64,000 bases of DNA from Escherichia virus TH44. Both the position numbers and the translations under genes were made by a program. This document shows positions 1 through 64,000 of this stretch, one piece after another. Positions within the stretch are counted from its first letter, which is position 1. Each line of letters begins with the position of its first letter. A model generated the notes under the pieces. That model was given only the letters and a program-made list of their open reading frames with translations. It made no database searches and had not been told where the DNA came from. The stretch is taken from the sequence record MT446415.1. One strand, given 5' to 3'.

Positions 1-8
1 AGGAAACT

Positions 9-1037
9 ATGTCATATATTGATAGAGAATTTGCAGTCAGAGCTTTATCGTATCAACCACGTTATAGAGAAGTCACCGGGAGCACATTTAAAGCAAACTG
101 TCGTTGCAAGGTTTGTGGGGACTCCCAGAAAGATTCACACAAGGCTCGATTCTGGGCGTATACTAATCCGGCTGATGGCGCGGTTTACGTGAAATGTTTT
201 AACTGTGACTACTCCACGCATATAAGCAAATACATAAAAGAGTTTGAGCCGGATTTACACCGGGAATATATGGTCGAGAAGTATAAGGAGAATGCCTTTG
301 GGCGGCAACGTACTGAAGTTACAGAAGCTCCGAAAGAACCAGAAAAAACTCCGGTTATTGAGCAGCTTGCTTTTTGTGAAAGACTCGATACTTTACCAGA
401 AGCACATCCGATAGTTAAGTATGTAAAAAGTCGATGTATTCCGAGCAATGTTTGGAACCGACTATGGTTTACAAACCAATGGCCTGCATTAGTTAACTCC
501 GTTAATCCTGGGACGTATAAGAATGAAACGAATGAACCACGCTTGGTTATTCCTATCTTCAACGGCAAAAAAGAAATCGAATCTTTCCAAGGACGAGCTC
601 TTCGCAAAGATGCACCACAAAAATATATCACAATCAAAGCTCACCCAGAAGCTTCCAAAGTCTATGGCGTAGACAAGATTGATGAGCGTAAACGCGTATG
701 GGTAATGGAAGGTCCGATTGATAGTTTGTTTATCCCTAACAGCATTGCGATAACCGGTGGAACATTAGCATTAGAAGCTGTTCCTTATCCAGAAACCAGA
801 GTATGGGTGATGGACAACGAGCCAAGACATCCGGATACGATTAAACGTATGAAGAAGCTCGTTGAAGCTGGCGAAGCTGTTATGTTCTGGGACAATGCAC
901 CATGGCATACGAAAGACATAAATGAGATGGTTAAATCAGAAGGGGCAACCCCTGAACAAATCGAATCATATATGGCCGATAACGTTGCTCAAGGATTGAT
1001 GGCGAGAATGCGACTTTCGAAGTACGCAAAAGTTTAG
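9..1037 (+). CDS. 61: DNA primase (T4 gp61 family)
   Basis: 342 aa with SD; N-terminal zinc ribbon CRCKVCGDS...CFNCDYS then TOPRIM-like acidic motifs (VMEGPID, VMDNEP); same length and map position as T4 gp61. Confidence 0.9.
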   Translation: MSYIDREFAVRALSYQPRYREVTGSTFKANCRCKVCGDSQKDSHKARFWAYTNPADGAVYVKCFNCDYSTHISKYIKEFEPDLHREYMVEKYKENAFGRQRTEVTEAPKEPEKTPVIEQLAFCERLDTLPEAHPIVKYVKSRCIPSNVWNRLWFTNQWPALVNSVNPGTYKNETNEPRLVIPIFNGKKEIESFQGRALRKDAPQKYITIKAHPEASKVYGVDKIDERKRVWVMEGPIDSLFIPNSIAITGGTLALEAVPYPETRVWVMDNEPRHPDTIKRMKKLVEAGEAVMFWDNAPWHTKDINEMVKSEGATPEQIESYMADNVAQGLMARMRLSKYAKV

Positions 1038-1234
1038 GAAGGGATTCCGGTAAAGTAACCGATGATGGAATGGATATGTTCCATTGTGACCTGAGGTAAG
1101 TGTACCCCTTGTGTTGCAGCGATAGGCACAACCAGTAAGTTCCACAGGAAAACATCAAGAGCTAAAAAGCCCATGATGAGCTTCTTGTCTTTCTTACTGG
1201 TTAATTTCCAAATCTGATAGAATAATGTTCCCAT
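1034..1234 (-). CDS. small single-pass membrane protein, paralogue of 1243-1440
   Basis: 66 aa, ATG start with SD AGGTGG; one hydrophobic helix (LALDVFLWNLLVVPIAA); antisense to flanking early genes; 3-prime end overlaps primase stop. Confidence 0.5.
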   Translation of the reverse strand: MGTLFYQIWKLTSKKDKKLIMGFLALDVFLWNLLVVPIAATQGVHLPQVTMEHIHSIIGYFTGIPS

Positions 1235-1242
1235 AGTTCCAC

Positions 1243-1440
1243 CTATACAAGGCCGATTAATGCCAGTGAAACATCTACAACTGATTCGAGCGCGACGACT
1301 GGCAATATAATACCATGTGTCAATGCGACAGGGGCAACAATGAAGTTCCAGAGTAGAACTGAACAGAGTACCGAAAGGACCAGAATCGTTCGCTTACGAC
1401 TGCCTTTGATGGCTTGAATTAGACTAGATAGTTTTAGCAT
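1243..1440 (-). CDS. small single-pass membrane protein, paralogue of 1034-1234
   Basis: 65 aa from the internal ATG (track start is TTG); perfect SD AAGGAGG 5 nt upstream; hydrophobic core LVLSVLCSVLLWNFIVAPVAL aligns with the neighbouring ORF. Confidence 0.5.
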   Translation of the reverse strand: MLKLSSLIQAIKGSRKRTILVLSVLCSVLLWNFIVAPVALTHGIILPVVALESVVDVSLALIGLV

Positions 1441-1524
1441 ACATCCTCCTTTCTTGTATTTATGCTTCAAACCAATACGATATAATTAACATACAAACAA
1501 CATGAATTGATAAGGAAAAATATA

Positions 1525-2043
1525 ATGGCTCATTTTAACGAGTGTTCTCAACTGATTGCTGGTGTTGATAAAGCTCAAGGCGCTTATGATAATGCAATTT
1601 TTGAAGGCACTGACCCACTGCAAGTTATGCTTGATATGCAGAAATCATTGCAGGTTCGTCTGGCTAAAGAAAAACCAGAATATAACGAACATCCTGATAA
1701 CCTGGCGACTGCTGGTGAAGTTGTTACCTGGCTCCGCAACCAGAAAGATTATATTGATGATGAATTCCGTGAACTGATTACTGCATTAGGTGGCATGTCC
1801 AATGGCGAGAAAGCTGCCTCGGCCGTATGGAAACCGTGGAAAGCACAACATGGCGAAATGCAGCAAACCCTGATTAATGATTTATCTCCTGAAGACCAGC
1901 TCGAAATTAAATTCGAAATGATTGATATTCTCCATTTCGTTCTGAACATGTTCCATGGCCTTGGACTGACTGCAGAAGAAATCTTTAAACTGTATTACCT
2001 GAAAAACGCTGAGAACTTTGCTCGTCAAGACCGAGGCTATTAA
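1525..2043 (+). CDS. 56: dCTP pyrophosphatase (T4 gp56-like, MazG-type)
   Basis: 172 aa from ATG at 1525 (track start is TTG); begins MAHFNEC as recalled for T4 gp56; same size; position downstream of primase. Confidence 0.75.
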   Translation: MAHFNECSQLIAGVDKAQGAYDNAIFEGTDPLQVMLDMQKSLQVRLAKEKPEYNEHPDNLATAGEVVTWLRNQKDYIDDEFRELITALGGMSNGEKAASAVWKPWKAQHGEMQQTLINDLSPEDQLEIKFEMIDILHFVLNMFHGLGLTAEEIFKLYYLKNAENFARQDRGY

Positions 2044-2074
2044 TACTAATAAATAAGTCATGTAATTAATAAAA

Positions 2075-2320
2075 ATGGAGAATTGCATGGCTTATGTTAA
2101 TATCAAAACAGCTACCCGTGATGTCACCGGTGGTACTGTCGAAGGCAAAGAAATTTCCATTGATTTTACTCTGTATTCAGATGTCCATAAAATTGCGGGC
2201 TCTCACTACCAGACTTTCCCTTCTAAAGATGCAGCATATTCTACCGTTTTTGAAAAGGCTGACAGGGAGGCATGGATTGCAGCAAACGAAGACATTTTTA
2301 AAGTAACCCCGGCGGCATGA
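2075..2320 (+). CDS. hypothetical protein
   Basis: 81 aa ORF; alternative ATG at 2087 has a GGAG SD; followed by an intrinsic terminator. Confidence 0.45.
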   Translation: MENCMAYVNIKTATRDVTGGTVEGKEISIDFTLYSDVHKIAGSHYQTFPSKDAAYSTVFEKADREAWIAANEDIFKVTPAA

Positions 2321-2333
2321 TAGATTAATTATA

Positions 2334-2360
2334 GGGAACCTTCGGGTTCCCTTTTTGCTT
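2334..2360 (+). terminator. rho-independent terminator
   Basis: GGGAACC-TTCG-GGTTCCC stem-loop followed by a T-run. Confidence 0.65.
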
Positions 2361-2404
2361 TTAATAGAGATGGTATAATTATCTCAACTACAGAGGAGAA
2401 TACT

Positions 2405-2602
2405 ATGTTAAACCGTTGGATTAAACCGAATAAAACTTTAGACGAAGTTATTGCCCATGATGTACATTTTAAGTATGGTCTGGGTGCGTTTGATGAGGTT
2501 ATCGTGCACTCGTTCATGATGCACGATGATGATTCTTTAGAATTCAATATTGAAATCCGTTGTGATGATGGTAAAGTTGAATTTAAACGAGGTTTCTTAT
2601 GA
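2405..2602 (+). CDS. hypothetical protein
   Basis: 65 aa, ATG with SD GAGGAG; upstream extended -10 TGgTATAAT. Confidence 0.45.
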   Translation: MLNRWIKPNKTLDEVIAHDVHFKYGLGAFDEVIVHSFMMHDDDSLEFNIEIRCDDGKVEFKRGFL

Positions 2603-2940
2603 TTAGTTGGCTCAAGAATTTATTCAAGACTAAACCGAATGAAGGTATGCTTCCTGTTAGCATACCGGATGTTAAACTAAGAGAATATGTTTACATGGGT
2701 GATGGCATGATGGAAGAAGTGGTCAAATCAAAATCAAAAGACCTATATTCTACAATGTCAGAAGAAGACTTACAAAAACGTTTAACTCGACTACAAGAAC
2801 AAAGAGCTCAAGCGCAAAGCAGTATCGATACTACTTCGATTGTGGTTACCGCCGCTGCAGTTAGTTCGTGGACCGGTGATTCGTCTTATTCCTCCTATGA
2901 TTCAGGAAGCTGCGATTCGTCTTCCAGCTCGTGTGATTAA
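2599..2940 (+). CDS. hypothetical protein with Ser/Cys-rich C-terminal tail
   Basis: 113 aa; start overlaps upstream stop (ATGA); C-terminus SSYSSYDSGSCDSSSSSCD. Confidence 0.45.
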   Translation: MISWLKNLFKTKPNEGMLPVSIPDVKLREYVYMGDGMMEEVVKSKSKDLYSTMSEEDLQKRLTRLQEQRAQAQSSIDTTSIVVTAAAVSSWTGDSSYSSYDSGSCDSSSSSCD

Positions 2941-3135
2941 ATGAGAATTACAAGTTGGCTTAAAGATTGGTTGGTTACTCCAGGGATTGATGATTCCTGG
3001 GTGGCCAGAGCTGAGGAAGAAATGCAGCGCGAAGCTGAAGAATGGGCCGCTACAGGGCTTAAAGCCATGCAGGAAAAGAAGACCGAAAGAGCTGCGCTTA
3101 AACTGATGCGTGATATCTACGGAGATAAATCATGA
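2941..3135 (+). CDS. hypothetical protein
   Basis: 64 aa ORF abutting the upstream stop. Confidence 0.35.
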
Positions 3136-3277
3136 CACAAGAAGAAGCTGAACGCCGGGCAAAAGAAGCACTGGATTTGCTTTTGAAAATTGGCAGTAAA
3201 ATGATGGAAGAAAATGAAAAGTACATCAAGGAAAATAAAATTCCCGATGGTCCATTAGTTGGTAAGAGGAAATCATT

Positions 3278-3760
3278 ATGAAAGTATACGAATTAGAATT
3301 CTACGTCCGTGATTCGGCAGGTCAAACACGACCTTACGATGCTACCGCATGTCTTATCATGGTTTACAATGGCATGGATTCGGTTACCGAATTGGAAACA
3401 AAATTAATGAACCTGACGATGCCGGAAAACGTTATGATGAAAGTATTTCATAGAAAAAACGTTAATGTGGCCGAAGGGTGTCCGTTTACTGTTTCTGAAG
3501 CTCTGCACATCAAAGGCTATCGTCACCCAGACCTTTATGGCGAAGATATCATTTTCTATAAAGATAGAGATAAAATGGCCACTGAACGTCTTCAAGGTCG
3601 CACATATCTGATTTCCACTACCGACGACCTTGCTGAAGTTGAACGTCAGATTTGGAAGCACTTTGATATCGGCTTGCGCTTTACTTTAACAGAAGAAGCT
3701 ATTCAAGATACTAAAATGCGCGCTCGTATGTATGGTTACGGTCCTATCGGTGGCTACTAA
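3278..3760 (+). CDS. hypothetical protein (at the T4 mrh position)
   Basis: 160 aa, SD AAGAGGA; size and position between 56 and the mod genes fit T4 mrh, sequence not verified. Confidence 0.45.
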
Positions 3761-3935
3761 TGGATTTATTTGAACTTTTTGAAGAGCCTAAAGCTCCTAC
3801 AGAAGCCCGCGTGGACCTAGTTGACGAACTTGATGCGATTATACAGAAGCATGGTTTTAGTCTCCCAATGGAAGTTCTGCGCGACCTGGCCTCATATTAC
3901 GACGACCCACCTCCATGGGCACCATGGGTGAAACG

Positions 3936-4169
3936 ATGAACTGGTTAACAAATATCCCAACATCGGCGCTGGATATCGACCGTAAACACGCTCATAAGGA
4001 AATTGAGCAACAAAAAATTAATCGCTTACAAAGGATTAAGACTGAATCCAAGACAATTAAAGTCGAACGTCCGACAGAATCGAAAAGTTCTTACTCACCA
4101 TATCAATCTCCGATTGGCATGGCTGCAGACATTGCAGTCTTTGGCGTCCCACTTGGAGTATTTAAGTAG
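3936..4169 (+). CDS. hypothetical protein
   Basis: 77 aa from internal ATG of track ORF 3915-4169. Confidence 0.35.
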   Translation: MNWLTNIPTSALDIDRKHAHKEIEQQKINRLQRIKTESKTIKVERPTESKSSYSPYQSPIGMAADIAVFGVPLGVFK

Positions 4170-4225
4170 TTTACTTACTCCCCTCCTAATGACATAATGG
4201 TCTTTCTTACAACAGAGAGACCATT

Positions 4226-4786
4226 ATGAACATCATCAAATCTGATACCGAACCCAACCAGTTAAAATTTAGTGAAATGGAGATAGCTTCATTATTTGAA
4301 TGCCGCACATCAAAGGTTGATAAGACCTTGCATTCAAACATCAACGCAATCATCAAGTCAAGGTTGTCTATACCTGATACAGTCTTGTATCGTGGGGTCA
4401 CCCAACAAGAGATTGATTTGTTAGATGAAGCAAAAGAATCAATGCAACCTTTTGAATTTGGACGGATAACCTCCTTTACAGAAGACTATGGTATTGCCAG
4501 GGATTTTGCTGCAATGGAATATGTGTCAAGGACTATCATCAGATTGAATCAGACCAAAGCTTTTTGTTACCATGATGCGATGCGCAAAATCGCGCTTGAC
4601 GTCCCACTGGAATTCTTCAATACTGCTTCTGGTTCCGAACAGGCAGCAACGTTAAGACGTGAAGAATACATGGACATGATTGATTCTGAGCTTGAATGGT
4701 TTGTTCCAGTTGACCAGAAATTCGTGGTGGTTGATGCTGGATTTGTTGGTGATTATTATGTTCTTGACTGTGTACAAGAGCTATAA
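4226..4786 (+). CDS. ADP-ribosyltransferase, ModA/ModB family
   Basis: 186 aa; ordered R-S-E motifs LYRG, ITSFTEDY, SELEWFVP; position upstream of dda as in T4 modA/modB. Confidence 0.7.
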   Translation: MNIIKSDTEPNQLKFSEMEIASLFECRTSKVDKTLHSNINAIIKSRLSIPDTVLYRGVTQQEIDLLDEAKESMQPFEFGRITSFTEDYGIARDFAAMEYVSRTIIRLNQTKAFCYHDAMRKIALDVPLEFFNTASGSEQAATLRREEYMDMIDSELEWFVPVDQKFVVVDAGFVGDYYVLDCVQEL

Positions 4787-4830
4787 GACACGTTAAGATG
4801 TTCCTATCAACTACTGATGAGGATAATAAA
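4769..4830 (+). promoter_or_regulatory. degenerate early-promoter cassette inside coding 3-prime end
   Basis: GTGTACAAG ... TTAAGATG ... CTATCAACTACTGATGAGGA resembles the cassette family but with a weak -10. Confidence 0.3.
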
Positions 4831-5445
4831 ATGCTGTACACTGATGACGTTTTGAATGGAATTATTGATATTGCTGCTACTAGCGAGTCTTTTCGTAACC
4901 AATGTCAAGCGGAGATTGATGCTCTTTACACAGATAATGAGCAATCAGTACTCTGGCAGTGTATGGAAAATAAACCTGACCTGATTCAAGAAGACTTAAC
5001 CAGGATTATCCGCAACAATCTGAATACTGCACCGCCAGCGGCATTGTTCCGTGGTATATCAAAGAAAACTATGGAATACCTGGAAGATTTCAGATATGTT
5101 GGGGCGACAATTGAGTTCAATCGTGTGATGAGTTTTTCCAGGGACTGGCAGGTTGCAAGAAATTTCGCATCATATAGTTTCTATGGCACAAGGAATATTT
5201 TCTGCATAAACAATGCACCATATGCGTATAACTATCAGGAAGCAATCTTCAAAATGATTTGTGGTGCTCCTCCTGAAGAGTTCAATGGTGCATATCCAGA
5301 AGCAACCAGGAAATCAAACTTACACCTGGTTAATGATGAGGATGAGTTTATGTTTCCCGCTGGGACTACGCTCCGCGTAGACTTGATTGAAACTCACCCA
5401 TTGAATAACCTGTATACTGTTTGGCATTTGACTGTTTTGAACTAA
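4831..5445 (+). CDS. ADP-ribosyltransferase, ModA/ModB family
   Basis: 204 aa from ATG at 4831 (track N-terminal extension is translated cassette); motifs LFRG, MSFSRDW, NDEDEFMFP. Confidence 0.7.
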   Translation: MLYTDDVLNGIIDIAATSESFRNQCQAEIDALYTDNEQSVLWQCMENKPDLIQEDLTRIIRNNLNTAPPAALFRGISKKTMEYLEDFRYVGATIEFNRVMSFSRDWQVARNFASYSFYGTRNIFCINNAPYAYNYQEAIFKMICGAPPEEFNGAYPEATRKSNLHLVNDEDEFMFPAGTTLRVDLIETHPLNNLYTVWHLTVLN

Positions 5446-5494
5446 CCAAAGACCTTAGAACCATTATACACAGTAAAAATAAAAGCGTTAAAGG

Positions 5495-5550
5495 CAAAAA
5501 GTAGTGTACACACCCAATGGATGGTGTATAATGAATCCATACTGAGTTAC
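5495..5550 (+). promoter_or_regulatory. T4-type early promoter cassette
   Basis: A-tract, GTGTAC, 17 bp, TATAAT; inverted repeat ATGGAT/ATCCAT flanks the -10; conserved CCATACTGAGTTACC downstream. Confidence 0.6.
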
Positions 5551-5579
5551 CAAATCGTCCGTAAGATGAGAAAAATATC

Positions 5580-6326
5580 ATGACTTTATCAAAAACCAAA
5601 ACGCTGAAAGTTAAACGTCGTCTGGAACACACTCAAGCTTCCGCTAAACGTCGCGGTAAAGACTTTAACCTGGATTTTGATTATCTGGTTAACATTCTTG
5701 ACCAAAAAGTTTGTGCTTATTCTGGTGAGACATTTAATAACTCTATTGAAGGTGAGAAGTTATCATTAGAGCGTTTTAACAATGATATTGGTTATATCAA
5801 AGGTAATGTTATTCCTGTTAAAAAGAAATACAATACCATGCGTTCTGATTGGTCCCTAGATGAGCTTAAACAACGTCGCGATGATGTTGCTGTAAAAATT
5901 GCTCGCCCGTCCGTCAAGAAGATTGAAAAGTTAAATCTGACTGCAGAGAAATGGGAACAGATTAAAAAGTCATATACCCATATTAAGAACATCCAGCACA
6001 AACGTGATAATCGCGTTAAGCATTATGCTCAAATGAGCAAATCAGAGCAGTCCAAAGAAAACCAATTAAAAATGGTTGCTCTGAAGGCTCGCATTGATGG
6101 TTCCCGTGTTGCGGAAGGTCATGAGCTTACTAAATTGAATGTCCTGCTCAAAGGTAATGACTGGAAGGTTACCAAGAAATTAACTAATGCTGAAACGCTT
6201 TTTGATTGCTATGATAAAATCATTCAAGGTCTTGAGCGTTTTGAGAAGATTGGTTTTATTGGTAAATTAAAACTGAAACGTGGTCTGCCTTTGAACGCGT
6301 CAATTTTTAAACTGATTAGAGGTTAA
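5580..6326 (+). CDS. hypothetical protein (T4 srd position); degenerate HNH-like motif
   Basis: 248 aa; CAYSG...LERFNNDIGYIKGNV loosely resembles an HNH motif; size and position fit T4 srd but unverified. Confidence 0.35.
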   Translation: MTLSKTKTLKVKRRLEHTQASAKRRGKDFNLDFDYLVNILDQKVCAYSGETFNNSIEGEKLSLERFNNDIGYIKGNVIPVKKKYNTMRSDWSLDELKQRRDDVAVKIARPSVKKIEKLNLTAEKWEQIKKSYTHIKNIQHKRDNRVKHYAQMSKSEQSKENQLKMVALKARIDGSRVAEGHELTKLNVLLKGNDWKVTKKLTNAETLFDCYDKIIQGLERFEKIGFIGKLKLKRGLPLNASIFKLIRG

Positions 6327-6330
6327 TGTG

Positions 6331-6627
6331 ATGTACTATGCATATGTGCTAGTCCACAAAGATAAAGATGGTTTTGAACGCCCATTGGAGTATAATGGAA
6401 AGGTTACCTTATACACCACAAAAGCGGGCGCAGAATATGAACTTGCCAACTATTCATATACTACAAACCGCTATTTACGCATGGGACGTATTGAAACACG
6501 GTATATTCCCAGAAAATGGTGGTTTGATAAGCGGGAATCAAAAACTGTTTTTCCTACTGAAGAACACGCCCGAGAATTGAAACAGGTTTTATATACTTTA
6601 TATGTTAAGCGAGTAAAATTGGCATGA
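6331..6627 (+). CDS. hypothetical protein (dda.1 position)
   Basis: 98 aa from ATG at 6331 (track start is GTG); SD GAGG. Confidence 0.4.
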   Translation: MYYAYVLVHKDKDGFERPLEYNGKVTLYTTKAGAEYELANYSYTTNRYLRMGRIETRYIPRKWWFDKRESKTVFPTEEHARELKQVLYTLYVKRVKLA

Positions 6628-7952
6628 TTAAATTTGAAGACTTGAACACAGGACAAAAAGAAGCTTTTGATTATATCACTGAAGCTATTCAACGACGTTC
6701 AGGGGAATGTATCACTCTGAATGGTCCAGCTGGTACAGGTAAAACTACTCTGACAAAATTTGTCATTGACCATCTGGTGCGTAATGGAGTTATGGGAATT
6801 GTGCTTGCTGCACCAACTCACCAGGCAAAAAAGGTTCTATCTAAATTGTCTGGTCAAACGGCGAATACAATCCATAGTATCTTGAAGATTAACCCGACCA
6901 CATATGAAGACCAAAACGTTTTTGAACAGCGCGAAATGCCTGATATGTCAAAATGTAATGTTCTGGTTTGTGATGAAGCAAGTATGTATGACGGGGCTCT
7001 GTTTAAGATTATTCTTAACTCTGTTCCTGAATGGTGTACTATTCTTGGGATTGGTGATATGCACCAGCTGCAGCCAGTTGACCCAGGAAGCACACAACAA
7101 AAAATAAGCCCATTCTTTACGCATCCTAAGTTCAAACAGATTCATCTGACTGAGGTCATGCGAAGCAATGCTCCTATCATTGAAGTGGCGACAGAAATTC
7201 GTAATGGTGGCTGGTTCCGTGACTGTATGTATGATGGTCATGGCGTACAAGGTTTTACCTCACAAACCGCTTTAAAGGATTTCATGATAAACTATTTCGG
7301 TATTGTAAAAGATGCTGATATGTTGATGGAAAACCGGATGTATGCGTACACGAATAAATCAGTTGAAAAACTGAACAATATTATTCGTCGTAAGCTCTAT
7401 GAAACGGATAAAGCATTTTTACCGTATGAAGTCCTGGTTATGCAAGAGCCACACATGAAAGAGCTGGAATTTGAAGGTAAGAAATTCAGCGAAACCATTT
7501 TTAATAATGGTCAGTTGGTTCGCATCAAGGATTGCAAATACACTTCCACAATTCTCCGTTGTAAAGGTGAATCGCACCAGTTAGTGATTAATTACTGGGA
7601 CCTGGAAGTTGAGTCAATTGATGAAGATGAAGAATATCAGGTTGACCGCATTAAAGTTTTACCAGAAGACCAGCAACCAAAATTCCAGGCATATCTGGCT
7701 AAAGTTGCTGACACATACAAACAGATGAAAGCCGCTGGTAAACGTCCAGAGTGGAAAGACTTCTGGAAAGCTCGCCGGACCTTCTTGAAAGTTCGTGCTC
7801 TTCCGGTCAGTACAATCCACAAGGCCCAAGGCGTTTCAGTGGACAAAGCATTTATCTATACTCCATGCATCCATATGGCTGAAGCTTCATTAGCGAGCCA
7901 GTTGGCTTATGTTGGAATCACACGAGCGAGGTACGACGCATATTATGTATAA
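6624..7952 (+). CDS. dda: Dda DNA helicase (SF1B)
   Basis: 442 aa; Walker A GPAGTGKTT, DEAS-box LVCDEASM, long colinear identity with recalled T4 Dda. Confidence 0.9.
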   Translation: MIKFEDLNTGQKEAFDYITEAIQRRSGECITLNGPAGTGKTTLTKFVIDHLVRNGVMGIVLAAPTHQAKKVLSKLSGQTANTIHSILKINPTTYEDQNVFEQREMPDMSKCNVLVCDEASMYDGALFKIILNSVPEWCTILGIGDMHQLQPVDPGSTQQKISPFFTHPKFKQIHLTEVMRSNAPIIEVATEIRNGGWFRDCMYDGHGVQGFTSQTALKDFMINYFGIVKDADMLMENRMYAYTNKSVEKLNNIIRRKLYETDKAFLPYEVLVMQEPHMKELEFEGKKFSETIFNNGQLVRIKDCKYTSTILRCKGESHQLVINYWDLEVESIDEDEEYQVDRIKVLPEDQQPKFQAYLAKVADTYKQMKAAGKRPEWKDFWKARRTFLKVRALPVSTIHKAQGVSVDKAFIYTPCIHMAEASLASQLAYVGITRARYDAYYV

Positions 7953-8184
7953 AGTACATAAAGAAGATTTAGATAATCTTATCTATGGTATTCAGGACGC
8001 GGTTGAATTTTTCGAAGATAATCCGACTATCGTCGTGCAGGGTAATTACGTTTTACTGGAACTGAATCTTATTCGGAAACGTATGGCCGCGATTGAATAT
8101 TTTAACAATGAAGAGCCGGGGATTTTTATCTCTGATTATGTTGCTGGTGAAATTCAGAAATTAAAAGAGATGTGCGATGATTGA
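7945..8184 (+). CDS. hypothetical protein
   Basis: 79 aa from internal ATG; overlaps dda stop. Confidence 0.35.
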   Translation: MYKVHKEDLDNLIYGIQDAVEFFEDNPTIVVQGNYVLLELNLIRKRMAAIEYFNNEEPGIFISDYVAGEIQKLKEMCDD

Positions 8185-8866
8185 TGCTATTATTGACTTT
8201 GAAACTCTGGGAAACGGCTCGAAGGGAGCCGTTATTGACCTGGCCCTGATTACATTCGAATCTGACCCTGCTATTGTGGAATCGTTCGAAACCCTGGTTA
8301 ATCGCGGCAAACGCATTAAGTTCAGTCTCGAATACCAAAAAGGAAAACGTCTGTTTGACACAACAACCATGGGTTGGTGGAAAAAGCAATCAGCGGAAGC
8401 ACGTGTTAACCTGGCTCCTTCTGCGCATGATGTTGATACTCTGACCGGTATCCAACAGGCGATTGACTATCTGAATGGCAATGGAATTAACAAATACGAA
8501 AGCCTTATGTGGTGCCGTGGGATGTCTTTTGACTTCCCGTTGTTTGTCGACCTTATCCGCGACCTACAGCGCAATGAGGGGATTCCTGAGCGCGAATTGA
8601 ATACCTATGACCTGGAGCCGGTCGTATTCTGGAACCAGCGTGATATCAGGACAGCAATCGAAGCCTTGTCACTCGTCCGTAAGATGTGTGAAACCCCATT
8701 ACCGAAAGGGACTTTAGATGGATTTGTGGCGCACGATTCGGTACATGACTGCGCGAAAGATATTTTGATGTTGAAGTATGCCCAGCGCTATGCTCTTGGT
8801 TTAGATGAAGTTCCTTCCGAAGAAGATGCAGACCCGTTATCTTTACCGAAAAACGATAAAAAGTAG
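8177..8866 (+). CDS. dexA: exonuclease A (DnaQ-like 3-prime to 5-prime exonuclease)
   Basis: 229 aa; N-terminal exo motif IDFETLG; size and position match T4 dexA. Confidence 0.75.
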   Translation: MIDAIIDFETLGNGSKGAVIDLALITFESDPAIVESFETLVNRGKRIKFSLEYQKGKRLFDTTTMGWWKKQSAEARVNLAPSAHDVDTLTGIQQAIDYLNGNGINKYESLMWCRGMSFDFPLFVDLIRDLQRNEGIPERELNTYDLEPVVFWNQRDIRTAIEALSLVRKMCETPLPKGTLDGFVAHDSVHDCAKDILMLKYAQRYALGLDEVPSEEDADPLSLPKNDKK

Positions 8867-8926
8867 TGTACAAGGCCAATGGAAAGAGACATAATCATCT
8901 CATCAACTACTGATGAGGATAACAAA
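8858..8926 (+). promoter_or_regulatory. T4-type early promoter cassette
   Basis: AAAAAGTAGTGTACAA with dexA TAG stop inside it, 18 bp, CATAAT, then CATCAACTACTGATGAGGA carrying the SD. Confidence 0.6.
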
Positions 8927-9184
8927 ATGATTACTTCTTTTGAAATTGGCCAACAATATGAAATGTCTGCTCTTCAAGCTGCTGAAGCAGGTCTGACCAA
9001 AGCGTTTGAATGTGCATTTGCAAATATTCGTGGTAAAATCTTTACTGTCAATAAAATTGCGGTATATGATAAAGAAACAGATATGAACAAAGGCATCTAC
9101 CTGAACGTGTCAAATGCAAAAGGTCGTCGTGAAATTATGGTTGTACAACCTAATCAACTGGCGATGTTCAATAAGGTTGCATAA
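8927..9184 (+). CDS. hypothetical protein
   Basis: 85 aa from ATG at 8927; track N-terminus STTDEDNKM is translated cassette. Confidence 0.45.
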   Translation: MITSFEIGQQYEMSALQAAEAGLTKAFECAFANIRGKIFTVNKIAVYDKETDMNKGIYLNVSNAKGRREIMVVQPNQLAMFNKVA

Positions 9185-9933
9185 TGAAACCAGAATTTAT
9201 TGACTTTGATGTTGTAAGTATGTATGTTCGCCCAATTAAACCATTAAAACTTGAGAAACAAAATATGACTATTGAAATTAACAAAACTTATCAACTGATT
9301 GAACCTATTATTCAAAACGCAGCTATGGTTTCTGGATATAATATTCTGACTGATGTTTTAGGTGAAGGTGAATTTATTGTTGAAACTTTTGTAAAAAGTA
9401 ACTGGTTTGATAAAGCATATATTTTGCGTGCACGTCGCCTTGATACAAATGAAGTAGAAAAAATTATGGTTTATGAAGCTGAGATTGAACTCTTCAAAGA
9501 AGTTGAAGAAACTCCTATCAAAGTTGACAAAACCTATCAACTTGTTGGATATGGTGATTTTGATAATACTAATGCATTGAATGCTGGTTGGCGTGTACTG
9601 AAAGGTATTTTTGGATTTGCTCCATTTACCGTTAAAACAGTTAAGTACCACAATCACCAAAGCATCTTTGAATTTACTGCAGTCAATGAATCAGGTGACA
9701 ATCTTGAAGCTATCCTTTATCCGCGCGAATCTGTACTGCTGGAAGAAGTTAGCGTACTGGGCGACCCTATTGACTTGCTATGTAAACCAGTTCAAATCAA
9801 ACGCCCGTTTAATAGTTCCATTTGTGGTTGGGTAACAGACCAGTGGATTGAAGATGGTGTTGAACTCCTGAACGTTGTCCATGCTGGTGAATTTACTGTT
9901 GTACCACGTTCCATGGCTGTTGAAATTTTTTAA
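9184..9933 (+). CDS. hypothetical protein, paralogue family with 10014-10568
   Basis: 249 aa; internal repeat (KTYQL twice); C-terminal module GWVTDQWIEDGVELLNVVHAGEFTVVP shared with the next gene. Confidence 0.5.
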   Translation: MKPEFIDFDVVSMYVRPIKPLKLEKQNMTIEINKTYQLIEPIIQNAAMVSGYNILTDVLGEGEFIVETFVKSNWFDKAYILRARRLDTNEVEKIMVYEAEIELFKEVEETPIKVDKTYQLVGYGDFDNTNALNAGWRVLKGIFGFAPFTVKTVKYHNHQSIFEFTAVNESGDNLEAILYPRESVLLEEVSVLGDPIDLLCKPVQIKRPFNSSICGWVTDQWIEDGVELLNVVHAGEFTVVPRSMAVEIF

Positions 9934-9935
9934 TT

Positions 9936-9995
9936 AAATTTGTGTGCAAACTCTTGGGTCCAGAGTATAATGGTCCCGCTGGAGAATAAACTTAT
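9936..9995 (+). promoter_or_regulatory. T4-type early promoter cassette
   Basis: GTGTGCAAACTCTTGGGTCCAGAGTATAATGGTCCC; -35-like, 18 bp, TATAAT. Confidence 0.6.
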
Positions 9996-10013
9996 TAATC
10001 AAGAGAGAAAATT

Positions 10014-10568
10014 ATGAAAGTTGAAGAAGGTGATATTGTACGTGTTTCTAAAGAATCTCGTTCTAAAGCTGCTGGTCGTTTTGTTGAGGTTGTGAGTCTT
10101 CGCACTAATTTAGTAGGCGGAATTAAAGAAGTTAAAGTGCGTATTATTCCTAAACATGGTCAGGCTGAAACTCAATTGGCTTATGTACATCCTAAATTCC
10201 TGGAATCAACTGAATTTACTGGATATATCGCTCCAGTAGTTGAAGAAGTTGAATCCCATGATGGGTATGTGTGCGAAAGCAATGATATTCGTGGTGTAAT
10301 TGCTCAAGACGTTGAAACCATTGACCAGTCTCATGTTGGGGTTGATTTTAAATGGAAATTGGGTAAAGGTGTCTTTTTCGTTTCACCTAAACCGTTTGAA
10401 TACAATTGCAAGTATGGTCCGACTTATGAAACCACTAGTATGTCCGGTTACATCACCGACCAGTGGGTTGAAGAAGGCGTCAAACTGTATAATATCGTAT
10501 TCCTTGGAACCTTTAAGGTTGTTCCTGAGAGCTTTATCGTTGAGTATGCTGATATTCATTTTGCCTAA
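10014..10568 (+). CDS. hypothetical protein, paralogue family with 9184-9933
   Basis: 184 aa; C-terminal SGYITDQWVEEGVKLYNIVFLGTFKVVP. Confidence 0.5.
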   Translation: MKVEEGDIVRVSKESRSKAAGRFVEVVSLRTNLVGGIKEVKVRIIPKHGQAETQLAYVHPKFLESTEFTGYIAPVVEEVESHDGYVCESNDIRGVIAQDVETIDQSHVGVDFKWKLGKGVFFVSPKPFEYNCKYGPTYETTSMSGYITDQWVEEGVKLYNIVFLGTFKVVPESFIVEYADIHFA

Positions 10569-10614
10569 ATTATAAAAATGATAGGGTTTTTGCCCTATCA
10601 ATGAGGAGAATATT

Positions 10615-10845
10615 ATGTTTAATGAAGATTGTGTGACCACTTCCCTGACCGCTGAAGAGTTCTGGGAAACCGCTGAAAGTGATAAAGTGATTGTTAAGAA
10701 AAATATCAATGAATTTCTTTGCACCACTGATATCATTTATGTGTATGCGTATGAAGGTGCGGAATTACCTAGCTATGCGCTGTTCCGCGAAGAATCAGAA
10801 GATGGTACAGATTTTTGGAAGGAGACTTATCATGTTGAAATTTGA
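10615..10845 (+). CDS. hypothetical protein
   Basis: 76 aa, SD GAGGAG; preceded by ATAGGG/CCCTAT hairpin. Confidence 0.4.
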   Translation: MFNEDCVTTSLTAEEFWETAESDKVIVKKNINEFLCTTDIIYVYAYEGAELPSYALFREESEDGTDFWKETYHVEI

Positions 10846-11209
10846 AACTGATAAATGGTATTATTTTAAAGATAATGTTGCTGAAAGCAGATTCCGTTTG
10901 TTATGCTCTGATAATGATAATATAGCTGATGCTATAATCAATGGTGAAGGATTTAGACCAGTCGGAATTGAAGGCGGTGATGTATATCGGATAGAATTTT
11001 CGACCGGTGGAATAGAGAGAATATTCATAAAGGAAGATGAGCGTCGTTTCTTTGAAGAAGAAAAAGATGACGATACTGAAGATGAATGCGAAGACGCTGA
11101 TGAAGGTCAATTTGAACCCGGTGAATTCCCTTTGACCAAAATCACCATTTCTAATAACTCTGAAGCCTGGACCGTTTACCAGATGTTGAAAGCACACTTT
11201 AAGGAATAA
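10832..11209 (+). CDS. hypothetical acidic protein
   Basis: 125 aa from internal ATG with SD GGAG; strongly acidic C-terminal half (EEEKDDDTEDECEDADEGQFE). Confidence 0.45.
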   Translation: MLKFETDKWYYFKDNVAESRFRLLCSDNDNIADAIINGEGFRPVGIEGGDVYRIEFSTGGIERIFIKEDERRFFEEEKDDDTEDECEDADEGQFEPGEFPLTKITISNNSEAWTVYQMLKAHFKE

Positions 11210-11210
11210 C

Positions 11211-11387
11211 ATGCCACTTTATGACTACAAATGTCAATCCAATGACTGCGCAAAAGAATACGAAAAAATCAAGAAAATCTCTGAAAGAGATAATGATGTT
11301 TGTCCTGATTGCCATCGGCTGGCTGTTCGGTTAGTCTCGGCTCCTAAACATGTTAATGGCGGTTTTTACGACCTGCTCACTAAGTGA
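11211..11387 (+). CDS. small zinc-ribbon protein (CxxC...CxxC)
   Basis: 58 aa not in ORF track; MPLYDYKCQSNDC...CPDCHRL pattern typical of FmdB-type zinc ribbons; SD AAGGA. Confidence 0.5.
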   Translation: MPLYDYKCQSNDCAKEYEKIKKISERDNDVCPDCHRLAVRLVSAPKHVNGGFYDLLTK

Positions 11388-11393
11388 GGAATT

Positions 11394-11654
11394 ATGAAAT
11401 ACATTAATCGTTCTATTGCAGCACTGGTACTGGCGGTTTCATTGGCTGGTTGTACTGATGCAGATAATGCCATTCGTGTATTAGATGCAAACGGCTATGA
11501 GCAAATCCAAATCACCGGATATAACTGGTTCTCTTGTGGTAAAGATGATTTCCAACATACTGGTTTTACGGCCGTCGGGCCAACTGGTAAGAAAGTTGAA
11601 GGAACTGTTTGTTCTGGATTATTGTTCAAGAACAGTACCATCCGATTTGAATAA
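11394..11654 (+). CDS. putative lipoprotein
   Basis: 86 aa; signal peptide with lipobox LAGC; SD GAGGA; followed by terminator. Confidence 0.55.
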   Translation: MKYINRSIAALVLAVSLAGCTDADNAIRVLDANGYEQIQITGYNWFSCGKDDFQHTGFTAVGPTGKKVEGTVCSGLLFKNSTIRFE

Positions 11655-11676
11655 GGCCTTCGGGCCTTTTTGCTTT
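11653..11676 (+). terminator. rho-independent terminator
   Basis: AAGGCC-TTCG-GGCCTT plus T-run. Confidence 0.65.
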
Positions 11677-11717
11677 AAAATATGTGACTTATAATACCTC
11701 CATACACAAGAGGAAAG

Positions 11718-13550
11718 ATGATGATTAATAATGAAATTAAAGTACTCTCGGACGTCGAGCATATCAAAAAACGCTCCGGGATGTATATTGGTTCCAGTTC
11801 AAATGAAGCGCATGAGCGATTCTTGTTTGGTGAATATAAGTCCGTAAGCTATGTTCCTGGTATTGTAAAACTGATTGATGAAATTATCGATAACTCTGTT
11901 GATGAAGCAATTCGCACCAGTTTTAAATTTGCCAATAAAATTGATGTTCAAATTAAAGATAATCAGATTTCGGTTTCTGATAATGGCCGTGGTATTCCAC
12001 AGGCAATGGTTACAGACCAAAACGGTGAACAAATCCCCGGCCCTGTTGCAGCATGGACTATTCCAAAAGCTGGTGGCAACTTCGGCGATGATGCTGAACG
12101 TAAAACTGGCGGGATGAATGGTGTCGGGTCTTCTCTGACCAATATTTTCTCTGTATTGTTCACCGGGATTACCGCTGATGGTGCAAATGAAATCACCGTT
12201 AACTGCTCCAACGGTATGGAAAACAAAGGTTGGTCGACCAAGAAATCTAAGGGCAAAGGTACAACTGTTATATTTGTTCCAGATTTTAGTCACTTTGAAG
12301 AAAATAGTCTGTCCCAGATTTATCTGGATATTACATTGGACCGTCTGCAAACTCTTGCGGTTGTTTATCCGGATATTCAGTTCACCTTTAATGGTAAAAA
12401 GGTTGATGGTAATTTCAAAAAGTTTGCCAAGCAATTCGGAACCGAAGTTGTTATCCAGGAAACTGATACAGTATCGATGGCCTTTACGACTAGTCCGGAT
12501 GGTTTCCGTCAGCTGACTTATGTCAACAACATTCACACAAAGAATGGCGGACACCACGTTGAATGTGTTATGGATGATATCTGTGAACACCTTCAGCCGG
12601 CGATTAAGCGCAAATATAAAGGCATCGAGGTGACCAAGGCACGAGTTAAAGAATGCCTCACCATGCTTATGTTCATCCGCGATATGAGCAACATGCGATT
12701 TGATTCCCAGACCAAGGAGCGATTGACTTCTCCGGCCGGTGAAATCCGAAATCACATTAAGATTGATGCTAAGAAAATCGCGCAAGCTATTCTGAAAAAT
12801 GAACCGCTGATTATGCCGATTGTTGAAGCTGCATTAGCCCGTAAATTGGCTGCAGAGAAAGCAGCAGAGACTAAGGCAAATAAGAAAGCTTCGAAGGCCA
12901 AGGTACAAAAGCATATCAAGGCCAACGAATGGGGTAATGATAAGCTGGAAACGACTCTGTTCCTGACCGAAGGGGATTCTGCAACTGGTCCATTTATCAA
13001 GGTTCGTGACCGTGAATTGCAAGGTGCTTATCCGTTACGTGGTAAGTTTAAAAACACATGGGGTCTGAAAGCTGTCGAAGTTATGAAGAACGCTGAAGCC
13101 TTTGATGTGTGTGCGATTACTGGTTTAACGATTGGACAACCGGCCGAGAATATGAATTACCGAAACATTGCTATCATGACAGATGCGGATGTGGATGGTG
13201 TCGGTAGTATCTATCCATCATTATTGGCGTTTTTCAGTAACTGGCCAGAGCTATTCCATGAAGGACGAATTCGCTTTGTGAAAACTCCTGTTATTATTGC
13301 GCAGCTCAAAGATAAACAAGAATGGTTCTATTCTCTTCCTGACTATGAAGAAGCTAAGGATAAACTTCCGAAGCACACCATCCGATATATTAAGGGACTT
13401 GGTTCTCTGGAAGATGCCGAGTACAAACGCGTATTGCTCGAACCAGTATTCGAAGTTGTTCAATTGCCCGACAACTGGAAAGAACTGTTCGAAATGCTAT
13501 TCGGTAAAGATTCCCAGCAGCGTAAAGACTGGATGAATGCGACGCTATAA
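11718..13550 (+). CDS. 39: DNA topoisomerase II large subunit (GyrB-like), fused gp39+gp60 form
   Basis: 610 aa; ATPase motifs SDNGRGIP, GMNGVGSS; TOPRIM LTEGDSA and DADVDG; single uninterrupted ORF. Confidence 0.9.
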   Translation: MMINNEIKVLSDVEHIKKRSGMYIGSSSNEAHERFLFGEYKSVSYVPGIVKLIDEIIDNSVDEAIRTSFKFANKIDVQIKDNQISVSDNGRGIPQAMVTDQNGEQIPGPVAAWTIPKAGGNFGDDAERKTGGMNGVGSSLTNIFSVLFTGITADGANEITVNCSNGMENKGWSTKKSKGKGTTVIFVPDFSHFEENSLSQIYLDITLDRLQTLAVVYPDIQFTFNGKKVDGNFKKFAKQFGTEVVIQETDTVSMAFTTSPDGFRQLTYVNNIHTKNGGHHVECVMDDICEHLQPAIKRKYKGIEVTKARVKECLTMLMFIRDMSNMRFDSQTKERLTSPAGEIRNHIKIDAKKIAQAILKNEPLIMPIVEAALARKLAAEKAAETKANKKASKAKVQKHIKANEWGNDKLETTLFLTEGDSATGPFIKVRDRELQGAYPLRGKFKNTWGLKAVEVMKNAEAFDVCAITGLTIGQPAENMNYRNIAIMTDADVDGVGSIYPSLLAFFSNWPELFHEGRIRFVKTPVIIAQLKDKQEWFYSLPDYEEAKDKLPKHTIRYIKGLGSLEDAEYKRVLLEPVFEVVQLPDNWKELFEMLFGKDSQQRKDWMNATL

Positions 13551-13556
13551 ATAGAT

Positions 13557-13580
13557 ACGGGAGAATATTCTCCCGTCTTA
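13557..13580 (+). terminator. stem-loop after gene 39 (weak terminator)
   Basis: ACGGGAGA-ATAT-TCTCCCGT 8 bp stem, poor U-tract. Confidence 0.35.
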
Positions 13581-13592
13581 TAGGAGAAGTCC

Positions 13593-13745
13593 ATGAAAAA
13601 GTGGTGGGTTACGTTGTCAAATGGCGAATACGGTTATCTGTGGGCCGATACTAAACCCCTGTTTGCATCCTTTGTCACCATTATGTGCGAGACCTGGGAT
13701 GGTGAATACTATACTGCATATGGGCAAGTCTATAAAGTTGAGTAG
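13593..13745 (+). CDS. hypothetical small protein
   Basis: 50 aa, not in track; SD AGGAGAAG; followed by terminator. Confidence 0.35.
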   Translation: MKKWWVTLSNGEYGYLWADTKPLFASFVTIMCETWDGEYYTAYGQVYKVE

Positions 13746-13748
13746 CCA

Positions 13749-13774
13749 AAAGGACCTTCGGGTCCTTTTTTATT
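13749..13774 (+). terminator. rho-independent terminator
   Basis: AGGACC-TTCG-GGTCCT plus TTTTTT. Confidence 0.65.
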
Positions 13775-13821
13775 ATGTACAAGCCATAAAAATTGCGTTA
13801 AGATGTCCTTGAGGTGAAAAT

Positions 13822-14106
13822 ATGATTATGTCTGATGGAAGTTTAGTTAATCTACAGAATGTTGCTCGTTGTATTATGGAAGCAGGCCTGAGGAAGGTGC
13901 AGGAGCTCCCAGATAGTGACAGGAAGCGAAGTTACTTGTTGGCTGTAAGAGCATCAGCCATGAGCATTAAGGCTGGCCAGAAGGTCCCTGAGGAGCGAAT
14001 TGAAGCACTCCTTGCATTGATATACCATGACCAAGAACATAAAGCTACCATGCGTAGTATGAGAAAAATATTACAGGAGATTGGAAATGACGAACTTCAA
14101 AGTTAA
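13822..14106 (+). CDS. hypothetical protein
   Basis: 94 aa, SD GAGG. Confidence 0.4.
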   Translation: MIMSDGSLVNLQNVARCIMEAGLRKVQELPDSDRKRSYLLAVRASAMSIKAGQKVPEERIEALLALIYHDQEHKATMRSMRKILQEIGNDELQS

Positions 14107-14290
14107 TATGGAACTGTTTGATAAGGCTATCCATAAAGAATACCGTGTTATCCAACGATTTTTTGATATAAGAGAAGCTGAAGAGTTTAAAGAACGCTTC
14201 AAAGAAATCCGTATTAAAATAGCTTCAGACACCGCAACAAAGGATGAACTTCTTGAAGTTGCAGAATTAATCAAACGTAACATAAAGTGA
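14087..14290 (+). CDS. hypothetical protein
   Basis: 67 aa from internal ATG; overlaps upstream gene end. Confidence 0.35.
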   Translation: MTNFKVNMELFDKAIHKEYRVIQRFFDIREAEEFKERFKEIRIKIASDTATKDELLEVAELIKRNIK

Positions 14291-14297
14291 GAAAAAC

Positions 14298-16532
14298 ATG
14301 ATTTTAGAAACTGAAAAGGAAACAATCCTTGGTAATGGCGCCAAGGCATCAGCATTCACAATCCAGGCATCTCCGAAGGTGTTTAAGATTCTGACCAGCG
14401 ACCTTTATACAAACAAGGTGCGCGCGGTTGTCCGTGAGCTGATTACCAATATGATTGATGCTCATATGCTCAATGGCTGTCAGGATAAATTCATTGTGCA
14501 AGCTCCTGGTGAACTGGACCCACGTTTTGTATGCCGTGACTTCGGTCCGGGTATGAGTGATTTCCAGATTCGTGGTGATGAAAATACCCCAGGTCTGTAT
14601 AACAGTTTCTTTGCATCATCCAAGGCTGAATCCAACGATTTTATTGGTGGCTTTGGTCTGGGTTCTAAATCTCCGTTTAGTTATACAGAGACGTTTAGCC
14701 TGATTTCATATCATGATGGACAAGTTAATGGTTATGTCGCTTATATGGACGGCGATGGTCCACAGATTAAGCCAACCTTTAGCGAACCAATGAAACCTGG
14801 TGACCGCACAGGGATTGAAGTTGTTGTCCCGGTTGATAGTAATGATTTCGGTAAGTTCCGTTATGAGATTGCATATATCATGCGTCCATTTGCTGGGCTG
14901 GCTGAAGTGCAAGGCGTGAACGAAATTGAATACTTCCCGGAATTTGATGATTATTATGCTCCAGCGCGTATTAATTATAGCAGTCCAGAACGTTATGGAC
15001 TTTATGCAATTTACGGCGGTATTGTTTATCCGATTGGTGACGGTTATACAAAGAAAACCTGGATGACTGCCAAAAATGATGTTGTCTTTATTAAGTTCCC
15101 GATGGGTTCGTTGGATATTGCACCTTCTCGCGAAGCATTATCGCTGGACAAACGTACGGTCGCAAATATCGTTGAACGTATTGAATCGCTTGATAAGAAG
15201 GTCATGGAAGATGATTGTAAGAAATGGCAGGAATCAGAATGTCTCCGCCATACATATCGCGAATTGCAGAGTCTGAATTATGAAGCTCGTAATTTTCTGA
15301 AAGCTCGTAATGCTGAAACGAAATTTACGAAATCACAATTGACCTTTAACCAGATGTACGAAATGTTCGAGCTGGACAAAGACCTTATTAATGCCGGGGT
15401 TGTCTATGATATCTATAGCACTACTCGTCTGAAACGTCTGCGTAACTCAAGCTCGAACACGAATACTGCAAGCCTGACAAGCATGTTTGGTATTCATAAT
15501 GATACCTTGAATATTGTTATTGACGATGCTAAAGGGCGAATTGCGATGATTCGGGGCATCAGTTCAATGCTGTATGACACCAGCGCGAAAGCCAAAAAGC
15601 TCAAAGCATCTGGTAAAGTCCCGACTGTACAAGGTAGTAGTCTATTGTTCGTTGACCCAACCAGCGAAATTCAAACACGGTTGATGGTTCAACTCCAGGA
15701 ACGATTTAAAGGCGATACGGTTAATATCTATCGTACGTCTGAACTGACTGCCCTTGTAAAAGACTGGATTCCGGTTGCGGACCCGAAAGAGCGTGTTAAG
15801 TCAAAGACTCCATCGGTGATTCGTTGGACTAAAACCAATGGTCGCTGGCAGTCTGTTGAAGAATTTACATGTGCAGCTGATGCAGAGGAAATCGATGGTT
15901 ATGCTGTATTCATTAACCGCAGTAGCATTTCCCCTTTGAATCAAGAATATGGCACCACGACCTTCGGTACCCAGACATTGTGTAAACTGGCGAATCTATT
16001 GGAAATCAATGAATTCTGTGTTATTCGTCCACAGCTTCAGAAAAAGGTTACAAAGCTGGCGCAGTGCGATTGTCTGATTGAAGCTGCAGTCAATCGTTAT
16101 GTGGAATTGATTGATGCGGTTGATGCGGACCAGTACATTGCCGCTTCAAGCCGTTCGCGTTATTATATTCCTATCCTGTCTGAATATGCAGAACTGAATT
16201 TTATGTTCAAGTATTTTTATGCGAAAGATGTTCAGAAAGATGTGAATACTGATTATGCCGAACTAATGCAGTTCAATAAGTTCTTTGCTTATAACGCATA
16301 TAACAGTGGAACGGTTGATAAGACCATGCAGGAAACGCTGGTCCTTTGTAATAAGATTTATGACGACCTGACCAAAAACGCTTCGGTAACAAGCGATAAA
16401 ATGGTTTTTGAATTTGAAAAGAATCACCCGATTGTTTCACACTTTTTATATAACCGTAACGCTATGTCAACTGAACAAGTACAGAACGTTGCTCAAATCA
16501 TGAAGGCCGTGGAAGCGGCCAATAAGGAATAA
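14298..16532 (+). CDS. rIIA: rIIA membrane-associated protein
   Basis: 744 aa (T4 rIIA about 725); N-terminal GHKL-type ATPase-like region; immediately followed by rIIB as in T4. Confidence 0.8.
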   Translation: MILETEKETILGNGAKASAFTIQASPKVFKILTSDLYTNKVRAVVRELITNMIDAHMLNGCQDKFIVQAPGELDPRFVCRDFGPGMSDFQIRGDENTPGLYNSFFASSKAESNDFIGGFGLGSKSPFSYTETFSLISYHDGQVNGYVAYMDGDGPQIKPTFSEPMKPGDRTGIEVVVPVDSNDFGKFRYEIAYIMRPFAGLAEVQGVNEIEYFPEFDDYYAPARINYSSPERYGLYAIYGGIVYPIGDGYTKKTWMTAKNDVVFIKFPMGSLDIAPSREALSLDKRTVANIVERIESLDKKVMEDDCKKWQESECLRHTYRELQSLNYEARNFLKARNAETKFTKSQLTFNQMYEMFELDKDLINAGVVYDIYSTTRLKRLRNSSSNTNTASLTSMFGIHNDTLNIVIDDAKGRIAMIRGISSMLYDTSAKAKKLKASGKVPTVQGSSLLFVDPTSEIQTRLMVQLQERFKGDTVNIYRTSELTALVKDWIPVADPKERVKSKTPSVIRWTKTNGRWQSVEEFTCAADAEEIDGYAVFINRSSISPLNQEYGTTTFGTQTLCKLANLLEINEFCVIRPQLQKKVTKLAQCDCLIEAAVNRYVELIDAVDADQYIAASSRSRYYIPILSEYAELNFMFKYFYAKDVQKDVNTDYAELMQFNKFFAYNAYNSGTVDKTMQETLVLCNKIYDDLTKNASVTSDKMVFEFEKNHPIVSHFLYNRNAMSTEQVQNVAQIMKAVEAANKE

Positions 16533-16533
16533 T

Positions 16534-17508
16534 ATGTTTAATATCAAATGTATGTCTAAAGCCGAACAAGAACGAGTTGTCTCTCTTTATGAATCTGGTA
16601 ACTATACGCAAGACGAACTTGCACTCGGTTTCGGTGTATCGGTTGACACCATTCGCCGCGTTTTGAAAAATGATAAAGAATCAAAATTAGCTAAAACCAT
16701 TTCTGCATCATTGAAAGCCGCTGTCGGGGTGGCGATTAATGCTCCAGTGACAGTAACGGTTGAAGTTCCGATTGTTGAAGATACAATCGGCGGTAGCCGT
16801 CCAGAAATCGTATGGAACGCATCAAGCAAATTCGTTTCCATCACTGAAGGTCGTACAGTCTGGAACGCAACAAAAGACCATAAACACTTTGATGATATTA
16901 TTCAGGCATTGATTGAATTCCGTTATGAAGATGCTATCGAGTTTATCTCAATCAAAGCTGCAGTACAAAAATATGTGAAAGGTGATGTGCGTATTGAAGG
17001 TGGTAGTCTGTTCTATCAGGGAATTGAACTGCGTTCTGGCCTGGTTACTCGTATCATTGATTCAATGCAAAATGGCGAAGACTTTGAATTCTATCTGCCG
17101 TTCCTTGAGAATCTCCTTGAGAACCCGAGTGAGAAAGCCGTACAGCGTTTGTTTGACTTCCTGGTTGCGAACGATATCGAAATCACCGAAGACGGTCATT
17201 TCATCGCATGGAAAATGGTTCGTGCAACTTACAAAGATTGCCACTCAAACACATTCGACAACAGCCCTGGTCAATATGTTAAAATGCCGCGCTCTCGTGT
17301 GAATGACAATGACGAACAGACCTGTTCAACCGGGTTGCATGTTTGCTCTAAAGGCTATATCGGAAGTGGTTTTGGTCATGGTGATGGACGCATCGTATCC
17401 TGTAAAGTTCACCCGCGTGATGTTGTAAGTATCCCGGTTGATTATAACGATTCCAAAATGCGGGTCTGTGGTTACCTGGTTCTTGATGATGTAACTGAAC
17501 AATTCTAA
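16534..17508 (+). CDS. rIIB: rIIB protein
   Basis: 324 aa (T4 rIIB 312); translationally coupled to rIIA (stop/start 1 nt apart). Confidence 0.8.
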   Translation: MFNIKCMSKAEQERVVSLYESGNYTQDELALGFGVSVDTIRRVLKNDKESKLAKTISASLKAAVGVAINAPVTVTVEVPIVEDTIGGSRPEIVWNASSKFVSITEGRTVWNATKDHKHFDDIIQALIEFRYEDAIEFISIKAAVQKYVKGDVRIEGGSLFYQGIELRSGLVTRIIDSMQNGEDFEFYLPFLENLLENPSEKAVQRLFDFLVANDIEITEDGHFIAWKMVRATYKDCHSNTFDNSPGQYVKMPRSRVNDNDEQTCSTGLHVCSKGYIGSGFGHGDGRIVSCKVHPRDVVSIPVDYNDSKMRVCGYLVLDDVTEQF

Positions 17509-17515
17509 ATTAATC

Positions 17516-17529
17516 GGGGCTTCGGCCCC
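17516..17529 (+). promoter_or_regulatory. intercistronic GC hairpin with UUCG tetraloop
   Basis: GGGGC-TTCG-GCCCC directly after rIIB stop, no U-tract, followed by SD. Confidence 0.4.
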
Positions 17530-17541
17530 TAATGAGGCTTT

Positions 17542-17739
17542 ATGTTAGGTTTCCAAGCACGTGTAGTTGAAGAACATGACCAGTTGGTTTTGAAAATTAA
17601 TGCTCTTGAAGAATTTATTAAAGGCGGTGTTTTTGAAACTCTCGATGCTCGTCAACAAGGTCTTTTGATTGCACAACTCGATGCGATGGGTGCTTATGCT
17701 CATGTACTGGCAGTCCGTATCTCTTATTTTGGTGAATAA
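17542..17739 (+). CDS. hypothetical protein
   Basis: 65 aa, SD GAGG. Confidence 0.4.
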   Translation: MLGFQARVVEEHDQLVLKINALEEFIKGGVFETLDARQQGLLIAQLDAMGAYAHVLAVRISYFGE

Positions 17740-17742
17740 ATT

Positions 17743-18063
17743 ATGATTAACTATATGAACGTTGGCGATGAATCTATTAACGAAATTCGATTGCATGGTA
17801 ATCATGTTGCGGATATTGTTTATTGTGTTGATTGTCATTATGCTTCTACAAAGTCAACTGGCCGGTTATATGCGAGAGACATCATTCTTGCAACGAAAGA
17901 AGAACTTCGTAGTCTGGACCATTCTACTCTAGCCGAAAGTGTCAGAATTTATTATGGCGTCGTTCATGTAGACAAAGTTTATATTGGCAGTGATTATCAA
18001 GAGCAAGCTGAGCAAAATTCTTTGGATACTGTCGAAAAATCCGATATGTATTTTAAAGGATGA
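17743..18063 (+). CDS. hypothetical protein
   Basis: 106 aa ORF. Confidence 0.4.
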   Translation: MINYMNVGDESINEIRLHGNHVADIVYCVDCHYASTKSTGRLYARDIILATKEELRSLDHSTLAESVRIYYGVVHVDKVYIGSDYQEQAEQNSLDTVEKSDMYFKG

Positions 18064-18067
18064 GCTG

Positions 18068-18661
18068 ATGATTCAGAAGAGTAAAACATGGGAGCATCTG
18101 AAAAAGATGCCCTCCTTCCTTTATACAAAGGAAGACTTAACCCCCGAATCCCTGCAAAAGATTGTAGACACTGCCAGGTATTCATTGCGTAAAGACCCAG
18201 GTCAGGACCGTGAGCAAGTCATGCAAAGATGTATGGTAGCCACAATGGCTGAACAAGCTATTGCTAAATGGACCTCCGGTTTTTTATGTGGCGGTGATGA
18301 AGATTACGATAATCCTTACTCCTTTGCATTTGATGTAGTTTCGAAGGAAGGGGTAAGAATCGAAGTCAAGACTCATCAGTCTGGTTCCAAATGGATATCC
18401 GTACATACTGGCCACCAGGGCGATTATCCACATGGTTACGGGGTTAATCTTGGTCCCTTTATGCAGCACAAGCTTGCTGACCTTATGATTATGTTTAATG
18501 TAAAAGAGACTCTCAAAGGTTATAGATTTAAACCAAAATTCCTTGCTGGGCCTGGTGCTTTCGTTCCTGAGTCTGGTCTTGTGCAGAAGTCACAAGGGGA
18601 TGGTTGGTACCTCCGTTCTTGTTCAGAAGAAAAATTTCCCTATCACCGGTTTACAAGCTGA
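18068..18661 (+). CDS. putative PD-(D/E)xK-type nuclease (possible denB equivalent)
   Basis: 197 aa from internal ATG; FAFDVV...VRIEVKTH fits D...ExK; lies in the rIIB-to-ndd interval where T4 has denB. Confidence 0.4.
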   Translation: MIQKSKTWEHLKKMPSFLYTKEDLTPESLQKIVDTARYSLRKDPGQDREQVMQRCMVATMAEQAIAKWTSGFLCGGDEDYDNPYSFAFDVVSKEGVRIEVKTHQSGSKWISVHTGHQGDYPHGYGVNLGPFMQHKLADLMIMFNVKETLKGYRFKPKFLAGPGAFVPESGLVQKSQGDGWYLRSCSEEKFPYHRFTS

Positions 18662-18673
18662 ACCAACCATGTA

Positions 18674-18707
18674 ATAATGTCCTCACACCAACAAATGAGG
18701 ACATTAT
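18674..18707 (+). promoter_or_regulatory. RBS-sequestering hairpin
   Basis: perfect 12 bp inverted repeat ATAATGTCCTCA / TGAGGACATTAT with 10 nt loop; SD GAGGA lies in the 3-prime arm, ATG at 18709. Confidence 0.55.
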
Positions 18708-18708
18708 C

Positions 18709-18984
18709 ATGGAACACGTTACTACTCACAACATCAAACAAATTCTTATCCAAGCACTCAAAAACAACAACATCAATTTTCCAACCCATGAAATTTTTGA
18801 TGTGGCATTCAACGAAGTCCAGGGTCAAGTTGCATATTATGACGTTATCGTTTATCTTTCAGAATTTGAAGTCTACCACCTGACTGAAATTGCTTTCTAT
18901 CTCTATCGTGGAACAGCAGATTTCACTGGGGTTGTGAATGCAGTTGGTGCATATAAAGAAGTTAAAGAACAAATGCACAATTAA
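18709..18984 (+). CDS. hypothetical protein
   Basis: 91 aa from internal ATG directly after the hairpin. Confidence 0.45.
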   Translation: MEHVTTHNIKQILIQALKNNNINFPTHEIFDVAFNEVQGQVAYYDVIVYLSEFEVYHLTEIAFYLYRGTADFTGVVNAVGAYKEVKEQMHN

Positions 18985-18985
18985 T

Positions 18986-19050
18986 TAAAAAGTAGTGTAC
19001 ATCAGTATGGAGTCTATGTATAATGATTCCATACTGAGTTACCAAACAGA
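18986..19050 (+). promoter_or_regulatory. T4-type early promoter cassette
   Basis: AAAAAGTAGTGTACA, 18 bp, TATAAT, then TTCCATACTGAGTTACC; ATGGA/TCCAT inverted repeat around -10. Confidence 0.6.
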
Positions 19051-19062
19051 CTGGAGAATAAA

Positions 19063-19218
19063 ATGAAACCTGCTCAATATGCAATGACTTTATACCTTGA
19101 AGTTAATGGCGATATTACTGAATTTTTTAAATTAATGCAACAGCGCGGAAAAAGTTTTGCAGTTACTGAGCGTCAATTTTACGCTTGCCGTAAAAATACA
19201 TACAATCGTTATGCGTGA
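19063..19218 (+). CDS. hypothetical small protein
   Basis: 51 aa, not in track; SD GGAG after cassette. Confidence 0.35.
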   Translation: MKPAQYAMTLYLEVNGDITEFFKLMQQRGKSFAVTERQFYACRKNTYNRYA

Positions 19219-19228
19219 GGAAAACAAA

Positions 19229-19489
19229 ATGGATATCAAATTATATTACGCCAAGCACAAAGTTACAGGTAAAGTTGTTGCTGCCATGTATGATGCATCG
19301 GGTGAAGATGTTATTACGGAATTATCCCTTTCTAATTGTAGATTTCTTCGTCCTTTGATAGCGTCAAAAAAAGATTTACAAAAACTTATCGACGGTAAAT
19401 TAGATAATGTCGATGGTATAGATATCCATTATGAACTCCGCCATGCACTGAATGATGGGTTTATGGAAATAAAAGAGATAGTATTATGA
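19229..19489 (+). CDS. hypothetical protein
   Basis: 87 aa from internal ATG with SD GAGGA. Confidence 0.4.
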   Translation: MDIKLYYAKHKVTGKVVAAMYDASGEDVITELSLSNCRFLRPLIASKKDLQKLIDGKLDNVDGIDIHYELRHALNDGFMEIKEIVL

Positions 19490-19571
19490 GCAGCAAAACC
19501 TGGTGTCTTATCTGGATATTGTGTATCCCAGTAATTTGCGTTTGTTTTAGTTTATTATTAATGAAACTTGC

Positions 19572-19630
19572 ATAAAAAAGTGTACATCTCCAGTGGTTGT
19601 AGTATAATGAACCTATCAACTACTGGAGAT
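19572..19630 (+). promoter_or_regulatory. T4-type early promoter cassette
   Basis: AAAAAGTGTACA, 17 bp, TATAAT, then CTATCAACTACTGGAG. Confidence 0.6.
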
Positions 19631-19634
19631 GATT

Positions 19635-19751
19635 ATGAAAAAGTTACTTAAAGCTATTTGGAACATGTTTGTGCTGTTTGTTGTCCTGAGCATTTTCCCA
19701 ATTGTTTTTATGATTGACCATGTGCGTGTTTACTTTAACTATTTCTTTTGA
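19635..19751 (+). CDS. small membrane peptide
   Basis: 38 aa, not in track; hydrophobic core NMFVLFVVLSIFPIVFMI. Confidence 0.3.
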   Translation: MKKLLKAIWNMFVLFVVLSIFPIVFMIDHVRVYFNYFF

Positions 19752-19761
19752 GGATAATATT

Positions 19762-19968
19762 ATGAATTACAATTCACACTTTCAGAAATCCAATCGTCGC
19801 TTTGACTTTATGTTCAAGTTTATTGTAGCAATGATTATCCTGATTTTCATTGGTGCCATTGCAATGATTGGTTTCCAGGTCTGGATTGCTGCTGAAGTAT
19901 TCACCCAAATCCAGGATAATGGTTTGAAGTCTGTTGTTGATGTAATTTGGAATGGAGCTAAGCAATGA
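19762..19968 (+). CDS. small membrane protein
   Basis: 68 aa, SD GAGGA; hydrophobic FKFIVAMIILIFIGAIAMIGF. Confidence 0.4.
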   Translation: MNYNSHFQKSNRRFDFMFKFIVAMIILIFIGAIAMIGFQVWIAAEVFTQIQDNGLKSVVDVIWNGAKQ

Positions 19969-20210
19969 AACTTTTTAAAGACATTGCAGTTGGTGAAAAA
20001 TTTGTCCTGGGTAATGGTCAACAACTGATTCGCATTTCGCCTTTAATGGATAACAGTGAACGCCCTGTGCGCACTGAAAACTGTTTGGATTATCCTTTTT
20101 ATCAGAAGCGTTTTGCAATTGAAAATAATACTGAGTGTTTCACAGTTGATGAACTGATGGAATCATCAGAAGAAGTTGACTTGTGGGATGGCGCAGTTGA
20201 TGTAGAATAG
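19965..20210 (+). CDS. hypothetical protein
   Basis: 81 aa; TAG stop is part of the next cassette. Confidence 0.4.
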   Translation: MKLFKDIAVGEKFVLGNGQQLIRISPLMDNSERPVRTENCLDYPFYQKRFAIENNTECFTVDELMESSEEVDLWDGAVDVE

Positions 20211-20270
20211 TGTACAAACTCTTGGGAGCAGAGTATAATGCTCCCAGTGGATAATAAAATTTAACTGAGG
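20208..20270 (+). promoter_or_regulatory. T4-type early promoter cassette with hairpin around -10
   Basis: TAGTGTACAAACTCTT-GGGAGCA-gagTATAAT-GCTCCC; perfect 7 bp inverted repeat. Confidence 0.65.
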
Positions 20271-20278
20271 AAATCATT

Positions 20279-20623
20279 ATGTCTAAAGTATTTTTTGGTA
20301 ATCGCAACATTATGTTCTTTAAACAGATTAGCGTATCAGAAGCATTTGATTTAAGTTATTCGGGCGGCACAAAAGCTGTTAACCTTAAAAATTTGATGTC
20401 TGCAGAATTTGCATTCTATCAGGACCCTGAAACTGGTTTCTACAAATTTATTAAGTTCCGCATGACTATGGACCGCGATTATCGTGATGTTTATTATACA
20501 AGTTATGAAAGTGTTGTGAATGCAATTCGTGAAGCTTATGGATTGGATTCGTTATCTCTTGACCGCCTGTATAATGCAAGCCTTTACACCAGCGGATTTA
20601 TTTTAGAACAGCTTCAAAAATAG
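20279..20623 (+). CDS. hypothetical protein
   Basis: 114 aa; TAG stop embedded in next cassette. Confidence 0.45.
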   Translation: MSKVFFGNRNIMFFKQISVSEAFDLSYSGGTKAVNLKNLMSAEFAFYQDPETGFYKFIKFRMTMDRDYRDVYYTSYESVVNAIREAYGLDSLSLDRLYNASLYTSGFILEQLQK

Positions 20624-20690
20624 TGTACAAACTCTTGGGGTCAGAGTATAATGACCCCACTGGAGCACAAAACTTTAACTTACTGAGGAA
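20621..20690 (+). promoter_or_regulatory. T4-type early promoter cassette with hairpin around -10
   Basis: TAGTGTACAAACTCTT-GGGGTCA-gagTATAAT-GACCCC; arms differ from the 20208 copy by two compensatory pairs. Confidence 0.65.
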
Positions 20691-20696
20691 ATTAAT

Positions 20697-21146
20697 ATGA
20701 ATACTTACATGACCCGTCGTGACGTACTGAATGCTGGCGCTACCACTGTTGCTTACATCCATAATGGTAATTATGTCGCCGGTCGCCCAACTAAAGAAGC
20801 TATCACCCAACCGGGTTTTTATTTTGTAGTTAAGGGTGAAGGTGAATCGCGTATTGTTGCGGCACGTTTTTACGTTGGTAACCAACGTTCACAACAAGGG
20901 TTTGACACTGTATTAAGTCACATCCGCAAACAGCGTTCACAACTGTCGCGCACAATGGCGAACAATGGTGTTATCTATGAAGTTCTGTTTGTTCCGGTTT
21001 CTAAAATGAAGCCTCTGACAACTGGTTATGGTAAAGGTCAAATTGCAATGGCGTTCACTCGCTCACATAGTTCTGATTGCCAGACCCTTTCAGAAATGAA
21101 TCGCATGCTTGCTGATAACTTTAAATTCATTCTGCAGAGCTATTAA
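20697..21146 (+). CDS. ndd: nucleoid disruption protein Ndd-like
   Basis: 149 aa (T4 Ndd 151); position between rIIB and stp/52; sequence resemblance from recall only. Confidence 0.45.
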
Positions 21147-21147
21147 T

Positions 21148-21321
21148 ATGAGACATTTCTTTACAATGGGTTACTTATTTGTTTTAGCACTATTTGTTAT
21201 TACAGGAGCCTTTATAGCCTTTGGCGCTCCATTTAATGATAAAGTTGCTGTTACTATGTGCTTTAGTGGCGGATTTATCTGTTTTGAACGTTTATGTAAA
21301 ATGTGTGGTATATATGAGTAA
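21148..21321 (+). CDS. small membrane protein (T4 ac position)
   Basis: 57 aa from internal ATG; hydrophobic [18 protein letters not shown]. Confidence 0.35.
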
Positions 21322-21394
21322 TTTCCATAATGAACATGTGATGCAATGGCATCGCCATAATCTGAAATTAACTGGCGTCTTTGGACGCCCTTGA
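21314..21394 (+). CDS. stp: Stp-like 26-residue peptide
   Basis: 26 codon [29 protein letters not shown], not in track; length and sequence resemble recalled T4 Stp; position upstream of 52. Confidence 0.55.
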
Positions 21395-21401
21395 GGAAAA
21401 T

Positions 21402-21560
21402 ATGATTATTCTGGCTTTTATCGAACTTATTATTGCCGTGGTTTGTTCAGTCTGCTTCTTTTTAGGAGTCTGGACTCCAAGCACATTTTTCATGGGCGCG
21501 ATGTTTATTGCATGGGTTATTTCTGGAATTGTAAGTCTGGCGCGGTATGCGAAAAAATGA
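21402..21560 (+). CDS. small membrane peptide
   Basis: 52 aa, SD GAGGAAAA; two hydrophobic segments. Confidence 0.35.
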   Translation: MIILAFIELIIAVVCSVCFFLGVWTPSTFFMGAMFIAWVISGIVSLARYAKK

Positions 21561-21697
21561 TTAAGAAAATCTTGGGCTACTCGTTAGCCCTTGCTGCCTT
21601 ATTGGTAGCGCTGTATTATGGAGTTGTATTTGCATTAGTGCAGGTTGTGCTTTTTATTTCTGATGCTATAATGGCAGTACATTCGTTAATCTGGTAA
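21557..21697 (+). CDS. small membrane peptide
   Basis: 46 aa from internal ATG of track ORF; hydrophobic LALAALLVALYYGVVFALVQVVLFI. Confidence 0.35.
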   Translation: MIKKILGYSLALAALLVALYYGVVFALVQVVLFISDAIMAVHSLIW

Positions 21698-21705
21698 GGT
21701 GATAT

Positions 21706-23085
21706 ATGTCTGACGTTTTAAGTATGATGTCCAAACAGTTCAGTGATTCCATGGGGACCCTTAACCCACGCAGTCTAAAAGACATTATTGATGTGGAAGC
21801 ATTATCATATGCTATCTACACTGTGGAAGGTCGCGCAATCCCAAACATGATTGATGGTTTTAAACCAGTTCACAGATTTGTTATGGCGAGAGCATTAGAC
21901 CTGGCACGTGGTGATAAGAATAAATTCCATAAGGTTGCATCCATCGCAGGTGGCGTAGCTGATTATGGTTATCACCATGGCGAAGCATCAGCGGAAGAAG
22001 CAACTTCTGGTCTGGTCGCAACATATAAAAATGAATACCCCATGTTTGATGGACAAGGCAACTTTGGTTCCAGAATGGTGCCAGAAGCATCATCAGCTCG
22101 TTATGTATTCGCACGGGTTTCAAAGAACTTTTATAACTTGTTTAAGGATACAGAATATGCTCCGGTCCATCCTGATGAAGAACATAAGCCTCCTGCTTTT
22201 TATCTTCCTGTTATTCCTACTGTATTACTTAACGCCACTTCTGGGATTGCTGTTGGCTTCGCTACTGATATTCTGCCTCATTCGTTCCAGGACGTCAAGG
22301 AAGCTGTTAAAGCTATCGTGGAAGGTCGGGAGCCGGTTGCTCCGAAAGTAAAATATCCAGAATTCCGCGGTAAAGTTGTTGAGCTGGAAGAGCCTGGTAA
22401 GTATGAGCTTCATGGCACGTACAAAATGACTTCCAGGACCCAAATGGAAATTACTGAAATCCCGGTCCAATGGAACCTGGAAAAGTATACAAGTAAAATC
22501 CTGGACCCGCTGGAAGAGAAAGGTTTTATCACCTGGAAAGATAACTGCGGCGAGCATGGTTTTGGGTTTAAGATTAAATTCCGCAAAGAATACAAGCTGG
22601 ATGGCACCGAAGAAGAAAATCATGAGAAAATCATGAAAGACTTTGGTCTGATTGAGAAGCTCTCCCAGAACTTAACAGTGCTTAATCACAAAGGCAAGCT
22701 GGCTGAATACACCAACACGCTTGACCTGATTCGTGATTTCGTTGATGTCCGTAAGACTTATGTTCAAGTGCGAATTGACAGTAAGATTAAAGAAACTGAA
22801 GCGGCATTTAAACTGGCCCGGGCAAAAGTCTTCTTTATTAAAGAAGTGATTGATGGTAAAGTTGTTATCCAGGGGAAACCTCGTAAGAAGTTGATTGAGG
22901 AACTCCAGGCGAGTGAAATATATGGCGATTATGCAGAGAAGTTAGTGGCGATGAACATCTACCATATGACCTCTGATGAAGCTAAGAAGCTTGCGGATGA
23001 AGCTAAGGCTAAGAAAGCTGAGCATGAGTACTGGAAGACAACTGACGTTAAAACTGAATATCTTAATGATTTGGAGGCTCTATGA
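21706..23085 (+). CDS. 52: DNA topoisomerase II medium subunit (GyrA-like)
   Basis: 459 aa; long colinear match to recalled T4 gp52 (IPNMIDGFKPV, QGNFGS, YAPVH, active-site Tyr region). Confidence 0.9.
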   Translation: MSDVLSMMSKQFSDSMGTLNPRSLKDIIDVEALSYAIYTVEGRAIPNMIDGFKPVHRFVMARALDLARGDKNKFHKVASIAGGVADYGYHHGEASAEEATSGLVATYKNEYPMFDGQGNFGSRMVPEASSARYVFARVSKNFYNLFKDTEYAPVHPDEEHKPPAFYLPVIPTVLLNATSGIAVGFATDILPHSFQDVKEAVKAIVEGREPVAPKVKYPEFRGKVVELEEPGKYELHGTYKMTSRTQMEITEIPVQWNLEKYTSKILDPLEEKGFITWKDNCGEHGFGFKIKFRKEYKLDGTEEENHEKIMKDFGLIEKLSQNLTVLNHKGKLAEYTNTLDLIRDFVDVRKTYVQVRIDSKIKETEAAFKLARAKVFFIKEVIDGKVVIQGKPRKKLIEELQASEIYGDYAEKLVAMNIYHMTSDEAKKLADEAKAKKAEHEYWKTTDVKTEYLNDLEAL

Positions 23086-23171
23086 GCATAGAAAATGAAT
23101 ACGCAGTGATTTGTGCTGCTGTAGCTGGCCTGTTGATTGCCTGGGTTATTGGCAAAGTGATTGATTCTTAA
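23082..23171 (+). CDS. small membrane peptide
   Basis: 29 aa overlapping gp52 stop (ATGA); hydrophobic; low confidence. Confidence 0.25.
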   Translation: MSIENEYAVICAAVAGLLIAWVIGKVIDS

Positions 23172-23176
23172 AAACT

Positions 23177-23204
23177 AGGACCCTTCAGGGTCCTTTTTTA
23201 TTTT
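23177..23204 (+). terminator. rho-independent terminator
   Basis: GGACCC-TTCA-GGGTCC plus TTTTTTATTTT. Confidence 0.7.
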
Positions 23205-23206
23205 AA

Positions 23207-23285
23207 AAAAGTAGTGTACAATCCCCTTGTCTTAGGACATAATGATTCCATACTGAGTTACACAATGAATCACAAAAACTTTGGA
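23207..23285 (+). promoter_or_regulatory. T4-type early promoter cassette
   Basis: AAAAAAGTAGTGTACAA, 18 bp, CATAAT, GATTCCATACTGAGTTACAC. Confidence 0.6.
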
Positions 23286-23292
23286 GAATAAA

Positions 23293-23508
23293 ATGTTTAC
23301 TGCACAACAGAATGAAGGTCAAGAATACATCAACGCTAAATTCAAATCTAACAAAGAAGCTTGCTATTACTACTTTGATATGTTCAAACTGGCGAATTCT
23401 AAAGAAGAACGTAAACAAGCGATTGATGTGATTGTTTCTACTTCCCATATGAAACGTACTGTAGTACAATCATATGCATCAAATTACATGAAATCTATTA
23501 AGGGATAA
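23293..23508 (+). CDS. hypothetical protein
   Basis: 71 aa from ATG with SD GGAGA (track start TTG). Confidence 0.45.
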   Translation: MFTAQQNEGQEYINAKFKSNKEACYYYFDMFKLANSKEERKQAIDVIVSTSHMKRTVVQSYASNYMKSIKG

Positions 23509-23510
23509 TT

Positions 23511-24119
23511 GTGAACAAGTTAAATTATATCGTTAAATGCTCCCAGAACGCGCTGCATGAGACTGATGTTAATGCTCTGGTGTTTGTATACAAAAACAAC
23601 TTCGTGAGTCCAGAGGTTGTTTTAGACCAGCAGAATACATCAATTGATAGTGTGCAGACATTGTTGAATAACAACTATGTTGAAGCTTCTGGTGATGGTT
23701 TGATGGTTACAGAAAAGGGTGTTGACCTTATTCTGGATGCAGCTGAACTTTGGGCGAATGAAAATAATCCTGACCTTCTGGAAGTGAAGAAGACAAGAAC
23801 AAAACGCGGTGTGACTGATGAAATGGAAGCGACTGCAGAATATATCAAAGAGCAATTGTTGTCTATTGGTATTGACTTTAAGAGCATTTCAGAAGACCGC
23901 AGCAATCTGATTGTGAAGTTCAAGCGTGTCAAGACATTAAAACAGATTGATGTTCGTCGTGATGGTCAGATTCGCGTACATGCGTATAATACTGAACAAA
24001 AGATAGTAAAACAGTTTACAGACGTGGGATTTAGCGTTAAAGTAGGTGGATTGAATACCTACATTGACAACGTTATGTCAACTGAAAACATTCAACATGT
24101 TATTAACATCTTAAAGTGA
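23511..24119 (+). CDS. motA: MotA middle-transcription activator
   Basis: 202 aa, GTG start with SD; colinear with recalled T4 MotA (KDNF, SGDGL, KQFTDVGFS). Confidence 0.8.
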   Translation: MNKLNYIVKCSQNALHETDVNALVFVYKNNFVSPEVVLDQQNTSIDSVQTLLNNNYVEASGDGLMVTEKGVDLILDAAELWANENNPDLLEVKKTRTKRGVTDEMEATAEYIKEQLLSIGIDFKSISEDRSNLIVKFKRVKTLKQIDVRRDGQIRVHAYNTEQKIVKQFTDVGFSVKVGGLNTYIDNVMSTENIQHVINILK

Positions 24120-24126
24120 GGAAATT

Positions 24127-24459
24127 ATGAATAAGCTGAATATTGTTAATGAATTGCGTGCTTGTGTAGAACCTACTCAAGAGGGTTGGGATGTTTGGTA
24201 TCATGGCGCTTACCTTGGAACTATTGTCAAGGTCAAAGCTGGTCAGTATCTTATCCATCGTCAGGATGATGCAGTAGCTCCGTTTGGTGCACGCAAGAAC
24301 TTCATGGCAGCGATTGGTGCCTTTGTTCCAGCAGCATATGAAGTATATAAAGCTGACTACAAAGAATATCAGGAATCACAACCAGTTATTCGCTCAATTG
24401 GTGTTAATAAAGCTCAACAGAAAAGTCTGTGGCAACGTGTTAAAGGTTGGTTCAAATGA
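24127..24459 (+). CDS. hypothetical protein
   Basis: 110 aa, SD GAGGAAA. Confidence 0.45.
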
Positions 24460-24944
24460 ATCCATTAAAAGGTAAAGAATTATCCTTTAAAGACCGTATG
24501 GCCTTATTGGATAAAGCTCTTTCTCGCGAGACTCCCGAAAGTCTCGCTGCTAAATTACGGGCATATGGTGATTACACCGAATATACTGAAGAAGATGTTC
24601 TGGAAGAGGTTCCGGAAATCTGTTGGCAGATTGCTCATTGGAACAACAATGAAAAATATCAGCGCCGGATTGTATGCGCTGCCAACCGCTTTAAGTTAAA
24701 AGATGGTGGGACTCTGGTTATTCCTGGTGCCAGACATTATTCCAAGGATATGGCAGAAGTGCTTGACCAGGTAAGTGATAAACTTGTGTCAGACCATGTT
24801 TGTGGTGATAACCAAGGGTTTATTGACCAATACAGCAATTACTGGACCCGTGAAGAAGCAATGATTATTGCGACTTATGCAAATCAGGTGCGTATTGAAC
24901 GTGGCGGTAGTGAGAAAGAACTTTATTCAGAGGACCTTTATTAA
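24456..24944 (+). CDS. hypothetical protein
   Basis: 162 aa from internal ATG. Confidence 0.4.
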
Positions 24945-25222
24945 TGAACCTTAAACAACTCCAAATTGATGCAATCGAAAACCATATCAATCATATCAAA
25001 CGTCTGAACACCATGATGGAAGACAACTGGGGAACTTATGTTAACCAGCCGGCTTGGGATGCGTTAGACCATGAATATATAAAGGATATTAGTGATAACA
25101 CGTATAGAGTTAGAGAAGGTCTGAAACCCTTCCTGCGTGATATGTATATTGCAACAAATAAAGCAATTATTAACTATCTTGAATACAAATTAAGGGAATT
25201 GCATGAACAACCTGGTAGCTAA
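24944..25222 (+). CDS. hypothetical protein (size of T4 Arn, unverified)
   Basis: 92 aa; lies in the motA-asiA interval where T4 has arn; no sequence confirmation. Confidence 0.35.
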   Translation: MNLKQLQIDAIENHINHIKRLNTMMEDNWGTYVNQPAWDALDHEYIKDISDNTYRVREGLKPFLRDMYIATNKAIINYLEYKLRELHEQPGS

Positions 25223-25534
25223 GCACGATTTCAATAAGGCGTCTGTCCATAAGGATAAGAAGAAAACTGAAATGCAGTCCAAACGTAAGCAGAAGCACAA
25301 GGGGAATCACTATGAGTCATAACTTAGAGAACACCATCACTGGTCAGCGTACACGCGAGCAGGCTTGCTTTGAGGAATTCCTTGGAGCTGATTTTAAGTT
25401 CCAGGAACCAGTTGAACAGATGTATCAGGAATATGTTGTACAGATGGAAAATCATGTGTACAACCCAGAGGAATAATAGTACAATATCCTTACTGAATAA
25501 TTGAATGTCTTATTGAATACTTGAGTAAATTAAA

Positions 25535-25810
25535 ATGACTAAATTTGAAATCGTTTCTGAAATTGTTACTGTAACTTCAATTTTGATTAAAACCGACCGG
25601 GAAGATATTACGATGAAGCGTGATGTGTTTATCGCGTTTTTGAATGAGTTGGGATTGAGGAATGAGAATGGTAATGAGTTAAACAATGTATCGTTTAACA
25701 AGTTGTTTAAAAGTTTATCTGAAGATGAAATTGAACAAATCATTGAACAATTTAACGAAGGATTCGAAGATATACACCGTTATCTTATGATGTATACCTC
25801 CGGATTCTAA
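25535..25810 (+). CDS. asiA: AsiA anti-sigma70 factor
   Basis: 91 aa; colinear with recalled T4 AsiA (VTSILIK, REDI, FIAFLNE, EQFNEGFE, HRYL). Confidence 0.85.
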   Translation: MTKFEIVSEIVTVTSILIKTDREDITMKRDVFIAFLNELGLRNENGNELNNVSFNKLFKSLSEDEIEQIIEQFNEGFEDIHRYLMMYTSGF

Positions 25811-26460
25811 CGTGTACGCCCGAGCGTACGACCTGCTTGTCCACACATAGCAGAAAGCCTATCAAAACTAAGGTTAGGTTTTTGCTTATACCAGTACAGC
25901 GAAACTGTGCCTGCATAAACGTTTTCCAAATTAAAGAATGGGCAGCTAAACATATATGCGAAGCTGCTTTTTTTCTTTGTTGGTAAGAATACAGATTCCG
26001 TACTGGATTCAAAATAATTACCATTAACCCCCGCCAAATATTCCGCCGAAGTTTTATCTATTGGAAACCCACCTAAATTTTTTTCGTCGACTGTATCAGG
26101 CAATATCCCCTCATATCCCACCATATCCACAAAGTAGTTAAGGTTAGTTGGTCTAAAAGAATATATTGCTGTAAAGTCTGCCCCACTTGACGAGTGGACT
26201 ATCTGGATTTGCTCGATAGCTGCAATTTTAAATCTGTTATCCTGGTCTTGCCTTATCATTTCAGTGTATGAGGCATATGAAGCATCCCTGTACGCATCTA
26301 AAAGTGCATCACCTTTATACCAGATTACCGCCATTAAAAATAATAGAACAATAACTAGTACCCGGGAAAAAACAACTTTCCCGGTCGCATTATCTTTAAA
26401 AATTCTATCAAGAAGTCCAAAAAGTAGGTCGGGTATTGATATTCCTACTTTTGGTTCCAT
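25807..26460 (-). CDS. t: holin T
   Basis: 217 aa; colinear with recalled T4 holin (LLFGLLDRIFKDNATGKV, one N-terminal TM, large periplasmic domain); downstream of gene 38. Confidence 0.9.
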   Translation of the reverse strand: MEPKVGISIPDLLFGLLDRIFKDNATGKVVFSRVLVIVLLFLMAVIWYKGDALLDAYRDASYASYTEMIRQDQDNRFKIAAIEQIQIVHSSSGADFTAIYSFRPTNLNYFVDMVGYEGILPDTVDEKNLGGFPIDKTSAEYLAGVNGNYFESSTESVFLPTKKKSSFAYMFSCPFFNLENVYAGTVSLYWYKQKPNLSFDRLSAMCGQAGRTLGRTR

Positions 26461-26478
26461 ACTTTTCTCCTTTAAAGA

Positions 26479-26486
26479 TATTTATA
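26479..26486 (-). promoter_or_regulatory. late promoter TATAAATA for t
   Basis: TATAAATA on minus strand about 20 nt upstream of t start, followed by SD AAAGGAGA. Confidence 0.55.
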
Positions 26487-26497
26487 GCGCTTATGTA

Positions 26498-27280
26498 CTA
26501 TAGCCAAGACCCATAGATAGTGCCTGTGGCGCCCCATGAAGGGGAACTTCCGAATACCGCGCGTCCGGCTCCGCCCTGCGAGCCGTATGTAACGCTTCGT
26601 CCATAAGCGCCTCCACCAGCCCCGCCCGCGTCGCCACCATTACCACCACCCCACTGTCCGCCAAAGCTACCACCGCCACCTGGTCCGGTATAACTAGCGT
26701 TGCCACCTGGGTTTACGGCACCATTAGTACCACCTAATCCATATGGTCTACCGCCACCGCCACCAGCAGTACCAGCTTCAAGCCAAGAGTTATTTGAAGC
26801 ACATCCGGCACCACCGCCGCCACCTGAAGCTATAACACCATAGTTCCAAATACGGAGTCTGCCTCCAATGTCGTTTTGAATTACATCACCACCATTTGTA
26901 TCGGCTATCCAAACACGGGTCCCACCATTACCGCCGCGTCCCCACATATGAACACCACCATGAATATTCAAAGTAACGTATTCATTAGGAGTATCGCCGT
27001 ACATAAAGAACAATGGAACATCTTTAGTATAAGATACTAAATCACCTGTGATATTAAACACAATAGGTGCAGCACCGGCTTCAAAACAACGGTCTCTAAA
27101 CCATTGTCCGTTAAAGTTGTGGTCCGCCCCAAGTGTATGAATTACTTCAACAGACCGACCTATCATATTACTCATCCAAAACGGAATACCCATTCTCAAT
27201 CGTTGGGCCGCGCCGCCCATCCAATTTTGTCCGGTATTAACTGCTGCAGACCATCCTACCCACGGTCCTTCAACTGCCAT
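26498..27280 (-). CDS. 38: distal tail fibre adhesin gp38 (T2-type, glycine-rich motifs)
   Basis: 260 aa from ATG with SD GGAGG; conserved N-terminus; five or more poly-Gly motifs separated by variable segments. Confidence 0.8.
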
Positions 27281-27291
27281 ATAAACCTCCA

Positions 27292-27307
27292 AGGGGCCGA
27301 AGCCCCT
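27292..27307 (-). promoter_or_regulatory. intercistronic UUCG hairpin between 37 and 38
   Basis: AGGGGC-TTCG-GCCCCT on the transcribed strand, immediately upstream of gp38 SD. Confidence 0.4.
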
Positions 27308-27311
27308 CTTA

Positions 27312-30300
27312 TTATTTTAACAATGATTTAATTAATGCTTTAAGTTCTTCAATCTCTGATTTCAATTCTGCTATTTCTGCAGTGTGCTCATTGATTGCAG
27401 CTGTATTTAAACCAATTACACCGTTATAGTTTAAACGAAGTAAAGCTTCACCATCAGGGTCACCTTCAACCAATTCAGGTAAAATAGCTTGAACTTCTTG
27501 AGCAATTAAACCAGCATTGGGTTCCCATTTCTGATTACCTTCTTCATCCAGCCCACGTTTCTGCATATAAGTGTAACCGTTAATTTTAGAAAGCTTCTGA
27601 GAAGCATTTTCAAATTTAACAAGGTCTTTTTTAACACGAATATCAGAACGAACATAAACGTCACGAACAAATGTTGAATAGCTATCGCTCTGTTGGATTA
27701 AATGACCGAAAGAAATAATAGCTCTTCCGGTTTCAGTCCAAAGCGCACCATTTGTACCCCATAACCCAGTATGTTCATGATAAGCAGATGACCATGAAGC
27801 AATATGCATTCCATTTGCAACCATATTGATTCGGCCATCACCACCATGTGATAATCCTGTGTCGTTATCACCAATAGCAATACTAGGAGAGCCTAATCCA
27901 TTAACAGTACCAACACCAATTGCAGGAGTCTGGACTAAAGTCGGGGCATAAAATAAACCACTAGAGTGGAATTCGAAAATACCTACAGGACCATCACCCG
28001 TATCGGCATTACCAACACGAATTATGGCTTGTCCCCATGCTTGAGGAGTACGACGCGTACCTAATTCAACAGAAGTAGTATAACCCTGGCCATTAATTAC
28101 AGATTTGCCTTTAATAATAGGATAATAACAGTCTTCACCTACGCCACCGAAATCAAGGAAATAAGGTGCTTCTTCTCGCCATTGGTCACCCCAGCCACCA
28201 CCGTGACGTGCAATCCAGTTAGCACCGTTCATATGAATACGGTCGCGGTTTATATTGAATATTGAAACACCTTGTGGAGATAAAATAACCTCACCATTCG
28301 GGTTAATATTGATACCGCCTTGGGATTGGAAGCTCCAGAAGGCTAAACCGTTATCAGCGCCGTCATTACCTACATACCAGTTATCAACGCCACCTTTTTT
28401 ACCCTTAACATAACCTGCTTCATCTGCCGGATAATCAATAACCACAGCGTCTGAGTTGGTTTTAAGAGTTAAGCGGCCTGTCATCGTGTCGCCTTCTTTA
28501 GAAACACGAGTAGCAACAGCATCAAGAAGGTTAGTTATATTACCTGCACCATTAAATCCGTTCCAGATATCAGAGAAAATGTTACCATTTCGGGCAATAG
28601 AAGCTTCGCCACCACCAACCACAACGTTATCCGGGAAATGCGGAATGCAGTTACTATCAAATTTAATAATTTTGTTTTCATCACCGGCGGCATTAATTCT
28701 ATGGATTACAAAATCACCAGAATTAAGTTCGGTTCCCATAGACCACATTATACCGCCATTTAAGTATTTCTGTTTTATAATTGGAATATAAGCAGAAGCG
28801 GAATCATTATCAATTTCTTGATAAATAGGTGCCGCTTGTCCGTACTGATTAATATACAGCTCGGTACCATTACCATGGCCTGTGAACTTAATAGAACCAT
28901 TTGCGTTCATATCCAAATTAGTATTATCCATATTAGGAATACTTACTTTACCTGTATCAAGGTCCATACGGAACGGGCGAAGGGGTCCGATATTTCCAGT
29001 TTTACCTTGTCCAAACTCGGTAGGAATAATATGAAGACTGTTTTCTGAGCGACGGAAAATGACACCGTAATCATCGTTCCAAATTCTAAGAGCATTGACA
29101 GCATTACCAGCAATAGTGCCAGAGGCGTTAACTTCTTTACCGACATTTATGCTTTCGTTTACATTCATACCACCATTTAAATGGGCTTCAACGTTATTAT
29201 CAGTCTTACGCTGAATATAATGCATCCAACCAACGTCATCAGATATTTCCATTACGTTTTTGCGGTCACCGGCGACATTAGTAAAGGTGTTACCCCAAAC
29301 GTTAATAGTCATGTTATCAACTGAACTATTTCCTGTAGTATTTCCTCTGAACATCAGAGTAGATGCATTGTTGCGACCGTCAATATTAACCGAACCACCA
29401 GCCACATCTATATTACCGGGGGTAACTAACAGACCACCTGCAGTGTTAACGTTTGTAGTACCCTTACCACGGAAATAGTGATGATAATTACCGCCTTGAT
29501 AATATCCTAAAAGTGTTTGACCGTCACCATATGCGTTATTATCATGGTAAGTAACAACAGTAGCCAATGCATAGTTTTCTGACGGAGGTGTGGTCAAATC
29601 TGTGCCGTTTACGGAGTAGCCCATGACCATTTTTCTAAGACTGGTTGTTTCTGCAGGGCCGGAAAGGAAAGTTCTTGTTCCGTTGTTTACATTAAAGAAA
29701 TATCCGTCTTGGTACCATTGTAAGCCGGTATCATTATCGCCAAGAGCAATTGAAGCCGTTCCTAATTCAGAATATCCTTTAGGGCCGTTCGGAAGACCTA
29801 TAGAAACAGAATGATTGGCTTTCAATCCACCCGACCAAGTAAACGACCAAAGATAAGCGTCTAGGCCATCTCCGGCATACCAGGTTATCCCGTCATTATC
29901 TTTAACTTCGTGGAATATACCTGCTCCTACAGCATTTCGCATAACACGGAGGTGGTTAATAGCTGTTTCACTTTCTGCCAATGGGCTATTATCGGCCATT
30001 GAATAGATATCATAATCGCCAGCCTTCTTCCCGTTTGTAATAACTTTATCGGTCAGAATTTGTGGAGACGAAATAGATTTCCATGCCGATACTTCAGGTG
30101 AAGTGAACAAACCATTACCTGAAAATGCATAAGTGCTTTCACTACCAGCGGCATAATCTTGAACACGGATATTAACTACCTGAGTTGTCAAACCTGCGTT
30201 ATTAGGAGAAAAGATAATGCCACGTTCACGTGATGCACCGTCAAAGAATCTCAAATGAGAAGTTGAAGCACTCTTAGAAATAAGTTCTCCGCCTTCAGTC

Positions 30301-30614
30301 ATTATCTGACCTGCAGCAATAATATCACGAGTTACACGAGCAATACCGGTTAAATTAAAATCACCTGTTTGGGTAAAGGTACCATTTAGGGTGTAATCAC
30401 CGGTCTGGTTGTAATTTCCTTTATGAATAACGTTACCATCAATATTACCGCCTTTAGCAAAGCCAAGGTCGATGATGGCGCCAGTGTCATCTTTAGTAAA
30501 AAGTAAGCGGTCTTTCAGGTTGATAGCCAGTTCACCTTCAGCAAGAACTGTTGGCGCCGGGCGAACGCCGGCAACCTTACTTCTTTTAAATTGTATTTGT
30601 TTTAAAGTAGCCAT
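27312..30614 (-). CDS. 37: long tail fibre distal subunit gp37
   Basis: 1100 aa; N-terminus [13 protein letters not shown]...[12 protein letters not shown] matches recalled T4 gp37; C-terminal coiled-coil. Confidence 0.9.
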
Positions 30615-30622
30615 AATGCCTC

Positions 30623-31270
30623 TTAATAATATCCAAAATCTTGTACGGAGTCTTTAAGAACGATTTGGTCAAAACGGGGCACGTGAGCCGGGTCTGATGC
30701 TGGGTTCCTAGAGAAGAAATTAGGTGCTGACAAGTTACCTGTCATTGTTTGCAATGTACTATTATTTAGTTCTACCTGTTGCTGGTTAGTTACATTACCA
30801 AGACCAACTTGAGCTTTTGATGGAGTATTTCCTGGAGAAAATACACGACCTGTTTCATCATAAATTTGTCGAGCTAACGTATCACCCATAACAGTAAGAC
30901 GTTTTGCTCCTGTTGTAGTGTCAGGGTCAAAAATAACGAATGGTGTTCCCGTTTCAGTCTCAAATCCAAACGGCCCCTTAATACGGAAAGATGCGGTAAA
31001 TGGTGTGCCGCCTGTTCTCGCTCCCAACTTAATCCCGTAACCATTTGAATCATTAAATGTCAGGCCTTGTTCGAAATATACGTTTGCTTTATAATTACCA
31101 CCAAGAGCTTTAGAAACGAAATCGTTATCGACTGCTTGTGGCTTGTTATATTCGGAATAAATTTTATAAGTTTTGAAATATAAGTCATTACTGACTGGTG
31201 TTAATGGGAAATTACCTTGGTGCCAGAGGACCGAACCTCCGGCTGTTGAGCCTAGTTTTAAATCTGCCAT
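30623..31270 (-). CDS. 36: long tail fibre subunit gp36
   Basis: 215 aa; N-terminus MADLKLGSTAGGSVLWHQGNFPL and C-terminus PRFDQIVLKDSVQDFGYY match recalled T4 gp36. Confidence 0.85.
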   Translation of the reverse strand: MADLKLGSTAGGSVLWHQGNFPLTPVSNDLYFKTYKIYSEYNKPQAVDNDFVSKALGGNYKANVYFEQGLTFNDSNGYGIKLGARTGGTPFTASFRIKGPFGFETETGTPFVIFDPDTTTGAKRLTVMGDTLARQIYDETGRVFSPGNTPSKAQVGLGNVTNQQQVELNNSTLQTMTGNLSAPNFFSRNPASDPAHVPRFDQIVLKDSVQDFGYY

Positions 31271-31305
31271 TTATAAGTCCTCTTCAACCGGCATATGATA
31301 TTTTG

Positions 31306-31313
31306 TATTTATA
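31306..31313 (-). promoter_or_regulatory. late promoter TATAAATA for gene 36
   Basis: TATAAATA on minus strand about 37 nt upstream of gp36 ATG. Confidence 0.5.
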
Positions 31314-31337
31314 ACGAAAAAAGGACTCCGAAGAGTC
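31314..31337 (-). terminator. rho-independent terminator after gene 35
   Basis: on minus strand AGGACTC-TTCG-GAGTCCT plus TTTTT. Confidence 0.6.
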
Positions 31338-32468
31338 CTATTGTTTTTCCCGTAGTTCGGCTGCATATATCTTGCCGGCTCTCGGAGCTTGCGCATCTGG
31401 TAATGTTACAATTGTATTGCCTGTATTTGCTGCATCGTTTGCGTATGACATCCTTATGCCGTTGACACCAAATTCAGCTGGTTTGAATGCCGAGTCACCT
31501 CTGGTTATCTCACCAATAACAATATTACGTATTGACCCAGTTCCCACAGCTACAGTCCTTGATGTTACTACTGTAAAGCCATCGGCTCCCGCCGGAATCT
31601 CGACATATCTTTCGAAACTCGCCCAAGCACCAGCTGGAACGTTTGTTGCAATATCGATGTTTGTATTTGATATTGGAGAAGTGCTAGGACTTTTAAAGAA
31701 TCGAACCGAAGTCCTTACAGTCCCGATGGCTTTCAGTTCAGCGTCAAATGACATCTGAAACTTCAGGTAAAGCACATCCAAAGGTAAAAGGTTATAGGTG
31801 CTCATAGGAGTCACCAGGTCCTCTGTGGGGAACCTTCTAATTGCGGTTGATGTTCCATCACCTGTTGATGAATACGTGCTCTCGTCTTCCGTTATGCGCA
31901 CAGGATAGCCTGTTGCTCCTATATCACTAAAGGTATCATAAATTACTTCAAGTGGAGTCGAAACATCCTCAACTAACTTCCCGTCATTATACTTAACATG
32001 CTCCGAAACAATTACGTTCCGGCCGGTTATGTAAAAAGCCGAGTACGATGTATCAACTTTATCAATCAGCCATTTCTCGGGGAATGCTCTTGAACCGCAT
32101 TTACGAAACCAGTCAATTAATGTCTGTGAAGCATTTAATTTCCCAGAAGAAATAAAAGCAATCAATCTTCCGGCTGGTACAGATTCCACAAAGGTGATTA
32201 ATGCCTGACTGATTACATCGTGTGTGCTGGTCAATGAATAGTTTTTCGTGTTAACAATTTTATTCGTAGTTGTATCAATTTCTAATAGAGTCAAACCATT
32301 ACCAAAAGTAGTTGGTCCGATTCGTTCATCCTGAAATTTGATATACGATTTCACCGTGGAAAGAGTACAGCTCCCTGCTATACTCATTTTAAATTTAACG
32401 GCATTATTTTCTGATATAACTGGCGTTTGGACGTATCCTTGTCCAAACTCTGCCATAAATTTTTCCAT
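31338..32468 (-). CDS. 35: long tail fibre hinge protein gp35
   Basis: 376 aa (T4 gp35 372) between 34 and 36; SD AAGAGG. Confidence 0.75.
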   Translation of the reverse strand: MEKFMAEFGQGYVQTPVISENNAVKFKMSIAGSCTLSTVKSYIKFQDERIGPTTFGNGLTLLEIDTTTNKIVNTKNYSLTSTHDVISQALITFVESVPAGRLIAFISSGKLNASQTLIDWFRKCGSRAFPEKWLIDKVDTSYSAFYITGRNVIVSEHVKYNDGKLVEDVSTPLEVIYDTFSDIGATGYPVRITEDESTYSSTGDGTSTAIRRFPTEDLVTPMSTYNLLPLDVLYLKFQMSFDAELKAIGTVRTSVRFFKSPSTSPISNTNIDIATNVPAGAWASFERYVEIPAGADGFTVVTSRTVAVGTGSIRNIVIGEITRGDSAFKPAEFGVNGIRMSYANDAANTGNTIVTLPDAQAPRAGKIYAAELREKQ

Positions 32469-32476
32469 ATTACCTC

Positions 32477-35400
32477 TTATTCAACCCATTCAAACTTAAC
32501 GGATTTAGTGGTCGGGTCTGGGATGATGCGTACGTTACCAATACGTAACCAATCGAGAATGGTTAAGTTCCCCATCGTTGTGTTGTCAGCCGGTAATGCG
32601 CCAACATCCTCTGCAGACGGAGGGTTATCCGCGGTGTAAACCATTGCGAAAGTCGTCCATGCAGATTTATTTTTCTGCCACGTACGAGTATAACGAATAG
32701 TACCACCGTTCAATCCAGTTGGATAGCAAACCCAATCTTGATAGCACGAATCCAGCGTATTACCAAACTGAGTTAATGTACCAGGATATTTAATTTGTTT
32801 ATCACGAACCGAATAGTCAAACCAGGTTCCGCGCAGTTTTTGACCAGAGCTGCCTAATACTTCATCACCGAGTGTACCATCGTCATTACGATAACGAATA
32901 GCAGGCGAGGCGAAAGTTCCATTTTCAGTTAACCAACCAGAAGCATTCCAAACTTCATCAGTTACCCCGACAGGTTTAGTTTGAACTGTATCAATGTTTA
33001 CCTGACGTTTTAACTTCATTGTCCAATAACCAGGGAACTGGCTATAAGTCGGTTCATCATTGATATCGACAGACCAGAAGCCAACAGTATCTGCAGTCGG
33101 AGCTTGTGCGATAAGACTTGGTTTCGTACCGAATACACGGACCGGAGCATTCACACGGAGCACACCAGACATTGTATCACCGGCTTGGTTAACAAAGTTT
33201 CTATCTACAATCTCAACAGCGTTTTTCTCGGTAAGGACTTTAAATGCACCGCCACCATTTGCTATGATATTACCAGCATCAAGAGTTTTAAGCACTAAAT
33301 TCTGCGAGTTATCACCCAGAGACAGAGTTGCACCAGAAGTTTCACCCGTTGTGGTTGCGATAGTACGACCATTTAGAACGTAATTATTTTTGGCTTGAAC
33401 ATCATTTCCGGCGCTAAGGTTGTTCAATACAGCAGCATTACCCGAGGCGGTGTTTAATGTCAATACGTTAGTCGTATCGCCAATAGTCATTGTCGTTCCG
33501 GTGGAAGGAGCGGTGATTTTCCACTTGTTAGTTCCGTTAACAACATTCACAGTTCCGAACGTCGAAGTGCCAGCCGTTACATCAGTAAACACTGCAGTGC
33601 TCGTCGATACAACCGGAGCAGAGATATTTGTCTGTTTAGTAAGAGTTAACGCACCTTCAACAGTCTGAGCAATATCACGACGAATAAACTGGGTCGAATC
33701 AAGGCTATCAAGTTTTTCGGCATTAACAGCCATCGCATTTATCGGTAAGAAGTTTTGCAATACGCGGTTTAATTCGTAAGGCGAAACTGCATATCCAGAT
33801 TTTGCATAGCTAACCAGTTTACTTGGGTCCGGAGTATACACACCATTTGCATATGTAAATCCTGCGCCTGTCGTTGTAGTTGCGGCCGAAGTAGCTGCAC
33901 CAGAAGATAAACGAACAAATCCGCGCAGTGTTTCAGATGCTTCCCAGGTTGTTTCCGTTTGAGCAATATATTTCAGCGCCGACGGACTGATGGCCAATAC
34001 TTTTGATGTACCTGCTGTTGCTTCTGCGTTTGTCGCGATTCGAACAATACCTTCGGCATTTTCAGTGGCTTTTTTCGACATCAATTTAAGCGGGGTAACG
34101 ATTGTTTTATCGTCAGTGCCGGTATTGACTTCGCCCTGAGTTGCTAATCTTGCCGTGCCGCGTTGAGTCTCATTTGCTTCAAGAATATTCAGGCTATAAT
34201 GGTCCCAGAGCGTCCCTGTTTCTACTAAACCACTTAATGCATTAACAGAAGTACGAGCAGTATTATTAAATCTAGTTTTAATTTTTAATGGAGTTGAGAT
34301 ACGAGTATCATCAGTTCCAGTATCAAATTCTGATTGCGTAGCAATCTCGGCTATGCCGGTTAACGTTTCTGATGCTTTACGGTCATTTAACGTTTTAGGA
34401 GTCACAGCTCTGGTATAATCGGTTCCTGCATCTGTTTCTACTTGAGTTGCAATCTCGATTAAACCGATACGGGAATCAAGAGCAGTTTTGCGATGCAACA
34501 TTTCTGGAGTAACGACTGCGTTTGCCCAGCCGGATTGAGAAGTACCAGCAATTACTTCACTTTCAACCGCAAGAATAACTGCACCTTGCTGAGTGTAAGT
34601 AGCTTTGTACTGGTCAAGAGCTTTCGGAGAAACAACCAGATTAACCGTATTTTTATTATAAACGTTTGTACCATTTAATTCACGCGAAGCAGCAGGGGTT
34701 GCACCGGTTGTTGAAACGTAAGTTACAATACCAGATAGCGATTCCGAGCCCTGGCGCGCTTGCAGTTTCTTCGGAGTGATAATTGTGGTATCATCTACAC
34801 CTGCATCGGTTTCTTGCTGTGTGGCGAGTTCTGCGAGCCCACGTCTCGTTTCTGTTGCTGTACGTTCATTGAGTTTTTTCGGAGAAATAATTACATCATC
34901 AACAAATGCAAAATCACTGTTCTGATTTACTTGAGCAGTCGTTGCGATTCTGGCAATACCTCGTTGGTTCTCTTTAGCGACACGGTTGGCCAAAGTCTGA
35001 GGGGTAATTGCGAGTTCTTTCTCTGGGTTATTTTCATGGTCAACGTTTGCCTGAGTCTGGTTTGCCAGAGCAATAACACCAAGGCGTGCACGCGTGGAAT
35101 CATTTAATGAGTCAACTCGTTCAACAGTAGGAACGTTTTGAGCGACAACCCAATAACTTTTTCCAGATACTTTATCTTCCGCATATGACAATTCAATAAC
35201 CGGAGTATAACTGATATTACCATTAAAGGTCAATGAATCAACCAGCACCCAAGTTGTATCCGGTGGATACTCGGAACGTTTAGGGAATTGCAGCAATTTA
35301 ATGTCAGATGCAATCTTATCACCAACAGCAGCTCTTATATTAACAGTCTGTGATTTACGGAGATAGTTCAGTGCAATCTTAACAATGTCGCCTTGCAAAA

Positions 35401-36433
35401 CATCAGTTGGTAAATCGATATTAATCGTTGCCGGAGTTGAATTATCTTCACCGAATACAATGATGCTTTCGTTTGGTAAAAGTTTAACACTATCGCGAAT
35501 AATACGCAGACGAGTTTTATTATCACCGTCCCAAACATGCCAGAGTTTTTCGGCAGCATTATAAACGAAGAAACCATCACCTGTAGTACGGAATTCCATT
35601 TGATGCTGGCCAGCTTTTCCAAGACTGGAACTGGTGTCAAAAGTTTCAACCATCAGGTGGAACGTTGGTCCCATGCCATCGATATCAACAGATTTGACAA
35701 TATCGCCCTGGTTTGCATACTTAGGAAGAATGAAAGTAATCGGTGCACCAGTTGTATAACGACGCATAATAAAGTCGCCAGCTTGTGCATGGAAACGACC
35801 TGTCGATGGTTCTACTCTGATACCACGTTCTTCGTTGCCAGCTTCCCAAAATTGCCACAGGCGGTTTGAAAAGATAAGCATGTTATAAGAGAATGGTTTG
35901 GTAATTAAAACTTCCGGATACTGATTACCAAAGCGAACAATCTTTTGGTTACCTGCCCCTGGTACGTTGCTTGACTGGATTTTAATTTCATTGTAACCAA
36001 CGTTCCCACCGATATCTTTAATAACGATGGTATCGCCATCAACCGGGTTTGGAGGCAATGTAAATGTGGTAAAGCTTGCAGCCGAGTCGACGGCGATAAA
36101 TTCACCCGAGTTAAGCTGACGAGTTGGAGATGCAACAGTTTCCCATTTCGGGTCAGTACGAGTTGCTAACCAATACTGAGGGGTAAATGCTCCAGCTGGT
36201 GCCGGAATATCACGTTGAGCAACCCAAATACGGTTATCGTTAATAACTGCAAAGTTCTTTTTGTATCCGCGCGTTGCATCATATTGTTGAACTGTGTTTT
36301 CTTCTATAAAGAAATCTACGTTAACGCCGTCTGATAAAACTGAGTAATCAGCTTTTGCGACATTAATGACTTTCTCACCAGCAGCATCGAGACCGGATGT
36401 TGCTCTGAATGCTGGTTTTAAAATATCGGCCAT
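32477..36433 (-). CDS. 34: long tail fibre proximal subunit gp34
   Basis: 1318 aa; extensive colinear match to recalled T4 gp34 including the C-terminal WITYPT and NVRIIPDP...KFEWVE. Confidence 0.9.
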   Translation of the reverse strand: MADILKPAFRATSGLDAAGEKVINVAKADYSVLSDGVNVDFFIEENTVQQYDATRGYKKNFAVINDNRIWVAQRDIPAPAGAFTPQYWLATRTDPKWETVASPTRQLNSGEFIAVDSAASFTTFTLPPNPVDGDTIVIKDIGGNVGYNEIKIQSSNVPGAGNQKIVRFGNQYPEVLITKPFSYNMLIFSNRLWQFWEAGNEERGIRVEPSTGRFHAQAGDFIMRRYTTGAPITFILPKYANQGDIVKSVDIDGMGPTFHLMVETFDTSSSLGKAGQHQMEFRTTGDGFFVYNAAEKLWHVWDGDNKTRLRIIRDSVKLLPNESIIVFGEDNSTPATINIDLPTDVLQGDIVKIALNYLRKSQTVNIRAAVGDKIASDIKLLQFPKRSEYPPDTTWVLVDSLTFNGNISYTPVIELSYAEDKVSGKSYWVVAQNVPTVERVDSLNDSTRARLGVIALANQTQANVDHENNPEKELAITPQTLANRVAKENQRGIARIATTAQVNQNSDFAFVDDVIISPKKLNERTATETRRGLAELATQQETDAGVDDTTIITPKKLQARQGSESLSGIVTYVSTTGATPAASRELNGTNVYNKNTVNLVVSPKALDQYKATYTQQGAVILAVESEVIAGTSQSGWANAVVTPEMLHRKTALDSRIGLIEIATQVETDAGTDYTRAVTPKTLNDRKASETLTGIAEIATQSEFDTGTDDTRISTPLKIKTRFNNTARTSVNALSGLVETGTLWDHYSLNILEANETQRGTARLATQGEVNTGTDDKTIVTPLKLMSKKATENAEGIVRIATNAEATAGTSKVLAISPSALKYIAQTETTWEASETLRGFVRLSSGAATSAATTTTGAGFTYANGVYTPDPSKLVSYAKSGYAVSPYELNRVLQNFLPINAMAVNAEKLDSLDSTQFIRRDIAQTVEGALTLTKQTNISAPVVSTSTAVFTDVTAGTSTFGTVNVVNGTNKWKITAPSTGTTMTIGDTTNVLTLNTASGNAAVLNNLSAGNDVQAKNNYVLNGRTIATTTGETSGATLSLGDNSQNLVLKTLDAGNIIANGGGAFKVLTEKNAVEIVDRNFVNQAGDTMSGVLRVNAPVRVFGTKPSLIAQAPTADTVGFWSVDINDEPTYSQFPGYWTMKLKRQVNIDTVQTKPVGVTDEVWNASGWLTENGTFASPAIRYRNDDGTLGDEVLGSSGQKLRGTWFDYSVRDKQIKYPGTLTQFGNTLDSCYQDWVCYPTGLNGGTIRYTRTWQKNKSAWTTFAMVYTADNPPSAEDVGALPADNTTMGNLTILDWLRIGNVRIIPDPTTKSVKFEWVE

Positions 36434-36463
36434 GTGCTTTATCCTTATTGATTGGTATATGTG

Positions 36464-36471
36464 TATTTATA
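36464..36471 (-). promoter_or_regulatory. late promoter TATAAATA for gene 34
   Basis: TATAAATA on minus strand about 30 nt upstream of gp34 ATG. Confidence 0.55.
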
Positions 36472-36500
36472 TTGCTTTAAAAATTTTATGCTAATATAAT
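36472..36500 (+). promoter_or_regulatory. sigma70-type promoter for rnh (TTGCTT-17-TATAAT; -35 also matches MotA-box core)
   Basis: ATTGCTTTAA then 17 bp then TATAAT, 28 nt upstream of rnh ATG. Confidence 0.5.
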
Positions 36501-36528
36501 CGAGTCAACTAATTGAACAGAGGTTCAT

Positions 36529-37473
36529 ATGAATTTAGATTTTTTACTCCCTGAAGAAGACCGTCAAAAAGATGGTTTTCAGTTACTCGATTTTAGTCAG
36601 CTCATCATGGCTGCAGCCTTCCAGGAATTCGGCAAAGACGCGGGCTTTCCGAAGGTAACAACTGCAATGACCAGGCACCTGGTTCTAAACTCCATCCGAA
36701 AAAATATTGTACAGTTCAAGAAGCTCGGTTATACGATTCCGATTATTTGTGTTGATAACTCGAAGAACGGTTATTGGCGCCGGACTAAATCTTATTATTA
36801 TAAGAAAAACCGTGCGAAAGCTCGTGAAGAGTCTCAATTCGATTGGGAAGGTCTACATGCTGCCATGCACATCATCATCGATGAAATGGAAAAACATATG
36901 CCTTACATCGTGATGAATATGGATAAAGTCGAGGCTGATGACCATATTGCAGTATTAACGAAGTTGCTCACTGGTCTAGGACATCCGGTTATGATTGTTT
37001 CTTCGGATGGTGACTTTACACAGTTGCATAAATTCCCTGGGGTGAAACAATGGTCCCCGATGCAGAAAAAATATGTCAAAACTAAATCAGGCGATGCCCT
37101 TATGGATTGCGTGACAAAGGTTGTTAAAGGTGACAAAAAAGATAACGTGTCAAGCATCAAGGTTCGTGGTGATTTTTATTACACTCATGAAGAAGGTGAA
37201 CGTACTCCATCGACCCGTGCAACCGAGCTTGAACAAATTGCACTCAACTATTACGACCATGACGTGCTGAAAACGCTTTTAACAGAAGAGCAATATAATA
37301 GATTCTGTGAAAACCAATTGTTGATTGATATGGACTTTATCCCAACGGAAATATCCGCTTCAATCTTAGAACGATATAATAACTACGTTATCCCAGCCAA
37401 AAGTAAAGTTTATCCTTACTTTGTTAAGTCTGGTCTGTCTAAACTAACTGCAAACATTGCTGAATTTTATTAA
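36529..37473 (+). CDS. rnh: RNase H (5-prime to 3-prime exonuclease / flap endonuclease)
   Basis: 314 aa (T4 305); FEN-type acidic clusters (VDNSKNG, DKVEADDHIA, SSDGDF); position after gene 34. Confidence 0.85.
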   Translation: MNLDFLLPEEDRQKDGFQLLDFSQLIMAAAFQEFGKDAGFPKVTTAMTRHLVLNSIRKNIVQFKKLGYTIPIICVDNSKNGYWRRTKSYYYKKNRAKAREESQFDWEGLHAAMHIIIDEMEKHMPYIVMNMDKVEADDHIAVLTKLLTGLGHPVMIVSSDGDFTQLHKFPGVKQWSPMQKKYVKTKSGDALMDCVTKVVKGDKKDNVSSIKVRGDFYYTHEEGERTPSTRATELEQIALNYYDHDVLKTLLTEEQYNRFCENQLLIDMDFIPTEISASILERYNNYVIPAKSKVYPYFVKSGLSKLTANIAEFY

Positions 37474-37481
37474 GGTATATT

Positions 37482-37751
37482 ATGAAAGAGAAAAAAGTGA
37501 AAGTTGAATTTTGTCCCGATACTCATGGCGCTGAACTGGCCAAGCTGATTAAAGCTGCTTCCGATACCAAATTAAAAATGGAAGCATATGCAGACGAAAT
37601 TAAAGACCTTAAAGACAAGGCAAAAACTGAATTAGGCGTTGACGGTAAGATGTTCAATACACAGCTCGGCCTGTATCATAAAGGCACTCGTGAGCGTTTT
37701 GAAGATGAAAAAACCGAAGCTGTGGAGCTCTATGATGTCCTCTTTAGTTAA
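37482..37751 (+). CDS. dsbA: dsDNA-binding protein DsbA
   Basis: 89 aa, same as T4 DsbA; position between rnh and 33. Confidence 0.7.
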   Translation: MKEKKVKVEFCPDTHGAELAKLIKAASDTKLKMEAYADEIKDLKDKAKTELGVDGKMFNTQLGLYHKGTRERFEDEKTEAVELYDVLFS

Positions 37752-38025
37752 TTTTGATACACAGAAAACTGAATCGCCTTCCGGGGCGATTAGTAAGCAG
37801 CAAAACGGGCTTGATATTGAAGCCATGGTCGAGACAACTGAAATGTCTTATCTGGAAGCTGCGACTGCCTGGTTGGAAGAACGTGGAATTCCTGAAGGCA
37901 ATTTTGCTCGATATATCCCTGCGGGAATCGTCGATAAGATTATGAATGAAGCATATGATGATAACTTGCTTCGCCCGAGTATGTCTCGTACACAGAAAAC
38001 TAATACGCTGGACTTTTTGTTATGA
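37732..38025 (+). CDS. 33: late transcription co-activator gp33 (start uncertain)
   Basis: ORF between dsbA and 59 as in T4; ATG candidates at 37705/37732/37735, GGAG before 37732; sequence not verified. Confidence 0.45.
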   Translation: MMSSLVNFDTQKTESPSGAISKQQNGLDIEAMVETTEMSYLEAATAWLEERGIPEGNFARYIPAGIVDKIMNEAYDDNLLRPSMSRTQKTNTLDFLL

Positions 38026-38690
38026 TTACGATTCGCATGCCTCCAAATAACAACCGATATATAAATGGTAAATCAGTATATCAACTGTACTTATCCATCA
38101 AACAGCATTTTTCGGGTCGTTATGATATTATCAAATATAACTGGACCATGCGAATCTCCGATAGTGCTTATCAAAAACGTCGCGATAAGTATTTTTTCGA
38201 AAAGCTTAGCGATAAGTACACTCTTAAAGAATTAACGTTAATATTCATGTCAAACCTGGTCGCGAACCAGGATGCATGGATAGGCGATATAAGTGATGCC
38301 GATGCTCTGATATTTTATAGAGAATACATTGGCAGACTTAAAAGAATTAGACAAGTATACGAAGATGATATAAAGAACATCTATTACTTCAGTAAGAAAG
38401 TCGAAGTCAAATCGCTCCAAGAGATTTTCGAGTATAATACTAAAGTGAATACAAGTTATATTTTCAAACTTCTCCAATCGAATGTTATCTCATTTGAAAC
38501 GTTTTGTTTGCTTGATTCATTTTTAGGTATTATAAATAAACATGATGAACAGACTAACGACTTGGTTTGGGAAAAGTATTCAACCAAACTAAATGCCTAT
38601 AAGAAAATCTTAAATATAGATTCTCTTGAAGCTCGTAAATTGTTCATCGAGACCGTTAAAAACTGTCAAATAACGCTTCAATCACTTTGA
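38022..38690 (+). CDS. 59: helicase loader gp59
   Basis: 222 aa (T4 217), basic, immediately upstream of gene 32. Confidence 0.75.
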   Translation: MITIRMPPNNNRYINGKSVYQLYLSIKQHFSGRYDIIKYNWTMRISDSAYQKRRDKYFFEKLSDKYTLKELTLIFMSNLVANQDAWIGDISDADALIFYREYIGRLKRIRQVYEDDIKNIYYFSKKVEVKSLQEIFEYNTKVNTSYIFKLLQSNVISFETFCLLDSFLGIINKHDEQTNDLVWEKYSTKLNAYKKILNIDSLEARKLFIETVKNCQITLQSL

Positions 38691-38750
38691 AGTATAATTA
38701 ATACGTAATCAAAACAACTGCTAAAAATCAAATAATCTAAGGAAAATCAT
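38691..38750 (+). promoter_or_regulatory. gene 32 leader (candidate autoregulatory translational operator)
   Basis: unstructured A/U-rich leader CAAAACAACTGCTAAAAATCAAATAATCTAAGGAAAA before gp32 ATG. Confidence 0.4.
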
Positions 38751-39662
38751 ATGTCTATGTTTAAACGTAAAAACCCTGCTGACCTGGCTGCTTCCCTTAA
38801 TGCACTGAAAGGTGGTGCTGGTTTCTCTTCTGACGATAAAAAAGAATGGAAACTGAAAGATACTGATGGCGTCGGCTCTGCGGTTATTCGTTTCCTGCCT
38901 TCTAAGAATGAAGAAAATCCATCTCCATTCATCAAGCTCGTTAACCACGGCTTTAAAAATGCTGGTCAATGGTATATTGAAAACTGTACTTCTACTCACG
39001 GCGATTATGAAAACTGCCCTGTGTGTGCGTACATGAATAAGAATGACCTGTACAATACAAACGAATCCGAATATCGTAAACTGAAGCGTAATACTTCTTA
39101 CTGGGCTAACATCCTGGTCATTAAAGACCCTGCTGTTCCGTCTAACGAAGGTCAAGTATTCAAATATCGCTTCGGTAAGAAAATCATGGACAAAATCAAC
39201 CAGATGGTTGAAGTCGATGTTGACATGGGCGAAGAAGCTGTTGATGTAACTTGTCCGTTTGATGGTGCAAACTTCGTACTGAAATCTAAACTGGTTTCCG
39301 GTTATAAAAACTACGATGATTCCAAATTCATGAACCAGTCTGAAATCGCCGGCATCAATGATGAAGCATTCCAGAAAAAACTTTGGGACGACATGTCCGA
39401 CCTGAATGAATTGCTGGTATTTAAATCTCTTGAAGAGAATCAGAAGAAATTCTCTAAAGTAATGGGTACAGCTGCTCTCGGTGGTGCTGCTTCTAAAGCT
39501 GCTGCACAAGCCGATAAACTGGGCGCTGACCTGGACGATTTTGATAAAGATATGGAAGACTTCACTTCCAGCAAACCTGCTAAGTCTGAACGCACTGCGA
39601 CTGCTCCAAGCACTCCAGAGCCTTCTGATGATGGTCTTGACGACCTTCTGGCTGGCCTTTAA
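38751..39662 (+). CDS. 32: ssDNA-binding protein gp32
   Basis: 303 aa; MFKRK...[18 protein letters not shown]...[10 protein letters not shown]...[12 protein letters not shown] closely matches recalled T4 gp32; acidic C-terminal tail. Confidence 0.9.
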
Positions 39663-39667
39663 TATAA

Positions 39668-39695
39668 GGGGACCTTCGGGTCCCTTTTTTATTTT
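39668..39695 (+). terminator. rho-independent terminator
   Basis: GGGACC-TTCG-GGTCCC plus TTTTTTATTTT. Confidence 0.7.
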
Positions 39696-39696
39696 C

Positions 39697-39768
39697 AAAA
39701 AGTAGTGTACAAGCCCCTTGAGCTAAGGCATAATGATTCCATCAACTACTGATAACAACTGAGGAAAT
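39697..39768 (+). promoter_or_regulatory. T4-type early promoter cassette
   Basis: AAAAAGTAGTGTACAAGCCCCTT, 18 bp, CATAAT, GATTCCATCAACTACTGATAACAACTGAGGA. Confidence 0.6.
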
Positions 39769-39772
39769 AAAA

Positions 39773-40135
39773 ATGGAAATCGGCAAAAAATATGAGTTCA
39801 ATCCGCATCGTATTAAATCTTTCATTGGCATTAGTTCATCGAATGCTAGTATGGTCGACATCATCCAAGAAAATGGTGGTTGGTTTGAAGTTAAATCAAT
39901 ATCAAGTTTAGACGGCTATGATTATGTAACCGAAATCATTTGTGCTAATGGTGCAATCTATAATGATGATGGCATGGGTGATGATTATTTTGAACTTAGT
40001 GAAGAAGAGTTTTATTGCTTCCGTGAATACTCCAATTATACAAAAACACCTTCGGGGGCGGTTTCTATTAATTGTGTTGTAGATGCTAATAACGTCGACC
40101 AAATCATTGAACTTCTACAAAAAGCTTTCAAATAG
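39773..40135 (+). CDS. hypothetical protein, three-member paralogue family
   Basis: 120 aa; aligns along its length with 40485-40859 (GK.Y...P..K.FI...G..F.V......G.Y..E...DYFEL.E.EF). Confidence 0.5.
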   Translation: MEIGKKYEFNPHRIKSFIGISSSNASMVDIIQENGGWFEVKSISSLDGYDYVTEIICANGAIYNDDGMGDDYFELSEEEFYCFREYSNYTKTPSGAVSINCVVDANNVDQIIELLQKAFK

Positions 40136-40195
40136 CAGTTTACAATGGGTCTATGGTTGAGATACTATAGACCTATCAACTACATGAGGAAAATA
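40136..40195 (+). promoter_or_regulatory. early promoter cassette variant
   Basis: GTTTACAATG then GGTCTAT...ATAGACC inverted repeat around a -10-like TACTAT, then CTATCAACTACATGAGGA. Confidence 0.45.
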
Positions 40196-40197
40196 AA

Positions 40198-40425
40198 ATG
40201 GCTAAGGTTAATATTGATATCGTTGATTTTGAATACACTTACGAAGTTATTCGTAATCGGTATCCTTCTTTGTGTATGACTTACATTAAAGATACCCAAT
40301 TCTTTAGTATTCAAATTGAAGTTCAAGGTCCTCTTGAAGACCTTACCCGCTTTATGCAAAATGAATATTGCGAAGGGATGCACCCGGAAGACGCTAAATT
40401 TTATATGAATTTGATTGAAGCTTAA
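40198..40425 (+). CDS. hypothetical protein
   Basis: 75 aa, SD GAGGAAAA. Confidence 0.45.
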
Positions 40426-40484
40426 TATACAAACCAACGGGAACATGATAATATGTTCCCTCAATTGAATATGAGGAAATTAAA

Positions 40485-40859
40485 ATGATGGAAACTGGTA
40501 AATTTTACGTATTAGACCCTGCTGCTAAAAAACAATTCATCGCTGGTAGCCCTGATGATAATTATAATTCATGCATGGTCAAGTTGATGGAACAGCATGG
40601 CAGTTCCTTCAAAGTCCTGGATATGAGTTATATTGAAGGTGATTATTTTGTTGAAAAAGTTGAAATGAAAGATGGCACTATCCTGAATAGTATGGGTGGA
40701 CCTGATGAGTACTTTGAACTCGCTGAATGGGAATTCTGTCACTTCCTGGAAGTTGATGGCGATGCTCCTGATGTTGATACCCAAACCATTCATGTGCAAG
40801 TCAATCACAAAAATGCCGCAGAAGTCATTGCACTGATTAAAGCAACTTTTGGGGTCTAA
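40485..40859 (+). CDS. hypothetical protein, three-member paralogue family
   Basis: 124 aa; paralogue of 39773-40135; preceded by GGGAACAT/ATGTTCCC hairpin and SD. Confidence 0.5.
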   Translation: MMETGKFYVLDPAAKKQFIAGSPDDNYNSCMVKLMEQHGSSFKVLDMSYIEGDYFVEKVEMKDGTILNSMGGPDEYFELAEWEFCHFLEVDGDAPDVDTQTIHVQVNHKNAAEVIALIKATFGV

Positions 40860-40860
40860 C

Positions 40861-41115
40861 ATGACTAAAGATGATTTCCTGGATGCAGTAGAAAAAGCAA
40901 GCGAACAATTTGAAGTAATGGGTGTACGAGTTCATAAAGACAGAAATTATGGTCTGGATGTTCAAACATACTCATTATGGCTTGTTGGTGAACACAGTCT
41001 TGCAACCAATCTTGTTATGGGGGTTGATACTCATCCTTTATTAGTTAAGTTCAGAAGTATGGAAAAAGCCACCAAGGAAATGATTAAACTTGGCAAATGG
41101 CTTGATAAAATTTAA
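40861..41115 (+). CDS. hypothetical protein
   Basis: 84 aa from internal ATG. Confidence 0.4.
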   Translation: MTKDDFLDAVEKASEQFEVMGVRVHKDRNYGLDVQTYSLWLVGEHSLATNLVMGVDTHPLLVKFRSMEKATKEMIKLGKWLDKI

Positions 41116-41190
41116 AAAGTAGTGTACAACCAAATGGGGCTATGACATAATGGTCCCATACTGAGTTAACAACTAAAACACTGGAGAATA
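41113..41190 (+). promoter_or_regulatory. T4-type early promoter cassette
   Basis: AAAAAGTAGTGTACAA, 18 bp, CATAAT, GGTCCCATACTGAGTTAACA. Confidence 0.6.
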
Positions 41191-41192
41191 AA

Positions 41193-41432
41193 ATGAAATT
41201 ACAACGTGAGAGCATCAAAGATTCAGAAGTTAAAGGCAAATGGTACTTTACAATCCAGGGTAACAATCCAGAAGCTCTGGAAAAAGCTGAAGAAACTTTA
41301 TGTGCGATGGGTTGGAAAGATGAGTGTGATGGTTGTCCTCTTTATGAAGATGGTAGCTCATCTGGTTTCTGGATTCACCACTCTGATGTTGACCAATTTA
41401 AAGCTGACTGGAAAGTCGCTAAGAAAGCGTGA
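41193..41432 (+). CDS. hypothetical protein
   Basis: 79 aa, SD GGAGAA. Confidence 0.45.
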   Translation: MKLQRESIKDSEVKGKWYFTIQGNNPEALEKAEETLCAMGWKDECDGCPLYEDGSSSGFWIHHSDVDQFKADWKVAKKA

Positions 41433-41442
41433 GGAAAATATA

Positions 41443-41780
41443 ATGCTTACTGAATACACTTGCTTTGCTAAAGATGATGTGCATCCTGAACTGATTCTTG
41501 AAGTTAAGGTTAATACGCTTGAACAAAAATTTGATTGGAGCCTTTACATCTATCCTAAAAATAATATTGATGGTCCACAGAAATATACGCTTAATGACAA
41601 GTGCATTAGTGGTATCATTGGATATGGTACAAGTGAAAGCAAGTATTCATTAGAAGATATTCGCAATTCTCGTTGTGCGGTATCATATTTTGATACAGAT
41701 ATAATTAAACATCTTTATAAATTGGTTCTTGATATTCGCAAAGATTTTACTGCCGTTAAAAAGGCAGTTAAGGAATTAAA

Positions 41781-41784
<4 letters not shown>
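41443..41784 (+). CDS. hypothetical protein
   Basis: 113 aa from internal ATG with SD GAGGAAAA. Confidence 0.45.
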
Positions 41785-43445
<1,661 letters not shown>

Positions 43446-43446
<1 letters not shown>

Positions 43447-43643
43447 TGAATATTCGTATAGTAAACAATAGATACGGCACCAATGAGGTGCTGTTTGAAA
43501 AAATGAATATAAGTCTCGATGAACTGCCTAAAGAGAAAACAACGATTTTTGTCCAGGGTAAAGAACTTTATGTTATGCGTGTTATTAAATCGTATGAACA
43601 TGATGATTTCAATCGGTCTATCTGGTTTATTGTCGAGGTATAA
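43446..43643 (+). CDS. hypothetical protein
   Basis: 65 aa overlapping td stop. Confidence 0.4.
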
Positions 43644-43704
43644 TGAAAATTCAAATTGCCGGTATTTTATTTCTGACCGTAATGGTCGGGCTTAACTTCC
43701 TATT

Positions 43705-44004
43705 ATGAAAGCCTGTCGGGTTGTTAACAAATATCAATCCGACTTTGATGTGAATATTCAACGGGGTACCATGTGGGGAAACCCATATAAAGATGGTACC
43801 CGAGAAGAAAACATAAAGAACTTTAAAGAATATTTCATAGCAAAGATTAAATCGGGTGAAATCAAAAGAGAACACCTTGAAACTCTCCGCGGAATGCGAT
43901 TAGCCTGCACATGCAAACCGAAGTCATGTCATGGCGATGTTATTGCTCTGGTCGTTAACAAACTTTTCAAAGACACCTTTTCGCTCGAGGATTTGGGTAC
44001 ATAA
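43705..44004 (+). CDS. small Cys/His-motif protein
   Basis: 99 aa; WGNPY...LRGMRLACTCKPKSCHGD pattern. Confidence 0.45.
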   Translation: MKACRVVNKYQSDFDVNIQRGTMWGNPYKDGTREENIKNFKEYFIAKIKSGEIKREHLETLRGMRLACTCKPKSCHGDVIALVVNKLFKDTFSLEDLGT

Positions 44005-44063
44005 ATACGATTCCGCTTCAGGGCACTGTGATATAATTATTTAAAATTTAATGAGAGGAAATT

Positions 44064-44309
44064 ATGAATTTACGATTTAAACGCCAGTCAGGCGAAGTCA
44101 TTTTTGAAATGCCACAATTTACCGAACAGGATTTACCTGCCCCAAATTCTTATATCACTATTGACGGAATCAAATTTCGGGCCAAACGACATGAACGTGT
44201 CTACTGTCATGATTCAGCCGGTGATGTCCAGTCATATTTTGACATCACTGTCCAGTCAGAAGAAGAATATAATGATGAAATGACTTCGGAACTACCAGAG
44301 ACAATTTAA
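44064..44309 (+). CDS. hypothetical protein
   Basis: 81 aa, SD GAGAGGAAA. Confidence 0.45.
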   Translation: MNLRFKRQSGEVIFEMPQFTEQDLPAPNSYITIDGIKFRAKRHERVYCHDSAGDVQSYFDITVQSEEEYNDEMTSELPETI

Positions 44310-44342
44310 GGTTCCCAACCCTTTTGAACTATAGAGGAAAAC

Positions 44343-46598
44343 ATGCAAGTACAAAAAAGTAGTGGTGTATCCCAAGATTTTGATGGCCAGAAAATTATTA
44401 AAGTTCTTTCTTGGTCATGTGAAGGAACCAATATCGACCCATACGAATTATACGAAACAATCAAACCACATCTGCGCGATGGTATGACTACTCGCGATAT
44501 TCAGACGGTTATCATCAAAGTGTCTGCTGGGCTTATCTCGGTTGAAGAACCAGATTACCAATACGTTGCAGCGAAGGCTACGATGTTTGCTCTGCGTAAA
44601 GATGTTTATGGACAATTTGAGCCGCGTTCTTTTATTGACCAGATTTCTTATTGTGTTAATGAAGGCAAATATGACCCGGAGCTGTTGTCAAGCTACTCCG
44701 CCGAAGAGATTACTTACCTGGAATCTCGCATCAAACACGAACGTGATTTTGACCTGACTTATGCGGGCGCGATGCAACTTAAAGAGAAATACCTGGTTAA
44801 AGATAAAACCACTGGTAAAATCTACGAGACTCCGCAATTCGCTATCATGGCTATCGGCATGGCACTGCACCAGGATGAACCAACGGACCGTCTGAAGCAC
44901 GTTTGTCGTTTTTATGATGCAGTATCCACCCGACAGGTTTCGTTGCCCACACCTATCATGGCGGGCGCCAGAACACCTACCAGGCAGTTCAGTTCCTGTG
45001 TGGTTATCGAAGCGGCTGACTCCCTGAAGTCAATTAATAAGACTGCTAATTCAATCATCGAATATATCAGTAAGCGTGCAGGTATCGGTATCAACGTTGG
45101 CATGATTCGTGCCGAAGGTTCGAAAATCGGTATGGGCGAAGTCAAGCATACTGGTGTTATTCCGTTCTGGAAACATTTCCAAACGGCTGTTAAATCATGT
45201 TCACAAGGTGGAATCCGTGGCGGCGCTGCTACTGCTTATTATCCTATTTGGCATTTGGAAGTTGAAAATTTACTCGTTCTGAAGAACAACAAGGGCGTTG
45301 AAGAAAACCGCATCAGACATATGGACTATGGCGTCCAGCTGAATAACCTGATGATGGAGCGACTGGCTAAGAATGATTACATTACTCTGTTTAGTCCGCA
45401 CGAAGCTGGCGGTGAATTGTATTATTCATATTTTGATAACCCGGATAAATTCCGCGAGTTATATGAAGCTTTAGAAAAAGACCCGACGGTTCGTAAGAAG
45501 CGCATCAAAGCAAAAGATGTATTCGAATTATTCATGACCGAACGTTCCGGGACAGCTAGGGTTTATCCACAGTTCGTTGATAACGTGAATGACTACACTC
45601 CGTTCATCCGTGATAAGGCTCCGATTCGTCAATCAAACCTTTGCTGCGAAATTGCAATCCCGACTACTGATGTGAACAGCGAAGATGCTGAAATCGGATT
45701 GTGCACATTGTCTGCATTTGTTCTGGATAGTTTTGACTGGCAGGACCAAGATAAAATTAACGAGCTGGCCGAAGTACAAGTTCGTGCTCTTGATAATCTG
45801 TTGGACTACCAGGGTTATCCGGTTAAAGAAGCTCTGAAAGCCAAAAAACGGCGCAACCTGGGTGTTGGGGTTACTAACTATGCTGCATGGTTGGCAAGCA
45901 ATTTCGCTTCCTACGCTGATGCAAACGATTTAACGCATGAACTGTTTGAGAGATTACAATATGGCCTTATCCGTGCATCAATCAAGCTCGCCAAAGAAAA
46001 AGGACCTTGCGAATATTATTCAGACACTCGTTGGGCTCGAGGCGAACTACCTATCGACTGGTACAATAAAAAGATTGACCAAATCGCAGCTCCAAACTAC
46101 GTTTGTGACTGGGCGCAGTTGCGGGAAGACCTGGTTGAATATGGCATCCGTAATAGCACATTATCAGCACTTATGCCTTGTGAGTCATCTTCCCAAGTTT
46201 CTAACAGTACAAACGGTATCGAACCTCCGCGTGGACCAGTCTCTATTAAAGAGTCAAAAGAGGGTTCCTTTAATCAAGTCGTGCCCAATATTGAGCACAA
46301 TAAAGGATTGTACGATTACGCATGGGTGCTAGCTAAGCAAGGTAACAAACCTTATCTGACACAAGTCGCGATTATGTTGAAATGGATTTGTCAGTCAGCA
46401 TCAGCCAATACATATTATGACCCGCAGAATTATCCGAAAGGAAAAGTTCCGATGTCAGTTATGCTTGACGACCTGATGTACTTCTGGTATTTTGGTGGAA
46501 AAAACCTTTATTATCATAACACTAGAGATGGTTCCGGAATAGACGATTACGAAATCGAAGCTCCTAAAGCAGAAGACTGCTCCGCCTGTAAACTTTGA
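44343..46598 (+). CDS. nrdA: ribonucleotide reductase large subunit
   Basis: 751 aa; ATP-cone N-terminus, active-site NLCCEI and C-terminal CSACKL. Confidence 0.9.
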   Translation: MQVQKSSGVSQDFDGQKIIKVLSWSCEGTNIDPYELYETIKPHLRDGMTTRDIQTVIIKVSAGLISVEEPDYQYVAAKATMFALRKDVYGQFEPRSFIDQISYCVNEGKYDPELLSSYSAEEITYLESRIKHERDFDLTYAGAMQLKEKYLVKDKTTGKIYETPQFAIMAIGMALHQDEPTDRLKHVCRFYDAVSTRQVSLPTPIMAGARTPTRQFSSCVVIEAADSLKSINKTANSIIEYISKRAGIGINVGMIRAEGSKIGMGEVKHTGVIPFWKHFQTAVKSCSQGGIRGGAATAYYPIWHLEVENLLVLKNNKGVEENRIRHMDYGVQLNNLMMERLAKNDYITLFSPHEAGGELYYSYFDNPDKFRELYEALEKDPTVRKKRIKAKDVFELFMTERSGTARVYPQFVDNVNDYTPFIRDKAPIRQSNLCCEIAIPTTDVNSEDAEIGLCTLSAFVLDSFDWQDQDKINELAEVQVRALDNLLDYQGYPVKEALKAKKRRNLGVGVTNYAAWLASNFASYADANDLTHELFERLQYGLIRASIKLAKEKGPCEYYSDTRWARGELPIDWYNKKIDQIAAPNYVCDWAQLREDLVEYGIRNSTLSALMPCESSSQVSNSTNGIEPPRGPVSIKESKEGSFNQVVPNIEHNKGLYDYAWVLAKQGNKPYLTQVAIMLKWICQSASANTYYDPQNYPKGKVPMSVMLDDLMYFWYFGGKNLYYHNTRDGSGIDDYEIEAPKAEDCSACKL

Positions 46599-46636
46599 TA
46601 TAATTATGCTCATGGATGAGCTATTGAGGAAATAAA

Positions 46637-47815
46637 ATGAGTACAGTTTTTAATACCACTCCGGTGGATGTTTTAGCCGAGCCGATGTTTTTTGGTTCAG
46701 GATTGGGCATCGCACGTTATGATATCCAGCGTCATAAAGTTTTCGAAGAATTAACAGAAAAGCAATTATCATTCTTCTGGCGACCAGAGGAAGTCAACCT
46801 GATGATGGATGGGGCCCAATTTAATAAGCTTCCTGAACATCAACAAAATATTTTTACCAACAACCTGAAATACCAATCACTCCTGGACAGTATCCAGGGT
46901 CGTGCTCCAGCTGCAGCATTAGCCGCATTAGTTTCTGACCCAAGTCTTGATACATGGATTCAGACCTGGACATTCAGCGAGACAATTCACTCTCGTTCTT
47001 ATACGCACATCATGCGAAATCTCTATACGGACCCGGCGAAGGTATTCGACGAAATCCTGTTGGATGATGCAATCATGAAGCGAGCTGAATCCATCGGTCA
47101 TTACTATGATGATGTTCTGAATAAAACTCGTCAATGGCAAAACCAGATTGCTTTTGTTGAACTGGCCAAAGAAACTCCCGAAGCAGACGAACGTTTGGAA
47201 CGAGCTATCAAACAAGAAGCTATCGCCAAACGAGCATTGATGAAGTCTCTTTATCTCTGCCTGCATGTTATCAACGCCCTGGAAGCTATTCGTTTTTATG
47301 TATCTTTTGCATGTACTTTCAACTTCCATAAGAATATGGAAATCATGGAAGGCAATGCGAAGATAATGAAGTTCATCGCCCGTGATGAACAACTTCACCT
47401 TAAGGGGACCCAATATATTCTTCGTCAGTTGCAGACTGGTACCGACGGTGACGAATGGGTTAAAATTGCTCAAGAATGTGAAGCAGAAGCTGCAGCCATT
47501 TTCATGGAAGTTAATCGCCAGGAAAAAGAATGGGCCGTGCATCTGTTTAAAGACGGTGGACTCCCTGGGTTGAGCGTCGAGATTCTTAACCGCTTCATCG
47601 ATTACCTGACAGTTTCTCGTATGAAGCAATGCGGTCTCCCCTGTGAAATCGTGTTAGAATCTACTAAGCACCCGATTCCATGGATTCGTGAATATCTCAA
47701 CTCTGATAATGTGCAATCTGCCCCACAAGAAGTTGAGTTGTCTGCTTACCTGGTAGCCCAGATTGACAATGACGTCGATGAGAATGTTCTTGCTGGTTTC
47801 CGTAAATATCTATAA
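46637..47815 (+). CDS. nrdB: ribonucleotide reductase small subunit
   Basis: 392 aa, uninterrupted; di-iron ligand regions and radical Tyr region. Confidence 0.9.
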   Translation: MSTVFNTTPVDVLAEPMFFGSGLGIARYDIQRHKVFEELTEKQLSFFWRPEEVNLMMDGAQFNKLPEHQQNIFTNNLKYQSLLDSIQGRAPAAALAALVSDPSLDTWIQTWTFSETIHSRSYTHIMRNLYTDPAKVFDEILLDDAIMKRAESIGHYYDDVLNKTRQWQNQIAFVELAKETPEADERLERAIKQEAIAKRALMKSLYLCLHVINALEAIRFYVSFACTFNFHKNMEIMEGNAKIMKFIARDEQLHLKGTQYILRQLQTGTDGDEWVKIAQECEAEAAAIFMEVNRQEKEWAVHLFKDGGLPGLSVEILNRFIDYLTVSRMKQCGLPCEIVLESTKHPIPWIREYLNSDNVQSAPQEVELSAYLVAQIDNDVDENVLAGFRKYL

Positions 47816-47818
47816 GGA

Positions 47819-47840
47819 AAGGGCTTCGGCCCTTTTTGCC
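47819..47840 (+). terminator. rho-independent terminator
   Basis: AAGGGC-TTCG-GCCCTT plus TTTTT. Confidence 0.6.
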
Positions 47841-47841
47841 C

Positions 47842-48252
47842 ATGAAACAAATCGCTGATGAATACAGTTTTATAAAATACGCGGAGTTGGAGTTAGTCGA
47901 TGGTAAAATCCCTATCCTTACTCTCGCAAACAAGAAAAATGTTATCTATGCTATTTCAGTTGATGATGAACTAGTGTATATTGGTAAGACGAACAACCTT
48001 AAGAAGCGTATCAACTATTACCGGACTGCAATTAACCGAATCGAACAGACGAGTGATTCAAACAAATCCCGGATGATACATGAAGCTTTACAAGAAGGCA
48101 AAAAGGTGGTATTCTATGCACGGCAATGTTTCAATCTGTCAATGACCAATGAACTTGGCACAATGTCAGTCGAAACGATGTCTCTGGAAGAGCCGATGTT
48201 CATCAAGCTTTTTAATCCCCCGTGGAATTACCAACATAAGGTGAAGAAATGA
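47842..48252 (+). CDS. denA: endonuclease II (GIY-YIG family)
   Basis: 136 aa from ATG (identical to T4 EndoII length); VIYAI...LVYIGKT GIY-YIG-like motif; position between nrdB and rnlA. Confidence 0.6.
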   Translation: MKQIADEYSFIKYAELELVDGKIPILTLANKKNVIYAISVDDELVYIGKTNNLKKRINYYRTAINRIEQTSDSNKSRMIHEALQEGKKVVFYARQCFNLSMTNELGTMSVETMSLEEPMFIKLFNPPWNYQHKVKK

Positions 48253-49385
48253 TTGAATTATATGATAACTTAATGAAGCTTTGCGCCGAATCCGATAAAG
48301 GTAAGTTTTTCTATACGGATTTTGTTTCTCCATTTGAAACTAAGTTCCGCATCTTTAGCTATAACTATGCTTCCTATAGTGATTGGCTTCTTGATGATGC
48401 GCTGGAGTGTCGTGGTATTATGTTTGAAATGGATGCTAATGGCCCAGTTCGCATTGCCGCCCGTCCTATGGAAAAATTCTTTAATCTGGGTGAGAATCCA
48501 ATGACCATGGACCTTAACCTTGATGAGGTTGTCCTGGTTACTGCAAAAGCTGATGGTAGTTTGGTTTCTACTTATATGGACCAGACTAATATCGCCTTTA
48601 AATCCAAAGGGTCAATCAAAAGCTCCCAGGCTGCTGAATCCTTGCAGGTGTTTAAACAAGAGCATCGCAGTGCATTCAGGGCTCGCGTAACTGAAATCAC
48701 TGAAGCTGGTTATACATGCAATATGGAATATGTTGCACCAACCAACCGCATTGTTTTGCCTTACCAGGAACGTGACCTGATTTTACTGAACGTTCGTCAT
48801 AATGAAACGGGCGAATATATTCCTTATCAGGAACTGTTCAAAGATGCTGCACTCCGTCCTTTCCTGGTTGAAGCATATGACCCGGCGAGCATTGAGAATG
48901 TTCGTGGTATGAAAGAGATTGAAGGCTTCGTCTACGAGTTGGCAAGTGGTCAGAAGTTCAAGATGAAAACAGAATGGTATTGTGCTCTGCATCATACTAA
49001 AGACTCCATTAATAATAATGAGCGACTGTTTGAAGTTGTTGTTGCTGGCGGGGCAGATGATGTTATTGCCATGTTTACTGGCGATAATTATGCTCGCGAA
49101 AAAGTTAATGCCTTTACTGTAACGCATCTGGATTATCTGTCCAATACGCTGGGATTGTTGCTTGATGCTCAGAAACAATTGGCAGGAAAAGACCGTCGCG
49201 AGTTTGCGATTAAAGGTCAAGAGTTGTGCAAACCATACCCGGGATTGTTCTCCGTATTAATGAACACCTATCAACGCCCACAGGAAACTGAACAAACGAT
49301 TGCTCAAATCAATAAAGTTTTCCTTAAAAATCATAAACTTTACATTCCGTCGGACTACCAAGCGGAAGTAATCCTTCCTGAATAA
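48249..49385 (+). CDS. rnlA: RNA ligase 1
   Basis: 378 aa (T4 374); nucleotidyltransferase motif I lysine in TAKADGSL. Confidence 0.8.
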   Translation: MIELYDNLMKLCAESDKGKFFYTDFVSPFETKFRIFSYNYASYSDWLLDDALECRGIMFEMDANGPVRIAARPMEKFFNLGENPMTMDLNLDEVVLVTAKADGSLVSTYMDQTNIAFKSKGSIKSSQAAESLQVFKQEHRSAFRARVTEITEAGYTCNMEYVAPTNRIVLPYQERDLILLNVRHNETGEYIPYQELFKDAALRPFLVEAYDPASIENVRGMKEIEGFVYELASGQKFKMKTEWYCALHHTKDSINNNERLFEVVVAGGADDVIAMFTGDNYAREKVNAFTVTHLDYLSNTLGLLLDAQKQLAGKDRREFAIKGQELCKPYPGLFSVLMNTYQRPQETEQTIAQINKVFLKNHKLYIPSDYQAEVILPE

Positions 49386-49389
49386 TAAA

Positions 49390-49455
49390 AAAGGGGTGTA
49401 CAAGCCCCTTCTTTCTATACATAATGGTTCCATCAACTACTGATGAGGACCAAAA
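49390..49455 (+). promoter_or_regulatory. T4-type early promoter cassette
   Basis: AAGGGGTGTACAAGCCCCTT (the -35 sits in a hairpin loop), CATAAT, GGTTCCATCAACTACTGATGAGGA. Confidence 0.6.
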
Positions 49456-49456
49456 C

Positions 49457-49690
49457 ATGTTAAACTTAATTACAAATGACAGAGTTACACAGGCATATGG
49501 TGACAGAAATGATGGAATCTATGTCTACAAGGGAGACCACCGGATTGGTTTCATTACTGACCTGAAGGCCAAATTGTTAAAAGAACTGAAAGCTCAAACA
49601 GGTGATTCTGGGTTTAGAGCAAGAGCCAAAAAGAAAGATGAGCGCCTAGGTGCCAACTCTTTTGGTCCCCGGGGTTACAACCGCTACTAA
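49457..49690 (+). CDS. truncated paralogue of the alc N-terminal region
   Basis: 77 aa from internal ATG; ...QAYGDRNDGIYVYKGDHRIGFITDLKAKLLKELKAQ aligns with the N-terminus of the next ORF. Confidence 0.45.
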   Translation: MLNLITNDRVTQAYGDRNDGIYVYKGDHRIGFITDLKAKLLKELKAQTGDSGFRARAKKKDERLGANSFGPRGYNRY

Positions 49691-49703
49691 TGAGGAAAAT
49701 ATT

Positions 49704-50207
49704 ATGGATATGCAACTGATTTCAAATGAAATGATTGTCAATGAATATGGTGACCGTCATGACGGAATTTATGTCTATAAAGGGACCAAGAAAATTGGTC
49801 TCATGACTGACCTGCGGAAAAAACTCGCCTCCAATAAAAAGTTGAAAGCGAAACAAAAAGAATATCGTGATAAAAAATCAGAAGAGCGGAAAGAAGCACT
49901 GCATGAATCTGTTCCTGAAATGGTTGACTTCTTAAAGAACCATTTGGTTAAATATGATGCAGAAGTGTTCATCAATCAGACCCAACCTAATGTGCATATC
50001 AATGGATGTGTTTGTTATGTTGTGGTTGAACCCCTGACACTTCAACACCGCCTGGGAATTAAACACCCAGTGTTAACCCAGGATGATATGGCGGATGAAG
50101 TTGGTAATCAGTTCCGCATTTCAGCATCTGACAGTACAAATCACATCCTCCTGAATGGTTTATCCCAGGATGATATTGTTGAGGTAATCATCAAGTTATG
50201 CAAATAA
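49704..50207 (+). CDS. alc: Alc-like protein
   Basis: 167 aa from ATG with SD GAGGAAAA, exactly T4 Alc length; position between rnlA and pseT; sequence not verified. Confidence 0.45.
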   Translation: MDMQLISNEMIVNEYGDRHDGIYVYKGTKKIGLMTDLRKKLASNKKLKAKQKEYRDKKSEERKEALHESVPEMVDFLKNHLVKYDAEVFINQTQPNVHINGCVCYVVVEPLTLQHRLGIKHPVLTQDDMADEVGNQFRISASDSTNHILLNGLSQDDIVEVIIKLCK

Positions 50208-50551
50208 GTAATCTCACCGCAGGGCTTATGCTCGCCCTGGTAGTAACTGCTGGTAGTGGTTTCTATCTAAAAGCAAAAGTGGATAATCTCAAGACAGCGG
50301 TGGCGGAAGTCACCAAAGTCGCAGAAGATAATGCGAAAAATCTGCAATCAGTAAAAGACCAGGTTAATCAAATTAATCTCCTTGACCAACAGCGCCAGGA
50401 ATATGTTGAACACCTGCAGAAGGAAAATGATAAACTTCGTGCAGATGCAAAACGTACTAAGGTTGTGGCAGCGAAGCCTAAATTAGTTGAAAAACAGATT
50501 AATCAGTCTTTTGATAAGTTCGCCCAGGACTTCCAGGAGCTCACCAAATGA
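50198..50551 (+). CDS. i-spanin (T4 pseT.3-like)
   Basis: 117 aa type II membrane protein (N-terminal TM LMLALVVTAGSGFYL) with coiled-coil periplasmic part. Confidence 0.6.
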   Translation: MQISNLTAGLMLALVVTAGSGFYLKAKVDNLKTAVAEVTKVAEDNAKNLQSVKDQVNQINLLDQQRQEYVEHLQKENDKLRADAKRTKVVAAKPKLVEKQINQSFDKFAQDFQELTK

Positions 50552-50838
50552 TGAAATCTATCATGGCAGTATGTTTGGCTATTGGACTCGTTTCATGCGC
50601 CCAGAAGCCCGTTGTGGAGCCCACAATCCAAGTTCATCCTAATTGGCCTGTTGCATTGGCTGATTACAAACAGCAATGGGAAGTGAAGGTAATTGAGGGC
50701 CAAGCCTGGGTTGGCATGCCTTTTGAAGCATCGCAAGAATTCAGGATTTGGATGAATGATGTAAAAAGGTATGTACATGACCAAAAAGGTATGTTATGTT
50801 ATTATCGTTCTGAACTAAAAGAGGAACGTTGCAAATGA
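50548..50838 (+). CDS. o-spanin lipoprotein (T4 pseT.2-like)
   Basis: 96 aa; signal peptide with lipobox LVSC; directly downstream of i-spanin. Confidence 0.6.
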   Translation: MMKSIMAVCLAIGLVSCAQKPVVEPTIQVHPNWPVALADYKQQWEVKVIEGQAWVGMPFEASQEFRIWMNDVKRYVHDQKGMLCYYRSELKEERCK

Positions 50839-50942
50839 TAGAGACCTGTAGCCTTGGTTGGGATATTGTTAGATTTGGTGCATTCTGTTTTTGTTTTGGA
50901 ATTACGGCCACTTTATGTGTTCAAGGTCTTTTTGGAAAGTAG
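50835..50942 (+). CDS. small hydrophobic peptide
   Basis: 35 aa, not in track; TAG stop embedded in the next promoter cassette. Confidence 0.25.
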   Translation: MIETCSLGWDIVRFGAFCFCFGITATLCVQGLFGK

Positions 50943-51000
50943 TGTACAAACTTATGGGAGCAGAGTATAATGCTCCACGGATTATAAAATTTGAGGAATT
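50940..51000 (+). promoter_or_regulatory. T4-type early promoter cassette
   Basis: TAGTGTACAAACTTATGGGAGCAGAGTATAATGCTCCA. Confidence 0.6.
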
Positions 51001-51004
51001 GAAT

Positions 51005-51462
51005 ATGAAAATATTATGGTATGTTGAGAACGCTAATAATATCATGAAGTGTAAAGACGAATTCTTCCAAAAGCTGGCCCGAATTGGCTCTTGCCGCAAA
51101 ACACCTTTGGAAGGTAAAGCTCGATTCTTTATTAAAGAATGTAAAGGTGGAGCTATTACAGAAGTCGAATATTATGCTCCATGGAATGATTTCCCAAGCC
51201 GAGTGTTAGAATTATCCGAGCCTATTCCTTCTGATGTATGGAATTCAATCTTAGATGTTACGGCGTGCTATGAAGAAAACCAATCACTTCATGAAGAAAA
51301 AGAACGTATTCGTGAGCTAGTAAAAAGTTTTGAATACGCGGCTAAACGCCATGGTCAAATGCAATCTGCCGCTGCACTTGGTGATGTTTCTGAAAGTGCA
51401 GCTTATGAAACTGGTAAAATCCTTAAAACCTGTCGCGAAGAACTTTATAAGGAGCTTGGTGT

Positions 51463-51466
<4 letters not shown>
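51005..51466 (+). CDS. hypothetical protein (pseT.1 position)
   Basis: 153 aa from internal ATG with SD GAGGAA. Confidence 0.45.
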
Positions 51467-52684
<1,218 letters not shown>

Positions 52685-52685
<1 letters not shown>

Positions 52686-52882
52686 TGAATAATATCGAAA
52701 AGATTTTTCGTACAATCGAAGAAATTGAAAAACGTTACGAATACTTTTTCAGCGTATGGCCTTTAACCGATGGACGTATTGGCCTGGATGTGATGGACTA
52801 TAAAGATGAAGACAAGGTCGATGGTGGTATTTTTAAATCCGCTCCTGAACTCCTTGCCTTCTTGGAAGAACATTATGTATAA
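52685..52882 (+). CDS. hypothetical protein
   Basis: 65 aa from internal ATG. Confidence 0.35.
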
Positions 52883-53090
52883 CAAACACCATGAAGTTGA
52901 AGAAGAAGCTTATAAAGAGCTTCAGAAACTGGTAGGGCAGAATATGTCTCCTGCTCTTATCAACAGCCTGGCTGCACTGCGCAATGATATCAACGAACGA
53001 TACAAGGGCGAATATTATGTTGAATTCGTTCCGCTGACTGAAGTCATTGACCGATTTATCGTTAATGTCAAGGTACATACCGTCCATTAA
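52875..53090 (+). CDS. hypothetical protein
   Basis: 71 aa from internal ATG. Confidence 0.35.
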   Translation: MYNKHHEVEEEAYKELQKLVGQNMSPALINSLAALRNDINERYKGEYYVEFVPLTEVIDRFIVNVKVHTVH

Positions 53091-53163
53091 CGCTTTAAAA
53101 ATTTTATGTTATAATGGGGTCTAGGTCCTTTGGATAACTCCAATAACTAAGCGAGAAAAGAAA

Positions 53164-53442
53164 ATGTTTCCTACGTATTCTGAAATTGTTAAAGTAGTTT
53201 TTAGTCAGATTGTATCTGATTATCTATACGAAAGCGTCGACACGTCGACTGAACTAAAGGTGCATGGTCGTTTGTCTGCTATTCTGGAAATCATGTTCCC
53301 GGATGCAGTTGATGCAATCACTGTTCAACTCACGCCTGGCGCAGCATTTGCAATTGTTCCGTTTAAAATTGATAACCACATTTTGGCTATTTCATGCAAA
53401 ATGGACTTCCAGAAACAAACAGTAGTTGTTGAAGCAATTTAA
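53164..53442 (+). CDS. hypothetical protein
   Basis: 92 aa, SD GAGAAAAG. Confidence 0.4.
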   Translation: MFPTYSEIVKVVFSQIVSDYLYESVDTSTELKVHGRLSAILEIMFPDAVDAITVQLTPGAAFAIVPFKIDNHILAISCKMDFQKQTVVVEAI

Positions 53443-53443
53443 G

Positions 53444-53500
53444 TGTTTACTTTCACCACGGATGGTGTATAATGAATTTCATCAACACATGAGGAAAACA
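53444..53500 (+). promoter_or_regulatory. T4-type early promoter cassette
   Basis: GTGTTTAC, 17 bp, GGATGGTGTATAATGAATTTCATC (same variant as the 5495 copy), then SD. Confidence 0.55.
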
Positions 53501-53502
53501 AA

Positions 53503-54045
53503 ATGAGCAATTTCTTTGAAGAAGGTAAGTTTTACAAATTCGTATCCGAAAATGCCAAAAAACGCTTTGTCTCCGGTGGATGGGCAGCTAATTACCAAAT
53601 TGCTGGATATATCGGTATGACTCCGTTTGAAGTAAAGCTTGAGCCTGATAATATTAGCGGCGGTAAAAAAGTTTGTGAGATTCGTTTGATTGATGAAAAT
53701 AATTTTGTGGATTTGGCAAAAATATCTGGTGCACAAAACAGGCATCATGGAGCAATGTTTGTTTCCAATGGTCCGTTATCAGATGAATTTGAATATTTCA
53801 TCCAGGTAGAAGTTGGTGTTAAGCCAGAAGTTGAGCCCCCGCCAGCGAAACTTGCATCAGATTGGAAATTGCTTGTGGTTAAAAATGGCAAGATTGAGAT
53901 TAACTCTCGTCATGTGTCAAAAGAGCGAGCGGAAGGCGAAGCAGAGCGCCTGTTAAAAAGTGGTACTGCAGAAGATTGCTATATTATCAAAGGTGATATC
54001 ACAAAAGCTTCTATCGTTAAACAAATAAAACAGGAGACAATCTGA
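53503..54045 (+). CDS. hypothetical protein, N-terminus related to the 39773/40485 paralogue family
   Basis: 180 aa; N-terminal EEGKFYKFVSENAKKRFVSGG resembles METGKFYVLDPAAKKQFIAGS. Confidence 0.45.
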   Translation: MSNFFEEGKFYKFVSENAKKRFVSGGWAANYQIAGYIGMTPFEVKLEPDNISGGKKVCEIRLIDENNFVDLAKISGAQNRHHGAMFVSNGPLSDEFEYFIQVEVGVKPEVEPPPAKLASDWKLLVVKNGKIEINSRHVSKERAEGEAERLLKSGTAEDCYIIKGDITKASIVKQIKQETI

Positions 54046-54290
54046 TGCTTAGCGAAACCCCAATTACTGTTGAAGAGTTTCACGAAAAAGTGAAGGCATT
54101 TGCTCAAGAGATGATTAACCGTGTATCACAGCGATTCCCTGCTGCGACTTTGCAAGTTATTCAGGAATCTGCACGCAGTTTTATGATTGTCATTAATCCG
54201 AAAATTACTCTAAAAGGTGGTGACCAGCTTACCCAACTGAAATTGGGTTCTGATGGTCTGGTTGAAGCACAGCGAGTGTATATTCAATGA
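54045..54290 (+). CDS. hypothetical protein
   Basis: 81 aa; translationally coupled. Confidence 0.4.
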   Translation: MLSETPITVEEFHEKVKAFAQEMINRVSQRFPAATLQVIQESARSFMIVINPKITLKGGDQLTQLKLGSDGLVEAQRVYIQ

Positions 54291-54622
54291 TGAATTTAAT
54301 GGATATTTTCCAGGAAGCACTTAAAAATGATTTGGGTGACCATCGTAAGTTGGACCCGGAGACAGCTGCATTTATCAAAGTAACGCTTGCGAATGATGCT
54401 CTGTTTAAAAGTATTCACCCAAGTAATTATGATGCGGTTGTTATCACAGAAGCTCCTGTAGAAATTGGTGAGCGAATGTTTGGAGTGATTTTTGACGATA
54501 AGAAAAAACGCTTCAGTGACGGTGATAGTATAATTACAACACATGTTAAGAGCATTACTAAATTGCGACATGAATTATATCGTGTTGAAACTATTAAAAC
54601 CAATTATCTCGTGGTGATGTAA
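54287..54622 (+). CDS. hypothetical protein
   Basis: 111 aa; translationally coupled. Confidence 0.4.
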   Translation: MMNLMDIFQEALKNDLGDHRKLDPETAAFIKVTLANDALFKSIHPSNYDAVVITEAPVEIGERMFGVIFDDKKKRFSDGDSIITTHVKSITKLRHELYRVETIKTNYLVVM

Positions 54623-55204
54623 ATGAAACCAACTACTGTTCTGCAAATCGCATACCTTGTATCTCAAGAATCCAAATGTTGCTCCTGGAAAGTGGGAGCT
54701 GTTATTGAAAAGAATGGCCGCATTATTTCTACAGGGTATAATGGTTCCCCTGCAGGTGGGGTTAACTGTTGCGAGCATGCGGAAGAGCAAGGTTGGTTAC
54801 TGAATAAACCTAAACCTGTTCTTATCCCTGGTCATAAGCCAGAATGCGTGAGATTCAGTCAGGTTGACCGTTTTGTATTGGCGAAAGCTCATCGCGAAGC
54901 TCATTCGGCCTGGTCAAAGAACAACGAAATTCATGCCGAGCTTAATGCGATTCTGTTCGCAGCCAGAATGGGTTCGTCAATTGAAGGCGCTACTATGTAT
55001 GTGACGCTTTCTCCTTGCCCTGATTGTGCAAAGGCAATTTCTCAATCAGGAATCAAGAAATTGGTTTACTGTGAAACGTATGATAAGAATATTCCTGGTT
55101 GGGATGATATCCTGAAGAATGCGGGAATTGAGGTGTTCAATGTGCCTAAGCGTAGTCTAGACAAATTGAACTGGGAAAACATTAACGAATTTTGTGGTGA
55201 ATAA
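54623..55204 (+). CDS. cd: dCMP deaminase
   Basis: 193 aa (same as T4 Cd); zinc-binding HAELNA and PCPDCA. Confidence 0.85.
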   Translation: MKPTTVLQIAYLVSQESKCCSWKVGAVIEKNGRIISTGYNGSPAGGVNCCEHAEEQGWLLNKPKPVLIPGHKPECVRFSQVDRFVLAKAHREAHSAWSKNNEIHAELNAILFAARMGSSIEGATMYVTLSPCPDCAKAISQSGIKKLVYCETYDKNIPGWDDILKNAGIEVFNVPKRSLDKLNWENINEFCGE

Positions 55205-55437
55205 TGAAATTTCGTATGGTTAAAATAACCGGTCTTAGTCCACGAGGGACTGGTATAATCTCTTTTTCGGTGGAATACAAAAAGTATTTCTTCTCTCGCT
55301 GGAAGTCTTACTATAAATCCGAATGGATTGATGAAAGCATTAAGTATAAAACGGACCCAGTTTTTGAAAAATGCAAAGACCTGCTGAGTGCTTTACAAAA
55401 GCGCGGCACAACTACCATTAAAACTGTTTTGGAATAA
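55204..55437 (+). CDS. hypothetical protein
   Basis: 77 aa. Confidence 0.35.
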   Translation: MKFRMVKITGLSPRGTGIISFSVEYKKYFFSRWKSYYKSEWIDESIKYKTDPVFEKCKDLLSALQKRGTTTIKTVLE

Positions 55438-55439
55438 TT

Positions 55440-55739
55440 ATGATTTTAACTGAACAAGAAACAATTCGTCTCCGTGAAAAAGTCAAGACTATTTTGTCTG
55501 TTGGTTTTCACGAAGTTCTGTTTGAAAAAGCAGATGGTAGCATCCGTCGTATGACTTGTACTCGTGACCTGGACCTGCTACCGTATAAAGAAATCCAGGC
55601 ACCTGGACCAGAAGCCAATAAAGAACCAGTTAGCTATATCCGGGTATTTGATACCAAGCTTAATGAATGGCGTTCATTCTGTTTCAATAAATTGATTTCC
55701 GTGAATGGACTGCAGACCGAGACTCTGCTTGTCCTTTAA
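55440..55739 (+). CDS. hypothetical protein
   Basis: 99 aa. Confidence 0.35.
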   Translation: MILTEQETIRLREKVKTILSVGFHEVLFEKADGSIRRMTCTRDLDLLPYKEIQAPGPEANKEPVSYIRVFDTKLNEWRSFCFNKLISVNGLQTETLLVL

Positions 55740-55770
55740 TGCTTCAAACGGTGCGTGTTATTATTAATAC

Positions 55771-56118
55771 ATGACCAAACAACATGGATTAAATATGGAA
55801 TTACCAATTAAAGCAGTAGGTGAATATATTATTTTGGTTTCTGAGCCAAAGCAAGCTGGTGATGAAGAAACTACGGCATCAGGTATTGTTATCGGAAAAC
55901 TCCATCAGGGTGAAATCCCGGAGATGTGCGAAGTATTTTCGGTTGGTCCGGATGTTCCTGAAGGTTTCTGTGAAGTGGGTGATTTGACTCCTCTTCCGGT
56001 TGGCAAGATTGCAAACGTTCCGCATCCTCTGGTTGCTCTGGGACTTAAGCAGGCTAAAGAAGTTAAGCAGAAATTTGTGACCTGTCATTATAAAGCTGTT
56101 CCTTGTCTTTATAAGTAA
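55771..56118 (+). CDS. 31: co-chaperonin gp31 (GroES-like)
   Basis: 115 aa (alternative ATG at 55795); near-colinear with recalled T4 gp31 ([39 protein letters not shown]). Confidence 0.85.
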
Positions 56119-56289
56119 AATTAGCGTTATAAATAATAATATGGATTGGTTGATGTCATACAGAGCTTTGCTGGTGTATGGGGTTAGCCAATCCTAAACG
56201 GTGGACTACAACTGAGAGACTTGCCGAAAGGAAGTGAAATTCAGAAGAACGTGTCCACCAAATATTCACCTCATATTGAGGCTTCTAAA

Positions 56290-56544
56290 ATGTCTTTAAA
56301 CAAACAATTACAACACGCTCTTGAACTGCAACGCACTGCATGGAATAACGGTCACGAAAACTACGGCGCATCTATTGATGTTGAAGCCGAAGCACTGGAA
56401 ATTCTGCAGTATTTCAAACATCTTAACCCGGTTCAAACCGACCTTCGCGCAGTGCTCGAAGCAAAAGATGAACTGAAATTTGCTAAGCCGCTGGCATCTG
56501 CTGCCCGCAAAGCTGTTCGCCATTTTGTCGTAACCCTGAAGTAA
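56290..56544 (+). CDS. hypothetical protein
   Basis: 84 aa from internal ATG (track start TTG). Confidence 0.4.
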   Translation: MSLNKQLQHALELQRTAWNNGHENYGASIDVEAEALEILQYFKHLNPVQTDLRAVLEAKDELKFAKPLASAARKAVRHFVVTLK

Positions 56545-56606
56545 GTTTTAGGTGATTCGCTACCTTAGTGCGGCTAGAAAATCGAGGAGCCACCGAATTA
56601 TCTGAT

Positions 56607-56635
56607 TAATGATTTGCGAATCATTATAGTTTTAG
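56607..56635 (+). terminator. AT-rich hairpin with U-rich tail (possible terminator)
   Basis: TAATGATT-TGCG-AATCATTA then TAGTTTTAG. Confidence 0.35.
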
Positions 56636-56941
56636 ACCCCGATAATTTTGTGGTGTACCTCTTGAATGTTATTCTTATAGCGGCAAGTGCATGCTACCCC
56701 GAGGTGATGGCCAATCGGGAGTACGCCTCAAGGCCTATATATCCATCAGTATATATCTTATCCTCGAGAAATCGAACCCGGAACCTTTAAGCTAACGGTG
56801 TGCAACAGATAAGAGCTATAAGGTATGATGACGAGGTTTATGGTTATCCTGTCGTTAAATATCCGAAACCTAATGTTCCCTTCGAGGGCTTGCGCAGGCA
56901 ATGTCAATAAGTCCTGCATTCTATTTTAAAGAGAATTTAAT

Positions 56942-57103
56942 ATGGCTAAGAAAGAAGTTAAAGTTGTTGATGGCTCCTCCAAACGCGCTGGTTACAAGCG
57001 TGGGTCCAACAAGCGAATCAATCAGGTAACTGATAAACTTCAGGCTCGTGCTCGTGCGGTATTGCGTGCCGATGCAGCTTGCTTTGGTAAGCCGAAAGCA
57101 TAA
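56942..57103 (+). CDS. small basic protein
   Basis: 53 aa, not in track; weak SD; immediately followed by a strong terminator. Confidence 0.35.
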   Translation: MAKKEVKVVDGSSKRAGYKRGSNKRINQVTDKLQARARAVLRADAACFGKPKA

Positions 57104-57108
57104 GTTCA

Positions 57109-57135
57109 GGGACTCTTCGGAGTCCCTTTTTATTT
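57109..57135 (+). terminator. rho-independent terminator
   Basis: GGGACTC-TTCG-GAGTCCC plus TTTTTATTTT. Confidence 0.7.
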
Positions 57136-57139
57136 TCCA

Positions 57140-57215
57140 TAAAGGGGTTTACAACAGGGTTGGTCCAGTGCATAATGATTCCATACTGAGTTACACAATA
57201 AAACACTGGAGAATA
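57140..57215 (+). promoter_or_regulatory. T4-type early promoter cassette
   Basis: AAAGGGGTTTACAACAGGG, CATAAT, GATTCCATACTGAGTTACACAA, SD GGAGAA. Confidence 0.6.
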
Positions 57216-57217
57216 AA

Positions 57218-57586
57218 ATGAAAATCAATCTTAACTCATACATCAAAGGTAAAGACCACGACGGCTACAAAGCAATCGAAACTAAAGAGATGCAATGGCA
57301 CTTGTATAAAGAACAATTTGAATTCGTTTCTTGCATGACTCCAGAAGGTCCTTCTGATGACTTCTCCTGGAAAATTATGGTAACAAACTTTTTTACTGGC
57401 GACACATATGAATTGAAAACTTTGATTCTTGGTAAGATTCGTTGTAAGACCTATGAAGATGAAGAAACTGGTTATTCTGAAGATGTTACATGGTATCAAA
57501 ATGGTCGCACTACTGCTGATGATTTGATTGAAAAAATGAAAGCTAAGGGTGAATTAAATTTAGATAATTGGATTAAAGTCGCATAA
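57218..57586 (+). CDS. hypothetical protein
   Basis: 122 aa. Confidence 0.45.
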   Translation: MKINLNSYIKGKDHDGYKAIETKEMQWHLYKEQFEFVSCMTPEGPSDDFSWKIMVTNFFTGDTYELKTLILGKIRCKTYEDEETGYSEDVTWYQNGRTTADDLIEKMKAKGELNLDNWIKVA

Positions 57587-57587
57587 A

Positions 57588-57655
57588 ACAGTTTACTTTG
57601 GTACAGGTTATGATATTATAAACCTGTACCAACAAATGAAAACAACTGGAGAATA
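57588..57655 (+). promoter_or_regulatory. early promoter cassette variant with 10 bp hairpin
   Basis: GTTTAC then GGTACAGGTT-atgatattata-AACCTGTACC perfect inverted repeat around a -10-like TATTAT. Confidence 0.5.
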
Positions 57656-57657
57656 AA

Positions 57658-58023
57658 ATGAACTATATCAACTTTGAACGCAAATATGTTTCTATCGGTG
57701 CAGTTGGTTCTAACGAGTATATGAGCTTATGGGAACATAAAAATGGTTCAGTATGTGAAATTGACCATTGGGTTTCTCCTGACTACGTTTATATGCGATT
57801 TGAAAATGGTATCACTCTTTCAATCACTAAAGAAGGTTCTAATTTTAAAATTGCTTTAGATGATGATTTCCGTCAACGTGATTTGGGTACTCATCCTTGC
57901 TGGAATGGTGTTAATCGCAAGCTTCTGGTTAAAACTTGGATTCGTCATATCCTGAGCAACAAAGCAAAACCTGAACACCTGGAAGCAATCTTTGATGTAG
58001 TTCTTAATGAATTTGATATCTAA
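57658..58023 (+). CDS. hypothetical protein
   Basis: 121 aa, SD GGAGAA. Confidence 0.45.
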   Translation: MNYINFERKYVSIGAVGSNEYMSLWEHKNGSVCEIDHWVSPDYVYMRFENGITLSITKEGSNFKIALDDDFRQRDLGTHPCWNGVNRKLLVKTWIRHILSNKAKPEHLEAIFDVVLNEFDI

Positions 58024-58031
58024 TCTTAAAT

Positions 58032-58046
58032 GGGGCGAAAGCCCCT
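58032..58046 (+). promoter_or_regulatory. intercistronic GC hairpin with GAAA tetraloop
   Basis: GGGGC-GAAA-GCCCC between stop and SD GAGGAAAA, no U-tract. Confidence 0.4.
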
Positions 58047-58059
58047 TGAGGAAAATACT

Positions 58060-58347
58060 ATGTTTATGACTACTTACTTTGATACACGTAAAAATTTCTG
58101 TGAAGTTGTTTTCTCTAAAAAAGGCCCTAATGTTCCTGCCGGGTGTGAACCAACTAAAGAATCCATTAAAAACTATGTGGATGTAGTTTGCCCAGTTGAA
58201 TTCAGGACTGTTAATGGACGTGATACGCTGGCAATCACCAAGCTTAGACGCGACATTGATATTGACCCAATTGCAGCACGTGAAGTCAATTCGTCTGATA
58301 TTAATGGCGGTAATGTTAAATCACACGGTTTCCGGATGAGGTTCTAA
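58060..58347 (+). CDS. hypothetical protein
   Basis: 95 aa from internal ATG. Confidence 0.4.
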   Translation: MFMTTYFDTRKNFCEVVFSKKGPNVPAGCEPTKESIKNYVDVVCPVEFRTVNGRDTLAITKLRRDIDIDPIAAREVNSSDINGGNVKSHGFRMRF

Positions 58348-58541
58348 TGCAACTATTCTTATCACAAACTGTCCAGTTAAAAGGCATAGGTATTCCTGGA
58401 ATGATTTCTAAGGTCTTGCCTGCTTTTCAATTAGGCAATATTTCCATTAAAGAAGCATATGCAGTCCTGTGGGTTGACGGAACAGAAGACGTTCGCATGG
58501 GTGGTGAGTTGTCTGTAATCAAATGTTTAAAGCGAGGATAA
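58347..58541 (+). CDS. hypothetical protein
   Basis: 64 aa, coupled start. Confidence 0.35.
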   Translation: MQLFLSQTVQLKGIGIPGMISKVLPAFQLGNISIKEAYAVLWVDGTEDVRMGGELSVIKCLKRG

Positions 58542-58542
58542 T

Positions 58543-58755
58543 ATGTTTAAGAAACTGATTCAGAAAATTTTGGGAACAGAAATGGTTGAAGTTACTTATC
58601 GTGTAACAGACGTGAGCCCATGGGCCCGAAATATTGAACCATATACTAAAACAATTAAAATGCTGAAATCTGACGGTGGATTGTCTATTAAAGACCGTCT
58701 ACCTGGTTATGGTCATTGGGCTGATGTAGAGATTATCAGCGTCAAAGATATTTAA
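58543..58755 (+). CDS. hypothetical protein, tandem duplicate A
   Basis: 70 aa; same length and about 50 percent identical to the next ORF (EMVEVTYRV.D.SP...SIK.RLP..G.W....IISVKD). Confidence 0.45.
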   Translation: MFKKLIQKILGTEMVEVTYRVTDVSPWARNIEPYTKTIKMLKSDGGLSIKDRLPGYGHWADVEIISVKDI

Positions 58756-58764
58756 GGAATCTTC

Positions 58765-58977
58765 ATGATTAAGAAATTATTTAAAAAGCTGTTTGGCTTG
58801 GAAATGGTTGAAGTGACTTATCGTGTTATTGATTTATCACCGCCATATGCTTGCGATGAAGATGCTATTAAAACTGTTGTTATGCGAAAAACATATCGCG
58901 GGCGGTCAATTAAAGAAAGATTGCCAGACCATGGCATGTGGTATGCAACCAAGATTATCAGTGTCAAAGATGTCTGA
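58765..58977 (+). CDS. hypothetical protein, tandem duplicate B
   Basis: 70 aa; paralogue of 58543-58755. Confidence 0.45.
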   Translation: MIKKLFKKLFGLEMVEVTYRVIDLSPPYACDEDAIKTVVMRKTYRGRSIKERLPDHGMWYATKIISVKDV

Positions 58978-59428
58978 GTTAGAAATCAGAAGCAATTTCC
59001 CATGGCCGTCATGTGCATTAAGTAACTTTGCTAAATGGCCTTTTGTTATGGATGGCATCCAGTTTGGAGGTCTTGAAGGCTTCCTCCAAGGGTGCAAGGT
59101 GAGAAATAATGAACAACAAAAACGTATATTTGGGATGTCCGGATTGGCCGCCCAGCAAAGTGGAAGAGCTTATGCAAGAGCTGCGGACCGTGGGACGCTT
59201 TTCTGGCTTGGAATTCCCTTTTCAAGATACTCTACATCATGGAAAGAGTTGTATACAAATGCATATTTTGAAGCAGCGCTCCAAAACAAAGGATTCCGCG
59301 ACGCATTACAAGCCACAAAGGGCAAAGTTTTAAAGCATTCGATGGCGAGCCACCTTACTGTTCATGATACAATATTGACTGAACAAGAATTTATTGACAT
59401 ACTTAACCAATTGAGAGATGCATTATGA
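58970..59428 (+). CDS. NADAR-domain protein (YbiA-like N-glycosidase family)
   Basis: 152 aa from internal ATG; LSNFAKWPF...DG..FGGLEGFLQGCK pattern resembles the NADAR/DUF1768 signature. Confidence 0.5.
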   Translation: MSELEIRSNFPWPSCALSNFAKWPFVMDGIQFGGLEGFLQGCKVRNNEQQKRIFGMSGLAAQQSGRAYARAADRGTLFWLGIPFSRYSTSWKELYTNAYFEAALQNKGFRDALQATKGKVLKHSMASHLTVHDTILTEQEFIDILNQLRDAL

Positions 59429-60249
59429 AACCCGTTATTTTAACAGATATTGATGGCGTATGTTTGTCATGGCAGTCTGGCTTGCCTTATTTCGCCCAAA
59501 AATATAATTTACCCCTGGAACATATCCTTAAGATGATTCAGGATGAAAAATTTGTGACCCCTGGTAAACTGTTCAATTGTGATGAAGAGTTGGGAGCACA
59601 GTTGATTGAGAAATATAACTGTTCAGATTTTATTCGCTATTTGTCTCCTTACGCGGATGCGTTAAGGGTTATTAATAACCTCAAAGAGCAATATGATTTT
59701 GTGGCTGTTACGGCTCTGGGTGATTCCATTGATGCCCGTCTGAATCGTCAATTCAACCTGAATGCTTTGTTCCCTGGTGCATTTAAAGAAGTGATGATGT
59801 GTGGTCATACAGCCTCTAAAGAAGAGTTATTTCAGAAAGCGAAGACCAAATATAATGTCGTTTGTTATATTGATGACCTTGCACACCATTGCGACCATGC
59901 GAGTGAAATCCTTGAAGTCCCGGTTTATTGGATGGCCCGTGGTGAACGTGATGCTATTCCTAAAACAGCTTCCAAAGTTTTTAATTGGGACGATGTAGCC
60001 GGACAGCTTAAACTGAAACACAAAGATGAACCAGTCAAACCAGAATTCACCCCTGATGAACTCCGTAAACTGGAAGAGCTGTTTCGTGAAACTCGCCGTC
60101 TTCAACAACAAATGCAGCAAGGCTGGCAGCCAGGTCAACCATGGACCCCTGGATATAATCCAGCATATCCATATCAATATGGCCCACGCGTAGGTACCGG
60201 CATTGAATATTGGTACAATCAACCGACCGGTGGCCAAGGGGGTAATTGA
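59425..60249 (+). CDS. HAD-superfamily phosphatase / nucleotidase with Q/P/Y-rich C-terminal tail
   Basis: 274 aa; HAD motif I LTDIDGV near N-terminus; C-terminal low-complexity QQQMQQGWQPGQPWTPGYNPAYPYQYG. Confidence 0.5.
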   Translation: MKPVILTDIDGVCLSWQSGLPYFAQKYNLPLEHILKMIQDEKFVTPGKLFNCDEELGAQLIEKYNCSDFIRYLSPYADALRVINNLKEQYDFVAVTALGDSIDARLNRQFNLNALFPGAFKEVMMCGHTASKEELFQKAKTKYNVVCYIDDLAHHCDHASEILEVPVYWMARGERDAIPKTASKVFNWDDVAGQLKLKHKDEPVKPEFTPDELRKLEELFRETRRLQQQMQQGWQPGQPWTPGYNPAYPYQYGPRVGTGIEYWYNQPTGGQGGN

Positions 60250-60527
60250 TGTTTGTCGTTCATACTATTTCAGACCGTGGTCCAGTTACCACGATGGATT
60301 ACGGTCATGTTAACCAGTTTATTCGTCATGTGAATCATAATTACTCGTTTGATATTAATCCGGCTAAAGATAATCCTGTTTGGCGTGAATGTGTTGAGCA
60401 AGGATTTATCTATGTTCACTTCATGACTAAAATGAAACCGGATGGGGCGACTAAATTTGTGTTCACTTATCACAAACGCCTGGATTTGCTTTTGGAAGAT
60501 GTGGCATATAATAGAGCCAACGACTAA
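60249..60527 (+). CDS. hypothetical protein
   Basis: 92 aa from ATG (track start TTG at 60246). Confidence 0.4.
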   Translation: MFVVHTISDRGPVTTMDYGHVNQFIRHVNHNYSFDINPAKDNPVWRECVEQGFIYVHFMTKMKPDGATKFVFTYHKRLDLLLEDVAYNRAND

Positions 60528-60536
60528 GAGGTGATT

Positions 60537-62069
60537 ATGATTTTAGATATTTTAAATGAAATTGCTGCAACCGATTCCACTAAAGAGAAACAAGCTATTC
60601 TGGAATCGTATTCTGACAATGAAACCCTCAAACGTGTGTATCGTTTGACATATTCCAAAGGCATCCAGTTCTATATTAAGAAATGGCCTAAACCTGGTAC
60701 AACGTCTCAAAGCTTTGGCATGTTGAATATCGATGATATGCTTGACTTTATCGAATTTACATTAGCCTCTCGTAAATTAACAGGTAATGCTGCAATCGAG
60801 GAATTATCTGGCTATATTGCTGATGGTAAAAAAGCAGATGTTGAAGTCCTGCGGCGTGTTATGATGCGTGACCTGGAATGCGGGGCATCCGTATCCATTG
60901 CAAATAAGGTTTGGAAAGGTTTAATTCCTGAACAACCGCAGATGCTCGCTTCTTCCTATGATGAAGCCGGTATTGCCAAGAACATTAAGTTCCCGGCCTT
61001 TGCACAATTGAAAGCCGACGGCGCTCGGTGTTTTGCTGAAGTTCGTGGCGATGAGTTAGATGATGTTCGATTGTTATCCCGAGCTGGCAACGAATACCTC
61101 AAGCTTGACCTCCTTAAAAAGGAATTGATTGAAGCTACCCGTGAAGCGCGTGAGAGACATCCTGAGGGCGTTTTGATTGACGGCGAGTTAGTATATCATG
61201 AACAGAAAGTAGCTCCCCAGAATGACGGTTTGGGCTTCCTTTTTGACGATTCAGATGAGATTGCCCCTGCACAAGAAACTGCGGAATCAAGAACCTTTTC
61301 AAATGGTCTGGCCAACAAATCATTGAAAGGAACTATTTCTGCAACAGAAGCTGCTTGTATGAAATTCCAGGTTTGGGATTATGTTCCACTAATTGAAGTC
61401 TATTCTGATGTTAAGATTCTCAATCCATTGAAATACGATGTGCGTTTTGCTGTTCTGGAAAAGATGATTGCAGATAACGTGGTGCTGCATGGTTTCGACC
61501 GCATGATTCTGATTGAAAACCATGTTGTTAACAATCTTGATGAAGCGAAAGTTATCTATAAGAAATATGTTGATGAAGGTCTTGAGGGTATTATCCTTAA
61601 GAATATGGCATCGATTTGGGAAAACAAGCGCTCAAAGAACTTGTATAAGTTCAAAGAAGTAATTGACATTGCAATGGAAATCATTGGATATTACGAGCAC
61701 GATAAAGACCCGAATAAGATTGGTGGTGTTGTGCTTCGTTCTTCTTGTGGTAAGATTACAAATAACTGTGGTTCTGGTTTTAAAGACACAACTCAAGTTA
61801 AAGATAAGAAAACCAAAAAATGGGTTACTATTCCGATTGAGGAGCGTCATGAAATGGACCGTGAAGCCTTGATGGTTAAAGCTCGTAAAGGTGAATTGGT
61901 TGGAATGATTGCCGACTGTGAATGTAATGGTTGGTTGACTTCCGAGACTCGTAAAGATAATACGGTTGCATTGTTCCTGCCGATTATCAAAGGGTTCCGT
62001 TTCGATAAAGACCATGCAGACACATTCGAAGATGTATTTGGCGACTGGTCAAAGACCGGGTTAAAATAA
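60537..62069 (+). CDS. 30: ATP-dependent DNA ligase
   Basis: 510 aa from ATG at 60537 with SD AAGAGG; near-colinear with recalled T4 ligase including the adenylation lysine in QLKADGARC. Confidence 0.9.
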   Translation: MILDILNEIAATDSTKEKQAILESYSDNETLKRVYRLTYSKGIQFYIKKWPKPGTTSQSFGMLNIDDMLDFIEFTLASRKLTGNAAIEELSGYIADGKKADVEVLRRVMMRDLECGASVSIANKVWKGLIPEQPQMLASSYDEAGIAKNIKFPAFAQLKADGARCFAEVRGDELDDVRLLSRAGNEYLKLDLLKKELIEATREARERHPEGVLIDGELVYHEQKVAPQNDGLGFLFDDSDEIAPAQETAESRTFSNGLANKSLKGTISATEAACMKFQVWDYVPLIEVYSDVKILNPLKYDVRFAVLEKMIADNVVLHGFDRMILIENHVVNNLDEAKVIYKKYVDEGLEGIILKNMASIWENKRSKNLYKFKEVIDIAMEIIGYYEHDKDPNKIGGVVLRSSCGKITNNCGSGFKDTTQVKDKKTKKWVTIPIEERHEMDREALMVKARKGELVGMIADCECNGWLTSETRKDNTVALFLPIIKGFRFDKDHADTFEDVFGDWSKTGLK

Positions 62070-62071
62070 CA

Positions 62072-62092
62072 AAAGGGCTTCGGCCCTTTTTT
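62072..62092 (+). terminator. rho-independent terminator
   Basis: AAAAGGGC-TTCG-GCCCTTTT plus T-run. Confidence 0.65.
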
Positions 62093-62127
62093 AGTATAAA
62101 TACATCATATTTTATAAGGAACCTATT

Positions 62128-64000
62128 ATGTCTGAACAATTAAATGAACTCTTTGACAAATATATCGAAGCCTTCGGTTATCCTGTCATTAATATGAATC
62201 CAAAATACAAGGTCCCACAGGTTTGGCAATTCGGTGTTCCTGGGACCAATTCTCTTATGGCCCGTTTGATGCAATTCACGGGCAAAGAAACAGTTAAACA
62301 ATATAAACGTGGTGATGCAATTGCCGAGGTATTCCTGCTCTCCGGGACTTCACATGGCCATGCTGTTCCTCTGAAGGGTGGTCTAGGTGAAAAACCTCTT
62401 GATGCGATTAACCTGATTTTTGTTACAGTCTGGGAAAGCATTAAACTAGGCAAACCTGATGTAGTCTTGTTCCGTTTCCCATCCAAAAAGATGAAAGGAC
62501 AAGACCAAGCTGTTATTCGTATTATGAATCGACTGATTCAAATGAAAACTAGCGGACGTTATCATGTTCTTCCGAATGCTTCTGGCCTCGGTAAAAAGAA
62601 CGCTTATGTAATTATGTACAAAAAGGGTGTTGACCTGCTTTCGGTTGATGGTATGCCACCGGTCCCTGAGAAATATCAAAAAGTTGAAACTAAAGTTGGC
62701 GATGTATTCACCAATAAAGATACAGGTGCACAAGTCTCCAAACAAGAAATCGCAGCCGAAGTTCTGATTGATGCAGCAAACAAAAAGACCGATGCTGCTG
62801 TTGCCCAGAAAACTAAAATCAGTCGCCGAGCTATTGCACAAGCCCAGTATGCTCCAAGTGATTCCGTGCCAGACGGTTGGGACGAAATTGATGCAGAAGC
62901 TGCTAAGTTTAGTCGACCGGCTACGGCAGAACTTATCGATGATTATGAAGAACTGGAAATTTTTGTTCGACCTTCCGAAACGAATACTATGGCTCGTATG
63001 CGCGCAGCAGATGAGGCTATGCGAGCAAATGGTGTTTGGAAAGAAGAAATTCGTGTTGAAGACTCTGACCCAATTTTTAACCGTATGCATCGTGAACTTA
63101 AACGTGCCCCTGTTGGCAGTATGAAGCAGATGCAGATTTTTGCCGAATCATGTGCAGAGATTCTTAACCTTCGCAAAGCTGCATTTATCGAAAGAAAAAT
63201 GAATGATGCACCTCCTAACCTGGATGCAGCCACTTATGCAGCCTCGCTCTGGGAAAAAGAATACACAAGCGCCATTCGTGTTGCAGTTAAAGACTTTGCC
63301 GAAGAAGCATCAGAAAATACTCTTAATTTCACAGCAGGGTATACTGACAACCGTTTCCATTATGGCCAGCGAGAAGCAATCGCAGATTATTGTGGAGCAA
63401 ACTATGCCGATATTAATAATTATTTGATGGGCAAATATTATGAAGAAGAAGCTGAATTCCTAAATCTAGACAGAGTTGTCGAAACAATTAAGGAATTGGA
63501 TTCGGCCTTTGAAATTGGACATAAGTTGCCGCCGAATACAACTCTTTGGCGTGGTCAATATTTAAACGTTCCTACATTTGATAAAATTAAGAAATCTAAA
63601 TTATTTTATTTCAGGAACTATGTATCAACGTCGTTTAAACCGATTATCTTTGGTGGCTGGGTGGCGAACGTTGCTATGGCTGCAGTTCATCAGGACTATC
63701 GTGATGGGACATCTTTCCAGGCTGATGACGAAATTGTTTTACCAGATATGCCGGATGCACGCCGCGACCACGTAATGATGCATGTTGGTTGGAAAATTTC
63801 CGGGGCGGACTTAATTAACGTAATTGTTCCTGGGGAATTGTCGAGCAACCCGTCCGAGCAGGAAGTTATTCTTCCTCGTGGGACCGTAGTTAAGATTACC
63901 AAAATTACTGATGCTTCGTATCAAGGAAACGCGAACGTCAAAATGCTGGAAGCTGATATCCAGACTACGGACCAACTGGATGAAAATGCAGTTATCTATG
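62128..64000 (+). CDS. alt: Alt ADP-ribosyltransferase, partial (3-prime end beyond window)
   Basis: open frame from ATG 62128 (SD AAGGA) to the window end, absent from the ORF track; motifs LWRGQ, NYVSTSF, SEQEVILPRG; KISRRAIAQ block as recalled for T4 Alt. Confidence 0.75.
   Translation, partial: MSEQLNELFDKYIEAFGYPVINMNPKYKVPQVWQFGVPGTNSLMARLMQFTGKETVKQYKRGDAIAEVFLLSGTSHGHAVPLKGGLGEKPLDAINLIFVTVWESIKLGKPDVVLFRFPSKKMKGQDQAVIRIMNRLIQMKTSGRYHVLPNASGLGKKNAYVIMYKKGVDLLSVDGMPPVPEKYQKVETKVGDVFTNKDTGAQVSKQEIAAEVLIDAANKKTDAAVAQKTKISRRAIAQAQYAPSDSVPDGWDEIDAEAAKFSRPATAELIDDYEELEIFVRPSETNTMARMRAADEAMRANGVWKEEIRVEDSDPIFNRMHRELKRAPVGSMKQMQIFAESCAEILNLRKAAFIERKMNDAPPNLDAATYAASLWEKEYTSAIRVAVKDFAEEASENTLNFTAGYTDNRFHYGQREAIADYCGANYADINNYLMGKYYEEEAEFLNLDRVVETIKELDSAFEIGHKLPPNTTLWRGQYLNVPTFDKIKKSKLFYFRNYVSTSFKPIIFGGWVANVAMAAVHQDYRDGTSFQADDEIVLPDMPDARRDHVMMHVGWKISGADLINVIVPGELSSNPSEQEVILPRGTVVKITKITDASYQGNANVKMLEADIQTTDQLDENAVIY

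Follow-up and report, generated by a model that had tools for sequence, protein, structure and literature searches.

The locus

The window, a stretch of 64,000 nucleotides from Escherichia virus TH44 (MT446415.1), carries between 20697 and 23085 on the + strand the genes ndd, orfA, stp, the slot ORF, 52.1, and 52, in this order (Table 1). The T4-type arrangement ndd-stp-small membrane gene-52.1-52 is common to the window, T4, VR25, and UPEC01, and the additional orfA is found between ndd and stp in the window, UPEC01, UPEC07, TH40, JS98, and IME341. A megablast search with 20600-22300 returned 123 phage records, the best being those of the Gaprivervirus phages TH40, TH22, UPEC07, UPEC01, VR7, VR20, and VR25, at 94-97% identity; these matches place the window phage among the T4-type myoviruses of the VR7/SP18 group.

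A sequence-only reading had singled out a 26-codon ORF at this locus together with three flanking ORFs of 46-57 aa with hydrophobic helices. Translation of the window reproduced the coordinates and the peptide letters of the former exactly, as a free-standing + strand ORF that opens with an ATG at 21314 and closes with a TGA at 21392-21394. The flanking ORFs are there as well: they are orfA, the slot ORF, and 52.1, whose products have GRAVY values of 1.07-1.78 and contain one, two, and one-to-two Kyte-Doolittle segments of transmembrane length, respectively. All four small ORFs are protein coding and evolve under frame-specific purifying selection, with pN/pS of 0.15-0.25 in their own frames and 0.7-3.6 in the other frames, where the pairwise comparisons are non-independent and the control is the frame-to-frame contrast on the same alignment. 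For stp, the values are 0.17 in its own frame versus 1.57 and 1.95 in the others (10 distinct sequences), and for orfA 0.25 versus 0.78 and 1.03; own-frame values are 0.20 for the slot ORF and 0.15 for 52.1.

Table 1. Features of the stp locus and the tRNA repair genes of the window
Feature	Position	Strand	Description	Evidence
Promoter-like element	20613..20659	+	Stem-loop around -10 hexamer (PeSL-type early promoter cassette), just 5' of ndd
ndd	20697..21146	+	Nucleoid disruption protein, 149 aa	PF06591 230.5 bits; PHROG 1102; annotated ndd in relatives
orfA	21148..21321	+	57 aa, one transmembrane helix, Cys-rich tail	PHROG 5941
stp	21314..21394	+	26-aa Stp peptide	PF08133; PHROG 6763; T4 Stp identity; RefSeq YP_009210023.1; pN/pS
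Hairpin GGCGTC-TTTG-GACGCC	21374..21389	+	6 bp, within last stp codons, 6 nt 5' of the GAGGA Shine-Dalgarno sequence of the next gene
Slot ORF	21402..21560	+	52 aa, two transmembrane helices, ac position	PHROG 9347
52.1	21557..21697	+	46 aa, conserved membrane protein	Pfam DUF7396; PHROG 3595
52	21706..23085	+	DNA topoisomerase II medium subunit, 459 aa	Syntenic gp52/topoisomerase II annotation in VR25, UPEC01, T4
Terminator-like hairpin + T-run	23177..23194	+	3' of gene 52	7-bp stem, 5 GC pairs, TTTTTATTTT tail
rnlA (gene 63)	48249..49385	+	RNA ligase 1, seals PrrC-cut tRNA-Lys	T4_Rnl1_C 142 bits; RNA_lig_T4_1 84 bits; PHROG 562 E=1e-137
pseT	51780..52685	+	Polynucleotide 5'-kinase/3'-phosphatase, heals PrrC-made ends	HAD_PNKP 190 bits; AAA_33 76 bits; PHROG 505 E=3e-122

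The block is bracketed by two candidate transcription signals. Upstream of ndd, TGTACA-N17-TATAAT at 20624-20652 reaches a consensus score of 10/12. It belongs to a family of promoter-like repeats, located at 18985, 20206, 20613, and 23204, that resemble the PeSL cassettes described for T4-type phages (PMC2839356, PMC4122927). Judging by consensus match, the element at 20613 is probably the start of an ndd-to-52 transcription unit and the hairpin 3' of gene 52 probably its end. A search of both strands of 20000-23600 against Rfam gave no family at gathering score.

A 26-residue Stp peptide

The 26-codon ORF had been likened to the T4 Stp peptide, and an alignment to authentic Stp had been proposed as a check. 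The likeness held up: the peptide shares 20/26 residues with T4 Stp (NP_049878), and BLASTP aligns the two over 25 residues with 20/25 identities (E=4e-15). The two agree at residues 1-11 and throughout the GVFGR motif, and identity over the N-proximal 18 residues is 15/18; relative to T4 Stp, the substitutions are F12W, Y13H, N15H, T19L, K20T, and Q26P. Profile searches concur, with PF08133 (Nuclease_act; anticodon nuclease activator family) matching at 55.3 bits (E=4.4e-15, profile positions 1-25/26; curated gathering cut-off, 25 bits) and PHROG 6763 ("activator of host PrrC lysyl-tRNA endonuclease") at E=2e-19. When T4 Stp was used as a query on the 64-kb window, it found one site, 21314-21394, at E=1.4e-11, with the runner-up at E=0.36. 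RefSeq protein YP_009210023.1 of VR25, which carries the same functional name as the PHROG, is identical in sequence to the window peptide. A sequence search of the PDB returned no structure for Stp or its relatives, its only hits being fortuitous ones to complex I subunit B15 (E~0.3), and none of the NCBIfam models matched any of the four small proteins encoded by 21148-21697. The ORF thus belongs to the Stp family by all criteria open to in silico testing, and we regard its membership as established at the level of sequence. The ORF is an already known gene at its known place, and singling it out was a correct observation but not a new one.

Start and translation of stp

The stp ATG lies 5 nt ahead of the orfA stop codon, so that the two genes overlap (ATGAGTAA). 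No arrangement places the start more than 8 nt from the upstream stop, the junctions reading TAATG in T4, TAATATG in VR25, and ATGAGTAA in the window. The Shine-Dalgarno (SD) sequence 5' of stp is weak (GTGGT). In view of the weak SD, the closeness of start and stop suggests termination-reinitiation coupling, on which translation of stp would then depend.

A rule that takes the first ATG, GTG, or TTG after a stop assigns 70, 57, 59, and 84 aa to the four small-ORF frames. As an alternative, the real gene could be an N-terminally extended ORF of 52-57 aa in the stp frame, encoding a hydrophobic leader fused to Stp rather than a free 26-mer. The stp frame of the window is indeed open upstream to 21221, where a TTG start would yield 57 aa, and UPEC01 and UPEC07 are annotated with a 52-aa "hypothetical protein" in which a leader is followed by MSNFHNEH…. 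Where the orfA and stp frames overlap, however, selection acts on orfA: across six sequences, pN/pS is 0.20 when read in the frame of orfA and 1.18 when read in that of stp. The extension is moreover interrupted by stop codons in the IME341-like sequence L012 and in JS98, it does not exist in VR25 and T4, in which stp lies directly 3' of ndd, and the Pfam and PHROG profiles of Stp are 26 positions long and align from residue 1. We consider an extended product very improbable, and on the comparative grounds of overlap pN/pS, stop codons in relatives, and 26-position profiles we treat it as refuted. The preferred product, a free 26-mer, has a hydrophilic, basic, and histidine-rich sequence.

A hairpin in the last codons

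The 3' end of stp can form a hairpin of -10.8 kcal/mol (z=-1.9 in a 51-nt context) that is kept in all T4-like relatives, with a TTTG loop in the window and TTCG in T4; three changes are seen in its stem, and all of them yield G·U pairs. Since this conserved UUCG/UUUG-loop hairpin spans the last six stp codons just 5' of the SD of the next gene, conservation at 21314-21394 could conceivably reflect an RNA or regulatory element, namely, the hairpin and the ribosome-binding context of the following gene, instead of a peptide. Yet the hairpin takes up only 16/81 nt of stp, and changes in the N-terminal codons are strongly biased toward synonymous ones. Stp copies of Kagunavirus siphophages encode the same peptide, including the GVFG residues, from other codons and lack the hairpin, and T4 genetics and work with synthetic peptides have established that the activity resides in the peptide (PMC3014915). 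The probability that an RNA element, and not the Stp peptide, accounts for the conservation is practically negligible.

Neighboring membrane-protein genes

The three neighbors of stp are genuine, ordinary small membrane-protein genes of known families, set in a variable early block. orfA, whose ATG lies 1 nt past the ndd stop (TAATATG), matches PHROG 5941 at E=2.1e-23 over positions 1-57/57, and tblastn finds it in 219 phage records, chiefly of Klebsiella T4-like phages, and invariably adjoining ndd. Its single hydrophobic segment (KD19, approximately residues 7-25) is followed by a conserved Cys-rich tail. We considered an insertion of orfA between short direct repeats, ATATGAG being present at both junctions, and rejected it because the junctions in L012 differ (orfA starts with ATGAAA, and GTGTGT precedes stp) and because the family is widespread beside ndd in Klebsiella T4-like phages.

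A strong SD (GAGGAAAATATG) precedes the slot ORF, and the ORF ends in a stop that overlaps the start of 52.1 (ATGA). It matches PHROG 9347 at E=5.5e-20 (residues 1-51 on a 53-position profile), as does VR25 gp281, and it is present in 87 phage records. In T4, the same slot between stp and 52.1 is occupied by Ac, an acridine sensitivity/resistance protein that is, like the slot ORF product, a small membrane protein of similar size. The slot ORF could therefore have been a divergent ac allele, but this interpretation was rejected: the Ac proteins of T4, UPEC01, and JS98 all belong to PHROG 2501, BLASTP between the slot ORF product and T4 Ac revealed no significant similarity (E=0.099 over 16 residues), and JS98 has an ac homolog and a PHROG 9347 gene in tandem, which makes them distinct genes. 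A search for an Ac homolog across the 64-kb window found none. Across T4, VR25, UPEC01, and the window, the stp-52.1 segment has invariant borders, TGAGGAAAATATGA and AATGATTAAGA, and variable content, which is the behavior of a cassette slot. The product of 52.1 is nearly identical to T4 gp52.1 and matches DUF7396 at 71.8 bits (cut-off, 27) over positions 1-46/46.

The window and T4 are alike in the length of Stp, in its position between ndd and 52.1-52, in a start coupled in position to the upstream stop, in a 3' hairpin that precedes an SD, and in the carriage of pseT and rnlA; they differ in orfA, which both T4 and VR25 lack, in the identity of the gene after stp, and in the hairpin loop. 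The Gaprivervirus phage VR25 and the Dhakavirus phage JS98 (NC_010105) have Stp peptides 100% identical to that of the window, each named "activator of host PrrC lysyl-tRNA endonuclease", and only the neighbors differ: VR25 has no orfA, and JS98 combines orfA with the tandem described above.

Distribution and annotation

Stp-like coding sequences were found by tblastn in 740 phage records, and the exact window allele is present in 37 records of Gaprivervirus and Dhakavirus phages. Among these 37, 29 are annotated: two name Stp (VR25 and JS98), six list a hypothetical protein, and 21 leave this 81-nt gene without a CDS. Two records outside these 21 fuse a spurious N-terminal extension to it. 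That stp goes unannotated so often indicates that length-thresholded ORF tracks systematically hide it, which is a matter of annotation completeness and not of discovery.

Stp-like peptides also occur in siphophages, whose backbones are unrelated to that of the window phage and whose copies are mostly unannotated. Phage Rtp (rtp6, annotated as Stp-like in AM156909.1), Kagunavirus K1ind2, and Skatevirus Skate encode peptides of 25-30 residues that share with the window the core SN[FWH]HN[EG]H[VI]MQ[FWL][YH]R..[LIF]K. Those of Kagunavirus are close to T4 Stp and end in [T/A]KGVFGK, whereas a 26-27-aa type, MSNWHNEHIMQWYRRRIK…, is found in Skatevirus, Deseoctovirus, and many contigs of ~45 kb, again mostly without annotation. 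Skate-type copies, unlike the window stp, have a strong SD of their own (AGGAG) and a different C terminus (…IKAITNSYEVQ). Viral contigs were scanned for stp with a degenerate DNA pattern that fixes residues 1-11, so that the invariance of the N terminus in the scanned set is by construction. A tblastn search for Pnk and Rnl1 beside the siphophage stp-like genes gave no matches in the limited flanking sequence.

Proposed mechanism

In T4, Stp activates the latent PrrC tRNA-Lys anticodon nuclease (PMC3014915, PMC1484252) and is both necessary and sufficient for this step; its anti-restriction effect covers the type IC enzymes EcoprrI and EcoR124I but not type IA enzymes, and modification is left unaffected (PMC3014915, PMC12707154). 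These reports agree with the function given in the sequence-only reading, inhibition of a type Ic restriction enzyme with PrrC triggering as its consequence, which for the window peptide would hold by analogy with T4. Stp, Pnk, and Rnl1 of T4 are products of delayed-early genes (PMC3014915), and the molecular mechanism of inhibition by T4 Stp is still described as unknown (PMC12707154).

We posit that an early message running through ndd, orfA, stp, the slot ORF, 52.1, and 52 includes stp and that its product is made upon reinitiation behind orfA. By analogy with T4, the free peptide would bind to a host type IC restriction-modification complex of the EcoprrI/EcoR124I type and block restriction but not modification; in hosts with prrC in the type IC locus, the same binding would free latent PrrC, leading to cleavage of tRNA-Lys, which the phage Pnk and Rnl1 could then mend. 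The window encodes both repair enzymes beside Stp and thus possesses a complete trigger-and-repair kit. T-even DNA is normally shielded from type I restriction by base modification, a circumstance that counts against a clear benefit of Stp. Overall, we hold it highly probable that the ORF represents stp in a Gaprivervirus-like T4-type phage and that it works by the T4-Stp-like mechanism proposed here.

A lineage-specific allele

Three of the six substitutions fall in the region to which function has been mapped. According to a review, here a second-hand source of residue-level data (PMC3014915), the function of T4 Stp resides in the N-proximal 18 residues, which are almost invariant across nine T4-type phages; suppressor mutations that abolish stp function cluster at residues 4-14, and deletion of the last 8 codons impairs it only moderately. 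W12 and H13 lie within this cluster and H15 within the near-invariant region, so that activity could be altered or lost. The allele (W12/H13/H15 with L19/T20/P26) is moreover fixed and identical in 37 public records of the two genera, which marks it as a stable lineage-specific variant and not as drift. The window peptide might accordingly (i) act on another set of type I targets or (ii) counter restriction without triggering PrrC.

Several observations speak against such a change of function. The residues that T4 Stp uses to activate PrrC are mostly the same as those used to inhibit EcoprrI (PMC3014915), so that the two functions are unlikely to come apart. F to W, Y to H, and N to H are conservative changes, and each recurs in natural Stp-like peptides, W12 and H13 in siphophage contigs (MQWHRRR) and H15 in phage Rtp (YRHNLK); we argue from this recurrence that they are tolerated, which does not imply equal specificity. 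Finally, Pnk and Rnl1 are kept, as would be expected if PrrC were still triggered, although they could be retained for other reasons. We therefore think it unlikely that the allele has acquired a different target set or lost PrrC triggering and favor a peptide that would function as T4 Stp does.

Conclusions

Stp is the textbook example of how a host defense, PrrC, uses a phage anti-restriction factor as an alarm, and the window carries Stp, Pnk, and Rnl1 as the standard kit. The single point of mild interest is what the substitutions at residues 12, 13, and 15 might mean for function. If the allele blocked restriction while PrrC stayed silent, it would represent a natural escape from a "guard"-type defense; under this reading, or that of a variant tuned to other type I enzymes, the Stp-like peptides of unrelated siphophages would be more points in the same arms race.

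A variable slot beside stp

Downstream of stp, the gene for the 26-residue Stp peptide, the segment extending to 52.1 is a cassette slot of variable content. Its borders, TGAGGAAAATATGA … AATGATTAAGA, are invariant among the window and comparison loci L001, L002 (UPEC01), L003 and L042 (JS98), and what lies between them is an Ac-type gene (PHROG 2501) in T4 and UPEC01, a PHROG 9347-type gene in the window, VR25 and UPEC07, and a tandem of the PHROG 2501 and PHROG 9347 types in JS98; no Ac homologue is present anywhere in the window. At the upstream edge of the slot, the final codons of stp form a hairpin that every T4-like relative retains; in T4 its loop is a C(UUCG)G tetraloop. All three changes observed in the stem convert pairs to G·U, the structure is modestly stable (-10.8 kcal/mol, z=-1.9), and the GAGGA Shine-Dalgarno sequence of the next gene starts 6 nt past the hairpin. 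On the far side of the slot, 52.1 of Escherichia virus TH40 (L005, MT446411.1, an UNVERIFIED record) loses its frame after 14 residues (MIKKILGYSLALAACSDAMASS); because the TH40 match to this region is about 255 nt longer than the query, an internal insertion or an assembly problem is suggested.

On a larger scale, small-gene modules of the window are bounded by a repeated element of ~47-57 nt, AATAGTGTACA…GGGGTCAGAGTATAATGACCCC, similar to the PeSL cassettes described in T4-type phages (PMC2839356, PMC4122927). It is promoter-like, with the arrangement TGTACA-N17-TATAAT and an inverted repeat surrounding the -10 hexamer.

Coordinates of features at the stp locus and of Stp-related frames elsewhere
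Feature	Record	Position	Remark
Cassette slot	window	21395-21560	stp to 52.1
Hairpin	window	21374-21389	GGCGTC-TTTG-GACGCC
Repeat element	window	18985-19031, 20206-20262, 20613-20675, 23204-23250; also about 19581-19613	
52-aa frame	UPEC01 (L002)	2137-2295	QQG30927.1, "hypothetical protein"
52-aa frame	UPEC07 (L004)	937-1095	QUL77466.1, "hypothetical protein"
Stop-less Stp frame	L027, IMGVR_UViG_3300023038_000081	from 226	
Stp	Kagunavirus K1ind2 GU196280.1 (L048)	601-675	nearly T4-identical
rtp6	phage Rtp (L047)	583-675	30 aa, already annotated Stp-like
Stp-like frame	Salmonella phage Skate NC_054639.1 (L006)	1501-1584 (record 45463-45546)	unannotated

The orfA gene and the annotation of Stp

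The 52-aa proteins annotated in UPEC01 and UPEC07 are Stp with a spurious N-terminal extension, which overlaps the true gene for the membrane protein orfA, itself unannotated in both public records. The orfA family (PHROG 5941), represented in the window at 21148-21321, occurs much more often in Klebsiella T4-like phages, the source of 161 of its 219 records, where it adjoins ndd and most genomes have no Stp match. Its C-terminal tail carries four conserved cysteines (C-x6-C-x4-C-x2-C) that may bind metal or form disulfides. In a single metagenomic contig the Stp frame lacks a stop codon and continues into the downstream ORF to give 74 aa, a product explained either by a natural fusion of Stp or by an error in sequencing.

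Stp beyond the T4-like phages

Unannotated Stp-like ORFs of 26-27 aa, exemplified by that of Skate (MSNWHNEHIMQWYRRRIKVITNSCEVQ), occupy a gap between annotated genes in ~45-kb siphophages, namely Skatevirus, Deseoctovirus and metagenomic contigs (also L007, L009, L011, L014-L018, L020, L022, L024, L026, L029-L031, L033, L037, L038, L040, L043, L044 and L046). They follow a strong Shine-Dalgarno sequence, AGGAG, and match the Stp profile PHROG 6763 at E=1e-12; their first 14 residues closely match T4 Stp, whereas the C-terminus is unrelated. Kagunavirus siphophages encode a nearly T4-identical peptide ending [T/A]KGVFGK, in most cases without annotation. The codons used are different and the 3' hairpin is absent; such near-identical copies also occur at L028, L034, L035 and L039. 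In phage Rtp, a putative polynucleotide kinase gene lies upstream of rtp6, two genes away. Together, the near-T4 peptide of Kagunavirus and the Stp-like rtp6 suggest that stp has spread horizontally across unrelated phage groups.

Follow-up and report, generated by a model that had tools for sequence, protein, structure and literature searches.

Two probable frd.2 genes of ancient divergence between gene 32 and frd of a Gaprivervirus-type T4-like coliphage

The interval between gene 32 and frd of Escherichia virus TH44 (MT446415.1) carries two similar ORFs of about 120 amino acids, and this raises the questions of what these ORFs are, how two copies came to lie in one interval, and what their products might do. 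The original prediction had described them as two members of a three-member family of paralogues, each with its own promoter cassette and probably serving as host-interaction or anti-defence factors. The 64,000-nucleotide stretch of DNA that was analysed, which we call the window, is 96-97% identical to CJ20, VR20, and SP18 and is that of a Gaprivervirus-type T4-like coliphage. When identity, family membership, and the origin of the arrangement are taken jointly, the two ORFs, frd.2a and frd.2b, are very probably two versions of frd.2, an early gene of T4, that separated long ago. Both lie in the stretch from gene 32 to frd, which is a hyperplastic region, and the features discussed here are listed in Table 1.

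Table 1. Positions of genes, promoter-like sites, and hairpins in the window (position 1 is its first nucleotide)
Feature	Coordinates	Strand	Description
MotB.1-like ORF	9184..9933	+	249 aa; T4 MotB.1 phmmer E 7.3e-16
GoF homologue	10832..11209	+	125 aa, full-length Frd.2 relative; T4 GoF phmmer E 4.7e-15
Gene 32 terminator hairpin	39666..39687	+	GGGGACC-TTCG-GGTCCC followed by a T run, 9 pairs; from terminator scan and RNA fold
Sigma-70/T4-early-like site before frd.2a	39706..39734	+	TGTACA-N17-CATAAT, with AAAAAGTAG ahead of the site
frd.2a	39773..40135	+	120 aa; sequence orthologue of T4 Frd.2
PeSL-like cassette before frd.3	40139..40176	+	promoter-like TTTACA-N16/18-GATACT/TACTAT
frd.3	40198..40425	+	75 aa, between the two frd.2 copies; Pfam PF05798 Phage_FRD3, E 9.2e-37
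PeSL-like cassette before frd.2b	40426..40460	+	weak promoter-like TATACA-N15-GATAAT at 40426-40452
frd.2b	40485..40859	+	124 aa; divergent Dhakavirus/Gaprivervirus-type Frd.2
orf84	40861..41115	+	84 aa, phrog_4423; starts 1 nt past the frd.2b stop
PeSL-like cassette before frd.1	41123..41159	+	promoter-like TGTACA-N17-CATAAT
frd.1	41193..41432	+	DUF5417, next cassette; Pfam PF17438, E 1.5e-35
Consensus T4-early-type promoter-like site before the 180-aa ORF	53445..53473	+	GTTTAC-N17-TATAAT
180-aa ORF	53503..54045	+	pseT-cd interval; phrog_5804, E 1.4e-67

The full-length alignment that had been claimed for the two ORFs was borne out: Frd.2a and Frd.2b share 32% identity and 52% positives from end to end (BLASTP E 6e-17), and the motifs cited for it (GK.Y, P..K.FI, G..F.V, DYFEL.E.EF, and E.I.L) are all present in the alignment. 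The pair also passed the shuffled-control test that had been proposed for it: its Smith-Waterman score was 142 (z 23.6), whereas 2000 shuffles had a mean of 28.1 (sd 4.8) and none of them reached that score, which rules out chance similarity between the two. Both proteins match the Pfam family PF03197 (FRD2) over profile positions 1-95 of 96, Frd.2a with 121.9 bits (E 1.9e-35) and Frd.2b with 113.7 bits (E 6.7e-33), approximately fourfold above the curated gathering threshold of 29 bits, and Frd.2a matches phrog_622 at E 2.7e-41. Across 120 aligned residues, Frd.2a is 83% identical to T4 Frd.2, while Frd.2b is 37% identical to T4 Frd.2, 78% to Bp7 frd.2, and 87-96% to the Gaprivervirus copies. 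The record of SP18 (GQ981382) names the same two genes frd.2a and frd.2b, with identities of 97.5% and 93.5%, respectively. Given these scores, and with orthologues in hundreds of phages that are under purifying selection, the probability that the pair reflects chance resemblance or non-coding ORFs is practically negligible. The one comparison that chance would explain is that of Frd.2a with the 180-aa ORF at 53503, whose pairwise similarity is no higher than expected at random, and even for that ORF three independent profile comparisons support homology.

This ORF had been counted as the third paralogue, and the claim holds for part of the protein. A GoF/Frd.2-like N-terminal domain (approximately residues 5-115) appears to be shared at the profile level, and the C-terminal 75 residues are unrelated, so that the protein is not a full paralogue of about 120 aa. 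Pairwise, no similarity to Frd.2a was detected (BLASTP E 4.4; Smith-Waterman z -0.2), while Frd.2b gave a 26-residue N-terminal match (BLASTP E 7e-4; z 5.8, 0 of 2000 shuffles) and T4 GoF a Smith-Waterman z of 5.9. When families were compared with hhalign, the 53503 family aligned with the Frd.2 family over 91 columns (E 1.8e-4, probability 48%) and with the GoF family at E 6.7e-5 (probability 64%); its PHROG matches included goF phrog_2980 (E 3.9e-8), phrog_3710 (E 2.2e-7), and phrog_622, which holds Frd.2/GoF (E 5.4e-4). No Pfam family was matched at E values up to 1, and since the PF03197 threshold was not reached, an assignment of the ORF to Frd.2 is not warranted. The ORF was detected in Gaprivervirus (82-91% identity) and Dhakavirus (45-47%) and nowhere else, apart from N-terminal matches in Serratia and Erwinia phages. 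Its AF2 model has a pLDDT of 49 and is unreliable; the order of its secondary structure elements matches that of Frd.2a, and a BFVD search with this low-confidence model returned three targets in common with the Frd.2a search. Judged by sequence profiles, the protein appears to be a distant superfamily relative, about as near to GoF as to Frd.2, in which the barrel domain alone would have been fused to a different C-terminus.

The three-member family was also drawn too narrowly on the other side, as it missed the GoF homologue and the MotB.1-like ORF. The window contains at least five members of the family: Frd.2a, Frd.2b, the GoF homologue, the MotB.1-like ORF, and, as a probable member through its N-terminal domain, the 53503 ORF. 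No further members were found when the 316 window ORFs of at least 50 aa were searched pairwise and with single-family HMMs (Frd.2a, Frd.2b, 53503, and A1/A2 profiles), and the GoF and MotB.1-like ORFs surfaced only with T4 GoF and MotB.1 queries and a combined profile. The GoF homologue matches phrog_622 at E 1.7e-29, and the GoF and Frd.2 families align over their full length (hhalign probability 89%, E 2.2e-6, 111 columns). The MotB.1-like ORF consists of two tandem N-terminal barrel domains (internal repeat BLASTP E 3e-5) and a MotB-like C-terminus, and matches phrog_2333 and phrog_3710. MotB.1 has no sequence-level link to Frd.2 (Smith-Waterman z 0.4 or less); homology between the subfamilies was found at the profile level, by hhalign for GoF and Frd.2, and for MotB.1 only by the match of the combined family profile to repeat 1 of the MotB.1-like ORF at E 0.024. 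In a Foldseek comparison of Frd.2a with viral models, VR7 GoF (3.9e-5) and T4 MotB.1 (4.7e-4) were among 59 hits.

Frd.2, GoF, and MotB.1 are a Tevenvirinae-specific family of small acidic barrel proteins. A GoF/MotB.1/Frd.2 family of Tevenvirinae with an "LSm-like fold", comprising 210 sequences, has been described (Kim et al. 2025, PMC12152347). Our results agree with that description in that the same N-terminal barrel is predicted and FeoA is the nearest solved fold in both studies, and in that the homology between GoF and Frd.2 was reproduced by hhalign, with GoF and MotB.1 homologues present in the same window; through its N-terminal domain, the 53503 ORF would fit as a further branch. 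An exhaustive HMMER search of 1.84 billion representatives with the combined family profile returned only 81 clusters. One candidate from this search, P0121 (3152 aa), is a bacterial LRR/Ig-repeat surface protein for which 18 weak repeat matches were summed, and was rejected as spurious. Longer profile matches gave no informative fusions: they were proteins that repeat this one domain in tandem or that lack any Pfam domain.

In the AF2 model of Frd.2a (pLDDT 87), the strands are at residues 6-9, 37-46, 49-57, 62-64, and 83-85; the first and second strands are separated by two helices, and residues 108-119 form a helix at the C-terminus. According to this model, the N-terminal domain would be an SH3/LSm-like five-stranded barrel with two inserted helices; the predicted barrel is small and antiparallel, and its closest solved folds are FeoA-type SH3-like domains. 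In Frd.2 and GoF, the barrel would be followed by a strand-helix element at the C-terminus. Among the closest known systems are FeoA, DtxR-type SH3-like domains, and Tudor-like small beta-barrels. The predicted fold differs from the canonical one of Sm/LSm/Hfq proteins, in which an N-terminal helix precedes five strongly bent strands, whereas the helices of Frd.2a are between strands 1 and 2. No sequence-related PDB chain was found. Both proteins are strongly acidic, with pI values of 4.28 (Frd.2a) and 4.42 (Frd.2b) and net charges of -11 and -13, and the N-terminal domains alone carry net charges of -11 and -10.

That each gene has its own promoter unit was upheld at the level of sequence features, with predicted sites before the ORFs at 39773, 40485, and 53503, and the count had to be changed: a site lies 30-40 nt upstream of the start codon in all three ORFs, rather than in two of them. 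A generic sigma-70 scan of the region revealed no enrichment (15 sites found and 12.2 expected in shuffles), and the strict regular expression for T4 early promoters does not match the TGTACA-N17-CATAAT sites. Therefore, the promoters are called from where the sites lie, from their conservation, and from the recurring core GTAGTGTACAA, which occurs 9 times in the window, always on the + strand, against 0.78 expected, and not from scan statistics. Before frd.2b, the predicted site is weak and has a spacer of 15 nt. The gene 32 terminator hairpin lies directly 5' of the AT-rich tract and the predicted promoter of frd.2a.

These units resemble the PeSLs defined in RB49 and phi1, in which stem-loops overlap the -10 hexamer (Arbiol et al. 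2010, PMC2839356). Hexamers together with a predicted stem-loop are present before frd.3, frd.2b, and frd.1. The 13-bp stem-loop before frd.3 (40145-40176; -17.8 kcal/mol, z -3.4) and the 10-bp stem-loop before frd.1 (41134-41159; z -2.5) overlap the -10 hexamer, and the stem-loop before frd.2b (40439-40460; -11.9 kcal/mol, z -2.4) consists of the perfectly matched inverted repeats GGGAACAT/ATGTTCCC, and its tip contains the -10 hexamer. As in PeSLs, the window units combine an AT-rich tract, a sigma-70-like promoter-like site, a stem-loop over the -10 hexamer, and a Shine-Dalgarno site with ATG; the ORFs next to them are small, non-essential, and part of a hyperplastic region; and, as inferred by comparison with SP18, ECML-359, Bp7, and T4, the differences among relatives involve entire ORFs, with junctions that fall within the units. 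In the unit before frd.2a, the gene 32 terminator hairpin lies 5' of the -35 hexamer. The window units differ from PeSLs in that the stems are mostly not of the GGGG...CCCC type and that the unit before the 53503 ORF is a promoter-like site at which RNA folding gave no significant stem-loop (z +0.63). On these sequence features, the units of the gene 32-frd interval appear to match known PeSL cassettes.

The gene order in the interval bears on how the two copies arose. The order is 2a-frd.3-2b-orf84-frd.1 in the window, 2a-2b-orf84-frd.1 in SP18, and 2b-orf84-frd.3-frd.1 in ECML-359 and Bp7; thus, orf84 accompanies frd.2b in SP18, ECML-359, and Bp7, and frd.3, whose window product is 69-70% identical to T4 Frd.3, is missing from this position in SP18 and lies downstream of orf84 in ECML-359 and Bp7. 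T4 (frd.3-frd.2-frd.1) is like the window in having frd.2 between gene 32 and frd, and unlike it in having one copy, preceded by frd.3, instead of two copies with frd.3 between them. The T4 protein also has 128 aa, compared with 120 aa for Frd.2a, and contains an 8-residue acidic linker segment that is missing from Frd.2a. The orders of these relatives differ by whole genes, with breakpoints inside promoter/Shine-Dalgarno units, and the same unit can precede different genes. For instance, the GTTTACA...GGGTCTAT cassette that precedes frd.3 in the window is directly before frd.2b in SP18, and the gene-32 promoter-like unit that precedes frd.2a in the window is directly before frd.2b in ECML-359.

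A recent tandem duplication was considered and rejected, because synonymous sites are saturated between the a and b copies (pS 0.76) and each copy is nearer to relatives in other genera than to its neighbour; the saturation indicates that the duplication is old. Insertion of a cassette by recombination at promoter/stem-loop elements is the most likely origin of the two copies, and each gene would in this case have acted as a self-contained module made up of a promoter (with or without a stem-loop), a Shine-Dalgarno site, and an ORF. The b copy and its partner orf84 would be the resident Dhakavirus/Gaprivervirus gene, and the a copy would be a T4-type allele carried by only some Gapriverviruses; frd.2a is absent from VR25 and ECML-359, for example. 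Frd.2a is 83% identical to its T4 counterpart, compared with 63-72% for the products of neighbouring genes (gp32 63%, frd 65%, and frd.1 72%), which suggests that the frd.2a sequence was acquired by lateral exchange. The dS values point in the same direction (0.66 for frd.2a; 1.24 for gene 32, 3.3 for frd, and 1.23 for frd.1), with the reservation that they are pairwise Nei-Gojobori estimates, over 120 codons for frd.2a, and that strong codon constraint could mimic such a difference. Most Tequatroviruses carry an frd.2 allele that is only 46-50% identical to the frd.2a of the window, and divergent allele classes (approximately 35%, 50%, and 80% identity) are spread across genera and do not follow the phylogeny.

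As to what the proteins do, we tentatively put forward, as a possibility that falls well short of probable, that they are early acidic barrel proteins that bind a macromolecule and modulate mRNA fate or gene expression. Host sigma-70 promoters would drive synthesis of the Frd.2 proteins within minutes of the start of infection, and the barrel would bind a host or phage macromolecule; given the net charge of -11 to -13, this partner would more likely be a protein than an RNA. The outcome, by analogy with GoF, would be a modulated mRNA fate or gene expression, and the proteins would be dispensable under laboratory conditions. GoF(D25Y) has been reported to act post-transcriptionally to stabilise the mRNA of gene 41, an effect not seen with wild-type GoF or MotB.1, and to lengthen the half-life of a reporter RNA with the gene 41 5' untranslated region, which was read as a gain of function (PMC12152347); the link of the family to mRNA metabolism comes from this one gain-of-function mutant. 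Amber mutants of T4 frd.2 plate with an efficiency near 1 (PMC12152347), and knock-down of T4 frd.2 had a weak fitness effect (log2FC 0.83, p 0.027; PMC11879866). When T4 genes were knocked down across the transcriptome, frd.2 alone among those of unknown function received the score "Fit".

The anti-defence role suggested at the outset, according to which the proteins are anti-defence or host-range factors and the divergent copies counteract different variants of a host protein of immunity or abortive infection, is unlikely in our estimate. It would account for both the duplicated gene and the diversity of its alleles, and it is consistent with the position of the genes behind predicted early-promoter-like sites in a hyperplastic region, with the dispensability of T4 frd.2 on laboratory strains, with at least five family members in one window, with the movement of deeply divergent alleles from genus to genus, and with a copy number that varies among close relatives. 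Small acidic proteins are common among phage inhibitors. However, the gene-wide dN/dS of 0.13-0.3 indicates purifying selection and gives no sign of diversifying selection, the Pfam and PHROG matches lead only to families of unknown function or named after goF, and general protein-family and fold searches returned no relative of known function beyond, at most, a "goF mRNA metabolism modulator". The experimental data on the family, from GoF(D25Y), point to mRNA stability. Neither an informative domain fusion nor an experimental link in the literature consulted was found, and the analysis lends this claim no support.

Direct action on RNA, with the proteins forming Hfq/LSm-like oligomers that act as chaperones on phage or host RNAs and alter their stability or translation, was the speculation favoured by the 2025 family paper (PMC12152347). 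The resemblance of the predicted five-stranded bent barrel to LSm folds would agree with it, as would the longer half-life of the reporter RNA with GoF(D25Y) and the migration of GoF and MotB.1 at dimer size in non-reducing SDS-PAGE (PMC12152347). We regard direct action on RNA as decidedly improbable, since Frd.2a and Frd.2b are so acidic, the reporter did not respond to wild-type GoF or MotB.1 (PMC12152347), and the helices of Frd.2a are not placed as in Sm/Hfq proteins. An even smaller chance attaches to the possibility that the proteins are RNAP-binding modulators that dock on the RNAP beta subunit in the manner of Tudor/CarD-RID domains and alter elongation or Rho-dependent termination. 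A broader proposal, to which we give a low probability, is that the barrel family consists of rapidly reshuffled acidic decoys or inhibitors, each directed against a different host protein of nucleic acid handling or immunity, such as components of the RNA degradosome, Rho, or an RNA-targeting abortive-infection system. If this were true, carrying both Frd.2 allele classes would widen the host range over which the phage controls mRNA fate, and the swapping of alleles across genera would be the footprint of a conflict.

The observation that started this work is real but ordinary. The Frd.2 pair was already known, as a Pfam family, as a gene pair named in a genome record of 2010, and as part of a superfamily described in 2025, and the value of the finding is modest since it re-identifies a known family. 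What it adds is a worked example, in which one T4-like genome holds at least five members of a barrel family, with two Frd.2 allele classes and one form that has a new C-terminal domain, and in which copies of frd.2 appear to have been exchanged across genera as promoter-ORF cassettes. Furthermore, the acidity of the proteins means that direct binding to RNA should not simply be assumed. Because frd.2 is the sole T4 gene of unknown function with a "Fit" score, a phage that carries two copies of it would be a reasonable system in which to seek the function of this family.

The original prediction that the ORFs frd.2a (120 aa) and frd.2b (124 aa) are full-length paralogues was borne out: they align over their entire length with 32% identity and 52% positives (BLASTP E 6e-17), and all of the motifs named in that prediction are present in the alignment. 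Their Smith-Waterman score of 142 was reached by 0 of 2000 shuffles (28.1 +/- 4.8; z 23.6), and because the pair exceeds these shuffled controls, the paralogy is considered real. Both proteins match Pfam PF03197 FRD2 (121.9 bits for Frd.2a and 113.7 bits for Frd.2b, cut-off 29) and are assigned to PHROG 622. Frd.2a is 83% identical to T4 Frd.2, of which its sequence indicates it to be the orthologue, and Frd.2b is 37% identical. The source phage is a T4-like myovirus and belongs to the Gaprivervirus group. Over the 3.9 kb around the pair it is 96-97% identical to Shigella phage SP18 and the Escherichia phages CJ20 and VR20. The pair lies between gene 32 and frd, a classical site of small non-essential early genes. 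The SP18 record (2010) already labels the pair frd.2a and frd.2b, and the family, the gene names, the fold and the cassette mechanism are likewise known from the literature or databases. Pairwise dN/dS values for Frd.2a (0.17 against T4; 0.32 against SP18, with few changes) and Frd.2b (0.13-0.15 against SP18, ECML-359 and Bp7) point to purifying selection maintaining both genes.

Features of the frd.2 interval and of related loci in the window
Feature	Coordinates	Strand	Remarks
MotB.1-like ORF	9184-9933	+	family member, 249 aa
cef homologue	10615-10845	+	
GoF homologue	10832-11209	+	family member
gene 32	38751-39662		left flank of the interval
TGTACA-N17-CATAAT	39706-39734	+	promoter-like, before frd.2a; preceded by AAAAAGTAG
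frd.2a	39773-40135		
stem-loop	40145-40176		over -10 hexamer; fold z -3.4
frd.3	40198-40425		between frd.2a and frd.2b; Pfam PF05798
TATACA-N15-GATAAT	40426-40452	+	promoter-like (weak), before frd.2b
stem-loop	40439-40460		over -10 hexamer; fold z -2.4
frd.2b	40485-40859		
orf84	40861-41115		84 aa, phrog_4423
stem-loop	41134-41159		over -10 hexamer; fold z -2.5
frd.1	41193-41432		Pfam DUF5417
frd	42008-42589		dihydrofolate reductase; ATG set by alignment with T4 Frd
GTTTAC-N17-TATAAT	53445-53473	+	promoter-like (consensus), before the third ORF
third ORF	53503-54045		180 aa, between pseT and cd

The third proposed member, the ORF at 53503, stood only as a probable distant relative at the level of the N-terminal domain; it has no match to Pfam FRD2, and its C-terminal 75 residues differ. 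In pairwise comparison it showed no similarity to Frd.2a (BLASTP E 4.4; Smith-Waterman z -0.2) and a 26-residue N-terminal match to Frd.2b (E 7e-4, z 5.8). Profile methods give a credible link confined to the N-terminal domain, through PHROG families (goF phrog_2980, E 3.9e-8; phrog_3710, 2.2e-7; phrog_622, 5.4e-4) and hhalign comparisons that matched its family to those of Frd.2 (E 1.8e-4 over 91 columns) and GoF (E 6.7e-5). Residues 121-180 (53863-54045) are predicted to form a beta-beta-alpha-beta domain (pLDDT 76-85), and in a joint alignment its WKLLVVKNG lies opposite the TKI-TISNN / TKIHCIVDE strand of GoF/Frd.2. This domain may represent a more elaborate form of the C-terminal element of the family, but hhalign gave no support for such a match.

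A family of three proved too small a count, as the GoF homologue and the MotB.1-like ORF would bring it to at least five members in 64 kb. Members of the GoF/MotB.1/Frd.2 family have a predicted "LSm-like" N-terminal barrel whose nearest solved folds are FeoA-type SH3-like domains (Kim et al. 2025, PMC12152347). In our AF2 model of Frd.2a (pLDDT 87), five strands fall within residues 6-85, a pair of helices separates strands 1 and 2, and another helix lies at the C-terminus; the model independently reproduces this predicted fold. Its Foldseek search against viral models returned 59 matches at E <=1e-3, several per T4-like genome, including VR7 GoF and T4 MotB.1, and hhalign related the GoF and Frd.2 families over their full length, including a common C-terminal strand-helix (probability 89%, E 2.2e-6). 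Whereas T4 MotB.1 (119 aa) has one barrel copy, the MotB.1-like ORF has two in tandem, with repeats starting IEINKTYQL and IKVDKTYQL (mutual BLASTP E 3e-5) and a C-terminus of the type common to MotB and MotB.1. The cef and GoF homologues share 14 nt; taking the longest ORF for the latter (10691-11209, 172 aa) extends it too far upstream, and alignment with T4 GoF and 40 homologues makes the ATG at 10832 (MLKFETDKWYYF) the most likely start. Exhaustive HMMER searching of 1.84 billion proteins with a combined family profile yielded no more than 81 clusters at the 50% identity level. Some of these carry the domain in two or three tandem copies, and an informative domain fusion was seen in none; no solved structure is related to the family by sequence. 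One match, a 3152-aa bacterial surface protein with LRR and Ig-like repeats (E 1.5e-11), was rejected as a false positive, its score adding up from 18 weak hits on the "NGxYxFKxYD" motif that it repeats.

A promoter cassette, originally noted for two of the three ORFs, was found in the form of promoter-like sequence at all three, in each case a sigma-70/T4-early-like site that precedes the start codon by 30-40 nt. The 11-mer core GTAGTGTACAA (<=1 mismatch), which spans the -35 region of the cassette, occurs nine times in the window against 0.78 expected, always on the + strand (5501, 8863, 18992, 20207, 20620, 23211, 39702, 41119 and 50939), and appears to mark a repeated early-promoter-like unit. 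A generic scan of the region gave sigma-70-like sites without overall excess. As judged from sequence, the gene 32-frd units share the anatomy, promoter-like site plus stem-loop, of the promoter-early stem-loop (PeSL) cassettes of T4-type phages, which have been proposed to drive modular shuffling of small ORFs (Arbiol et al. 2010, PMC2839356).

Recent tandem duplication of frd.2 was ruled out because synonymous sites between the two copies are saturated (pS 0.76). The order of genes from 32 to frd differs among phages by whole genes: frd.3 - frd.2 - frd.1 in T4; 2a - frd.3 - 2b - orf84 - frd.1 in the window, CJ20 and VR20; 2a - 2b - orf84 - frd.1 in SP18; and 2b - orf84 - frd.3 - frd.1 in ECML-359 (same genus) and the Dhakavirus Bp7. 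Mosigvirus ATK47 has two other frd.2-like copies adjacent to each other, an unannotated ORF (2201-2560 of the compared locus; 41% identical to Frd.2b) immediately preceding the annotated frd.2 (2592-2984); because of this second ORF, the doubling has arisen or been kept in at least two genera. The junctions between orders are located within promoter units, the GTTTACA...GGGTCTAT cassette preceding frd.3 in the window and frd.2b in SP18, and the gene-32 promoter unit preceding frd.2a in the window and frd.2b in ECML-359. The b-type allele (>=60% identity) was present in 66 records, all of phages from Dhakavirus and Gaprivervirus, the a-type (>=90% identity) in only 26. Frd.2a is nearer to T4 (83%, dS 0.66) than are its neighbours gp32 (63%, dS 1.24), frd (65%, dS 3.3), frd.1 (72%, dS 1.23) and frd.3 (69%, dS 0.89), and the allele of most Tequatroviruses shares only 46-50% identity with it. 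The simplest reading, based on a short gene, is that frd.2b and orf84 would be a resident module and the a-type cassette would have been gained laterally. The small genes frd.2b, orf84, frd.3 and frd.1 (40485-41432), with dS 0.43-0.79 and 79-94% identity, stand much nearer to Bp7 than do the core flanks gp32 and frd, with dS 1.33 (70%) and 3.5 (61%). The whole interval appears to be a mosaic through exchange across genera.

A role as anti-defence or host-range factors would be compatible with genes that are early, dispensable, present in several copies and swapped horizontally, but no test in this analysis supported it, and we regard it as unlikely. A dCas13d knock-down screen scored frd.2 as the sole "Fit" T4 gene among those of unknown function, with a small effect (log2FC 0.83, p 0.027; gene 32, 3.3), and did not score frd.3, frd.1 or frd next to it as fit (PMC11879866). 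Early in infection GoF is an abundant protein; on non-reducing SDS-PAGE both it and MotB.1 also give dimer-size bands, and a reporter RNA with the gene 41 leader was stabilised by GoF D25Y, not by wild-type GoF or MotB.1 (PMC12152347).

Frd.2a (pI 4.28, net charge -11) and Frd.2b (pI 4.42, net charge -13) are, like GoF, strongly acidic, which makes it unlikely that the wild-type proteins bind RNA directly. A role as direct LSm-like RNA chaperones is distinctly improbable. A protein partner is more plausible. SH3/Tudor-like barrels usually bind protein partners; that the partner would be RNAP, with the proteins acting as Tudor-like modulators, seems the most doubtful of these readings. Our working model, held tentatively, is that Frd.2a and Frd.2b would be early takeover proteins whose binding partner is a protein of RNA handling or gene expression, from either host or phage.

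Follow-up and report, generated by a model that had tools for sequence, protein, structure and literature searches.

The Alc protein of bacteriophage T4, 167 residues long (PMC8076793), binds the host RNA polymerase and terminates transcription on cytosine DNA (PMC2988021, PMC2939025). The paf mutations in the β subunit of the polymerase (R368, P372) block its action (PMC2939025, PMC2988021), and a 19-kDa protein placed at the paf site could extend as far as the downstream duplex or the non-template strand; both binding and termination have been demonstrated for T4 Alc only (PMC2988021, PMC2939025).

Phages of the genus Gaprivervirus carry a second, short gene of the same family directly upstream of their full-length alc, and this gene is already annotated. 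The record of phage SP18 names it alcb ("similar to N-terminal region of bacteriophage JS98 Alc") and its longer neighbor alca; SP18 alcb, VR7ORF243c and the PHROG family phrog_17715 represent the same gene as the one described here, at 93-97% identity. The label 'inhibitor of host transcription', which SP18, VR7 and PHROG all attach to it, was transferred by similarity to the Alc N-terminus, and a literature search found no paper on the function of alcb. What we add are an analysis of selection, divergent orthologues, a conserved tail motif, and the architecture of the operon and its leader.

Two kinds of described protein offer points of comparison. Microproteins, or dominant-negative small paralogues, such as the Id proteins and plant LITTLE ZIPPER, consist of an interaction module only, are expressed alongside their full-length relatives and can titrate the partner that both share. 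The Nun protein of phage HK022 is a small phage protein that acts on the host RNA polymerase; it finds its target by binding RNA with an arginine-rich motif, and basic residues followed by an aromatic residue near its C-terminus are critical.

The alcb-alca locus

The DNA analyzed here (the window) is a stretch of 64,000 nucleotides from Escherichia virus TH44 (MT446415.1), a T4-like phage of the genus Gaprivervirus. The approximately 1 kb around the two genes shares 99.0% identity with Escherichia phage ECML-359 and 93-99% with VR7, VR20, VR25, VR26, SP18 and others. The placement of alca between rnlA and pseT.3 (Table 1) is common to SP18, VR7, JS10, Q7622 and T2; in T2, JS10 (Dhakavirus) and Q7622 (Kanagawavirus) the order is that of the window, but rnlA leads directly to alc, with no alcb between them.

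Further downstream, the stretch between pseT.2 and pseT (window 50839-51783) is variable among Gapriverviruses: in the window it holds ORFs of 191 residues (50891-51466) and 106 residues (51463-51783), in SP18 a single ORF of 118 residues, and in other relatives different small ORFs. Several public annotations of alcb and alca are wrong: in phage 212 (L010) the product names are off by one gene, so that alcb is labelled RNA ligase; in P8 (L009) and DCP80 (L012) the start of alca has been moved upstream, giving a product of 189 residues that overlaps alcb; and in EAWsc9 (L008) alcb is labelled 'PRC domain-containing protein'.

Table 1. Genes and sequence elements of the alc region, in window coordinates.
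Feature	Position	Strand	Basis
nrdB	46637-47815		
denA	47836-48252		
rnlA (RNA ligase 1)	48249-49385		
G+C-rich terminator-like hairpin AAGGGGTGTACAAGCCCCTT, then CTTTCT	49391-49410	+	terminator scan, RNA fold; directly after the rnlA stop
Promoter-like element, TGTACA-17 nt-CATAAT	49397-49425	+	scan, 9/12 match; intergenic comparison
Leader hairpin	49419-49460	+	z = -3.9, 0/200 shuffles as stable
alcb, 77 aa	49457-49690	+	ORF, Pfam ALC, BLASTP, selection, phrog_17715
Tail-encoding part of alcb, codons 46-77	49592-49687	+	12:2 variable sites; motif in L017, L018, P0026; pLDDT below 50
alcb/alca junction	49688-49706	+	stop TAA 49688-49690, SD GAGGA 49692-49696, alca ATG 49704
alca, 167 aa, full-length Alc orthologue	49704-50207	+	Pfam ALC, phrog_1253, AlphaFold2
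pseT.3	50198-50551		
pseT.2	50548-50838		
pseT	51780-52685		

alca encodes a full-length Alc

The initial annotation had taken the longer gene for Alc because its length and position are those of T4 alc, and alignment to the family bears this out from end to end. Residues 1-166 of alca cover positions 1-176 of the 177 positions of the Pfam ALC profile (PF17527; E = 6.5e-49, 166.4 bits at a cut-off of 25), phrog_1253 is matched with E = 1.6e-73, and identity to T4-type Alc (P0014) is 55%; across the homologues it ranges from 48% to 92%. The family invariants, read from an alignment of 22 homologues, are present in both lobes of the protein, from I6, G16, D20, G21, I22 and G32 through F89, N91, Q94, P95, N96 and V97 to H147, D156, E160 and C166.

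An AlphaFold2 model of Alc, based on the 22 homologues, has a mean pLDDT of 92.4 and predicts an N-lobe (residues 1-33, with a helix at 8-15 and a β-hairpin at 23-33), a long and very charged helix (34-80), and an α/β C-lobe (87-166). The best structural match of the model is a DNA-binding fold, and the invariant polar residues of the family lie mostly in the C-lobe. For the N-lobe model there are no recognizable fold relatives outside the Alc family; sequence searches of the PDB gave no match for Alc relatives, the N-lobe or the alcb tail, and neither the N-lobe nor the tail has a sequence or fold relative that would indicate a binding partner.

In 14 Gaprivervirus genomes alca has a pN/pS of 0.123. 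Its codons 1-45 (window 49704-49838) occur in the genus as two alleles that differ at about 10 of the 45 residues, as seen when the window is compared with L001, L003-L006 and L010-L013, and pS over these codons is 0.37, against 0.09 in the remainder of the gene. This mosaic suggests recombination with a diverged lineage that affected only the stretch with a paralogue in alcb. Gene conversion between the two genes was considered as another cause, and the allele-specific residues show no consistent match to alcb.

alcb combines an Alc-type N-lobe with a tail of its own

We place the start of alcb at 49457 because five relatives carry a TAA two codons before the equivalent ATG; the same TAA rules out an upstream start at 49424, which would give a product of 88 residues. 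As the initial annotation had proposed, alcb is a partial paralogue of the Alc N-terminus: BLASTP aligns its residues 2-63 to alca with 31 identities in 64 positions (48%; E = 2e-16), the two DNA sequences are 76% identical over 98 nt (approximately codons 5-37), and the motif that had been quoted, YGDRxDGIYVYKG…IG..TDL..KL, is common to both proteins. This similarity is far beyond chance. The Pfam ALC profile is matched with E = 1.2e-9 (38.5 bits, cut-off 25) over positions 3-62 of 177 only, and the window copy matches phrog_17715 over all of its 77 positions (E = 5.1e-53).

The Alc-type N-lobe and the beginning of the helix occupy residues 1-46, and a tail rich in Gly and Pro makes up residues 47-77. 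Since the protein ends at residue 77 with a tail that has no similarity to alca, it is a paralogue of Alc at the level of the domain, not an orthologue. What it has in common with T4 Alc is the N-terminal lobe, some 46-60 residues with YGDRxDGIYVYKG and every N-lobe invariant among them; it lacks the remainder of the full-length architecture, that is the long charged helix or stalk and the entire C-terminal lobe with the invariant F..N..QPNV, H147, D156 and E160; conversely, its disordered, basic tail is conserved and found in no Alc. The AlphaFold2 model of alcb predicts the Alc-type helix and hairpin, followed by a helix at residues 33-53 and a disordered tail at 54-77 (pLDDT 47-49).

The initial annotation had the protein diverge after the N-lobe, which is correct insofar as the tail does not resemble alca; the divergent part is nevertheless no random extension, as its motif is conserved and synonymous changes account for 12 of its 14 variable sites. 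The motif reads GF…RLGANSFGPRGYNRY-COOH in the window and GF…RxGxNSFGP..N[KR][FY]-COOH in general form, with G52, F53, R63, G65, N67, S68, F69, G70, P71 and N75 invariant, and the net charge of the tail, counted from the sequences, is +5 in all three lineages that carry the gene (see below).

A derivation of the tail from alc by frameshift or internal deletion was considered and rejected: Smith-Waterman comparison of the tail with all three frames of alca, in each of the three lineages, gave z values of at most 1.1 in a shuffle test, and similarity at the DNA level is confined to the approximately 98 nt of the N-lobe. In one alignment MAFFT paired ANSFGP of the tail with INQTQP of Alc, a register that fails beyond N…P and that we take to be a coincidence. 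A tblastn search with the tail peptide gave no matches.

alcb is conserved and under purifying selection

The locus was aligned from 14 Gaprivervirus genomes, which contain 10 distinct haplotypes of alcb, each with an intact ORF. In its own frame alcb has a pN/pS of 0.106, while the two alternative frames give 1.6 and 6.7; 17 variable sites are synonymous and 7 non-synonymous, where 22% would be expected to be synonymous (P = 6e-7), and the tail (codons 46-77), taken separately, has 12 synonymous and 2 non-synonymous sites (P = 2e-6). A triple change from CCC CGG to CCT AGA leaves Pro-Arg unchanged, and in VR7-type phages a 3-nt indel shifts the stop from TAA to the TGA of TGAGGA without altering the protein. 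More widely, alcb is intact in 33 of 33 GenBank records with a Gaprivervirus-type alca, so that the comparison of close relatives which the initial annotation had called for finds the pair in every Gaprivervirus record.

These data bear directly on the possibility that alcb is a pseudogene left over from a partial duplication, without function and with a frame that has stayed open by chance. Such a reading could appeal to the fact that alcb spans only the N-terminal third of Alc, and to one metagenomic variant with a frameshifting deletion of 35 nt. It is effectively refuted by the selection and conservation data: pN/pS is 0.11 in the coding frame and above 1 in the other two, the 17:7 ratio of sites and the preserved Pro-Arg tell against it as well, and the ORF and its Shine-Dalgarno sequence (SD) are conserved both in the 33 records and in two lineages diverged by about 50%, with length and tail motif kept. 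We regard the chance that alcb is a pseudogene as negligible, and alcb as very probably a functional gene.

The metagenomic variant is found on a Gaprivervirus-type contig (L019:2440-2667; ENA ERZ27275844), where the 35-nt deletion lies within the tail and the frameshifted product (P0002) has 75 residues and overlaps the start of alca. It may be a natural knock-out of the tail or, equally possible, an assembly error; if real, the tail may therefore be dispensable under some conditions. A different matter is the frame of alca, which is open for approximately 38-55 codons before its ATG and there overlaps the alcb tail; some GenBank records extend alca to about 189 residues accordingly. A fusion of alcb and alca by frameshifting or read-through was rejected, since pN/pS in this upstream part of the frame is 1.6-1.7 and the part is thus not coding.

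Distribution and origin of alcb

Outside Gaprivervirus, two lineages known from metagenomes (L017/L018 and L020) carry a gene of 77 or 78 residues with an ALC domain between rnlA and alc. Identity to the window is 75% (L017/L018; P0006) and 77% (L020; P0005) for Alc, and 51% and 47% for alcb; these alcb orthologues keep the invariants of the Alc N-lobe, I5, G15, D19, G20, I21, G31, D35 and L36 in alcb numbering, and phrog_17715 matches the L017 copy with E = 2e-22 and P0026 with E = 4.9e-20. The next lineage out (Alc P0007, 63% identical) does not have the gene, nor does any more distant phage examined, among them JS10, Q7622, T2, L026 and L027. An exhaustive HMMER scan of 1.84 billion representatives retrieved two alcb clusters and no other carrier of the N-lobe only, beyond one frameshifted alc (P0030), nor any other carrier of the tail; its other matches were ordinary Alcs and repetitive, unrelated long proteins. 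A scan of metagenomes added one near-identical copy of the Gaprivervirus type.

P0030 (BFVD A0A3S7GSC5), from Escherichia phage vB_EcoM-G28 (Tequatrovirus), is a T4-type alc truncated by a frameshift to 63 residues and has no alcb-type tail; it is an ordinary broken alc and as such a contrast to alcb.

The distribution over lineages, together with the divergence of the alcb copies, indicates a single duplication within one clade, old in relation to the genus. The initial annotation had considered a recent duplication remnant, and this does not hold: besides being under purifying selection, alcb predates the split of at least three lineages whose copies are 47-51% identical. Most simply, a stretch from the 5' end of alc, comprising the ribosome-binding site and about the first 50-60 codons, would have been duplicated in tandem in the ancestor of Gaprivervirus and the two related uncultured lineages; the upstream copy, ancestral to alcb, would then have come to terminate in the duplicated, stop-rich ribosome-binding site.

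Promoter, leader and junction

The region between rnlA and alcb, in which 4 of 71 positions vary among 14 Gaprivervirus sequences, was compared across the window, L017, L020, T2, JS10, Q7622 and L021. In other T-even-type phages the rnlA stop is followed by GTTTAC-N17/18-TAnnAT, of which GTGTAC…CATAAT is the equivalent in the window; by its sequence this element is probably a T4 early-type promoter. It precedes alc in phages without alcb and alcb in those that carry it. The terminator-like hairpin (Table 1) overlaps the -35 hexamer and is found in Gaprivervirus sequences; in its place the other lineages have an intact GTTTAC.

The leader hairpin sequesters the alcb SD (GAGGA, 49445-49449, 7 nt before the ATG) in its 3' arm and the start codon in its outer stem, and its 5' arm begins at the -10 box. 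Hairpins that bury the SD recur between lineages, with z values of -3.9 in the window, -4.9 in L017 (2719-2758), -6.1 in L020 (1012-1049), -5.4 in T2 (L016, 2440-2490), -3.3 in JS10 (L014, 2443-2487) and -2.7 in Q7622; the sequences of their arms are specific to each lineage yet complementary. Since the 5' arm reaches into the -10 box or the spacer, transcripts from this promoter would lack it, so that only transcripts reading through from upstream would be translationally masked; the arrangement thus seems to hide the SD in upstream read-through alone. A similar masking of the SD is known for the T4 genes e, soc and 49.

At the junction, which is unstructured (z = +0.9), alca starts 10-13 nt after the alcb stop, with an SD only and without a promoter-like element; the TGA of TGAGGA itself serves as the alcb stop in VR7-type phages, L017 and L020. 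In lineage L021, which has no alcb, alc has the same SD as alca, TGAGGAAAATATTATG. With promoter and leader in front of alcb and neither in front of alca, the genes constitute a single operon. The initial annotation had credited alcb with a promoter cassette of its own; a promoter-like element and a leader do precede alcb, but both are the ancestral ones of alc and serve both genes. alcb is a real and conserved gene, under purifying selection and co-located with alca in one transcription unit, where it would have kept the ancestral early promoter and structured leader of alc, both proteins being made from one early mRNA.

Possible roles of alcb

Of the functions that the initial annotation had raised, a decoy or a regulator is, from the sequence, the most plausible class. 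The starting point for a more specific proposal is the two-lobed structure of Alc: since the invariant polar residues lie mostly in the C-lobe and the best structural match is a DNA-binding fold, we infer that the N-lobe is the docking module, and the dumbbell shape of the model fits an arrangement in which one lobe docks on the polymerase while the other reads DNA. The N-lobe of alcb would accordingly bind the docking partner of Alc, most likely the host RNA polymerase near the paf site of the β subunit, and the tail would make a second contact, with nucleic acid or with another surface of the polymerase; by occupying or sharing the Alc site, alcb would modulate Alc-dependent host shut-off without causing termination itself. 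Both the partner and the effect on Alc are put forward tentatively, and the docking target would be wrong if it is the C-lobe that docks and the N-lobe has another role. The account as a whole, in which alcb is a functional gene derived from a duplication of the 5' end of alc and acts as a co-expressed modulator that shares the docking partner of Alc, is the one we favor, with slightly less than even confidence.

By analogy, alcb resembles the microproteins in being short and in having a single lobe of its full-length relative; it differs from them in its own conserved C-terminal motif, and this conservation of the tail makes a passive decoy unlikely. A pure competitor made from the same mRNA as Alc would blunt Alc and needs a rationale. 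The ending of the tail in a basic residue followed by an aromatic one is reminiscent of HK022 Nun, although we know of no sequence or fold relationship between the two, nor of anything in alcb comparable to the way in which Nun is targeted.

The operon layout fits a modulator, and equally a stoichiometric partner of Alc. In the latter case the N-lobes and helices of the two proteins would pair to form an alcb-Alc heteromer, to which the tail adds a contact that is absent from homomeric Alc. The co-transcription of the genes, with an alcb stop that abuts or overlaps the alca SD, is typical of stoichiometric partners, and within a genome the two N-lobes have residues in common that are specific to the lineage (GFLSDLR..F in L017, TDL…L in the window, each in both copies). 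The N-lobe of L017 alcb resembles alca (64%) no less than its own orthologue (60%). Such shared residues can, however, be explained by gene conversion between tandem repeats or by chance over 45 residues; the helix that follows the N-lobe is rich in K and E and highly charged, not a hydrophobic coiled coil; and Alc is not known to oligomerize. A heteromer is for these reasons rather unlikely, if still to be reckoned with.

alcb might also serve a purpose unrelated to Alc or to RNA polymerase, its basic tail binding nucleic acid or the nucleoid, or countering a host defense, with the N-lobe as a mere scaffold. The conserved +5 tail with its terminal aromatic residue would be in keeping with this, as would the faster divergence of alcb relative to alca (47-51% against 75-77% identity), which is expected after neofunctionalization; the old phenotype assigned to alc, unf, may be compared with a nucleoid-binding tail. 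Against it, alcb retains every surface and turn position at which the Alc N-lobe is invariant, a sign that the ligand is the same, and its strict linkage to alca within one operon, seen in each of the three lineages, speaks for a role in common. We therefore consider an unrelated function improbable and retain the modulator that shares the docking partner of Alc as our working model.

Relation to DNA modification, and significance

The Tevenvirinae genus Gaprivervirus is reported to lack the hmC enzyme but to retain DenA, DenB, Alc and dCTPase (PMC8056088, PMC12115623), and the DNA of VR7 is described as containing modified but unglycosylated cytosines (BREX study, PMC6326788). In the part of the VR7 record that we inspected (L024, 14000-40000), gene 42 (dCMP hydroxymethylase), beta-gt and alpha-gt are missing from their canonical loci: uvsX is followed by a hypothetical ORF of 167 residues (VR7ORF049c), 42.1, imm and 43, and the interval from gene 47 to gene 55 holds only a-gt.2 to a-gt.5; dCTPase (gene 56) has been kept. 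These observations are consistent with published accounts that the genus has no hmC enzyme.

Among the GenBank genera examined, alcb occurs in Gaprivervirus only, and its coincidence with the missing hmC enzyme is suggestive of a link, as a correlation that comes from a single lineage. Under such a link, alcb could tune or retarget the discrimination between self and host DNA that Alc exerts on the RNA polymerase, for instance by shielding phage DNA that is incompletely or differently modified from Alc, or by having its basic tail with the terminal aromatic residue sense the nucleic acid of the elongation complex. That alcb is an adaptation to the unusual DNA modification of its clade, and forms with Alc a two-component discrimination system, is nonetheless a long shot.

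If alcb modulates Alc, it would bear on how host shut-off and transduction are predicted for therapeutic T4-like phages. The existence of a natural protein, maintained by selection, that has only the N-lobe implies that the N-lobe of Alc is an autonomous functional module, and alcb is a ready reagent for telling the docking half of Alc from the DNA-reading half; its value lies chiefly in this natural dissection of the two lobes of Alc.

Follow-up and report, generated by a model that had tools for sequence, protein, structure and literature searches.

The tract that separates rIII from gene 30.9 in this T4-like phage (56545-56941) is a non-coding region in which almost every base lies in a covarying + strand RNA structure, and it is conserved in phages of at least ten host genera. 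In the reading that we hold to be the probable one, the tract forms a modular RNA island made from the + strand together with rIII and 30.9, in which one module mimics the RNA antitoxin ToxI and would act against the toxin ToxN, while a 149-nt core RNA would serve as an accessory module. The window, that is the whole stretch of 64,000 nucleotides analysed, has the Escherichia phages TH41 and UPEC01 as closest records and groups with SP18 (Gaprivervirus). As many as 995 phage records match the tract. The block alignment of the window with SP18, LZ9, T4, a Klebsiella phage, Edwardsiella PEi20 and Enterobacter EnC07, broadened in diversity by viral and metagenome contigs, shows independently conserved blocks amid unalignable spacer. 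The first-pass annotation had proposed a small RNA or a regulatory region and had noticed additional stems; further stems are indeed present, and the conservation together with the covarying + strand structures carries the RNA proposal further than it had been taken there.

On the + strand, the gene order is cd, 31.2, 31.1, 31, rIII, the empty tract, 30.9 and a terminator (Table 1). The tract had been placed downstream of gene 31, but its true upstream neighbour is rIII, which is syntenic with the annotated rIII of SP18, T4T, LZ9, PEi20 and Klebsiella phages. Regarding the 30.9 protein, no match was obtained in Pfam, NCBIfam or PDB sequences. Judging from the late-promoter motif and the terminator, the tract is likely co-transcribed with rIII and 30.9 in a single unit running from the former to the latter.

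Table 1. Features of the rIII-30.9 region, with their positions in the window.
Feature	Position	Strand	Family, basis or remark
Gene 31	55771-56118	+	
Late-promoter motif TATAAATA	56128-35		putative start of the rIII-30.9 unit
rIII (lysis-inhibition accessory protein)	56290-56544	+	PHROG 1457, E = 2.4e-42
Pseudo-ToxI unit AGGTGATTCGCTACCTTAGTGCGGCTAGAAAATC	56550-56583	+	homologous to the 36-nt ToxI RNA antitoxin of the type III system ToxIN
Domain I, long irregular branched stem (GAGG/CCUC, GCCAC/GUGGU, GAAUUAUC/GAUAAUUU)	56584-56661	+	RNAalifold
Core RNA domain, 149 nt	56674-56822	+	manual inspection and RNAalifold
Core P1 (closing helix)	56674-81 / 56815-22	+	
Core P1a	56682-84 / 56733-35	+	
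Core P2, bulged A and C	56693-702 / 56715-26	+	
Core L2-L3 kissing loop, 5 bp	GAUGG 56706-10 / CCAUC 56743-47	+	
Core P3 hairpin	56736-42 / 56749-55	+	
Core P4, encloses P5 and P6	56756-62 / 56808-14	+	
Core P5 tetraloop hairpin	56764-75	+	
Core P6	56776-80 / 56796-801	+	
Module A, H-type pseudoknot	56826-56874	+	concerted changes between lineages
B1 hairpin GUUCCCUUCGAGGGCUUG (stem CCCU/AGGG)	56875-56892	+	single copy in the window
30.9 leader	56891-56936	+	hairpin in each lineage and predicted Shine-Dalgarno pairing
Gene 30.9, 53-aa basic protein	56942-57103	+	PHROG 1427, E = 8.9e-27
Strong intrinsic terminator	57108-57127		3' of 30.9; terminator scan

The first module of the tract is homologous to genuine toxI. 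Compared with the published ToxI repeat, AGGTGATTTGCTACCTTTAAGTGCAGCTAGAAATTC (PMC8610362), the phage unit is identical at 31 of 36 positions, and it is about 85% identical to the toxI repeats located directly 5' of toxN on plasmids of E. coli, Salmonella and Pectobacterium. When the whole tract was compared by BLAST with plasmids and E. coli genomes, only its positions 1-43 found matches, in 60 plasmid records (179 places) and in 40 of 5426 E. coli genomes, in every one of these on plasmids. The matched plasmid sites are tandem 36-nt arrays immediately 5' of, and co-oriented with, annotated type III ToxN/AbiQ toxin genes, the closest match being a unit of an IncX4 plasmid, TCTAGGTGATTCGCTACCTTAAGTGCGAGACGAAAATC. 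In the reciprocal search, with a plasmid toxI array as query, 249 phage records were matched. The ToxI-like alleles of phages differ by lineage, each resembling different plasmid toxI variants. The 249 records include single units in unrelated phages, Salmonella phage 7-11, where the unit lies 5' of a terminator, and Vibrio phage JSF12, where it is flanked by tRNA-like sequences and carries a compensatory A9/U25 pair; in both, the unit sits where a discrete RNA is expected.

The pseudoknot of the unit is built from the stems G2-G3-U4/A13-C14-C15 and C9-G10-C11/G23-C24-G25, stem 1 being a prediction. Pairing is maintained in 97% of cells, slid controls reaching 17-67%, and compensatory changes were found at three of the six pairs across the plasmid and phage copies. 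A U9-A25 pair has been documented, and a compensatory U9C/A25G pair has been described in the pseudo-ToxI of phage PhiTE (PMC3475682); the phage unit carries the identical U9C/A25G pair. Likewise, it has been established that C27 and U28 are critical for binding ToxN and that the PhiTE copy is inactivated by their mutation (PMC3475682), and both of these contact bases are intact in 56550-83. The compensatory changes in the pseudoknot and the kept C27/U28 argue for continued selection on the unit.

Genuine toxI loci possess at least 1.9 repeats (PMC3401426), and they carry 1.9-5.6 tandem repeats followed by a terminator and then by toxN. In the phage, the homology to toxN-adjacent repeats and the conserved pseudoknot pairs are those of ToxI, but there is one complete unit in place of a tandem array, with the first bases of Domain I, AAAATCGAGGAGCC, resembling the start of a second, degenerate repeat, and the gene downstream is 30.9 instead of toxN, with no ORF of at least 60 aa in between. 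Because neither an array nor toxN is found at the locus, 56550-83 is an orphan pseudo-ToxI rather than a toxI locus. With the genuine ToxI of P. atrosepticum (pECA1039) and E. coli (pTA141-2, pU90-1), it shares the pseudoknot stems and a 3' AAAU-type junction, here GAAAAU, the AA^AU junctions being where ToxN processes ToxI; unlike them, it has UUUU rather than AUUC as 5' tail, neither an upstream AAAU site nor the 5' junction, and a loop 2 shorter by two bases.

The closest known system is the pseudo-ToxI of PhiTE, likewise a ToxI repeat copied into a non-coding intergenic stretch of a phage without a toxN beside it (PMC3475682). In addition to U9C/A25G, both have the U16-18 loop shortened and a further A on the 3' side, and for both the same action is proposed, namely neutralisation of ToxN by RNA mimicry, which the present unit would exert. 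PhiTE is however an rv5-like phage, whereas this one is a T4-like member of the Straboviridae; the PhiTE copy consists of 1.5 out-of-phase repeats with C27/U28 mutated, whereas the present one has a complete pseudoknot body with both bases intact and, unlike that of PhiTE, is probably embedded in an mRNA beside other structured modules. It has been shown experimentally that the expanded pseudo-ToxI of PhiTE keeps ToxN inactive, while wild-type PhiTE, with its 1.5 repeats, is not protected from ToxN and a single PhiTE repeat is not antitoxic (PMC3475682). ToxIN strongly restricts T-even phages (PMC9391042), so that a selective pressure for a ToxI mimic exists, and the unit is likely a decoy that would neutralise ToxN-type abortive infection. 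In T4, the copy of the unit has diverged further. Plasmid-borne toxIN restricts this phage fully, and the countermeasure of T4 is a protein, TifA; the study of TifA mentions no RNA mimic in T4 (PMC9391042). The single unit, its altered 5' tail and its shorter loop 2 speak against ToxI mimicry, as do wild-type PhiTE and T4, both unprotected by their own copies.

The core RNA domain comprises seven helices and a kissing loop. In a set of 26 distinct sequences, the helices are paired in 96.8% of cells and changes on both sides occur at 24 of the 49 pairs, a level that none of 500 shuffles reached and that compares with 27-43% pairing in slid controls; an independent MAFFT alignment led to a similar covariation outcome. 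The kissing loop reads AAUGA/UCAUU in both EcS1 and the Erwinia phage Cronus, and UAUGG/CCAUA in Serratia phages; in P6, too, a compensatory change is seen in Cronus. The conserved G-U pairs fit the + strand only (the base of P3 is U-G in 24 of the 26 sequences), and the centroid fold of the single sequence agrees with the comparative structure. About 45 unpaired bases are invariant or nearly so, a sign that a conserved partner is recognised specifically. The core is a new and well-supported RNA fold, with a covariation comparable to that of curated RNA families, and it belongs to no described family, as judged by comparison with Rfam, tRNA, rnaC/rnaD and PeSLs. Resemblances to the hammerhead, the C/D box (UGAUGA motif), the GAAA tetraloop with 11-nt receptor, the K-turn, the T-loop, CRISPR repeats and retron ncRNA were considered and dropped, being unconserved across lineages.

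By BLAST, the core was found in 407 phage records, among them phages of Klebsiella (161) and Escherichia (130), the other hosts being Shigella, Enterobacter, Yersinia, Salmonella, Citrobacter, Serratia, Raoultella and Erwinia; it is annotated as RNA in none among the matches listed. The covariance model built for the core (R1) found one copy per phage, always on the + strand and between rIII and 30.9, with no second copy in the window, and it recovered the core in 16 of 39 rIII loci sampled regardless of RNA. E. coli genomes gave no match to the core and plasmids two partial ones only, at chance level (E = 0.4). The three matches of an 18-mer scan of bacterial genomes, and some 35 of a degenerate 5'-motif scan of viral contigs, were chance matches rejected by the model, the latter scan yielding no members outside T4-like phages. 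A literature search by genes and by literal sequence strings found no report of the core RNA, and a 2023 catalogue of viral structured RNAs contained none of the T4-group taxon names looked for.

In six out of six comparisons, the interior of the core is more identical to the window than both flanking genes are: 96.3% against 77.6% for rIII and 74.0% for 30.9 in a Klebsiella phage, 93.3% against 69.8% and 74.9% in PEi20, and 80.3% against 66.0% and 63.8% in Cronus. Such an excess indicates purifying selection on the RNA and not only recent transfer. Among close relatives with 100% identical rIII, the slot of the core has three states, as it holds the core, an unrelated two-tier hairpin called module D (265 records, T2 included) or nothing. 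The slot is empty in T4, and the core has probably been overlooked since T4 lacks it.

Like GOLLD, ROOL and the rnaC and rnaD RNAs of T4, the core is phage-encoded and elaborately structured and has no assigned function. Homology to rnaC/rnaD was rejected, as R1 gave no significant match: run with filters off over the tRNA/rnaC/rnaD region of T4T, its best E was 0.88, located elsewhere. GOLLD and ROOL assemble into RNA-only multimers, as stated in a preprint (bioRxiv 10.1101/2024.12.08.627333). The core differs from these two in being much smaller and without an Rfam match, and in lying, as the motifs suggest, inside an mRNA rather than beside tRNA genes. Because of its cassette-like polymorphism and its position beside the antitoxin mimic, the core is most likely one more module that serves an accessory or counter-defence purpose as RNA, which we put forward as a leading guess. 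Its constant position inside the presumed mRNA would equally suit a role in cis. Nothing ties the core to any defence system, and it had no bacterial homologue in the searches run.

Downstream of the core, the stem of module A pairs GAC(G)AGG (56830-36) with CCUGUC (56848-53), its loop GGUU (56842-45) pairs with AACC (56867-70), and the linker GUUAAAUA is conserved. Across lineages, the stem changes from GAC/GUC to GGC/GCC or GUC/GAC, and the pseudoknot partners occur as UGGUU/AACCA, AGGUU/AACCU, AGUAGUU/AACUACU, GUGAG/CUCAC or CAAGGUU/AAUCUUG. It is these concerted changes between lineages that support the pseudoknot, the per-sequence shuffle test being underpowered. Module A is found 3' of the core in the window, on the 3' side in T4 too, and 5' of the core in phages of Klebsiella, Edwardsiella and Serratia; similarly, B1 recurs as GUACCCnnnGGGGCUUG before or after the core in other genera. 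Regarding the 30.9 leader, its hairpin UGC(GC)AGG.../CCUGCA (56891-56918) has a counterpart in every lineage, with a differing sequence (GGGAGC/GCUCCC, GAGAGG/CCUCUC, GAACUGG/CCAGUUC). A weak hairpin, AUUCU/AGAAU (56918-22 / 56932-36), is predicted to occlude the Shine-Dalgarno sequence GAGA of 30.9, a pairing found again in other genera in the form UCC(n)/(n)GGA. When the 3' 266 nt (56676-56941) were folded as a single sequence, the outcome was uninformative (z = -0.19), and the structure came from the comparative analysis.

The lack of coding, the structures of the modules and their covariation, the homology to genuine toxI, the distribution and the cassette-like polymorphism are observed, and the transcription unit, the neutralisation of ToxN by the ToxI-like unit and any function of the core are inferred. 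In the reading that we favour, the modules of the island would fold independently and are gained, lost, swapped and reordered among relatives. In the host, ToxI keeps the abortive-infection endoribonuclease ToxN inactive; upon infection, the shut-off of host transcription lets the host ToxI decay and thereby releases ToxN, which the ToxI-like pseudoknot made by the phage would bind and hold inactive, as the expanded pseudo-ToxI of PhiTE does. The core forms a compact autonomous fold, with its closing P1, two multi-helix arms and the L2-L3 kissing loop, and the 3' modules (pseudoknot, hairpins and Shine-Dalgarno-sequestering hairpin) would constitute a leader limiting the translation of 30.9. 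A bolder proposal, which we advance only tentatively, is that the island is an RNA-only counter-defence system in which the pseudo-ToxI, module A, module D and the core would each be a decoy or an inhibitor for a different host RNA-binding immune effector and would pass as cassettes from phage to phage; if so, the core would be the first member of a class of structured viral RNA not described before, directed at a target of its own in the host or the phage. It may otherwise represent a new class of ribozyme or aptamer, or may self-assemble through its kissing loops.

The tract might instead be a purely cis-acting intercistronic leader and 3' UTR, which we judge rather unlikely. Its structures would make the rIII message more stable, dampen read-through and fix the rate of 30.9 translation, possibly through binding of the tract to the small basic 30.9 protein, and the ToxI-like unit would be an inert remnant of some earlier recombination with a toxIN plasmid. 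Such a role would fit the fact that, among the phages compared, the tract is without exception in sense orientation within the rIII-30.9 unit, that each phage having 30.9 possesses the Shine-Dalgarno-sequestering hairpin with another hairpin upstream, and that the phages devoid of 30.9 (L075, L076) are also devoid of the structured tract; the restriction of T4 by toxIN despite its diverged unit would be accounted for as well. However, the core is swapped for module D or for nothing between phages in which both rIII and 30.9 are identical, and it is therefore not tied to the expression of either gene, and the order of the modules relative to 30.9 varies. Moreover, stabilising hairpins need neither some 45 invariant unpaired bases nor a kissing loop, and an inert relic fits poorly with a pseudoknot kept by compensatory changes together with C27/U28.

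Purine and lysine riboswitches are closed by a P1 helix, have hairpins that a loop-loop contact between L2 and L3 holds together, and keep the bases of their junctions highly conserved; the core resembles such kissing-loop junction aptamers in these three respects. A new riboswitch aptamer, or a self-cleaving ribozyme, acting on the rIII-30.9 transcript is nevertheless improbable in our view. The variable P1 of the core, its conserved junction bases, its loop-loop contact and its P5 tetraloop, mostly of the GNRA type, are typical of these RNAs, and it does lie upstream of a gene. But the core has no sequence or model match to the purine and lysine riboswitches, and seven helices compared to three to five in the latter; across the lineages compared, no conserved expression platform by a regulated gene was found, the position relative to the downstream gene is variable, and the sequences following P1 differ by lineage, with other modules standing before 30.9. 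In addition, the core is dispensable in T4 and T2, and no Rfam riboswitch or ribozyme matches it even at E up to 10. The tRNA and Rfam scans that the first-pass annotation had recommended found nothing in the tract: ARAGORN reported neither tRNA nor tmRNA, the covariance models of Rfam 15 gave no match inside it even at E up to 10, the same cutoff gave none for four divergent homologues and for sub-regions of the tract, and gathering thresholds applied to the whole window returned nothing relevant to the tract. A weak match to the Rfam model Atu_C8 was merely the terminator 3' of 30.9. What the first module is was revealed by the comparison with the toxI arrays of plasmids instead.

Two elements had initially been read at the DNA level, an 8-bp hairpin with a U-rich tail and a GTGTAC promoter-like motif; both are present, and both turn out to be parts of Domain I. 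The hairpin TAATGATT/AATCATTA (56607-56626), followed by TAGTTTTA, does not stand free and forms the tip of Domain I, the larger conserved stem that encloses it and whose 3' strand is at 56641-61. On close relatives, RNAalifold gives four pairs of Domain I with compensatory changes (columns 52-112, 53-111, 58-106 and 60-104), and the minimum free energy structure (-22.3 kcal/mol, z = -3.48, 0 of 200 shuffles) has the same fold as the comparative one. As a Rho-independent terminator, the hairpin (56607-56635) was rejected, as the terminator scan did not call it, only one of its eight pairs is G-C and an outer helix that covaries surrounds it; weak termination in vivo is still conceivable. The GTGTAC motif (56653-56658) belongs to the 3' strand of Domain I, and the putative -10 element TATAGC (56676-81) is the 5' strand of the core helix P1, whose sequence varies freely in relatives. 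A sigma-70 promoter of the PeSL type, for which the consensus is TTTACW, a 17-bp spacer and TAYWAT (PMC4122927), was thus discarded at GTGTAC, with TATAGC as its -10, bases that covary as P1, an unconserved spacing and no call by the promoter scan.

That the tract is a regulatory or recombination cassette acting as DNA, with promoter and terminator as in PeSLs, is accordingly very unlikely. The hairpin followed by a T-run and the two hexamers with their 17-bp spacer would fit it, as would the cassette-like indels among relatives, since PeSL cassettes are, like the tract modules, small, intergenic and linked to indels and module swapping in T4-like genomes (PMC4122927). PeSLs are however dispersed repeats of a sigma-70 promoter and a stem-loop, whereas the modules of the tract are single-copy in the 64-kb window, have no conserved promoter and are constrained as RNA. 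Furthermore, the consensus scan calls neither a promoter nor a terminator in the tract, the -10 element is devoid of the invariant final T, the spacing of the hexamers is broken in relatives (L053, T4), and the G-U pairs are strand-specific.

As the first-pass annotation had stated, no ORF in the tract reaches 60 aa; the longest ones have 58 aa (+ strand, starting with TTG) and 53 aa (- strand). Each reading frame is broken in some relative and 1-nt indels are tolerated; the variable columns are spread over the codon positions as 19/17/22, that is to say with no three-base periodicity, and the length of a short AUG-initiated ORF within the pseudoknot module varies across relatives between 1 and 34 codons. 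All ORFs of the tract were searched against PHROGs and Pfam, and no family match was found. It is because of the lack of a conserved frame and of periodicity, the variable length of the short ORF and the absence of protein family matches that the tract is considered non-coding. For the same reasons, a decayed gene, as had once been suggested, or a gene for a small protein is extremely improbable, even though ORFs of 34-58 aa exist and several GenBank records annotate hypothetical proteins over the tract, in a strand and frame that vary from record to record.

For the mimicry of an antitoxin by RNA, experimental proof has so far come from a single phage, PhiTE, and there only once the phage had been selected in the laboratory. 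Hundreds of T4-like phages infecting E. coli, Klebsiella and relatives carry ToxI-like units of natural origin in which the bases contacting ToxN are intact, and many of these phages are candidates for phage therapy. Such units are found in unrelated phage families too, an indication that RNA decoys directed at type III toxin-antitoxin defence are common. As for the core RNA, it has neither family nor annotation despite lying in the best-studied group of phages, and near-identical phages differ in whether they have it, lack it or carry something else in its place, as would be expected of a determinant of host range or counter-defence.

Beyond the 149-nt structured core of the rIII-30.9 spacer, we have found that its slot can be filled differently: in 265 phage records, T2 among them, an unrelated hairpin, module D (ACUAUCACGCGUCAGAAAAAGGUUAUCUGUCUAAGUCGUGGUUGG), stands in place of the core. 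Its inner hairpin is supported by covariation (CAGA/UCUG to CAGC/GCUG). A hairpin related to module D also sits at the pre-30.9 position in another compared locus (L060).

Regarding the annotation of this spacer, several GenBank records place hypothetical proteins or a GH-13 "1,4-alpha-glucan branching enzyme" in it. The annotated start of 30.9 in T4T lies 42 nt upstream, within the hairpin loop; the reading frame used there lacks conservation in the window. These labels and the T4T start are annotation artefacts. On the upstream side, gene 31 and rIII are separated by 170 bp (56119-56290), which in the SP18 annotation are spanned by a long N-terminal extension of rIII. Following 30.9, the layout at 57108-57176 is similar to the stem-loop and early promoter of the PeSL cassette and, further downstream, two adjoining paralogous ORFs apparently represent a tandem duplication.

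Features of the window and of compared loci (L-numbers)
Feature	Position	Remarks
ToxI-like unit, Salmonella phage 7-11	L122:608-641	complete GAAAUUC 5' junction; terminator hairpin after unit
ToxI-like unit, Vibrio phage JSF12	L123:607-641	tRNA-like sequences on both sides; compensatory A9/U25 pair
Module D	slot matching 56670-56825	relatives L043, L045-48, L050, L051, L053, L063
Late-promoter motif TATAAATA	56128-35	gene 31-rIII spacer
Inverted repeat GGATTGG / CCAATCC	56143-49 / 56188-94	gene 31-rIII spacer
Strong terminator hairpin	57108-27	3' of 30.9
TTTACA-17 bp-CATAAT	57148-76	3' of terminator hairpin
70-aa ORF (MFKKLIQKILGTEMVEVTYRV...)	58543-58755	paralogous, adjoining the next
70-aa ORF (MIKKLFKKLFGLEMVEVTYRV...)	58765-58977	paralogous, adjoining the previous

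Finally, lone orphan ToxI-like units are also carried by unrelated phage families, and 249 phage records in total were matched with plasmid toxI as query. Within the tract itself, the AT-rich hairpin 56607-56626 contains an 8-mer, UGAUUUGC, identical to ToxI positions 4-11, immediately preceded by AAAATCGAGGAGCC, which is similar to the start of the toxI repeat. Further toxI repeats may have been the ancestors of Domain I, the long stem of this tract. Exposed GAAAU and UAAAU motifs recur in the P5 loop of the core (56766-56773) and in the linker of the module A pseudoknot (56855-56861), resembling the ToxI repeat junction (GAAAUUC) at which ToxN cuts.
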